Program-made: the position numbers and the translations under genes
Notes under the pieces: generated by a model
Database searches by the model: none
Told to the model about the DNA's origin: nothing
The model's input: the letters and a program-made list of their open reading frames with translations, nothing else
Shown here: one piece after another, positions 1 to 14,718 of the stretch
How the letters are laid out: each line of letters begins with the position of its first letter
Position numbering within the stretch: the first letter of the stretch is position 1
Virus record (IMG/VR): IMGVR_UViG_2737471861_000012
Span: 1 to 14,718 of that record
DNA length: 14,718 bases
Reading direction: 5' to 3' (one strand)
Source of the DNA: a virus
Taxonomy: Duplodnaviria; Heunggongvirae; Uroviricota; Caudoviricetes

Positions 1-159
1 GGTTCGATTTCCAGGTTGAGCGAGACCTTACCTTTGGTTTTCGTGTTCATCACACCGGAAGCGACTTCACTGAGAACAGCGCCGATTTTGGTTTCAAATA
101 CGCCGCCGTCCAGCTCCCCGATAAATGCCTGCACATCAGTACTGCGTTCGCTAGCCATT
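1..159 (-). CDS. Hypothetical phage protein, N-terminal 52 codons only (gene runs off the window start); leftward-transcribed gene downstream of cI
   Basis: Reverse complement of 1-159 translates from ATG (157-159) as MASERSTDVQAFIGELDGGVFETKIGAVLSEVASGVMNTKTKGKVSLNLEIE with no stop to the window edge; a GAGGAG Shine-Dalgarno lies about 8 nt upstream on the minus strand (rc of 168-173). Not in the ORF track because it is truncated. Confidence 0.5.
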
Positions 160-287
160 TTGCTGCTCCTCATCATATCGACCCTGCAAGGTCGGTTGGT
201 TTCTCCACAAAACAGAGAAGAACACCTGCGGTGACTGCCGCCCGGATGGATTGGGTTATGAGCCCGTCGTCCGGTGATACTCTTCTC

Positions 288-341
288 TGTTTTGTAAAAA
301 GAGCGGTACCAGCTGGAAGCAAGTGTACAAACTGGTACCGC
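288..341 (-). terminator. Candidate intrinsic terminator for leftward transcripts: 10-bp perfect stem plus T-rich tract
   Basis: gcggtaccag (303-312) pairs perfectly with ctggtaccgc (332-341) around a 19-nt loop; on the minus strand the hairpin is followed by TCTTTTTAC (rc of 294-302). Confidence 0.4.
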
Positions 342-814
342 CAAAGCAGTGGCTGTTGTGGTGGGGTTGTCACTCAGGCGTATGGTCAACCTGACAATCC
401 GGTGTCCTCAACGAGGAAAGAGTAACCCCGCCATACTTACCGCCGCGCCATTTCGCGGATTACCACAACGCTGAGAGCACTTAGCCAGTTACGGCACCAC
501 ACACTTTGTCGCGGTTCCATAAATGCCCTCATCGTTGCACCCTGGTCTCTTCCCAGGCGTCAAACCGAATCGCCACGCTGGTTAGGCGTCTTATCAGCAT
601 CCTCATTGACTTGCACATTCCGGCTACCTGGTTTGTTTGCCCGAGCAAGGAGTGGATTGTCCCCTTTAACGTCCCCAGACCGCTAACGACGCATGTGCCA
701 TACGCCGTGTTACAACCAAATTTTGTTAGTACCTTGTTTGTTGGTCTGGAAAGAAAGATAAAATGAAGTTGCGCATTATGCAAGTGTTTTTATTGCGAGA
801 TATGCAATTTGATG

Positions 815-841
815 GGTAATGAAAAGCCACCTTCGGGTGGC
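815..841 (-). terminator. Candidate intrinsic terminator just downstream of the cI-like gene
   Basis: gccacc-ttcg-ggtggc hairpin (826-841); on the minus strand it is followed by TTTTCATTA. It lies about 20 nt past the cI stop. Confidence 0.55.
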
Positions 842-862
842 TAATTGATGAGGAGGTAAGGG

Positions 863-1555
863 TTAATTGTGTCGCTTAAGGGTTTGTGACTGGCTGATTA
901 AGACCTTTCCAAAGACCATAAACCGGTGTTCATTTTCGCTGGTAATTCCCCATTCACGGTAAATCTGGTTATCAGAAATCACCAGTAGTTTGTCAGGTAT
1001 CATTTGCAGTCGTTTGACATAAATTTTATCATCAAAACCAAATACATAGATACCATCTCCATCAAACTGATTGATACTGACATCAACGAAGATGAGATCT
1101 CCTGGCTCAATGGTTGGACACATACTGTCCCCACGAACGTTGATAACTTTAATGTGATTGGCTGGTCGTCCGCCAAACATCGATACAGCATTATCAGTTC
1201 TGTATTCAATGGCATGAATCACATCAATGACATCACCGCCCTGGATAAGGCCATTTCCCGCACTGGCACTGACATCCAGCATTTCAATACGGAATACATC
1301 CTTCACCTGCGCAATATCCTCACTAATACTGTTTTTACATACAGTATTACTTTTGAGGTCTGAGGTAAAGAGATCAGCAATATCAACACCTAAGCTCCTA
1401 GCAATATTACTCAGGGCTTGTTCAGTGAATTGTTTCTGCTTACCTGTTTCCAGGCGTGAGATATTCGCCGCATCCACTCCTATTGCTTCAGCGAGATCGG
1501 CGATTTTCATGTTCTTCGCTTGGCGAAGTTGTCTGACTCGATTTCCTATATTCAT
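863..1555 (-). CDS. cI: CI-like prophage repressor: N-terminal XRE-type HTH plus C-terminal S24 (LexA-like) autopeptidase domain
   Basis: 230-aa ORF. N-terminus IGNRVRQLRQAKNMKIADLAEAIGVDAANISRLETGK is an HTH_XRE pattern. C-terminal part has an Ala-Gly candidate cleavage site (SASAGNG), the GDSM serine motif and a VKRL lysine motif typical of LexA/cI S24 peptidases. Divergent to a cro-like gene. Confidence 0.9.
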   Translation of the reverse strand: MNIGNRVRQLRQAKNMKIADLAEAIGVDAANISRLETGKQKQFTEQALSNIARSLGVDIADLFTSDLKSNTVCKNSISEDIAQVKDVFRIEMLDVSASAGNGLIQGGDVIDVIHAIEYRTDNAVSMFGGRPANHIKVINVRGDSMCPTIEPGDLIFVDVSINQFDGDGIYVFGFDDKIYVKRLQMIPDKLLVISDNQIYREWGITSENEHRFMVFGKVLISQSQTLKRHN

Positions 1556-1652
1556 GCGTTTATTACATTTCTTTATTGCGCGTTAAGCAAATCAACTTGC
1601 GCAAAGTGTTTGCGTAAAATAATATGCTCATCACGCAATATGTGGAGGTTAT
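1556..1652. promoter_or_regulatory. Divergent cI/cro intergenic switch region (candidate PRM/PR promoters and operators)
   Basis: 97-bp gap between divergent repressor and cro-like genes; repeated TTGCGC / GCGCAA / TGCGTAA / CACGCAA half-site-like motifs, including the palindrome TTGCGCAA; GGAGG Shine-Dalgarno before the cro ATG. Confidence 0.55.
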
Positions 1653-1913
1653 ATGCAATCACCATTACGGAATGTGCGTAAGGCGCACGGATTTACTTTG
1701 CAGCATGTTGCTGCGGGCGTTCAGGTCAATCCAGCGACGCTGAGTCGTATTGAAAGACTGGAACAAATTCCATCTATCGATCTTGCAGAACGTCTGGCCA
1801 ATTTTTTTAAGGGTGAAATCAGCGAAATGCAGATTCTTTATCCGGCACGTTTTCAATCTAGCCAAAACCAGAATGGGTTTAAACCACAGGAACAGGAGGT
1901 AAGCCGTGGGTAA
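1653..1913 (+). CDS. cro: Cro-like HTH regulator
   Basis: 86-aa ORF divergent from cI; HTH-like segment HGFTLQHVAAGVQVNPATLSRIER; GGAGG RBS 6-8 nt upstream of the ATG. Confidence 0.8.
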   Translation: MQSPLRNVRKAHGFTLQHVAAGVQVNPATLSRIERLEQIPSIDLAERLANFFKGEISEMQILYPARFQSSQNQNGFKPQEQEVSRG

Positions 1914-2457
1914 GCATCACTGGAAAGTGGAAAAACAACCTGACTGGTACGTGAAAGCTGTCAGAAAAACTATCGCGGCATTGCCAGGTGGTTACGCTGA
2001 AGCTGCTGAGTGGCTGGATGTAACAGAGAACGCTTTATTCAACCGCCTTCGTGCCGATGGTGATCAGTTTTTTCCGTTGGGATGGGCAATGGTTTTACAG
2101 CGTGCGGCTAGTACTCATCACATTGCGGATGCTGTCGCACAGTCTGCTGGTGGGGTGTTTGTATCACTTCCTGAAATTGAGGAAGTAGAGAACGCTGATA
2201 TCAACCAACGTCTACTGGAAGTCATTGAACAGATCGGGAGTTACTCAAAGCAGATTCGTTCGGCAATCGAAGATGGGGTAGTGGAGCCACATGAACAGAC
2301 AGCAATTAATGATGAGTTGTATCTGTCAATTTCGAAGCTCCAGGAGCATGCAGCACTGTTCTACAAAATCTTCTGCGCTTCAGAAAAGAGTGACGCCCGC
2401 GAGTGTGCAGCTCCGGGCGTCGTGGCGTTTTGTGTCCGTGGAGAAACTAACGCATGA
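1906..2457 (+). CDS. CII-like early regulatory protein (function putative)
   Basis: 183-aa ORF with GTG start at 1906, preceded by AGGAGG and overlapping the cro stop; it sits where cII-type regulators lie in lambdoid phages. Family assignment is from position and general resemblance only. Confidence 0.6.
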   Translation: MGKHHWKVEKQPDWYVKAVRKTIAALPGGYAEAAEWLDVTENALFNRLRADGDQFFPLGWAMVLQRAASTHHIADAVAQSAGGVFVSLPEIEEVENADINQRLLEVIEQIGSYSKQIRSAIEDGVVEPHEQTAINDELYLSISKLQEHAALFYKIFCASEKSDARECAAPGVVAFCVRGETNA

Positions 2458-2782
2458 ACAGTTTAACGGCAAATAACCGTTTGTCGCAACAGTTGGTGGT
2501 CAGTGTCGCTGCACACCTGTTGTTACGGCATGAATGCAGATTACCAAATCACCTGGCTGTAAGTAACCACAGAGAACTTTACCTGACTGTGGGGGGCGAG
2601 TTGTGCAGGAACTTAACCGCTGGTTTCGTGACGGAAGAGGACTTTATGTTCATGTTATTCGTTGGGAGCCAGAAACACAGCGCGTTATCTATCTTCGCAA
2701 AGACTACCCGCATGAGTGCTTTAGTCCTTTGTGGAAATTCAGGCGTGATTTTGTTGAGTGTGAAGGACCACCAGCACATTGA
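2454..2782 (+). pseudogene. Possible frameshifted small gene: ATG 2454 (frame 0, ATGA overlap with upstream stop) joined at a G6 tract (2591-2596) to a frame +2 ORF ending 2782
   Basis: The frame-0 ORF starts with the same ATGA coupling seen across this operon. A protein-like frame +2 ORF (VQELNRWFRDGRGLYVHVIRWEPETQRVIYLRKDYPHECFSPLWKFRRDFVECEGPPAH) begins right after a GGGGGG homopolymer. Combined length would be about 109 aa. Confidence 0.25.
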
Positions 2783-3056
2783 TTCTGCCATTCCGGGACG
2801 TTACACTGTTCAGGCACCTTATAAAGCGGGTGCCGGGATTGGCGTCCTGGAATTGCATACGGCGACAATGGGCGCGTTAGCGTCTTTTTTGTTGCTACAG
2901 CTCAGCTATACCCAAATTATGGTGGGCTGGGTGGGGGCACCGAAAGGTGCGCCGGTTTCCGTATGCGCCGGTTACGCCAACCCTGCTCAGTTCACCACCA
3001 GCGAAATTGGCGTTTCCGGTGGTGGAAGTTATCCATTGCATACGGAGGCTGCCATC

Positions 3057-3602
3057 ATGGCTACGATCCCAACCCTCACTCAACCTGAAATTGCCATCGT
3101 TGATGGTCAGGCTGTTACTTCATCCCTGGCTGTAGCCAACTTCTTTTCCAAACGTCATGACGATGTACTGAAAAAGATCCGCACGCTTGAATGCTCCGCA
3201 TCATTCACTGCCCGCAATTTTTCGGTGAGTGATTACACCGATTGCACAGGCCGCAAACTACCTTGCTATCAAATAACCCGCGACGGCTTTGCGTTTCTTG
3301 CTATGGGTTTCACGGGGAAACGTGCTGCCCAGTTCAAAGAGGCATACATCAATGCCTTTAACCAGATGGAGAAACAGCTTTTAAAGCCCTCTGTACCGAG
3401 CGACGTTGCACATAACGCCAGCGTTCTCTGTTCCTACATTTCATCAATTCATCAGGTCTGGCTGCAGCAGCTTTATCCTATGTTGGCAAAAGCCGAATCT
3501 CCGCTGGCTGTTAGCTTGTATGACTATATTAATGATGCTTCGGCACTGGCCTGCCTCATAAATTTGTCGCTGAACCCTTCAGAGGTAAGGGGGCGCAAAT
3601 GA
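3057..3602 (+). CDS. rha: Rha-family phage regulatory protein
   Basis: N-terminus MATIPTLTQPEIAIVDGQAVTSSLAVANFFSKRHDDVLKKIRTLE matches the Rha domain pattern; GGAGG RBS at about 3043-3047. The 382-aa ORF in the track (2454-3602) is judged an artefactual upstream extension in the same frame. Confidence 0.8.
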   Translation: MATIPTLTQPEIAIVDGQAVTSSLAVANFFSKRHDDVLKKIRTLECSASFTARNFSVSDYTDCTGRKLPCYQITRDGFAFLAMGFTGKRAAQFKEAYINAFNQMEKQLLKPSVPSDVAHNASVLCSYISSIHQVWLQQLYPMLAKAESPLAVSLYDYINDASALACLINLSLNPSEVRGRK

Positions 3603-3823
3603 TCCGGAATATTTTCAAACGGTTTACCAATCATACTTTCCGTTGTCCTCGTCCGGGTCAGTGGTACACCACGCCTGCAGGGCATGTTCTACGTGTTAGC
3701 CTGGTTGACCGTGAATGTCAGAAGGTGATTTGTGAACCGCTGGGCCGTAATTACCGCGTCAGTATGCCGCTTATAGCCTTTTGCTCCGGAAAAAACATGA
3801 AGCATCTCGGAGGTGCAGCATGA
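3599..3823 (+). CDS. Small hypothetical protein (74 aa, four Cys), translationally coupled
   Basis: ATG overlaps the Rha stop (ATGA) and its stop overlaps the next gene's start (ATGA); no family recognised. Confidence 0.45.
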   Translation: MIRNIFKRFTNHTFRCPRPGQWYTTPAGHVLRVSLVDRECQKVICEPLGRNYRVSMPLIAFCSGKNMKHLGGAA

Positions 3824-4638
3824 GTATGGAGCTGATGGTTAAAGCGATGAAAATTCGAGTGGGTAATCCATTGCGAAAACTGGTTCTGATCAAGCTGGCT
3901 GATAATGCCAGCGATCAGGGTGAGTGCTGGCCCAGCTACCAGCATATTGCTGACCAGTGCGAGATTAGCAAACGTTCTGTGATGAATCATATTGCGGCCC
4001 TTTGTGAGTCCGGGCTGGTAAAAAAAGTCACCCGGAAAGGTGAAAAAGGTAACTCAAGTAATATCTATCTCCTTCATCTGGATGGTGCAGGAGATTCACT
4101 AGGGGGTAGTGCAAATAATTCACTATCTGGTGCAGCAAATTCACCAGGTAGTGCAGGAGTTGCACCAGGGGGTGGTGCAGGAGATTCACCCAGAACCAGT
4201 CACTCTTTTGAACCAGTCAAAGAACCAGTCAATGAACCAATAGCTGTTGGTGCATCAGTTGATGAGTCCATGCGAGTTCGTTCAAACCGACCGGAATACT
4301 CTCCGGAGTTTGAGCAGGCATGGCTGGCATATCCCAAACGTGCTGGTGGCAATTCAAAATCTGCAGCCTTCAAAGCCTGGAAAGCCCGTTTGAATGAGGG
4401 GGTAAAACCCGAAACCATGCTGGAAGGTGTGAAACGCTACGCGGGCTGGGTATCTGCGATGGGTAACAGCGGCACACAATTTGTGAAACAGGCTGTCACG
4501 TTCTTTGGTCCGGATCGTCATTTCGAAGAATCCTGGGAAGTTCCTGCGGTATCTGCAGCCAGACGCGAGGACCCGTACTTCAAAGCCAGTTACGACAACG
4601 TGGACTACAGCCAGATCCCGGCAGGATTCAGGGGGTGA
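3820..4638 (+). CDS. O-like replication initiator: N-terminal winged-helix DNA-binding domain, Gly/Ser/Ala-rich linker encoded by iterons, C-terminal domain
   Basis: Start ATG 3820 with GGAGG upstream. N-terminal LRKLVLIKLADNASDQGECWPSYQHIADQCEISKRSVMNHIAALCESGLVKK resembles HTH_36-type phage replication initiator domains. An internal array of 5 iteron-like repeats lies in the linker-coding region, as in lambda O. Confidence 0.65.
   Translation: MSMELMVKAMKIRVGNPLRKLVLIKLADNASDQGECWPSYQHIADQCEISKRSVMNHIAALCESGLVKKVTRKGEKGNSSNIYLLHLDGAGDSLGGSANNSLSGAANSPGSAGVAPGGGAGDSPRTSHSFEPVKEPVNEPIAVGASVDESMRVRSNRPEYSPEFEQAWLAYPKRAGGNSKSAAFKAWKARLNEGVKPETMLEGVKRYAGWVSAMGNSGTQFVKQAVTFFGPDRHFEESWEVPAVSAARREDPYFKASYDNVDYSQIPAGFRG
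4085..4189. repeat. Iteron array (candidate origin of replication) inside the O-like gene
   Basis: Five copies of GTGCA-N5/6-T(T/G)CAC (gtgcaggagattcac 4085-4099, gtgcaaataattcac 4109-4123, gtgcagcaaattcac 4130-4144, gtgcaggagttgcac 4151-4165, gtgcaggagattcac 4175-4189) at 21-24 bp spacing, followed by three GAACCAGTCA repeats (about 4191-4235). Confidence 0.55.
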
Positions 4639-4640
4639 TT

Positions 4641-5129
4641 ATGAGTCTTTTGAATGAAGTTCAGAAATTCATTGAAGCCCATCCGGGGTGTACTTCCGGA
4701 GACATTGCGGATGCTTTTGCTGGTTACTCACGGCAGCGCGTTCTGCAGTCAGCAAGCAAGTTACGTCAGAGTGGGCGTGTGGCTCACCGTTGTGAAGGAG
4801 ATACACGCAGACATTTCCCGCGCCTGACTGAGAGAGCGCAGGAGCCGGAACCACAATCTGTTCGTGAAACCAGACCTGTGCGCAATTTCTATGTCGGCAC
4901 TAACGATCCCCGTGTGATTTTGTGCCTGACCCGCCAGGCTGAAGAACTGGAGTCCAGGGGCTTATACCGTCGTGCTGCAACGGTGTGGATGGCGGCATTC
5001 CGTGAAAGCCACTCCCAGCCAGAACGAAACAATTTTCTGGCGCGTCGTGAGCAGTGTTTACGGAAAAGCAGCAAGTGCGCTGTATCGGGTGATGAGTGGT
5101 ATCTGTCAGGGAATTACGTGGGGGCTTAA
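4641..5129 (+). CDS. PerC-family transcriptional regulator-like protein with N-terminal winged-helix-like extension
   Basis: Segment AEELESRGLYRRAATVWMAAFRESHSQPERNNFLARREQCLRK fits the PerC/Pch signature (LE..GLWRRAA..W ... RR..CL). Start ATG 4641, 3 nt after the previous stop. Confidence 0.55.
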   Translation: MSLLNEVQKFIEAHPGCTSGDIADAFAGYSRQRVLQSASKLRQSGRVAHRCEGDTRRHFPRLTERAQEPEPQSVRETRPVRNFYVGTNDPRVILCLTRQAEELESRGLYRRAATVWMAAFRESHSQPERNNFLARREQCLRKSSKCAVSGDEWYLSGNYVGA

Positions 5130-5455
5130 TGACGACGTTAACTCAATGCCAGCAGCAGGTGCTGGATATGCTGATTTCTTATCAGAAAGAACGTGGTTTC
5201 CCGCCAACCAATCAGGAGGTGGCAGCCATGCTGGGATACCGTTCGGTGAATGCAGCGGTGGAGCATCTTCGCGCACTGGAGAAAAAAGGCGTCATCACGA
5301 TAAAGCGTGGCGTGGCCCGGGGTATCACGTTTCATACCACAGTGAAGGACGACGACAGCGAGGCAGCCGGGATTATCCGCGCACTGCTTGCCGGTGAGGA
5401 AAACGCCAGACTGCGTGCAGCCCACTGGTTACATGAGAGGGGCCTGAAAGTATGA
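5129..5455 (+). CDS. LexA DNA-binding-domain-like protein (winged helix only, no peptidase domain)
   Basis: LTQCQQQVLDMLISYQKERGFPPTNQEVAAMLGYRSVNAAVEHLRALEKKGVITIKRGVARGI closely follows the LexA N-terminal domain pattern (PPT..E....G..S.NAA.EHL.AL..KG.I). ATG overlaps the previous stop (TAATG). No GDSM/KR peptidase motifs. Confidence 0.65.
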   Translation: MTTLTQCQQQVLDMLISYQKERGFPPTNQEVAAMLGYRSVNAAVEHLRALEKKGVITIKRGVARGITFHTTVKDDDSEAAGIIRALLAGEENARLRAAHWLHERGLKV

Positions 5456-5841
5456 AGCTGATCCTGCCTTTCCCGCCCAGCGTGAACACGTACTGGCGAC
5501 ACCCCAACAAAGGGGCGTTTGCTGGTAAGAGTCTGATAAGCGCAGCGGGGCGCAAATTCCAGAGCGCGGCATGCGCAGCAATAGTTGAGCAGTTACGTCG
5601 TCTGCCGAAACCAACGTCGGCACCTGCTTCAGTGGAGATCGTGTTGTTTCCTCCGGATAACAGGATCCGCGATCTGGACAACTATAACAAGGCGCTGTTT
5701 GACGCCCTGACCCACGCGGGGGTGTGGGAAGACGACAGTCAGGTGAAAAGAATGCTGGTGGAGTGGGGACCGGTTATCCCGAAAGGGAAGGTCGAGATCA
5801 CTATCAGTAAGTATGAGAAACCGGCGGGTGCAGCCGCCTGA
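5452..5841 (+). CDS. rusA: RusA-family Holliday junction resolvase
   Basis: Motifs LPFPPSVNTYWRH and RIRDLDNYNKALFDALTHAGVWEDDSQV match RusA; ATGA overlap with the upstream gene. Confidence 0.9.
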   Translation: MKLILPFPPSVNTYWRHPNKGAFAGKSLISAAGRKFQSAACAAIVEQLRRLPKPTSAPASVEIVLFPPDNRIRDLDNYNKALFDALTHAGVWEDDSQVKRMLVEWGPVIPKGKVEITISKYEKPAGAAA

Positions 5842-5860
5842 TTAAGAGGAGAAACGAAGT

Positions 5861-6658
5861 ATGAATAATCTGATGGTTATTGATGGTATTGAAGTTCGTC
5901 GTGATGCTTATGGGCGTTACAGCCTGAACGATCTGCACAGGGCTGCTGGTTCTCTGGATAAGCATAAGCCTGCATTCTGGCTCCGCAATGAGCAAACTGA
6001 GCGTTTAATAAGCGAGTTGCAGATTTGCAACTCGGTCAATATAGAGCCAGTTAACGTTATTCGTGGCGGAAATAACCAGGGGACGTATGTCTGCAAAGAA
6101 CTGGTGTATGCCTATGCAATGTGGATCAGCCCGTCATTCCATCTGAAGGTGATCCGTACTTTCGACATGGTAACCAGCGCACCGGAAAAATTATCCGGAC
6201 AGGCTGCTGACAAGATGCAGGCTGGTGTGATCCTGCTGGACTTTATGCGCCGGGAATTAAACCTGTCTAACTCATCAGTGCTTGGAGCCTGTCAGAAGCT
6301 TCAGGAGGCTGTTGGCTTACCGAATCTGGCACCGCGCTATGCCATTGATGCTCCTGCTGACGCGCCTGATGGCTCAAGCCGCCCCACGCTGTCACTGAGT
6401 GCACTGCTGAAGCAGTATGGTATCCGCCTGACAGCTAATCAGGCATATCACCAGATGGTGAAGCTGGGGATCGTCGAGCAGCGCGAACGATACAGCCGTA
6501 CCGCGATTAACAACATCAAAAAATTCTGGTCGCTGACGGCGAAAGGCTGCATGTTCGGCAAGAACATCACCAGTCCCGCAAATCCGCGCGAGACGCAGCC
6601 GCATTTCTTCGAATCCCGATTCCCTGAGCTGTTAAAGCTGCTCGATACCGTTCATTGA
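5861..6658 (+). CDS. KilA-N domain protein (putative antirepressor/regulator)
   Basis: N-terminal 110 aa (VIDGIEVRRDAYGRYSLNDLHRAAG...GTYVCKELVYAYAMWISPSFHLKVI) fits the KilA-N domain; GAGGAG-type RBS upstream. Confidence 0.75.
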   Translation: MNNLMVIDGIEVRRDAYGRYSLNDLHRAAGSLDKHKPAFWLRNEQTERLISELQICNSVNIEPVNVIRGGNNQGTYVCKELVYAYAMWISPSFHLKVIRTFDMVTSAPEKLSGQAADKMQAGVILLDFMRRELNLSNSSVLGACQKLQEAVGLPNLAPRYAIDAPADAPDGSSRPTLSLSALLKQYGIRLTANQAYHQMVKLGIVEQRERYSRTAINNIKKFWSLTAKGCMFGKNITSPANPRETQPHFFESRFPELLKLLDTVH

Positions 6659-6659
6659 G

Positions 6660-7655
6660 GTGATCGTGAGAGCACTACTGACCCCTGAAATTGCCCCGCG
6701 TATGGGGATCGTATTGTTCAGGCCAGGTTCAGAGCTGATGCCCCTGTTTATGCAGGGGCGTGTCCTGCTGGAGCCTGAGCCGGAACGTTATTCATCTTTC
6801 GCCAGCGGTGCCGTTCCGGCGGCATCACAACCGCTGGCGGATGATCCTGCCGTTCGGGCCGTGTTCCGCAATGAGGCAGTGATCCGTCGTGCTGGTGGCG
6901 TGGAATGTCTTGAAAGCTGGTTACTTCGTGAAAAAGGCTGTCAGTGGCCTCATTCCGACTGGCACAGCGAGAACATGACCACAATGCGACACGCTCCGGG
7001 CGCAATCCGTCTGTGCTGGCACTGCGATAACCAGCTGCGCGATCAGTTCACGGAACGGCTGGAATCAATGGCAACGGATAACTGTGCCCGCTGGGTGTTG
7101 TCTGTTGTGCGTCGGGATCTCGGTTTTGATGATAGTCACGTTGTGACAATGCCGGAACTGTGCTGGTGGCTGATTCGTAATGACCTGGCGGATGCCTTAC
7201 CGGAAAGTGCAGCCCGTAAGGCACTGAGATTACCGAAGCCTGTTGTGCCGTCTGTCTCCCGGGAAAGTGACCTTGTGCCTTCGGTTCCTGCCACCAGCAT
7301 CATCCAGGATAAGGCGAAAAAGGTGCTGGCGCTGAAAGTGGATCCGGAGTCGCCGGAGTCTTTTATGTTACGCCCAAAACGTCGCCGCTGGGTTAACGAA
7401 AAGTACACGCGCTGGGTTAAGACGCAGCCGTGTGCATGTTGTGGAAAGCCTGCTGATGATCCCCACCACCTGATAGGCCACGGTCAGGGTGGAATAGGTA
7501 CAAAAGCGCATGACCTCTTCGTGCTGCCTTTGTGCAGAAAGCATCACGACGAGCTGCATGCGGATACCGTGGCATTTGAAGAGAAGTATGGCTCCCAGTT
7601 GGAGCTGATATTTCGTTTTATCGATCGCGCGCTGGCAACTGGCGTGCTGGCCTGA
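6660..7655 (+). CDS. DUF968-family protein (YdfU-like), Cys/His-rich C-terminal HNH-like motif
   Basis: C-terminal KYTRWVKTQPCACCGKPADDPHHLIGHGQGGIGTKAHDLFVLPLCRKHHDELHADTVAFEEKYG is characteristic of DUF968 proteins in lambdoid nin regions. The start is uncertain (GTG 6660 or 6666, or ATG 6699). Confidence 0.7.
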   Translation: MIVRALLTPEIAPRMGIVLFRPGSELMPLFMQGRVLLEPEPERYSSFASGAVPAASQPLADDPAVRAVFRNEAVIRRAGGVECLESWLLREKGCQWPHSDWHSENMTTMRHAPGAIRLCWHCDNQLRDQFTERLESMATDNCARWVLSVVRRDLGFDDSHVVTMPELCWWLIRNDLADALPESAARKALRLPKPVVPSVSRESDLVPSVPATSIIQDKAKKVLALKVDPESPESFMLRPKRRRWVNEKYTRWVKTQPCACCGKPADDPHHLIGHGQGGIGTKAHDLFVLPLCRKHHDELHADTVAFEEKYGSQLELIFRFIDRALATGVLA

Positions 7656-7672
7656 TTTTGTGGAGAAAGTTG

Positions 7673-8035
7673 ATGCGTGATATTCAGATGGTTCTGGATC
7701 GTTGGGGTGCATGGGCGGCGAGTGATAGTTCTGGGGTAGACTATTCGCCTATAGCTGCTGGGTTTAAAGGGCTTCTTCCCTATACAAGCAAAACACGTCA
7801 GGCTTGTTCAGATAGTGATGCATTAATTATTGAAGGTTGTCTTGCTCGTCTAAAGCAAAAAAGACCTGAAGAACACTCGCTTCTTGTTGCCCATTACCTA
7901 TACGGTATCTCTAAAAGAAAGCTCGCTAAAGCTCGCAAAAAGGATGAGAAAATAATACGCATTGAGATACAGATGGCTGAGGGATTTATAGAAGGTTGTC
8001 TAGCTATTCTAAATGTTAGCTTAGATATGGATTAA
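7673..8035 (+). CDS. Q-like late-gene antiterminator (small Q family of the QuuD / phage 82 type)
   Basis: MRDIQMVLDRWGAWAA...AGFKGL...IIEGCLARLK...AEGFIEGCLAILNVSLDMD matches the small Q antiterminator pattern; GGAGAAAG RBS. The 3-prime two-thirds of the gene is AT-rich like the downstream cargo. Confidence 0.75.
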   Translation: MRDIQMVLDRWGAWAASDSSGVDYSPIAAGFKGLLPYTSKTRQACSDSDALIIEGCLARLKQKRPEEHSLLVAHYLYGISKRKLAKARKKDEKIIRIEIQMAEGFIEGCLAILNVSLDMD

Positions 8036-8078
8036 TATCTTGGTTTGGATAAGCAGGTGTGCTTGCACCTGCTTAATA

Positions 8079-8531
8079 TTATATGTGGGGTAATATCCAG
8101 TTTATTTTCCTCCAGGTACTTGCAAATGAAACTATTGATACGATCAGGGTCGAGAAACCATATAAGGTTAGGGCGAAATCAAGTCTTACAGAGGTAATGG
8201 TGATTTTTTCATTTATAAACATTGCTATCAGCGGGAAAATACATGCTAATATTAAGGTAACTCCCGTAGATAACAGGTTATGAATAATTTTAGGTAAAAT
8301 CTTGTTTTGTTTTAAAGCAAAAATAATTCCATCAGTACTTGAACTTGCAGAACTGAAGATGGAAATAGCGGCCAATACAAAACCAAACAAAATGCCTGCC
8401 ACCGTAGATAACACTCCGGCTGTACTTAAGATATCAGAGTGAGCCATAGGCGCTAGGTATTTCCCAAGCACCCAAGCTAACAGCCCACTGATAACTATGT
8501 TAATTAAAACTTTAATAAGCATAATCATCAT
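8079..8531 (-). CDS. Small integral membrane protein, four predicted TM helices; second gene of the AT-rich cassette (RexB-like architecture, hypothesis)
   Basis: 147-150 aa with four hydrophobic segments (IKVLINIVISGLLAWVLGKYL; ILSTAGVLSTVAGILFGFVLAAISIF; LSTGVTLILACIFPLIAMFI; LDFALTLYGFSTLIVSIVSFA). Likely start is the ATG at 8520-8522, preceded by AAGGA, 14 nt downstream of the partner gene. AT-rich codon usage unlike the flanking genes. Confidence 0.7.
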   Translation of the reverse strand: MMIMLIKVLINIVISGLLAWVLGKYLAPMAHSDILSTAGVLSTVAGILFGFVLAAISIFSSASSSTDGIIFALKQNKILPKIIHNLLSTGVTLILACIFPLIAMFINEKITITSVRLDFALTLYGFSTLIVSIVSFASTWRKINWILPHI

Positions 8532-8545
8532 CCTTAAAAATAAGA

Positions 8546-9478
8546 TCAGATTTCATATTGCTTTAAATACTGACCATGTTCAATTTTAGCACTGATCAAG
8601 GCAGTACGCACATCTGTTTCTTTTGCGTAGCCATCTTTTGTGTTAATGTTTTTTTCACTGATCAGAACTTGATTGAGAAGACTCCTTGAATGAGTATTTT
8701 TAGGTTCAGTGACATTAGCTTTACGTAATAAGTGAGGAACTTTTTCTATTAATTCCTTTATTCCACTTTTTACTTCATCACTGAGATAACCACGGATTAA
8801 TTTACGTTGCGATGCTCTACCTCTAAGTGATAGTTTTAAATGCGAACCGCCCATCCCAGCCATCATTTCAATCATACTTTTGGAAAATGAATTCGAAAGG
8901 TCATAATCCGTTGCGCTAAAATTACGTGGAGCGGCGAGTGTAATTTCACAGCTACGTAAAGTGCTTCCTGTTTCAAGTAGTTCTTTTACACTTTCTTTTT
9001 TCCAAATTGCCTCAAACGCTACAGGTTTGTTTTCTTCAGAAAAATTGAATAAAAGAAATGCTAAATCGGAAACTTTAGGTCCTAAATGATTTTGAGATAA
9101 AACAAGAATGTCTTTCTTATAGTAGTAAATAAAATAAGTACGTTCGACTATATATTTTTTATCATCTAACGGAATATTGTGCTCATCCCAATTTTCATCA
9201 CCAATATAAGGTAAGTGGAAACCATCACGAGAGCATGATAGATAACCAAAATAGAACTCCGCCTGTGCGTCTTTTTCTAAGAATACAATCTTTAATTTTT
9301 TCTTATCAAACTCAGCGGTATAAGAATTTTGCGAAGGTGTAACAATGGTTGTATACATGTTGTCAAATGCAAGTTGTGCATTTGATGTAGTTGACTTCGT
9401 TCCTGAGGAGCTTTGGAAGAAACCGATACGCATTTTTTTTTGTTTAGTTAGTGGCGCGGAAGTGGCTGTAGTAGTCAT
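8546..9478 (-). CDS. Hypothetical soluble ~310-aa protein; first gene of the AT-rich two-gene cassette (candidate abortive-infection / exclusion component, RexA-like by architecture only)
   Basis: Long minus-strand ORF with an AAGGG RBS-like sequence upstream; Lys/Tyr/Asn-rich and AT-rich; no nucleotidyltransferase, HEPN or TIR motif recognisable by eye. Opposite orientation to all flanking phage genes. Confidence 0.7.
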   Translation of the reverse strand: MTTTATSAPLTKQKKMRIGFFQSSSGTKSTTSNAQLAFDNMYTTIVTPSQNSYTAEFDKKKLKIVFLEKDAQAEFYFGYLSCSRDGFHLPYIGDENWDEHNIPLDDKKYIVERTYFIYYYKKDILVLSQNHLGPKVSDLAFLLFNFSEENKPVAFEAIWKKESVKELLETGSTLRSCEITLAAPRNFSATDYDLSNSFSKSMIEMMAGMGGSHLKLSLRGRASQRKLIRGYLSDEVKSGIKELIEKVPHLLRKANVTEPKNTHSRSLLNQVLISEKNINTKDGYAKETDVRTALISAKIEHGQYLKQYEI

Positions 9479-9778
9479 TAAAATTACCCTTTATTATCCT
9501 TTTGAATCAATGGGTTGTGATTTGTTAATGATCCTGGGTTCGTTGCATATGCATAATCTATCAAAAAAAACTTACGCGGTCCGCATTTTCTCGTTTACTG
9601 TGTTAAGAGTGGTTACTTCGCCACACAGCTTAAACCCGCCGTCGAGCGGTTTTTTTGTACCTGTAAACCTGGTGCAGTACAGTAAACACGCTGGTGGTCG
9701 TGAATACTGACTTTTTATCTTGCTGGCTTTTTAGACAAGAGTTATTGGTATGTCATGTTAACCAGAAGGGAAAAAGAC

Positions 9779-9982
9779 ATGCTAAAACAGCAAGATATGA
9801 CAGAAACCGCCGCCGCAGTCCTTCATTTCTTACCTGCTGACAAGTGGGTAACGCCACGCATGATGACGAGAACTACCGGAGTAAGCGAAGCCCGGTGCCA
9901 GTTAATACTGACTCAGTTAGTTCTGGCGGGTCTGGCGAAGGATAACGGCGGGTACGGGAATAAATTCAGACGCTGCCAGTAA
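9779..9982 (+). CDS. Small winged-helix-like protein (possible FaeA/PapI-like regulator), hypothetical
   Basis: About 67 aa from ATG 9779 (AAGGGA Shine-Dalgarno 7 nt upstream); LHFLPADKWVTPRMMTRTTGVSEARCQLILTQLVLAGLAKDNGGYG resembles small wHTH regulators. Divergent from the cassette. Confidence 0.4.
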   Translation: MLKQQDMTETAAAVLHFLPADKWVTPRMMTRTTGVSEARCQLILTQLVLAGLAKDNGGYGNKFRRCQ

Positions 9983-10132
9983 TGGCGGTTTCCTGCTGTG
10001 AAAATGGGCGGCTGGTGGGTGTTGGTAGCACCTGCCAGCCATTCGCTCATGCTTACTGGTCACAAGCGAACCACGGCCCACTGCTTTAGCGCAAAAGCAG
10101 AGTGAGCCTACCAGAGTTACGCTTACTGATCC

Positions 10133-11179
10133 ATGAAAAATACTGTAAAAATAAACAGTGTTGATTTAATCAACGCTGATTGCCTGCATTTTATTCAGTC
10201 CCTGCCTGATGATTCCATTGACCTGATTGTTACCGATCCGCCGTACTTCAAGGTGAAACCCAACGGCTGGGACAATCAGTGGAAAGGGGACGAAGATTAC
10301 CTTAAGTGGCTGGACCACTGTCTGGCCCAGTTCTGGCGGGTGTTAAAACCTGCCGGAAGCCTTTACCTGTTCTGTGGTCATCGCCTGGCATCTGATACCG
10401 AAATCATGATGCGTGAACGCTTTAATGTACTGAACCACATTATCTGGGCGAAGCCGTCCGGACGCTGGAACGGGTGCAACAAGGAAAGCCTGCGGGCGTA
10501 TTTCCCGGCAACAGAACGCATTCTGTTTGCCGAACATTATCAGGGGCCATATCAGCCAAAAAATGACGGCTATGCGGCAAAAGGGCGCGAGCTTAAGCAG
10601 CACGTAATGGCCCCGCTGATTGCTTACTTTCGTGATGCGCGTGAATCACTGGGGATAACGTCAAAACAGATAGCAGAAGCCACCGGAAAGAAAAACATGG
10701 CTTCGCACTGGTTTGGTACCAGTCAGTGGCAGTTACCGAATGAGGCCGATTACAGTAAACTGCAGGCGTTGTTTGCGCGTGTTGCGGCAGAAAAACACCA
10801 GCGCGGTGAACTGGAGCAGCCACACCACCAGCTGGTCAGCACATACAGCGAACTGAACCGGCAATATGCCAGCCTGCTGGAGGAATACAAATCACTGCGG
10901 CGTTATTTTTCCGTATCGGCTGTTGTTCCTTATACGGATGTCTGGACGCACAAGCCCGTGCAGTTTTATCCGGGTAAGCATCCCTGTGAAAAACCGGCGG
11001 ATATGTTGCGTCAGATAATTACTGCCAGCAGCCGTCCGGGCGATTTGGTCGCAGATTTTTTTATGGGGTCGGGGTCGACAATAAAAGCGGCACTGTCGCT
11101 GGGACGCAGGGCGATTGGCGTGGAACTGGAAGAGGAGCGTTTTAATCAGACGGTCAGAGAAATAACGAAAGATTTTTAA
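10133..11179 (+). CDS. Orphan DNA methyltransferase (beta-class N6-adenine or N4-cytosine)
   Basis: DPPY catalytic motif (LIVTDPPYF) is N-terminal and the FxGxG SAM-binding motif (FFMGSGST) is C-terminal; no adjacent restriction endonuclease gene. Confidence 0.85.
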   Translation: MKNTVKINSVDLINADCLHFIQSLPDDSIDLIVTDPPYFKVKPNGWDNQWKGDEDYLKWLDHCLAQFWRVLKPAGSLYLFCGHRLASDTEIMMRERFNVLNHIIWAKPSGRWNGCNKESLRAYFPATERILFAEHYQGPYQPKNDGYAAKGRELKQHVMAPLIAYFRDARESLGITSKQIAEATGKKNMASHWFGTSQWQLPNEADYSKLQALFARVAAEKHQRGELEQPHHQLVSTYSELNRQYASLLEEYKSLRRYFSVSAVVPYTDVWTHKPVQFYPGKHPCEKPADMLRQIITASSRPGDLVADFFMGSGSTIKAALSLGRRAIGVELEEERFNQTVREITKDF

Positions 11180-11396
11180 TTCAGTGATGATATAAGTTGT
11201 ATATTTCTGATACAGATGTATACACATATTTAAAACTGAACACCAAATATATTTTTGATGTCTGAAAAACTGTCGTTAGTATTCTGACTGGCCCGGAAGA
11301 CGGTTATTTTTGTGTTCACAGGGGCGTTACTATCGTCTGAAGGACCAGTGCTGGCTTTCCTGGTAATTCGTGTGAGTCCGGAAGCCAGTACAGTAT

Positions 11397-11473
11397 GCGG
11401 GTATCGTATAATGGCTATTACCTCAGCTTTCCAGGCTGATGATGTGGGTTCGATTCCCGCCACCCGCTCTCCA
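11397..11473 (+). tRNA. tRNA-Gly(UCC)-like gene
   Basis: Cloverleaf can be drawn: acceptor GCGGGTA/CACCCGC (one A-C mismatch at 7-66), D-arm GTAT-AATGGCTA-TTAC, anticodon stem TCAGC/GCTGA with loop TTTCCAG (anticodon TCC), T-arm GTGGG-TTCGATT-CCCGC. Very similar to my recollection of E. coli glyT, with a compensatory 6-67 base-pair change. 3-prime end reads TCTCCA rather than TCCA. Confidence 0.65.
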
Positions 11474-11604
11474 GTAAAACTGATGAGTTATAGCTTTATT
11501 ATCAGCACTGGCGAATTTTCGTGAAGAACAGACCTGGCAGGTGGATTTGTTGTTCTTCATTCTGTAGACCTGACCGCCTACAGTTTCAGTGCTTTTTTTT
11601 GTAG

Positions 11605-11629
11605 TCATCCCTGCATATTGCAGGGATGA
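11605..11629. promoter_or_regulatory. 25-bp perfect palindrome (candidate protein-binding site)
   Basis: TCATCCCTGCA-TAT-TGCAGGGATGA: 11-bp perfect arms around a 3-bp centre; a T8 run lies immediately 5-prime (11593-11600), so it does not fit an intrinsic terminator on either strand. Confidence 0.4.
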
Positions 11630-11754
11630 GGTGATACCAGAATGCGTCGTTGTCTGTTTCCGGGCCTACGATTTGCCAGTTTGCACAGCAGGCTGACGGC
11701 GCATTCTTATAACATCTATACAAGTAAACTCTGTTTCATCATTACATTGCGTTA

Positions 11755-11782
11755 GCCCGCCTTATGTGTGGGCATTTTTTTT
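11755..11782 (+). terminator. Intrinsic terminator (first of a tandem set upstream of the lysis genes)
   Basis: gcccgc-cttatgt-gtgggc stem-loop followed by T8. Confidence 0.6.
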
Positions 11783-11794
11783 ACCTATGCATAT

Positions 11795-11817
11795 GGCTCG
11801 CTGCGGCGGGCCTTTTT
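11795..11817 (+). terminator. Intrinsic terminator (second of the tandem set)
   Basis: ggctcgc-tgcg-gcgggcc (7-bp stem with one G-U pair, tetraloop) followed by TTTTT. Confidence 0.5.
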
Positions 11818-11905
11818 CATATCCGCGCCACGCCTGGCGCACATCACATCAGATAGCGCCACACAAAAGGTATCTGCGGGTGCCTTTGACGGGGTGTTTT
11901 TTTAC

Positions 11906-11927
11906 GGGCCGACAGAGGCCCTTTTTT
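11906..11927 (+). terminator. Intrinsic terminator immediately upstream of the holin RBS (tR-prime-like position)
   Basis: gggcc-gacaga-ggccc followed by T6; the AGGAGA RBS and holin ATG follow within 20 nt. Confidence 0.6.
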
Positions 11928-11945
11928 ATTTACAGGAGAAAAAGT

Positions 11946-12326
11946 ATGTCTGAACCCTTGTCCGGTTCCGGCACGGCTGCGGCGCTCGGCGGGGCGACGG
12001 TATTCGGGCTGTTTACCGGAACGGATTTCGGGATTGTGTTTGGTGCATTCGCAGGGGCGCTGTTTGTGGCCACGATACCACAGCAGATTTCTGTCTGGCG
12101 TGTGGCAGCGCATTTTCTGGTGTCGTTCATTGTTGGCGTGCTGGGGGCGGATGTGATGGCGTCTTACCTGGTTGAAAAACTGAATCTCCACAGCACATCT
12201 CTCGACGCGCTTTGCGCGGTACTGGTATCGGTGGTGTCGGTGAAGATTCTCTCATTCATCCACCAGCAGGATATCGCATCGCTGGTATCCGGGCTGTTCT
12301 CCCGTCTGCGGGGGGGGAGGCGGTAA
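11946..12326 (+). CDS. Putative holin (four hydrophobic segments, charged C-terminus)
   Basis: 126 aa from ATG 11946 (AGGAGA RBS); Gly/Ala-rich TM segments and C-terminal RLRGGRR; first gene of an operon ending in an endolysin. The track ORF from 11766 is an upstream extension. Confidence 0.55.
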   Translation: MSEPLSGSGTAAALGGATVFGLFTGTDFGIVFGAFAGALFVATIPQQISVWRVAAHFLVSFIVGVLGADVMASYLVEKLNLHSTSLDALCAVLVSVVSVKILSFIHQQDIASLVSGLFSRLRGGRR

Positions 12327-12604
12327 TGTTAAGTAACCTTCCCGGATTACTGAATGTGGTGTTAAGCACGGTTATCGTGCTGACGCTCTTTTTTTATCGT
12401 CGTGGTGAGTCGAGACATAAACCGCTGATGTCGTGGCTGGCCTGGCTGCTGATGCTGCTTTATGCCTTTGCGCCGCTTTGTTGTCTGTGTGGTCGCTTTC
12501 CACCCGGTAACTGGCTGGTCGTCCTGATTAACCTGGTGTTCTGCGTGCTGGTGATACGAGCACGCGGGAACGTATCAAAAATCCTTGTATTACGAAGGCG
12601 CTGA
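12326..12604 (+). CDS. Small membrane protein in the lysis cassette (possible second holin/antiholin component)
   Basis: 92 aa from ATG 12326 (TAATG overlap with the holin stop, GGGAGG upstream); hydrophobic segments VVLSTVIVLTLFFY, WLAWLLMLLYAFAPL, WLVVLINLVFCVLVI. Confidence 0.5.
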   Translation: MLSNLPGLLNVVLSTVIVLTLFFYRRGESRHKPLMSWLAWLLMLLYAFAPLCCLCGRFPPGNWLVVLINLVFCVLVIRARGNVSKILVLRRR

Positions 12605-12605
12605 T

Positions 12606-13151
12606 ATGAAGTCGAAAGATGAAATTTTTGACGAAATTCTGGGAAAAGAGGGCGGTTACGTCAATCCCCCGGATGATAAAGGTGGTCCGACTAAATGGGG
12701 CATCACTGAAAAAGTTGCCCGTGCACACGGTTATCAGGGCGATATGCGTGACCTGACGCGTGGGCAGGCGCTGGAAATACTCGAGGCGGACTACTGGTAC
12801 GGACCACGATTCGACCAGGTTGAGGACCTGTCTCCTGATATTGCCGCAGAGTTGTGCGATACGGGCGTGAACATGGGGCCAACTGTGGCGTCCAGAATGC
12901 TTCAGCGCTGGCTGAACGTTTTCAACCTGCGCGGGAAACTCTATCCGGATATGGATGCTGATGGACGCATCGGGCCGCGTACTCTTAATGCATTACGGGC
13001 ATATCTGAAAAATCGCAGCAGGGATGGTGAACTGGTACTGGTGAAAGCTCTGAACTGTACGCAGGGCGAGCGTTATCTGGAGCTGGCAGAGAAACGCGAG
13101 GCCAATGAGTCGTTTGTCTATGGCTGGATGAAAGAGCGCGTGGTGGTTTAA
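12606..13151 (+). CDS. Endolysin, glycoside hydrolase family 108-type N-terminal domain with C-terminal peptidoglycan-binding-like region
   Basis: ILGKEGGYVNPPDDKGGPTKWGIT matches the GH108 signature (EGGYxNxPxDxGGxTxxGIT); start ATG 12606 two nt after the upstream stop. Confidence 0.8.
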   Translation: MKSKDEIFDEILGKEGGYVNPPDDKGGPTKWGITEKVARAHGYQGDMRDLTRGQALEILEADYWYGPRFDQVEDLSPDIAAELCDTGVNMGPTVASRMLQRWLNVFNLRGKLYPDMDADGRIGPRTLNALRAYLKNRSRDGELVLVKALNCTQGERYLELAEKREANESFVYGWMKERVVV

Positions 13152-13244
13152 AAACTGACACTGAAGTGCCGAACACCCTCAACTCATGCAGGCTTTTTTC
13201 TGGGGCTACGATGAGCGAAAGTAAGGGGCATAGCATCAGATAGC

Positions 13245-13283
13245 AAAAACCCCGGCTGCGGTAACAGTCCGGGGTTTTCTGTT
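13245..13283 (+). terminator. Intrinsic terminator after the endolysin (A-tract / hairpin / T-tract, potentially bidirectional)
   Basis: aaaaa-ccccgg...ccgggg-ttttctgttt; GC stem 13250-13255 / 13269-13274 with an internal ctg/cag extension. Confidence 0.7.
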
Positions 13284-13311
13284 TCTGGCCCTGGGTAAGG
13301 CAAAGGAGAAC

Positions 13312-13494
13312 ATGAGGAAGTATAAACTAATTCTGTTGAGGTTGACTATGAAAAACGGCCTTGAATTGAAAGCGCCTGTAACTGATGACATCAGCAGAGC
13401 GGTGGCTTTTGCCATTAAGTGGGTGGCGGTTGGCATCGCCGTGTCTCCGATACTGTATGGGCTGGCAAAATTGATTGTTGCTCTGAAATCGTGA
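13312..13494 (+). CDS. Small hypothetical membrane protein (60 aa, C-terminal TM segment)
   Basis: AAGGAG Shine-Dalgarno 4-6 nt before ATG 13312; hydrophobic stretch WVAVGIAVSPILYGLAKLIVAL. Confidence 0.5.
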   Translation: MRKYKLILLRLTMKNGLELKAPVTDDISRAVAFAIKWVAVGIAVSPILYGLAKLIVALKS

Positions 13495-13502
13495 GTGGTG
13501 AT

Positions 13503-13685
13503 ATGACGCGAAAACACTGGACACACAGAACGCCGCGAACAGCGGCGAAATGGGCACTGGTAGCGATACTGGTGCCTTTTTTATTGGTGGGGTGCGTCAG
13601 CCTGGATAAGGCGCGCCAGCTTTTCGATACCGCGTCTCAGGTCTGTCAGCTTATTGATGGTGTTCGGCAGTGTATGCAGAACTGA
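13503..13685 (+). CDS. Small putative lipoprotein (60 aa; lipobox L-V-G-C)
   Basis: Signal-peptide-like N-terminus (basic n-region, hydrophobic WALVAILVPFLLVG, then Cys); mature part about 43 aa with three Cys. Starts 9 nt after the upstream ORF. Confidence 0.5.
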   Translation: MTRKHWTHRTPRTAAKWALVAILVPFLLVGCVSLDKARQLFDTASQVCQLIDGVRQCMQN

Positions 13686-13847
13686 TCGCCTGTAATAGCA
13701 GAATATTTTGCTGAAAAATGAAAGATGCGCCGGCGTCCGGAAAGCATGAAATTCTGCTGCGTGTGCCAATTTTATCTTATTCATTCTAAATCTTGCCGAA
13801 TCAAGCAACTGCCCGGGCGGCAAGGGGCATTTTTATCCGGAGGGGAT

Positions 13848-14072
13848 ATGAAGAGATTACTGGTAACCGTAAAGCCCTTTAACGGAACGATTCCATTCAG
13901 GGTTTTGCAGCGTGGACGTGTTCTGGTTAAGGATATCTTCAGTGGTAAATGCACGGAATGTTATTCCCGGACATATGAAGTGGATGCCACGGATGAAGAA
14001 ATTTCTGTTGAATGTGATCTTAACGCGAATATGGCGGAGATTGTAACAGCCACGTTGTTGCCTGTTTCATGA
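13848..14072 (+). CDS. Hypothetical protein (74 aa)
   Basis: GGAGG RBS 5 nt before ATG 13848; no family recognised. The track ORF from 13725 is an upstream extension. Confidence 0.45.
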   Translation: MKRLLVTVKPFNGTIPFRVLQRGRVLVKDIFSGKCTECYSRTYEVDATDEEISVECDLNANMAEIVTATLLPVS

Positions 14073-14393
14073 ATGACCCAGAATGTCTCTGGGTACCCAA
14101 AAGGAGAACACTATGTTTGTAGAAAATAACCTGAAGGCTGTTCCTGATAACCTGGCTGTCCGGTATTTGCCGGTATGAAATTACCGGAAGGCGCGGTCGT
14201 TACTGAGTAACAGCAGGCATTACAGCAGCCCTTCACACAGAGGGGCTGCGATAATGTGAGAAATAAAAAACCGGTCACAGGGAGCAGCTACACAGAACCG
14301 GCTGGCGAAGACCGCCAATACCACCCATGCATTGATGCAACATACTAATGACAATAGCCGCTATTGATGTAAATGCAATGTTATGCATCGACG

Positions 14394-14436
14394 AAAATAA
14401 AAAACCGGCAGGGGAAATCCATTGAAGATTTGCCGG
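14394..14436 (-). terminator. Candidate minus-strand intrinsic terminator (hairpin then T-run on the minus strand)
   Basis: ccggca (14405-14410) pairs with tgccgg (14431-14436); on the minus strand the hairpin is followed by TTTTTTATTTT (rc of 14394-14404). A similar AAATAAAAAACCGG-hairpin module is at 14261-14301. Confidence 0.4.
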
Positions 14437-14609
14437 TGGCAAAAGAGGGCCATGTTTTTAACCTTAGTCGCAGAGTTACGGAGTGCAACTACGAATGCTG
14501 CCGGTATATGGCTGAATAGCGTTTCAATGATGTACGTCATCTTATCTGTAAATGTTAATGATAAACGCTCTCATTTGTGCGGGTCCTTCCGGTGGGGTGG
14601 CCTGCCACG

Positions 14610-14621
14610 GGGCGGCGACCT
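14610..14621. other. cosN cohesive-end sequence of a lambda-type cos site (cosQ upstream, cosB downstream to the window end)
   Basis: GGGCGGCGACCT followed by CGCGGGTTTTCGCTATTTATGAAAATTTTCCGGTTTAAGGC... is nearly identical to my recollection of the left end of phage lambda; the upstream GCGGGTCCTTCCGGTG resembles the lambda right end. Confidence 0.7.
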
Positions 14622-14718
14622 CGCGGGTTTTCGCTATTTATGAAAATTTTCCGGTTTAAGGCATTTCCGTTCTTCTTCGTCGTAACTTAATGTTTTTATT
14701 AAAATACCCCCTGAAAAG

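Follow-up and report, generated by a model that had tools for sequence, protein, structure and literature searches.

Does the array of short repeats inside the replication gene of this lambdoid prophage mark the place where its DNA replication begins? The original prediction, made from the letters of the window (the whole 14,718-nt stretch of DNA analysed here), took positions 4085-4240 for a candidate origin, in which five iterons and three further repeats lie in the linker-coding part of an 'O-like' gene as they do in ori-lambda. Read from its gene order, the window is the early-to-lysis part of an E. coli lambdoid prophage. It begins with an S24 CI repressor (863-1555, reverse strand), followed by Cro (1653-1913), a CP76-type CII (1906-2457), a Rha/Ash antirepressor region (2454-3602) and an ORF of 74 aa (3599-3823). 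The replication initiator gene comes next (3820-4638, forward strand) and encodes an HTH_36 protein, as assigned from its ORF, translation, Pfam and PHROG matches. Genes for a PerC/YfdN-like protein (4635-5129), a LexA-like protein (5096-5455) and RusA, KilA-N and DUF968/HNH proteins lead to the Q antiterminator (7658-8035), after which come two cargo genes on the reverse strand and then a methylase, tRNA-Gly, holins and endolysin. The initiator gene thus sits within a cI-cro-cII-...-Q early operon, and no P, DnaC or helicase gene lies 3′ of it in this phage. Between 3500 and 4800 we found no promoter-like site, and the one terminator-like site in that interval is what chance would give.

The initiator is a protein of 272 aa, with its ATG at 3820 and its stop at 4638. 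It shares 98.9% amino acid identity with SfV orf39, annotated 'replication protein', and its gene is 98.4-98.9% identical in nucleotides to those of mEp460 (gp43) and Stx2a_WGPS2 (98.4% for AP012537, the record of the latter), which has been named as the Eru6 representative in a typing of Stx phage replication regions (PMC8951638). By these identities the gene is the one known as orf39 in SfV and gp43 in mEp460, and it encodes the HTH protein of the 'Eru6' type of Stx phages. The protein matches Pfam HTH_36 (PF13730) at 44.1 bits (cut-off 25, E 1.8e-11) and PHROG 270, 'replication initiation protein', at 9.5e-88, which places it in the HTH_36, PHROG 270 and Eru6 replication type; the match to Pfam DnaD_N, at 24.3 bits, stays under the 27-bit cut-off. 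The name 'O-like' proved apt for the function of the gene and wrong for its sequence, which is HTH_36/DnaD-N-like winged helix. Pfam Phage_rep_O did not match the initiator, TIGR01610, which scores 132.6 bits on lambda O, gave no match either, and a BLASTP comparison with lambda O was not significant, and membership of the lambda O family was rejected on these grounds. Judged by these searches, the initiator is 'O-like' by function only, without sequence relation to lambda O.

AlphaFold2 divides the protein into two predicted domains joined by a linker. The N-terminal winged-helix domain (residues 1-88, encoded by 3820-4083 on the forward strand; pLDDT 80-93) is modelled as four helices with a beta-hairpin wing, and its recognition helix spans about residues 51-64 (ISKRSVMNHIAALC). 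Foldseek matches of the model were all winged-helix proteins, including DnaD-N 2v79, with weak E-values; that these matches were only generic and weak is accounted for by the low confidence of two thirds of the model. The N-domain is thus best described as a generic predicted winged helix whose nearest likeness among replication proteins is DnaD-N, with weak scores, and a search by sequence for relatives of solved structure returned none. Residues 91-157 have a pLDDT of about 30-37 between the winged-helix and the helical C-terminal domains, in keeping with the predicted linker-coding position of the repeats, but the alignment behind the model was shallow (27 sequences, at least 67% identity) and 'disordered linker' is to be read as indicative only. 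The C-terminal domain (about residues 160-272, 4297-4635 on the forward strand, delimited by AlphaFold2 and PHROG) has predicted helices at 162-224 (pLDDT about 70-78) and matches PHROG families named 'replication protein', 'DnaD-like helicase loader' and 'primosomal protein'. In natural hybrids it is joined to other N-domains, which marks it as an exchangeable module. Relatives with other C-domains have other neighbours: a primase-helicase comes next in F451, Min27, SI5 and S135, a DnaB-like helicase in the ZF40 relative and a P-like protein in the RAH1 relative. Since the partner genes vary with the C-domain, it looks like an adaptor to the helicase system and is presumably the helicase-recruiting part.

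The iterons themselves are five forward-strand matches to GTGCA-N5-TKCAC (GTGCANNNNNTKCAC), starting at 4085, 4109, 4130, 4151 and 4175 and thus spaced 24, 21, 21 and 24 bp apart, where 0.09 would be expected by chance in the whole window and none of 200 shuffles reached the count. Iterons 1 (4085-4099) and 5 (4175-4189) both read GTGCAGGAGATTCAC, iteron 2 (4109-4123) reads GTGCAAATAATTCAC and iteron 3 (4130-4144) reads GTGCAGCAAATTCAC, all on the forward strand; iteron 4 (4151-4165) is GTGCAGGAGTTGCAC. Each 15-mer is an imperfect palindrome apart from copy 4, which is perfect and matches both strands, and the half-sites GTGCA and TKCAC stand 10 bp apart, centre to centre. Iteron 5 directly abuts a second set of repeats, GAACCAGTCA, which occurs exactly at 4193, 4210 and 4222 (spacing 17 and 12); the window holds two other one-mismatch matches to it, and no shuffle reached five. 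The number and 21-24 bp spacing of the iterons, the three repeats that follow them and the limits 4085-4240 were therefore all predicted accurately, and the formula GTGCA...TCAC describes the four copies that end in TTCAC while being slightly loose for iteron 4, which ends in TGCAC. Two copies of the spacer element AGGGGGT lie in the array, one in the first 24-bp spacing (4101-4107) and one at 4167-4173, which is -25 to -19 from the conserved block described below and was recognised by sequence and family-wide comparison.

The array is therefore one of five similar dyad-symmetric repeats at about two-helical-turn spacing inside an initiator ORF, where a lambda-type origin calls for three or more. 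Together with the GAACCAGTCA repeats it occupies codons 89-140 of the 272-codon gene (codons 89-124 for the five iterons alone) and encodes the peptide GAGDSLGGSANNSLSGAANSPGSAGVAPGGGAGDSPRTSHSFEPVKEPVNEP. Every spacing between the iterons is a multiple of three and they share a single frame; on the evidence of the window by itself, DNA sites and a peptide repeat could not be told apart.

To distinguish these, we compared about 190 related loci, gathered by tblastn against phage records, by a protein-seeded scan of one genome per species (56 loci) and by a scan of viral contigs for an exact 29-nt part of the block. In the family defined by the N-domain, every relative has a repeat array right after the winged-helix coding part, made up of two to seven copies (usually at least three) of a dyad-symmetric repeat of 15-20 bp. 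The pattern GTGMA-N5-TKCAC had 111 matches, spread over 26 loci, in the 230-nt linker windows of the whole set (14,950 nt searched) and none in the 230,690 nt outside the linker windows of the same loci. Eleven of these 111 copies are read in another frame, encoding VQQIHQ instead of SAGDSL. Pseudomonas prophages with the same recognition helix as the window (ISKRSVMNHIxxLC; L020-L025) keep GTGCA-N5-TKCAC, yet a one-base shift of the second copy makes it encode VVQEIHQ, not SAGDSL; in a Microbulbifer locus (L031), three copies of GTGAATCTCCTGCAC are the exact reverse complement of the window iteron and encode GESPAP. Some Pseudomonas arrays contain both orientations, and the more distant initiators of VibD79 and mEp013 have repeats of their own in alternating frames. 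The other frames, the reverse orientation and the 111 matches against none show that the repeats are DNA elements rather than peptide repeats, and that it is as DNA that they are selected.

Copy number differs even between close relatives. Among E. coli proteins that are 86-98% identical the iterons number 2, 5, 7, 8 or 9; the five-copy form is the commonest (a cluster of 2852 members), a two-iteron variant (P0028) was found on 64 contigs, and a further E. coli variant (P0039) is without iteron 5 and without the conserved block. These last two variants count against the reading of the region as an origin. The O genes of lambda and Stx phages likewise differ, with 4 versus 6 iterons (PMC7466680).

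When non-identical loci were grouped both by repeat class and by how the recognition helix begins, the two proved to go together. A helix start of [KRE]R[ST][VA] is accompanied by class A, GTGMA-N5-TKCAC, in 58 of 59 loci, the sole exception being an Erwinia locus with helix ISKRSVMRHIDDL and repeat GTGAC-N5-GTCAC. Helices starting RSTVK go with GGGGCRG..CC (14/15 loci), those of the KSAV, KTAV, HSTV and HSSV types with TRTGCC-N6-9-GCA (23/23) and those starting IDRSTVR with TGTAGGC... (all 8); the F451-type array is GGGGCAGGAGCTGCCC and the S135-type array CTGTGCC..GCACA. Three hybrids (P0062, P0068 and P0072) combine a foreign N-domain and its own repeats with a C-domain nearly identical to that of the window, from which it follows that the repeats travel with the N-domain. 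Across these loci repeat class tracks the recognition helix almost one to one, and such co-variation is what binding sites of the initiator should display. Comparison of relatives thus presents the iterons as repeats selected as DNA and specific for the initiator encoded around them, and the predicted candidate origin gains support from it.

Directly downstream of the iterons lies a second element, the conserved origin core CC-AGAACCAGTCAC-TCTTTT-GAACCAGTCAA-A-GAACCAGTCAA-TGAACCA (4190-4239, forward strand), delimited by its conservation among relatives and containing three AACCAGTCA units at 4194, 4211 and 4223. Its family-wide form, CC-AGAACCAGTCAC-TCTTTT-GAACCAGTCAA-N-GAACC, does not vary at synonymous sites between E. 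coli and Pseudomonas, Vibrio and Shewanella, and most of the relatives that were gathered by protein similarity contain it with 0-3 mismatches. Some loci were collected through the block itself, and the unbiased conservation figures are those of the protein-retrieved sets. For codon use we took the protein-retrieved relatives, reduced by dereplication to 51 that share less than 90% nucleotide identity. In this set codon choice was 100% fixed in 10 of the block's first 12 codons, compared with 2-6 codons in use, and a mean major-codon fraction of 0.52, at the conserved residues of the N-domain. All eight codons of the run CCC AGA ACC AGT CAC TCT TTT GAA are the single codon used for the majority residue (AGA 43/43, AGT 43/43, TCT 42/42 and GAA 46/46), and the two that follow are nearly so (CCA 37/42, GTC 40/43). 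The fixation spans high-GC Pseudomonas, Vibrio, Shewanella, Marinomonas, Xenorhabdus and enterics.

The reading frame of the block, too, can change while its DNA does not. In the window the first repeat copy is read in the frame R-T-S-H and the second and third in the frame E-P-V. Four Shewanella loci (L056, L058, L061 and L062) keep CCCAGAACCAGTCAC-TTTAGAACCAGTCAATGAA but read it as HPEPVTLEPVNE, and in mEp013, which is more distant, AACCAGTCA/AACCAGTAA persists in a frame that differs again. Perfect copies of AACCAGTCA are grouped in twos or threes, with a maximum of five, at the fixed distances of 17 and 12 bp. These patterns of codon use and frame show that the block is under selection at the nucleotide level, and the core is a candidate unwinding or helicase-entry element.

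The register between array, spacer and block is fixed as well. When viral contigs were searched with nothing but the 29-nt block, at least 119 stretches matched, and in all 78 usable contigs the block was an in-frame part of a gene of this kind and followed immediately on an iteron array. There is never a gap between the last iteron and the block (..CACCC|AGAACC). In 62 dereplicated origins, AGGGGGT or its reverse complement ACCCCCT recurs at -25 to -19 from the block: the G5 or C5 starts exactly at -24 in 51 of the 62 (33 GGGGG, 18 CCCCC), flanked there by A (95%) and T (97%). A G5 or C5 anywhere from -34 to -14 was present in 53 of the 62 origins, against 24 of 310 background windows.

Other features were also sought in the region. 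An overlapping gene as the cause of the synonymous conservation was rejected, since both other frames have stops inside the block and the flanks on both sides of the block are variable modules. No Rfam family matched within 4085-4240, and the region folded no better than shuffles as RNA or as single-stranded DNA (z -1.2 and -0.8). For DnaA boxes, no match to TTATCCACA was seen by eye on reading 4020-4260.

The block lies exactly at the boundary of the exchangeable modules, which raises the question of whether it is a shared recombination junction, at which an N-domain with its iterons is exchanged against C-domains, rather than a working part of an origin. The three hybrids described above switch partners there, and relatives that share the block differ in their C-domains and partner helicase genes. 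However, about 37 bp are near-invariant at synonymous sites across Enterobacterales, Pseudomonas, Vibrio, Shewanella, Marinomonas and Xenorhabdus, in proteins whose N-domains are at 40-70% amino acid identity, and such invariance needs continuous purifying selection, which evolvability alone hardly gives. The block is moreover structured internally, with AACCAGTCA units of variable copy number at fixed spacings, its distances to the last iteron and to the G5/C5 element are constant, and in mEp013 the units persist in another frame. We consider it unlikely that the block is a junction and nothing more; the two roles could coexist.

Taken together, the selected iterons, their match to the DNA-reading helix and the block in register with them lead us to regard 4085-4240 as very probably the replication origin of this SfV/mEp460-type (Eru6) lambdoid prophage, placed in the disordered-linker part of its initiator gene. 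The gene's place in the early operon, the parallel with ori-lambda, the predicted disorder of the linker peptide and the presence of the module on extrachromosomal phage genomes agree with this reading. Binding by the initiator, unwinding, helicase loading and origin activity are all inferred here from sequence. The repeats could instead be binding sites of the initiator that serve some other end, such as autoregulation by a transcriptional roadblock, or titration, with the origin elsewhere. Co-variation with the helix proves only a cognate pair of protein and site, not origin function, and there is no AT-rich unwinding tract beside the sites. Yet in lambda the proven origin has the same position and layout (PMC5043065), the array always stands at a fixed distance from a second nucleotide-conserved element, which a simple operator would not need, and no other repeat array was noticed in the loci, where outside the linker the class-A pattern alone was counted (0 matches). 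Autoregulation and origin function are not mutually exclusive, and a solely non-origin role strikes us as improbable. That the repeats are a low-complexity Gly/Ser/Ala/Pro linker varying by replication slippage, with no function as DNA, is scarcely credible, for although the window repeats are all in frame at spacings that are multiples of 3, encode a peptide predicted to be disordered and vary in copy number, elsewhere the DNA motif is kept in a different frame or on the other strand with unrelated peptides, its conserved positions cut across codon boundaries, its class follows the recognition helix and the synonymous sites of the block are fixed.

If 4085-4240 is the origin, initiation might proceed as follows. 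Early rightward transcription would yield the 272-aa initiator, whose winged-helix N-domain would bind the five pseudo-palindromic iterons as dimers. With the iterons about two helical turns apart, the dimers would line up on one face of the DNA in a complex resembling the lambda 'O-some'. The stress of this complex, together with transcription through the gene, would then open the adjacent AACCAGTCA-repeat block, one strand of which the initiator may hold as plasmid Rep proteins do at unwinding elements, which is speculation, and the C-domain would bring in the host helicase, presumably DnaB/DnaC.

Just beyond the last iteron, a stretch of 46 nt has a GC content of 43%, where lambda has 26%, and the block is only moderately unstable, ranking at the 84th percentile of the window for duplex instability; the left flank of the array (4020-4075) is less stable than the block and is the least stable part of the gene. 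An AT-rich unwinding tract directly beside the iterons was thus not found, and the conserved repeat block stands in its place. The constancy of its sequence suggests that the block is recognised specifically and does not serve only by melting easily. A wider proposal, which we put forward tentatively and hold to be somewhat doubtful, is that the core of about 37 bp and the fixed A-G5-T/A-C5-T spacer form a universal, sequence-specific initiation element in many phage origins of Gammaproteobacteria, whose iterons differ. Its reader would be the conserved H1-H3 face of the HTH_36 domain, acting for example on single-stranded DNA, or a conserved host factor, and unwinding would then be directed by sequence and not driven by AT content.

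The layout of the locus parallels that of annotated lambdoid origins. Ori-lambda in lambdoid and Stx phages has 4-6 palindromic initiator-binding repeats about two helical turns apart (PMC5043065, PMC7466680), as the array does here. In the annotated lambda record there are four 18-bp palindromic iterons, spaced 20/24/23, in codons 117-144 of O; here there are five 15-bp pseudo-palindromes, spaced 24/21/21/24, in codons 89-124. In both, the repeats lie in the linker-coding middle of the gene, 3′ of the DNA-binding N-domain and 5′ of an exchangeable C-domain, the gene follows cII in the early right operon, and relatives have different numbers of copies, more copies making a longer protein. The differences are that the initiator is unrelated in sequence to O, that the iteron sequence is another, that lambda's 40-bp AT-rich region (26% GC) is replaced by the 43% GC AACCAGTCA-repeat block, that a P-like gene is absent and that the window iterons share one frame whereas those of lambda have phases 0, 2, 2, 1. 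The likeness to ori-lambda that had been predicted consequently extends to the placement of iterons inside the initiator gene and stops at the tract that follows them.

The genome paper on phage L states as a rule for lambda, P22 and L that origin-binding proteins of distant relationship each bind iterons of a different kind inside the gene that encodes them (PMC8022706), so an origin inside the initiator gene is the expected layout for a phage. Gene 18 of P22 and gene 18 of phage L follow this rule with other repeat sequences and initiator subfamilies; their initiators have a DnaB-type helicase gene (gene 12) as partner, whereas here no helicase or loader gene follows. Plasmid origins offer a second likeness, in that RK2 oriV/TrfA and F oriS/RepE combine a winged-helix initiator with direct repeats at about 22 bp spacing, as here. 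In the unwinding region of such plasmids the sequence of the repeats, not just their AT content, is required, and Rep binds there strand-specifically (PMC4081077); this binding of a winged-helix Rep to the repeated 13-mers of plasmid unwinding elements is the closest precedent for the block (PMC4081077). In iteron plasmids, however, iterons outside the rep gene, AT-rich 13-mers and DnaA boxes are usual, and none of these was seen here. With one predicted winged-helix domain, iterons inside the gene and no AT-rich tract, the locus falls outside the iteron-plasmid Rep origins. Its likeness to DnaD and to phage 'DnaD-like' organisers runs through DnaD_N, Foldseek 2v79 and the PHROG loader families, all of them weak, and DnaD is a host primosome scaffold without an iteron array of its own.

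The open-access literature that we searched contained no description of this origin and no experimental evidence of binding or origin activity in this family. The Eru typing paper notes the HTH_36 motif and gives no iterons or origin (PMC8951638), and the literal strings GAACCAGTCA, GTGCAGGAGATTCAC and AGAACCAGTCAC occurred in open-access full texts only in unrelated PCR primers. The conserved block and its A-G5-T/A-C5-T spacer appear to be undescribed in that literature. What the present comparison would add is an architecture common to the family, made up of iterons coded by specificity, a G5/C5 spacer and an ultra-conserved core that is not AT-rich. The table of helix starts and iteron classes amounts to a natural recognition code for one winged-helix family, the core is a testable case of sequence-specific origin opening, and it doubles as a compact 29-nt probe with which such origins can be found directly in sequence data.

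The replication module is very common, and a defined origin would offer targets for studies of replication and incompatibility. The interval 3600-4700 is 98-99% identical to mEp460, Stx2c phages, Stx2a_WGPS2, phage cdtI and many E. coli prophages. Carriers of the module include Stx2c and some Stx2a phages, the Shigella serotype-converting phage SfV, Salmonella ST64B and the cdt-I phage, and a link between replication type and toxin output has been reported for Stx phages (PMC4645166). Among 5426 complete E. coli genomes, 2722 (about half) contain matches to the module and 884 contain most of it. The same module is also carried on circular extrachromosomal phage genomes of 40-45 kb, to which no plasmid replicon type was assigned.

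Natural domain-swap hybrids of the initiator, in which the N-domain and the iterons come from one type and the C-domain from another, were found among both the protein variants (P0062, P0068 and P0072) and the related loci that carry the initiator (L005–L007 and L010–L012), with the conserved block as the junction. The gene that follows the initiator varies with the C-domain and is absent or encodes a primase-helicase, a DnaB-like protein or a P-like protein. In the window, the initiator gene is not followed by a gene for a helicase or a helicase loader; the next genes (4635–5455) encode a PerC/YfdN-like activator and then a LexA-DNA-binding-domain protein. In mEp460, ST64B and the circular 44.6-kb record NZ_CP148393, the PerC/YfdN-like and LexA-like genes are separated by a methyltransferase or PAPS-reductase-like gene that is missing from the window.

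The repeats themselves vary among near-identical E. coli initiators (P0001, P0003, P0020, P0024, P0028 and P0039), which carry 2, 5, 7, 8 or 9 iterons and between 2 and 4 EPVxEP (AACCAGTCA) units. A deletion with GGTGCA at both ends has removed iteron 5 and the entire block from one E. coli allele (247 aa); the second GGTGCA copy corresponds to window positions 4249–4254. Across the related loci, a 7-bp element (AGGGGGT, or ACCCCCT in the reverse orientation) holds a fixed place ahead of the last iteron, at –25 to –19 from the block; the window has this element at 4101–4107 and 4167–4173. A G5 or C5 run starts exactly at –24 in 51 of 62 dereplicated origins and lies inside –34 to –14 in 53 of them, and its position is independent of iteron class.

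Two more distant initiators, those of mEp013 (L013) and Vibrio phage D79 (L009), follow the same plan built from other parts. In mEp013, four GTGWCAC..GTCAC repeats in alternating frames are followed by AACCAGTCA and AACCAGTAA and then by an AT-rich run. In Vibrio phage D79, the array consists of five GTGACAGAGAGTCAC repeats, of which the fifth is in a different frame, and CCTAACA repeats take the place of the block after it.

This initiator module also occurs on several phage-sized circles of 40–48 kb that were deposited as plasmids, from E. coli, Klebsiella, Microbulbifer, Shewanella and many Arsenophonus strains. NZ_CP148393 (H112/L191), the single record looked up in PLSDB, has no replicon type listed there. 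Records of this kind probably represent phage genomes that are extrachromosomal or induced, or else phage-plasmids.

Elsewhere in the window, Rfam matches above the gathering score placed isrK at 2814–2890 (+; 61.8 bits) and a C4 antisense RNA at 2915–3002 (+; 80.7 bits), both within a long ORF (2454–3602) with Pfam matches to Ash plus Rha. The stretch from 2814 to 3002 looks like an antirepressor control unit of the P1/P7 immI type (c4-icd-ant) or the Gifsy isrK type, and the true start of the antirepressor ORF probably lies downstream of both RNAs.

Between the Q antiterminator gene (7658–8035) and a methylase gene, two reverse-strand genes (8079–9478) occupy a site typical of moron or defence cargo. 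They encode a 150-aa protein with no family match and a 310-aa DUF6731 protein, neither of which was matched by PADLOC. The methylase is a type II-like DNA methyltransferase (10133–11179; PADLOC MTase_II, 4.6e-150) with no adjoining nuclease detected, and a tRNA-Gly(TCC) gene (11397–11469) comes after it, shortly before the holin and endolysin genes.

Follow-up and report, generated by a model that had tools for sequence, protein, structure and literature searches.

YfdN, an early-operon protein of lambdoid phages, joins a predicted winged helix to a partial PerC-family core

PerC, encoded in the perABC operon of the EPEC plasmid pEAF, and the Pch proteins of EHEC are single-domain proteins of 89-104 aa. 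PerC and PchABC activate LEE1 (PMC4764244, PMC5931665), and PchA, PchB and PchC activate ler at least 4-fold, while PchE has a less than 2-fold effect and PchD none (PMC5931665). Pch relieves silencing by H-NS, StpA and Hha and is reported to bind DNA, and H-NS was not co-precipitated with PchA (PMC4764244). The activities of the wider family are varied: PchE is a repressor of curli and raises flagellar expression (PMC6265319, PMC7369912), and EcCIMP1_025, a PerC-like protein encoded by a PICI, represses LEE1 (PMC11773190). A second group of small regulators, the ANR family (Aar, Rnr, Cnr), consists of three-helix proteins that bind AraC-family regulators and carry the signature A-x3-E-x7-A-x3-W-x2-A...R-x3-C (A10, E14, A22, W26, A29...R47, C51; PMC4983702); regulation of H-NS by ANR has also been reported (PMC10148876).

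The gene studied here lies in a window of 14,718 nucleotides (the whole stretch of viral DNA analysed) that covers the immunity, early and lysis functions of a lambdoid phage (Table 1). That the gene is a phage orthologue of yfdN from E. coli K-12 is near certain, and so is the architecture of its product. The protein is 95% identical over its full length to K-12 YfdN (b2357), which is encoded by the cryptic prophage CPS-53/KpLE1, 98% identical to gp44 of phage mEp460, 95-97% identical to SfV orf40 and to the SfII, SfIV (gp42) and Stx2c-phage copies, and 67% identical to Sb43 of ST64B. PHROG 1324 ('transcriptional activator') matches residues 1-161, the full length, with E=3.9e-77, and the window gene shares with this orthologous group both the two-domain match from end to end and the position after an O-like initiator. 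Of 5426 complete E. coli genomes, 2668 carry a homologue of at least 80% identity, LEE-negative K-12 among them. K-12 YfdN and the phage orthologues have similar neighbours, with yfdO/rep upstream and a methylase or LexA-like gene downstream. In mEp460 and SfV a dam gene separates yfdN from the LexA-like gene, whereas the window lacks that dam; apart from this, the window gene shows no substantive difference from its K-12, mEp460 and SfV orthologues. In lambdoid phages of the SfV/ST64B/mEp460 type, yfdN is a conserved accessory gene located in the early-right (pR) operon. In PGAP/RefSeq it already bears the name 'yfdN: PerC family transcriptional regulator', and public annotation covers this widespread prophage early gene together with its family label and its distribution.

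Table 1. Features of the window and of the YfdN protein, with coordinates in the window
Feature	Position	Strand	Description
S24 repressor	863-1555	-	
cro	1653-1913		
CII/CP76	1906-2457		
Ash/Rha	2454-3602		
74-aa ORF	between Ash/Rha and initiator		
O-like/DnaD-like replication initiator (rep)	3820-4638	+	272 aa; Pfam HTH_36/DnaD_N; PHROG 270, E=9.5e-88
Initiator C-terminal tail …IPxGFRG	4563-4638		elsewhere at L004 10986 and L016 878, and in L008, L012, L019, L021, L022 and L025
Shine-Dalgarno AGGGGG of yfdN	4630-4635	+	5 nt 5' of ATG; sequence read directly
yfdN-type CDS	4641-5129	+	162 aa plus stop; RefSeq product PerC family transcriptional regulator
YfdN winged helix, residues 1-60	4641-4820	+	predicted; H1 3-13, H2 19-25, H3 31-44, beta-hairpin wing 47-60; pI 9.4
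YfdN linker, residues 61-89	4821-4907	+	pLDDT 55-56 for residues 61-80
YfdN PerC/ANR-type core, residues 90-145	4908-5075	+	helices 90-105, 109-122, 126-143; pI 10.7; PF06069, AF2
YfdN acidic tail, residues 146-162	5076-5126	+	ends W-Y-L-S-G-N-Y-V-G; low model confidence
LexA DNA-binding-domain-only protein	5129-5455	+	108 aa; Pfam PF01726, E=3.4e-19; PHROG 362
RusA, KilA-N, DUF968/HNH	between LexA-like gene and Q, in that order		
Q	7658-8035		
AT-rich reverse-strand pair, DNA methylase, tRNA-Gly, holins, GH108 endolysin	beyond Q, in that order		

The reading frame runs for 162 codons from ATG 4641 to the TAA at 5127-5129. Its Shine-Dalgarno sequence is embedded in the final R-G codons of rep, whose stop codon TGA (4636-4638) lies 2 nt ahead of the ATG, and at its other end the yfdN stop and the start of the LexA-like gene overlap as TAATG at 5129. 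RefSeq often places the start at GTG 4635 (164 aa), but ATG 4641 is the better choice because GTG 4635 abuts the Shine-Dalgarno sequence. Homologues of 140-165 aa remain full-length down to about 25% identity, and the window allele differs from K-12 yfdN by 10 synonymous and 8 non-synonymous codons, a pattern of conservation that marks yfdN as a real gene under constraint. It is probably dispensable as well, judging from two phage sequences in which it has been lost or disrupted: in phage cdtI (L018 3501-3578) a natural deletion has removed codons 27-162, leaving codons 1-26, so that rep runs into dam, and in Stx2a_WGPS2 (AP012537.1) the gene is interrupted by IS629.

The original prediction assigned this gene to the PerC family on the strength of a signature, GL-RRAA--W...RR--CL, in the C-terminal half, and proposed a comparison with the family profile. 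That assignment holds: Pfam PF06069 (PerC) matches residues 98-151 with 38.9 bits (E=1.1e-9), above its gathering threshold of 22.6, and the signature is plain in an alignment of the window protein with EPEC PerC (pMAR2) and Sakai PchA, PchD and PchE, in which 11 columns are invariant (A100, L103, E104, G107, R110, R111, A112, W116, R129, R136 and C139). Identity over the core is 30% to PerC, 32% to PchA, 23% to PchD and, the highest of the four, 35% to PchE. The match is a partial one, however. It covers positions 5-58 of the 90 in the model, whereas PerC (143 bits), PchA (149), PchD (124) and PchE (153) span positions 1-89 or 6-89, and the C-terminal 35-50 or so residues of PerC/Pch, about one third of the protein, have no counterpart in YfdN. 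In YfdN-type proteins that are more distant, the match is again to the first ~50 positions, with 21-38 bits. What YfdN has in common with PerC and with PchA/B/C, which are prophage morons in EHEC, is thus a core of about 45-50 residues, which in YfdN is accompanied by a winged helix of 60 residues, a linker and a tail motif of its own. PchD and PchE, with their full-length profile matches of 124-153 bits, and the PICI protein EcCIMP1_025 are likewise single-domain proteins of ~90 aa without a winged helix; at 162 aa YfdN is not the small protein of ~90-105 aa that PerC is. By its sequence, YfdN belongs to the PerC family at the level of this domain and no further.

An N-terminal winged-helix-like extension that minimal PerC proteins lack had also been proposed, and the structural model bears this out. 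All four of PerC, PchA, PchD and PchE begin near residue 94 of YfdN, and AlphaFold2, run on a 32-sequence alignment, gave a model with a mean pLDDT of 86.8 and values above 95 in both domains; a run with a 9-sequence alignment returned the same topology. The predicted N-terminus has the H1-H2-H3 order followed by a beta-hairpin wing seen in MarR/BlaI/ArsR-like winged helices. Its H3-wing region carries the strong basic charge that contact with DNA would call for, and we consider it a putative DNA-binding surface, although the top structural matches of this domain include some protein-binding winged helices. Residues 61-89 are probably a flexible linker, according to the model, and the end of this segment, NFYVGTNDP, is conserved among close homologues. 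Two fold searches with the C-terminal module gave no informative match. The tail beyond it has the family consensus LAGxYxG, which is absent from PerC/Pch. The two-domain architecture (140-165 aa) is kept down to ~25% identity.

The ~50-residue core matched by the PerC profile is also common to the ANR anti-activators, as far as the sequence signature goes. On the NCBIfam ANR model NF033650, YfdN scores 22.5 bits, its relative P0147 29.3, PerC 18.2 and PchE 17.9, all below the cut-off of 32; the below-threshold YfdN match covers positions 5-51 of 54. A100, E104, A112, W116 and A119 of YfdN fall in register with the ANR signature, R135 and C139 are displaced by 2 residues but preserve the R-x3-C spacing, and ANR residue W43 has no equivalent. 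The C-terminal module is modelled by AF2 as three helices (Table 1), as in the ANR family; like the winged helix, it is basic. ANR proteins are small and stand-alone (the model has 54 positions) and occur alongside AraC-family partners, whereas in YfdN the module is fused to a winged helix.

We infer that yfdN is transcribed as part of the early-right operon, where the original prediction had placed it. The gene is read in the same direction as the genes packed closely around it between cro and Q, and rep adjoins it directly upstream in a translationally coupled arrangement. A scan against consensus sequences turned up no promoter-like site closer than ~700 nt to yfdN, and none resembling a + strand terminator between 3300 and 7000, a span that includes the stretch from rep to the nin-like genes. 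Packed in this way between the initiator and the LexA-like gene, yfdN should be made early after infection or induction.

This neighbourhood recurs in distant relatives. We surveyed the contigs of 9 diverged two-domain YfdN relatives with 24-47% identity. An O-like initiator lies directly 5' of the yfdN-like gene in seven of them, and four of these initiators, when scanned, fell into different PHROG families. In 5/9 one of the next two genes downstream is a LexA_DNA_bind-only gene, sometimes with a Dam, MT-A70 or D12 methylase gene in between. The two exceptions have the gene just upstream of Q in one case and after RecT in the other. No P, DnaC-like or DnaB-like gene was found in the early operons of these diverged relatives. 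Since both the two-domain architecture and the initiator/LexA-like synteny persist, yfdN is a phage-intrinsic, syntenic core early gene and not a virulence moron of the pchA type. Carriage on mobile elements is common to all these genes, perC being on a plasmid, the pch genes on prophages and yfdN on phage, but the settings differ. pchA of Sakai Sp4 is a moron that lies on the reverse strand of the late region, pchD adjoins ibrAB in SpLE1, and perC sits in its plasmid operon, whereas yfdN is an early-operon core gene. pchE of Sakai Sp7 lies 3' of primase and SSB genes and so, like yfdN, follows replication genes. Sp7 (L007 1-15172) is a 15-kb island with integrase, primase, SSB, major head, protease, portal and terminase genes and pchE; its gene content resembles that of a capsid-encoding PICI, and the PICI literature lists it as O-island 51/EcCIEDL933 (PMC11773190). 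In PICIs, too, the PerC-like gene comes after the replication genes.

The initiator itself carries several features of separate interest. Direct repeats resembling iterons (GTGCAGGAGATTCAC with variants, at intervals of 24-42 nt) lie at 4085-4189 inside the gene and, by analogy with lambda O, are probably the phage origin. A mosaic junction is visible at ~4563. Only from there on, beginning with the last ~75 nt of rep, do SfIV, SfII, Kati, SKA5 and other phages reach 96% nucleotide identity or more to the window; the body of their initiator is another one (30% identical as protein), and in SfIV, SfII and Kati it is the yfdN allele of the window that stands behind it. The C-terminal tail encoded past this junction, …(D)xVDYxxIPxGFRG, is common to otherwise very different initiators (16-32% identity), its final R-G codons doubling as the Shine-Dalgarno sequence of the next gene, and it probably serves as a peptide on which a replication factor of the host docks. 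We considered whether it might be a docking motif specific to YfdN and rejected this: the tail also ends ECs_1073 of Sakai Sp4, which is followed by a DnaC-like gene, and a 400-aa protein of L016 that lies away from the yfdN-like gene of that sequence. In two rare chimeric proteins (P0027 and P0107) the N-terminal HTH_36 winged helix of an initiator is fused in frame with YfdN, the junction falling within or just after YfdN's own winged helix. The sequences suggest that these chimeras are deletions between structurally equivalent domains of adjacent genes.

Elsewhere in the window, the 108-aa LexA-like protein encoded downstream of yfdN is without an S24 peptidase domain. Exact CTGT-N8-ACAG palindromes resembling LexA boxes occur three times (1329-1344, 2557-2572 and 10143-10158) against 0.17 expected, a count reached in 0 of 200 shuffles, and one of them falls at the position where the gene for the 348-aa DNA methylase has its start codon. 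The protein could, from these features, be a non-cleavable LexA mimic acting on the LexA-box-like sites. Just past Q, an AT-rich island on the reverse strand (8079-9478, 34-38% GC) holds two genes, one for a 149-aa protein with no family match and one for a 309-aa DUF6731 protein; PADLOC reported no match for them, and the island looks like moron or defence cargo. A tRNA-Gly (TCC) gene at 11397-11469 on the + strand lies between the DNA methylase and holin genes, and a close relative (L001) has tRNA-Ile and tRNA-Arg genes in the same slot.

The interpretation we prefer, to which we give a probability of about 0.5, is that YfdN is an early phage DNA-binding regulator with a PerC/ANR-type module for protein interaction or anti-silencing. 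The basic winged helix would hold YfdN on DNA, its PerC/ANR module would act to remodel a complex of nucleoid proteins or of a regulator, and the outcome would be a tuning of phage gene transcription with collateral effects on AT-rich host genes. A role of this kind for the C-terminal core is suggested by analogy with Pch, which relieves silencing, and with the ANR proteins, which bind AraC-type regulators and for which an action on H-NS is reported. The failure of H-NS to co-precipitate with PchA implies that the PerC core may not contact H-NS directly. Scans of the window for repeats and promoters gave nothing attributable to YfdN as an operator for its winged helix, and PADLOC found no defence-system match for the protein.

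Other readings of the same evidence have to be weighed. The original prediction was that a prophage with a PerC/Pch homologue, a type of protein that acts through ler, could modulate its host; in that reading YfdN would be a PerC/Pch-type activator switching on ler/LEE1 or other host virulence promoters upon early-operon expression. The significant PF06069 match with every signature residue kept, and the LEE1 activation established for PerC and PchABC (PMC4764244, PMC5931665), speak for this, as does the ler::lacZ reporter of Uhlich et al., which is a K-12 ΔyfdN strain (PMC5931665); the removal of yfdN suggests that the gene was seen as a possible confounder. Yet the part of the family that YfdN matches ends before the C-terminal third of PerC/Pch, and even a full-length match is no guarantee of activity, since PchD and PchE affect ler barely or not at all and the PICI PerC-like protein represses LEE1. 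Against it, too, are the position of yfdN in the core of the early operon and not in that of a moron, its presence in about half of E. coli genomes, among them a K-12 that has no LEE, and the score of the matched core on the ANR model, about as good as that of PerC itself (22.5 vs 18.2 bits). In published work only PerC and PchABC activate ler, and YfdN appears to resemble them in core sequence alone; the literature we found mentions YfdN incidentally or at the level of screens (glycogen over-expression, a table of expression in response to NO, a region of a filamentation library and a cluster in a predicted interactome), with no functional study and no test on ler. We therefore regard LEE activation by YfdN, with its partial profile match, the varied activities of its family, its carriage by K-12 and its deletion or IS disruption in two sequenced phages, as unsupported and improbable. 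Somewhat less doubtful, though still unlikely in our estimate, is an ANR-like anti-activator whose C-terminal module sequesters a regulator by protein-protein contact, the candidate targets being an AraC-family protein, H-NS or the phage's own CII, Q or LexA-like protein; the winged helix would then serve as a second protein-binding or dimerisation domain and not as a DNA binder. The shared signature is tempered here by ANR scores that all stay under the cut-off, by a Pfam scan in which none of 21 window ORFs had an AraC-type domain, and by an H3-wing that is strongly basic, as for DNA contact.

The conserved place of the gene raises the further idea that YfdN is a replication accessory which occupies the slot of lambda P or a DnaC-like or DnaB-like protein and helps to recruit the host helicase to the phage origin. 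Its translational coupling to the initiator directly before it, the seven diverged relatives with the same order, the want of any helicase or loader gene in those early operons and the co-transfer of the last ~75 nt of rep across the mosaic junction would all fit. But phage cdtI is without a loader gene even though it has lost yfdN, an IS element interrupts the gene in Stx2a_WGPS2, and in two relatives it stands away from rep, before Q or after RecT. Moreover, the IPxGFRG tail is not specific to YfdN-linked initiators (Sakai Sp4 ECs_1073 has it too), YfdN matches no ATPase or helicase-binding family, and rep has a DnaD-like, loader-type C-terminal region of its own. We consider this the most remote of the explanations, very improbable on present evidence. 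A broader proposal, which we advance tentatively and would not yet back, is that YfdN-type proteins are a distinct class with a phage-intrinsic job, of which the small PerC, Pch and ANR virulence regulators would be stand-alone relatives captured as morons and on plasmids. The class would be defined by a winged helix, a PerC/ANR core and a WxLxGxYxG tail, fixed in the early operon of one lambdoid lineage beside a replication initiator and a non-cleavable LexA-DNA-binding-domain protein, and its job might be targeted anti-silencing, for example, or a link that ties early replication to transcription at later stages or to the SOS control of the host. Taking these considerations together with the preferred reading of YfdN as an early DNA-binding regulator, the protein is probably a regulator of phage development or an anti-silencer, and not a dedicated LEE activator.

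For annotation our analysis changes little, because yfdN is already labelled in RefSeq and PHROGs, and the original prediction amounts in essence to the RefSeq name with a correct observation on the added domain. The partial extent of the PerC match, the ANR-like core and the rep-yfdN-LexA-like synteny were absent from the literature we found, and we present them as refinements rather than discoveries. The label 'PerC family transcriptional regulator' nevertheless promises too much for a protein that has the PerC/ANR core in another architecture and another genomic role, and yfdN should not be counted as a LEE virulence activator when prophages are scored for pathogenic potential. Working out the function of YfdN would explain a gene found in roughly half of E. 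coli genomes, and it could show what the PerC/ANR module does for phages.

Follow-up and report, generated by a model that had tools for sequence, protein, structure and literature searches.

Gene organisation of the cassette

The window is the whole stretch of 14,718 nucleotides that was analysed. Two adjacent open reading frames are carried by its minus strand, one for a protein of 310 residues and the other for a protein of 150 residues in its longest form (Table 1). These are the genes named in the original prediction, and both frames and their conservation as a pair were confirmed. The small gene is called from the start at 8522 in nearly all homologs, which gives 147 residues, and AAGGA stands 8 nt upstream of this start. 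A gap of 14 nt had been given between the two genes. This holds for the 150-residue frame, but with the 147-residue start that was quoted the gap is 23 nt. The pair is kept intact and adjacent in many taxa down to roughly 20–45% identity. Therefore, the two genes are real, and chance reading frames in AT-rich DNA were ruled out by this conservation across genera. The block is AT-rich as first described, with a GC content of 0.32–0.37 over approximately 8000–9600 against 0.50–0.58 in most of the flanking windows of the profile. It had also been described as opposite in orientation to every flanking gene. This is correct locally, but the cI-like repressor gene (863–1555) lies on the minus strand too.

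Several putative control elements accompany the two genes. The hairpin between the stops of Q and the small gene was found by a scan for terminator-like elements. It lies within the exchangeable segment, has a strong T-run on neither strand and is a probable terminator or insulator belonging to the cassette. Upstream of the large gene, a candidate sigma-70 promoter (–35 ATCACA, 17-nt spacer, –10 GATAAT) spans 9521–9493 on the minus strand. The promoter scan returned 8 sites against 6.6 ± 2.5 in shuffled sequences, that is, no enrichment, and the upstream region is poorly conserved among cassette variants. Therefore, the promoter assignment is tentative. The hairpin followed by eight T residues just beyond this region is conserved in cdtI, Citrobacter and P0030-type loci, and it is possibly an insulator against read-in.

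Table 1. Features of the cassette and its boundaries in the window.
Feature	Position	Strand	Basis or remark
Antiterminator Q gene, left boundary	7658–8035	+	ORF; "antiterminator Q family protein" in near-identical loci; PF06530 in related loci
Exchangeable cargo segment, low GC	8032–9600		blastn break-points against three loci; GC profile
Hairpin, perfect 11-bp stem	8050–8075		Separates the stop of Q (8035) from that of the small gene (8079); the two genes converge
rexB-like gene	8079–8522	–	147-residue membrane protein, four long helices; alternative ATG at 8531 gives 150 residues
rexA-like gene	8546–9478	–	310-residue soluble protein; Pfam DUF6731; predicted RexA fold
AT-rich upstream region, cassette-specific, about 85 nt	9479–9565	–	Shine-Dalgarno sequence; candidate sigma-70 promoter
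Hairpin with T8	9566–9586	–	Just upstream of the cassette promoter region; terminator-like scan
Conserved 54-nt block, right boundary, outside the cassette	9601–9654	+	Hairpin and T-run at 9638–9650

An exchangeable cargo slot downstream of Q

The cassette had been drawn from 8046 to 9560. The blastn break-points against loci with other cargo show an exchangeable segment that is slightly wider, from about 8032 to 9562 or 9600. The 54-nt block at its right boundary keeps 98% identity even when the downstream genes differ, and it is present in more than half of the E. coli genomes, often alone. In DLP12, the block (2501–2561 of the locus examined) precedes the holin gene essD by about 120 nt. 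It is probably a Q-dependent late-operon leader/terminator common to many lambdoid prophages. With the block read as this leader, the cassette therefore sits between Q and the site of action of Q.

The genes to the right of the cassette are all on the plus strand and comprise a 75-residue ORF, a DNA methyltransferase gene (10133–11179), a tRNA-Gly gene with the anticodon tcc (11397–11469) and then the lysis genes. The site had been placed between Q and the lysis genes. The cassette does follow Q, but it is not directly beside the lysis genes. Because the block, the 75-residue ORF, the methyltransferase and the tRNA-Gly intervene, it is better described as spanning the interval from the stop of Q to the 54-nt block.

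The flanks were found by megablast in 3,018 of 5,426 complete E. coli genomes, and the full cassette in just 18. All 18 are annotated with a "DUF6731 family protein" and a "hypothetical protein". With a more sensitive nucleotide search, 96 genomes were seen to carry the cassette in one form or another. The slot of other prophages, whose morphogenesis modules differ, holds a version of the pair with 47% identity (313 and 149 residues). A version with 62% identity, orf54/orf53, is located at the Q junction of phage cdtI. These comparisons document a slot for cargo between Q and the probable late leader in E. coli lambdoid prophages.

The same slot of E. coli E21845/O/A contains an unrelated minus-strand gene for a protein of 339 residues, WP_000357056.1 (3166–4185 of its locus). 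This protein has one hydrophobic segment and matched no Pfam or PADLOC family. It could be another prophage accessory or defence gene.

The large protein

The large protein scores 44 bits (E = 2.6e-11; Pfam gathering cut-off 27) with Pfam DUF6731 (PF20505) over residues 12–273, and it also matches phrog_7651. Identical copies are named "DUF6731 family protein" in RefSeq. No PADLOC model matched it, and DUF6731 was not mentioned in the literature searched. A match to NCBIfam Lart1 was discarded as noise (16.6 bits against a cut-off of 500).

The original prediction likened the pair to RexA and RexB of lambda and proposed a comparison with Rex and defence profiles. This comparison with Pfam and PADLOC gave no direct Rex match. 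The large protein was not recognised by the RexA models PF15969 and PDLC02339, whereas lambda RexA itself, used as a positive control, gave E values of 1e-97 and 9e-110. BLASTP against lambda RexA was non-significant (E = 0.32). The profile of the large-protein family aligned to the RexA profile with E values of 0.0096 and 0.0047 and a probability of 4–7.5%, which is sub-significant, and the RexA profile limits this sequence-level test with its four sequences. It is shallow because a scan of viral contigs with RexA gave almost only identical copies. The corresponding scan of genome contigs with the large-family profile gave three loci.

BLASTP and hhalign repeatedly chose one collinear block, residues 89–160 of the window protein against 65–139 of RexA. 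In this block, HLGPKVSDLAFLL is paired with VFGPTTSDLTDFL and VAFEAIWK with VQIEPLMR, and the block stops at the RexA hinge. Candidate shared positions are "G-P-x-x-S-D-L" and "F-x-P-hydrophobic" at the hinge. RexA was not found when PDB sequences were searched with two large-family profiles. One of them gave an IF3 match (E = 0.8) that was dismissed as chance, and the second profile returned nothing.

An AlphaFold2 model of the large protein was obtained from a 39-sequence alignment (pLDDT 83.2, pTM 0.73). In the Foldseek search of this model against the PDB, lambda RexA (8TWQ_B) was the first match (E = 1.5e-6, probability 1.00), followed by RdgC. Two independent PDB fold searches agreed. 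The model runs from an N-terminal multi-stranded sheet through an insertion of four strands and three helices to a C-terminal strand and a broken helix. This predicted layout is that of RexA, with its split globular domain, dimerisation domain and kinked C-terminal helix. The lower-ranked matches are the published structural relatives of RexA itself (PMC11077077). Among these relatives, RdgC (PDB 2OWL) and the kinetochore proteins CHL4/CENP-N and IML3 work without a membrane partner, and their biology is recombination control and the kinetochore. Membership of the RdgC family was rejected, as the similarity is much weaker than that to RexA.

The global TM-score of the model to RexA is low, at 0.35. 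This value would fit a different inter-domain angle between the model and RexA. RexA was crystallised in a closed form, and its AlphaFold prediction is open (PMC11077077). Because the profile comparison reaches only E values of 0.005–0.01, the link to RexA rests on the predicted structure, which suggests homology at the level of the fold.

The small protein

The sole family match of the small protein was phrog_8552. Its AlphaFold2 model (pLDDT 82) consists of four helices, at residues 2–22, 28–59, 75–102 and 114–143, and its four hydropathy segments occur at nearly the positions of those of RexB. Both results agree with the small four-TM membrane protein described at the outset. A basic loop between TM2 and TM3 is present in both proteins (K71/K74/K78 in the window and R68/R70/R71/K74/R76 in RexB). 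By the positive-inside rule, this central loop would be cytoplasmic. The model thus has the features expected of a RexB protein, namely about 145 residues, four TM helices and a basic central cytoplasmic loop. A match to MotA_ExbB was set aside as noise (E = 0.13, 12.5 bits, below cut-off).

The small protein matched neither of the RexB models PF15968 and PDLC02340 directly. BLASTP against lambda RexB was non-significant (E = 0.9), and a narrow family profile reached a probability of 0.45% against an alignment of 15 RexB sequences. An exhaustive family-profile search of 1.84 billion representatives yielded 51 relatives, and 45 of them were aligned into a diverse profile. This profile aligned to the RexB family with 86% probability (E = 4.8e-6), and the 64 aligned columns run from the end of TM1 via TM2 to the central loop. 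Reversed profiles as a null control gave 0.2%. Thirty block-shuffled RexB profiles stayed at or below 2.6%; they scored 12.6 ± 2.9 (maximum 19.0) against 34.8–39.0 for the real alignments. Moreover, 19 of the 45 relatives individually match PADLOC RexB (PDLC02340), the best with E = 6.3e-8. Homology to RexB is therefore detectable through a diverse profile and intermediate sequences, and it places the small protein in the RexB superfamily.

The small family is most conserved in TM2 and the central loop. Its core reads A-T-V-S-G-x-L-x-G-F-x-x-A-A-x-S-I-L in TM2 and N-M-K-K-T-G-H in the loop, and the RexB equivalents are A-G-T-M-I-A-I-L-I-A-A-L-T-F-L and K-I-R-E-Y-G-Y-M. Candidate shared positions are "S-G-x-L-x-G-F-x-x-A-A" of TM2 and, in the central loop, "K-T-G-H" against "E-Y-G-Y" of RexB.

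The fold matches of the small-protein model in BFVD were all weak (best E = 0.03), and lambda RexB was absent from the top 50. The second-best match was A0A0A7RXT6 of Mycobacterium phage Sbash (165 residues, E = 0.044, TM-score 0.48). It comes from the phage that encodes the Rex-like gp30/gp31 pair. Three members of the 45-member family also match the PADLOC candidate-system component PDC-M67B (best E = 6e-4), and none of the large-family members tested matched any PADLOC model.

The pair in other genomes

The original prediction noted that the larger soluble gene comes first and the small four-TM gene second, as in RexA/RexB. This co-oriented order was verified and is kept at every related locus examined, often with the two genes overlapping. 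Therefore, a DUF6731 protein and a membrane protein of the RexB superfamily form a conserved mobile two-gene module.

Pseudomonas phage AUS531phi provides a bridge between the window family and RexB. A distant gene of the DUF6731 family (E = 8.6e-13 to PF20505) was located in this phage by tblastn with the large protein. It comes immediately after the gene for the CI repressor and precedes an ORF for 118 residues (4713–5069 of the locus). The 118-residue protein matches PADLOC RexB with E = 2.9e-5, whereas the window protein gives no match. It also matches the small-protein family of the window with 93.8% probability (E = 1.7e-7, 98 columns). Both alignments share the same register, in which residue 35 of the window protein corresponds to residue 43 of RexB. 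The 118-residue protein has three hydrophobic segments and lacks an equivalent of TM1.

The pair also occurs in quite different surroundings. It adjoins the integrase in a 14.6-kb Vinavirales-type element of Vibrio, and a DUF6731 and RexB-like pair is present in the head module of a Mu-like prophage. On a short metagenomic contig, the small protein matches RexB at 2.9e-6 and its partner is a DUF6731 protein. An island with a ScaI-type restriction-modification system and the toxin-antitoxin pairs HicAB and ParE/RelB carries the pair as well, and its 293-residue partner matches the large family with 99.1% probability (E = 4.5e-19).

On the Klebsiella plasmid pKpvST101_3, the large gene (4001–4933 of the locus) has six in-frame stops and is likely a frameshifted pseudogene, and the small gene (4966–5370) is intact. 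This pair adjoins a superinfection-immunity gene and a PerC regulator gene.

Discussion

RexAB was the earliest abortive-infection system to be discovered. To our knowledge, its trigger and the step by which A activates B are still unresolved after 70 years. We consider it likely that an E. coli lambdoid prophage here carries, as cargo, a strongly diverged two-component module of the RexAB type for phage exclusion (abortive infection). An exclusion module of this kind had been predicted at the outset, and the prediction gains support from RexA as the top Foldseek match of the modelled large protein and from the 86% probability of the small-family profile against RexB. The pair is rated as very divergent because the Pfam and PADLOC models of RexA and RexB fail to match it and because it is located outside the immunity region. 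Since its proteins appear to be very distant relatives of lambda RexA and RexB, the pair probably protects the host against other phages by analogy.

Lambda RexA/RexB (PDB 8TWQ) and the window pair share no direct HMM or BLAST similarity, and the large protein of the window belongs to a different Pfam family from lambda RexA. Their locations differ as well. Lambda RexAB is found downstream of cI in the immunity operon, whereas the window pair occupies an AT-rich cassette of its own that separates Q from the probable late leader and lies some 6.5 kb away from the repressor gene. The location in the immunity region, cotranscribed with the repressor, that is characteristic of RexA is seen in AUS531phi.

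Five Rex-type systems have been described so far (PMC12894663). For RexABpp of P. putida (PP_5643/PP_5644), defence, DNA binding and RexB-dependent membrane damage have experimental support (PMC12894663, Sci Rep 2026), whereas the window pair is known from sequence and models. The P. putida proteins are also larger than those of the window (37.5 kDa for RexApp-His and more than 181 residues for RexBpp; PMC12894663). The Rex-like pairs of actinophages, Sbash gp30/gp31 and CarolAnn gp44/gp43, resemble the window pair in combining a cytoplasmic protein with a four-TM protein; they are lysogenically expressed, and membrane depolarisation has been proposed for them (PMC6426596, PMC6426606). Unlike the window pair, they act in Gram-positive hosts and have a RexA-like protein of 370–372 residues (PMC6426596, PMC6426606).

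Lambda RexAB, P. putida RexABpp and Sbash gp30/31 suggest a mechanism by analogy. In the lysogen, the pair would be driven by a promoter of its own. The 310-residue DUF6731 protein would be the counterpart of RexA, a cytoplasmic, two-domain sensor that by analogy may be dimeric and may bind DNA non-specifically. The 147-residue protein would be the counterpart of RexB, a four-helix effector in the inner membrane. Upon infection by a heterologous phage, the RexA-like protein would be activated and would act on the central cytoplasmic loop and TM2 region of the membrane protein. Membrane potential or integrity would then be lost, growth would stop and the infection would be aborted. When the prophage itself is induced, transcription reading through from the early operon might silence the cassette and so confer self-immunity.

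Three other readings of the pair are made less likely by its context and conservation. First, a pair homologous to Rex could serve mainly the biology of its own prophage rather than the exclusion of other phages. It could bias the choice between lysis and lysogeny, as RexA does independently of RexB, or it could protect against host-mediated death or proteolysis, which are roles reported for RexB. The pair next to cI in AUS531phi is in line with such a role, but we regard this reading as unlikely for the window. Here, the pair is far from the immunity region and occupies a swappable cargo slot, and its relatives are found in non-lambdoid contexts such as the Mu-like head module, the Vinavirales-type element and the restriction-modification/toxin-antitoxin island. 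Furthermore, the membrane partner is strictly co-inherited, which favours a joint function of A and B.

Second, the logic could be reversed as in gp30/gp31 of mycobacteriophage Butters, where the cytoplasmic RexA-like protein acts as toxic effector and is sequestered by the membrane protein until infection. This architecture is documented for one Rex-like system (PMC12894663), and the intact small gene beside a frameshifted large gene on the Klebsiella plasmid could be expected if the large protein were costly or toxic. We nevertheless judge this reading quite improbable for the window pair. The membrane protein is the effector in four of the five described Rex-type systems (PMC12894663). In addition, the most conserved parts of the small family, TM2 and the central loop, are shared with RexB, and Sbash gp31 loses its defence function when its central cytoplasmic loop is mutated (PMC6426596, PMC6426606). 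This pattern suits an effector or activated channel at least equally well. Third, a lysis-associated accessory, with a holin- or antiholin-like membrane protein and a regulator and no exclusion system, would suit the nearby late/lysis region and the holin-like size of a small multi-TM protein, but it is hardly credible and was rejected, given that the cassette opposes the late operon upstream of the leader block and about 2 kb from the lysis genes, is missing from most prophages that have these Q and lysis genes (present in 18 of about 3,000 genomes), has homologous pairs away from lysis genes and shows specific homology to RexA and RexB.

The reading as a divergent RexAB-type exclusion module can be extended to the whole family. 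We see roughly even chances that DUF6731 proteins and their small RexB-like partners represent a sizeable unrecognised branch of RexAB, and that the window pair is an active module of abortive infection, with a trigger specificity of its own, in a swappable slot. This branch would extend over Enterobacterales, Vibrio, Pseudomonas and other bacteria and would be carried by prophages, small integrative elements and defence islands. The assignment of DUF6731 and its four-TM partner to the RexA and RexB kinds provides a Pfam domain of unknown function with a probable role. It would also supply many naturally diverged A and B pairs for comparing how Rex systems work. If the assignment is true, the PADLOC (2.0) and Pfam Rex models under-call systems of the Rex type.

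Elsewhere in the window, two Rfam families are matched on the plus strand, isrK (RF01394, 61.8 bits) at 2814–2890 and C4 antisense RNA (RF01695, 80.7 bits) at 2915–3002. Both lie within the ORF at 2454–3602, whose C-terminal part is antirepressor-like. In a lambdoid prophage, this would represent an antisense-RNA/antirepressor immunity module of the P1/P7 type.

Follow-up and report, generated by a model that had tools for sequence, protein, structure and literature searches.

Predicted displacement of the late promoter from the antiterminator gene and tandem terminators before the holin gene in an Escherichia coli lambdoid prophage

The window, i.e., the whole stretch of 14,718 nt that was analyzed, corresponds to the regulatory-to-lysis region of a lambdoid prophage from E. 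coli. Based on homology, its Q-dependent late promoter pR' most likely lies at about 9572-9608, 2.1 kb upstream of three terminators (T1-T3) that precede the holin gene. This cluster would be a second, distal barrier and not a promoter-proximal tR', and a low-GC cassette has entered the interval that separates pR' from the Q stop codon. A model in which pR' is located at ∼9572-9601 and displaced by the cassette, Q acts in trans and T1-T3 insulate the lysis genes is, as a whole, considered likely. The architecture itself is already known.

The predicted late promoter

The late promoter was placed with the help of a short block, TAAGAGTGGTTAC..., that is common to H-19B, 933W/VT2-Sakai, P27, DLP12 and 385 phage records, and of which the sole copy in the window is found at 9602-9660. 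The discriminator and initial transcribed block, GTTAAGAGTGGTTACTTCGCCAC... (9602-9632, plus strand), is likewise present as a single copy, the search for the pR' block giving one match at 9601-9616. Directly upstream, positional homology puts the predicted pR' at 9572-9601 on the plus strand, with TTACGC or TACGCG as -35, a spacer of 17-18 nt and TACTGT (9596-9601) as -10. Positional counterparts are the annotated pR' of a 933W-like phage, which ends exactly where the block starts, and the pR' of H-19B/Sakai, for which the alignment to Sakai and H-19B covers window positions 9601-9661 only. The predicted -35 is poor (2-3 of 6 consensus positions), and a consensus promoter scan did not report a promoter at 9572-9601. 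Among 53 unique sequences the A at -11 and the T at -7 are invariant, and the same set shows the consensus aaAAA at about -45 to -39, corresponding to an UP-element-like A-tract upstream of the -35 (9563-9570, plus strand).

The start of the late transcript is predicted, by homology, at the A of TAAG-A-GTGG (9608, plus strand). In Sakai Sp5/Sp15, the start determined by dRNA-seq is located 258 nt upstream of the 3' end determined by Term-seq, tR' (PMC7547250). The start position was set from this 258-nt distance to the terminator, not from the published Sakai coordinate, and in the related locus L090 the distance leads to the same A, ± 2 nt. Positions -4 to +6 (TAAG/AGTGGT) are invariant across all three Q types described below. 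An extended -10 element, TGnTAAGAG, with a start ∼8 nt further downstream was rejected because it disagrees with the Sakai 258-nt mapping and with the two invariant positions, A at -11 and T at -7. A search of the initial transcribed region for a sigma-70 pause element gave no clear -10-like TAnnnT hexamer downstream of +1.

At ∼+29 to +49, scanning and folding identified a terminator-like hairpin consisting of CCGC/GCGG followed by U7 (9636-9656, plus strand). Its homologue in phage 06-3462 is annotated as a possible terminator, and 72 of 80 related loci have a hairpin with a T-run at +43 to +89, formed by several stems of unrelated sequence. In the window the hairpin is weak, with a 4-bp stem and a folding energy of -6.1 kcal/mol. 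The 258-nt RNA of Sakai runs past the homologue of this hairpin (PMC7547250), therefore the label tR' is uncertain for 9636-9656, as is its assignment as the promoter-proximal terminator.

Q type, candidate binding palindrome and cargo cassette

The Q gene (7673-8035, plus strand) encodes an antiterminator of 120 aa that belongs to the Q21/933W superfamily. It matched Pfam Phage_antitermQ (PF06530) over its full length (E 3.7e-52) and, over residues 8-86, the solved Q21 structures 6p18 and 6jnx (E 4e-4). Its sequence is 88% identical to Q of phage cdtI and 48% identical to Q of H-19B/Sakai.

Within the predicted promoter, the sequence CGCGGTCCGCA (9575-9585, plus strand) contains a palindrome, GCGG-T-CCGC, that spans -33 to -23, is centred at about -28 and has a single exact copy in the window. 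This palindrome was found together with the block, in the form GCGGTCCGCA-N16-TAAGAGTGG, in 80 of the 83 loci with this Q type (74 primary matches at fixed spacing and 6 rescued by a second search), a count that overstates independent events since these loci share phylogenetic history. The palindrome begins exactly 26 nt before the block in 73 of the 74 primary matches, and the distance between the palindrome/block element and the Q stop codon ranges from 8 to 2757 nt among the loci. The Q proteins fall into three clusters, with identities of <55% between and 72-100% within clusters, and the palindrome found at this position changes with the cluster: GCGGTCCGC with the first, GGAATTCC with the second and either TTACGATCGTAA or TTACGTACGTAA with the third. 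As judged from these sequences, CGCGGTCCGCA is a candidate Q-binding element, and Q probably acts in trans by binding to it at -28. The three natural Q/palindrome pairs offer material for testing DNA recognition by this Q subfamily, and the short conserved block combined with the Q-type-specific palindrome allows pR' to be located.

The site of Q21 lies between -35 and -10, and loading takes place on a promoter-proximal complex; in this site TGAGCA is repeated directly, and the C:G pairs at -21 and -13 are of key importance (PMC6606751). The window Q is of the same Pfam family and aligns with the N-terminal part of Q21, but Q21 is 162 aa long and has a long loop in the DNA-binding motif, whereas the window Q has 120 aa. 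In addition, the candidate site in the window is an inverted repeat centred at -28 and not a direct repeat; the TGAGCA repeat was tried as a Q site and is absent upstream of the block.

Between the Q gene and the predicted pR', a two-gene cassette is located on the minus strand (8079-9478), encoding a 150-aa protein without a family hit in Pfam and a 310-aa DUF6731 protein. Its GC content is 31-37%, compared to 47-56% in the flanks. Q and the cassette are convergent and are separated by an 11-bp hairpin (8050-8075) that has no good T-run on either strand. When the two cassette proteins were searched with PADLOC and Pfam, DUF6731 was the sole hit and PADLOC gave none, therefore no defence assignment is made for this cassette. 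The same slot is occupied in related phages by 42 different cassettes, of which several match candidate anti-phage defence models and 40 have their main ORFs on the minus strand. The sequence directly past the Q stop codon differs among these 42 cassettes, and the pR' element is always found on their far side.

In the textbook layout of lambda, 21 and 82, pR' adjoins Q. The earlier note had considered such a promoter next to Q, which at 8036-8080 would drive late transcription antisense through the cassette. Apart from the textbook adjacency, this placement is in line with compact relatives, in which pR' overlaps the 3' end of Q and the block starts 8-38 nt past the stop codon, and with the hairpin right after Q. 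However, neither the palindrome nor the block is present in the 43 nt that part the Q stop codon from the cassette, scanning and inspection gave no convincing -35/-10 pair, and in the 42 cassettes the palindrome and the block are always distal. The pR' homologue of the window is itself found 1.54 kb downstream of the Q stop codon, beyond the minus-strand cassette. A promoter at 8036-8080 is considered highly improbable. The consensus scan reported nothing on the plus strand at 8036-8080 or at 11640-11750, and since it also missed the homology-defined pR', these negatives carry little weight. Late transcription from the predicted pR', which lies past the cassette as seen from Q, would not run antisense through that cassette. 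The other proposal of the note, that Q acts on a promoter displaced from its gene by inserted cargo, agrees with the predicted pR', from which Q is parted by the cassette. For annotation, a pR' next to Q should not be taken for granted: in this large group of E. coli prophages, to which DLP12 belongs, pR' may lie up to 2.7 kb from Q behind cargo genes; in the window this distance is 1.5 kb.

Terminators and conserved RNA structure before the holin gene

Three hairpins followed by T-runs had been noticed on the plus strand before the holin gene, and a consensus terminator scan recovered all of them independently, at the same coordinates and on the same strand. The stem of T1 (11755-11782) covers 11755-11773 and is followed by ATTTTTTTTA; that of T2 (11795-11817) covers 11795-11812, contains 7 pairs of which 6 are G-C, and is followed by TTTTTCATAT; and that of T3 (11906-11927) covers 11906-11921 and is followed by TTTTTTATTT, 19 nt before the holin start codon. 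Folded alone, T1, T2, and T3 reached -11.4, -14.5, and -11.6 kcal/mol, and only 5, 1, and 2 of 200 dinucleotide shuffles, respectively, folded as well. The stems have 5-6 G-C pairs each, and at least 5 of the 8 nt that follow are T, as is typical for intrinsic terminators. In the whole window the scan detected 31 terminator-like sites compared to 15.0 ± 4.6 in shuffles; arithmetic from the window counts gives ∼0.09 expected sites per 173 nt of one strand, where three were seen. The count of at least three terminators was correct and an undercount, with further structures at 11503-11600 and 11866-11887.

The gene following T3 was confirmed as a holin gene by Pfam (Phage_holin_8 at 11946-12326, E 5e-22), and the separation of 3.7 kb from Q holds when counted from the Q stop codon. 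It is the first gene of a lysis cassette on the plus strand (11946-13151; Pfam PF16931, PF05449), which continues with a second holin (12326-12604) and an endolysin (12585-13151) that is annotated as GH108 in RM11911. T1-T3 had been compared with the classic tR' arrangement. They do lie inside the predicted Q-dependent late unit, upstream of the lysis genes, so that a Q-modified polymerase would need to read through them, but the tR' position itself is held by the hairpin at 9636-9656.

Between this hairpin and the terminators, the plus strand carries the first late genes (9755-11179), i.e., a 75-aa ORF with a TrmB-family annotation in relatives and a DNA methylase gene (10133-11179); these two genes are also found after the pR' block in P27, cdtI and PPyecE_EH1910. 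They are followed by a tRNA-Gly (UCC) gene (11397-11469, plus strand), identified by ARAGORN and with 51.6 bits in Rfam. A candidate promoter for the tRNA unit, TTGATG-16-TAGTAT (11255-11282, plus strand), was below the threshold of the consensus scan. Its hexamers and spacing are kept in strain EC11, where the spacer has diverged, and an analogous promoter, pT, is annotated in a 933W-like phage. The start of the Sakai counterpart pT has been mapped (PMC7547250).

Comparison of the T2-T3 distance showed that these two terminators flank a moron/toxin cargo slot, T2 on the left and T3 on the right. The distance is 122-125 nt in the window, RM11911 and locus L014, in which the slot is empty, 797-798 nt in STEC309 and locus L035, which carry TerB and DUF3927, and 1701 nt in P27, which carries stx2e. 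In the window the junction of the empty slot lies approximately at 11847-11853. T1-T3 would be ordinary read-through terminators, with T2 and T3 on either side of an empty toxin/cargo slot, and the prophage represents a toxin-less relative of an Stx-phage-like late operon. Together with the interval between Q and pR', this gives two cargo slots for toxin or defence genes.

The exact coincidence of T2 and T3 with the edges of the variable slot, and the presence of T2-like sequences in 27 loci with varied contexts, would also fit terminators that came with tRNA and cargo modules, remain as leftover module boundaries or recombination joints of mosaic phages and have no selected role in late-gene control, in which case 9636-9656 would be the sole Q-dependent barrier. 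Conservation of the stems argues against this. In relatives that are only 60-80% identical over the spacer, the stems of T1 and T2 are kept by one two-sided compensatory change each, UA to CG across lineages in T1 (helix 15) and one pair in T2 (helix 17). T3 is invariant among the diverged spacer relatives. Its homologues, located before the holin gene in P27 and STEC309, conserve the stem but vary in the loop, and T3 stays directly before the holin gene whether the slot is full or empty. Moreover, the proximal hairpin is weak here, and the stretch from this hairpin to the holin gene contains a probable tRNA promoter. Leftover boundaries are therefore regarded as an unlikely explanation of T1-T3.

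Conserved structure was not restricted to the terminators. The spacer between the tRNA and the holin gene (11470-11945) folds far better than shuffles (z = -4.97), and in its consensus structure 97.3% of cells are paired. Pairs changed on both sides numbered 16, compared to 1-3 in slid controls and 5.8 ± 1.8 in shuffles; only three sequence lineages contributed, and deriving the structure from the same alignment inflates these counts. A search of IMG/VR for more diverged spacer homologues returned the same three lineages only, so that the covariation evidence stays limited. Folding and conservation identified a multi-branch structure on the plus strand at 11503-11600, with CAGCACUG/CAGUGCU as its closing helix and U8 behind it, which is probably the first terminator after the tRNA. 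It is followed by a long imperfect hairpin of 24 pairs and an apical stem (11635-11711, plus strand; helices 11-13), in which 95.8-100% of cells are paired and 3 pairs are changed on both sides; having no T-run, this hairpin is not a terminator. Further downstream, in the conserved right flank of the slot, lies a 9-bp hairpin (11866-11887, -11.0 kcal/mol) with a U-run 8 nt downstream (11866-11902, plus strand).

The interval 11640-11750 is where the earlier note had suggested the late promoter and qut site, with T1-T3 as a tR' cluster directly after pR'. Such a geometry would resemble DLP12, in which the pR' block is found ∼120 nt before essD, and the scan is too insensitive to exclude weak promoters. 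This placement did not hold up: neither the Q-type palindrome nor the TAAGAGTGG block is present there, even with 2-3 mismatches allowed, no promoter-like hit was obtained, and the interval holds the 3' two-thirds of the conserved hairpin, the compensatory changes in 11635-11711 indicating constraint at the level of the RNA and not of a promoter. As a pR' homologue is present elsewhere in the window, a late promoter at 11640-11750 has a very small chance of being correct.

The conserved structure across 11470-11945 suggests that the role of the spacer RNA may go beyond termination. It could mainly be a functional structured RNA, with termination being secondary, for example a processing platform where RNase III or RNase E would cut between the tRNA and the lysis mRNA, or a source of one or several small RNAs that end at a terminator, as StxS does. 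The folding z-score, the paired fraction, the two-sided changes above controls and the hairpin without T-run speak for this reading, and there is a precedent in the pR'-tR' RNA of Stx phages, which gives rise to an Hfq-binding sRNA (PMC7547250). On the other side, only three lineages support the structure, which stems from the alignment used for counting, no promoter for a separate sRNA was identified, and in Rfam searches of the region, both at the gathering threshold and with E relaxed to 1, only the tRNA matched. The best other match, to suhB/mmgR over T1 and T2, had 23 bits compared to a 41-bit cut-off and was taken as chance. A mainly structural role, which would be compatible with terminators that still terminate, is considered doubtful.

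Proposed late transcription and comparison with related phages

In the preferred model, transcription of the late operon would start near 9608 from pR' at 9572-9601, and Q would bind CGCGGTCCGCA with RNA polymerase located in the conserved initial transcribed block, after which the Q-loaded polymerase would turn termination-resistant. Without Q, most transcripts would end at the hairpin at 9636-9656, and some would probably leak into the small ORF, the methylase gene and the tRNA-Gly gene because this hairpin is weak here; the tRNA would probably also be transcribed from its own promoter at 11255-11282. Q-independent transcription from the leaky pR' and the tRNA promoter would be stopped by the structure at 11503-11600 and by T1, T2, and T3, so that the lethal lysis genes would be silent in the lysogen, while the Q-modified polymerase coming from 9608 would pass all terminators. 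T2 would terminate the tRNA unit and T3 would be a terminator directly ahead of the holin gene, the two being 122 nt apart because the slot is empty. Insertion of the cassette, outside the path of late transcription, would have moved pR' 1.5 kb away from Q.

Taking these observations together, a more general reading is that the interval between Q and pR' is a dedicated, strongly orientation-biased cargo hotspot, that the repeats at -28 are class-specific, that GCGGTCCGC is an undescribed Q element and, separately, that the spacer may encode a conserved structured RNA with a role beyond termination. As a joint statement this is somewhat less probable than its opposite. It would apply to phages with a Q of the 933W, DLP12, P27 or window type, and the hotspot would be the short interval of a few bases from the Q stop codon to pR', being usable because Q would locate pR' in trans. 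The inverted repeat centred at -28 would differ according to the Q specificity class that reads it, and on GCGGTCCGC the geometry would be that of a dimer on a palindrome, unlike the direct-repeat site of Q21. A search of the open-access literature gave no specific account of a cargo hotspot between Q and pR' or of promoter mapping in DLP12.

Similar to 933W/VT2-Sakai/H-19B, the window contains a Q of superfamily PF06530, the block TAAGAGTGGTTAC...CCCGCCG..CGGGTTTTTTT, a palindrome centred at -28 and a proximal hairpin at the same place, followed by one or more tRNA genes with their own promoter. T2 is a homologue of the terminator found after the tRNA (post-argO) and ahead of stx in 933W-like phages and in P27. 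In contrast, the Q proteins are only 48% identical, the palindrome is GCGGTCCGC in the window and TTACGATCGTAA in these phages, and their pR' overlaps the Q stop codon whereas that of the window is 1.5 kb from Q. The 3' 74-nt part of StxS, including the +258 terminator, is absent from the window, where the proximal hairpin is followed by the 75-aa ORF and a complete methylase gene, without a toxin gene.

The same order of pR' block, small ORF, methylase, tRNA(s) and homologues of T2 and T3 is found in phiP27, which also has the same holin pair. It differs by stx2e and one ORF between T2 and T3 (1701 nt compared to 122 nt in the window), by its Q type (54% identical) with the palindrome GGAATTCC, and by the insert between Q and pR', which is a plus-strand GIY-YIG-like ORF and not a minus-strand cassette. 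In DLP12 of E. coli K-12, quuD, the minus-strand nmpC, the pR' block with a terminator, and essD are arranged such that the promoter is also displaced from Q. However, ∼120 nt separate its pR' block and terminator from the holin gene, its Q belongs to the 933W type and goes with the palindrome TTACGTACGTAA, methylase, tRNA and distal terminator cluster are absent, and its lysis genes are essD, rrrD, and rzpD.

Probable location of the late promoter and of a candidate Q site

The gene order Q, variable segment, small ORF, methylase, tRNA(s), optional cargo and holin is common to the related annotated phages that were compared (cdtI, phiP27, PPyecE_EH1910, PhiR40_1 and Stx2c phages). These phages also contain a non-coding block, GTTAAGAGTGGTTACTTCGCCACACAGCTTAAACCCGCCG..CGGTTTTTTT, which starts at 9602 in the window and is found there in one copy. 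The distance between the Q stop and this block ranged from 8 to 2757 nt in 80 IMG/VR loci with a Q 71-100% identical to that of the window. Altogether 385 phage records contained the block. H-19B and VT2-Sakai are among them, and in these two it begins 15 nt past the Q stop and is directly preceded by TTTACG-16-TATCAT. In phage 06-3462, the annotation of which is derived from 933W, the latter stretch is named 'pR', putative late promoter' and the hairpin following it 'possible rho-independent terminator'. For the two Stx prophages of Sakai, dRNA-seq mapping put the primary start of pR' 258 nt ahead of the 3' end that Term-seq detected at tR' (Sy et al., 2020; PMC7547250). Counting back from the terminator, the start in the related locus L090 is the A of TAAG-A-GTGG, 7 nt past TATCAT. 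By homology, position for position, the pR' of the window is predicted to have a weak -35 element at ∼9572-9578 and the -10 element TACTGT (9596-9601), with transcription starting near 9608. Among 53 unique sequences with a window-type Q, A at -11, T at -7, TAAG at -4 to -1 and AGTGGT at +1 to +6 were invariant.

Upstream of the start, CGCGGTCCGCA was present at -33 to -23 of pR' in 80 of the 83 loci with a window-type Q (74 direct matches and six recovered by a second search). No block was detectable in the remaining three, of which at least two stop at Q or shortly beyond it. The spacing from the start of the palindrome to the block was exactly 26 nt in 73 of the 74 primary matches, and the cargo between Q and pR' varies among the loci.

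The Q proteins fall into three clusters, the first containing those of the window, cdtI and PPyecE (72-100% mutual identity), the second those of P27 and STEC309, and the third those of H-19B, Sakai, DLP12 (QuuD), PhiR40_1 and RM11911 (76-97% mutual identity). Between clusters the identity is 44-55%, with a conserved N-terminal half and a diverged C-terminal half, where alignment to Q21 places the DNA-binding helices. Each cluster has its own inverted repeat: GCGG-T-CCGC (GCGGTCCGC) for the window cluster, GGAATTCC for the P27 cluster, and TTACGATCGTAA (933W), TTACGTACGTAA (DLP12) and TTACAATCGTAA (PhiR40_1) for the third. The centre of the repeats lies at -28 of pR' (9575-9585 in the window, 1475-1486 in L090, ∼3698-3709 in L092 and 3977-3984 in L001), whereas the site of Q21 is a direct repeat of TGAGCA (PMC6606751). 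The cluster-specific repeats fit the expected appearance of a Q-binding element and are candidates for this role.

Cargo between Q and the promoter

In the window, Q and pR' are separated by a minus-strand cassette (8079-9478) encoding a 150-aa protein and a 310-aa protein with DUF6731. Its GC content is 31-37% compared to 47-56% in the surroundings. At the same place in related loci (L008-L087), 42 distinct cassettes of 0.7-2.7 kb were identified, 40 of which have their main ORFs on the minus strand. The interval from the Q stop to pR' (8036-9571 in the window) is a cargo hotspot. Representative cassettes matched known or candidate PADLOC defence models, namely PDC-S20/KAP NTPase, PDC-M68A HNH, PDC-S42, an AriA/PtuA/OLD-like ATPase and Aga-like SMEK; a NYN nuclease had a weak PADLOC match and was better supported by Pfam. 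The PADLOC search gave no match for the DUF6731 and 150-aa proteins of the window. DLP12 of E. coli K-12 is organized likewise, with quuD, minus-strand nmpC, the pR' block with a terminator, and essD.

Since pR' is distal to the cassette, the cassette is not crossed by late transcription. This excludes a late promoter beside Q with antisense transcription through the cassette, one of two options in the earlier note.

Terminators and conserved structures before the holin

An independent consensus scan returned the three terminators proposed to precede the holin at the same plus-strand coordinates: T1 (stem 11755-11773, then ATTTTTTTTA), T2 (stem 11795-11812, then TTTTTCATAT) and T3 (stem 11906-11921, then TTTTTTATTT). 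Their separation of 3.7 kb from Q (7673-8035, PF06530) was also confirmed. Folded in isolation they reached -11.4, -14.5 and -11.6 kcal/mol, respectively, and 5, 1 and 2 of 200 shuffles folded equally well. The scan found 31 terminator-like sites in the whole window versus 15.0 ± 4.6 expected; by arithmetic from the scan counts, three sites within 173 nt on one strand correspond to ∼30 times the expected density. Directly after T1-T3 lies a Phage_holin_8 gene (11946-12326), followed by a second holin and the endolysin. The first holin ORF has 381 nt in the window and stops at the start of the second, and its RM11911 orthologue has 393 nt according to PGAP and overlaps the second holin by 11 nt. 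Near the 3' end of the first holin gene of the window there is a run of eight G (12310-12326), which may be a homopolymer of variable length.

T2 aligns with the terminator after argO and before stx2 in 933W-like phages and P27, and with sequence 5' of the TerB gene in STEC309. T3 and the hairpin preceding it align with the sequence directly 5' of the holin in P27 and STEC309; T3 has an invariant stem and a variable loop. T2 and T3 are separated by 122-125 nt in RM11911, L014 and the window, by 797-798 nt where TerB and DUF3927 are present, and by 1701 nt where stx2e is. They are therefore the flanks of one cargo slot, which is empty in the window. The window is part of a lambdoid E. coli prophage, and over 11180-11946 it is 99.3% identical to strain RM11911. 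The locus L008 (IMGVR_UViG_2609459832_000005), with a Q 100% identical to that of the window and a cassette of equal length, lacks the downstream T2/T3 pair, which indicates that the pR' and lysis modules have undergone mosaic exchange.

The tRNA-to-holin region holds more structures than the earlier note listed: a branched structure with a closing 8-bp stem and U8 (11503-11600), a perfect 11-bp hairpin (11605-11629), a long imperfect hairpin of ∼77 nt between the tRNA and T1 that has no T-run (11635-11711), and a 9-bp hairpin (11866-11887). T1 and the branched structure are both located between the tRNA and T2. The 11635-11711 stretch aligns as a long hairpin in prophages with a spacer merely 60-80% identical. 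Of its 24 main pairs, 13 are invariant, five vary on one side and two are changed on both; 95.8% of cells in the main helix are paired, and compensatory changes keep the hairpin across three lineages. It might serve as a processing site or belong to a structured RNA. In the spacer as a whole, 97.3% of cells are paired, and 16 pairs are changed on both sides compared to 1-3 in slid controls and 5.8 ± 1.8 in shuffles, counted over three lineages in all with a structure derived from the same alignment that was scored. T1 and T2 each contain one fully compensated pair between lineages. The leader from the candidate tRNA promoter to tRNA-Gly (11283-11396) also looks structured, with GACGG/CCGTC, for example, swapped for GGTGG/CCACC in PapRG and EC11. 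This leader may represent either a processing element or a tRNA that has degenerated; the Gly tRNA is the sole ARAGORN tRNA call.

Proposed working of the late operon

Without Q, transcripts from pR' would run into a proximal hairpin at 9636-9656. Proximal T-run hairpins were present at +43 to +89 in 72 of the 80 loci, with at least four unrelated stem sequences, and the recurrence of unrelated stems at this position argues that a promoter-proximal terminator is under selection. The hairpin of the window is the weakest version (4 bp, -6.1 kcal/mol), and a 258-nt RNA passes beyond its Sakai homologue (PMC7547250), so that leakage from pR' into the small ORF, methylase and tRNA is plausible. A candidate tRNA promoter (TTGATG-16-TAGTAT) is located at 11255-11282; EC11 keeps both hexamers with a diverged spacer between them, and in Sakai a tRNA promoter was mapped at the equivalent position (PMC7547250). 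The terminator cluster would keep Q-independent transcription off the holin, and Q-modified polymerase from 9608 would, given how Q proteins are known to act, read through it. Read-through by Q before the holin, as previously suggested, is retained, but neither promoter position proposed with it is: the stretch at 11640-11750 has no palindrome, no block and no promoter-like match.

Compared to the late regions of Stx phages, the window has the same architecture without the toxin, but it differs in its Q specificity class, in the displacement of pR' from Q, and in the absence of the +258 terminator and the 3' part of StxS. Three features might be new, namely the displacement of the promoter, the cargo slot with its orientation bias and the three pairs of Q and palindrome; no description of them was found in the literature searched, the coverage of which was incomplete. 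In the early region, an isrK Hfq-binding RNA (61.8 bits) adjoins a C4 antisense RNA (80.7 bits) at 2814-3002, and this pair is a P1/P7-type antirepressor control module.
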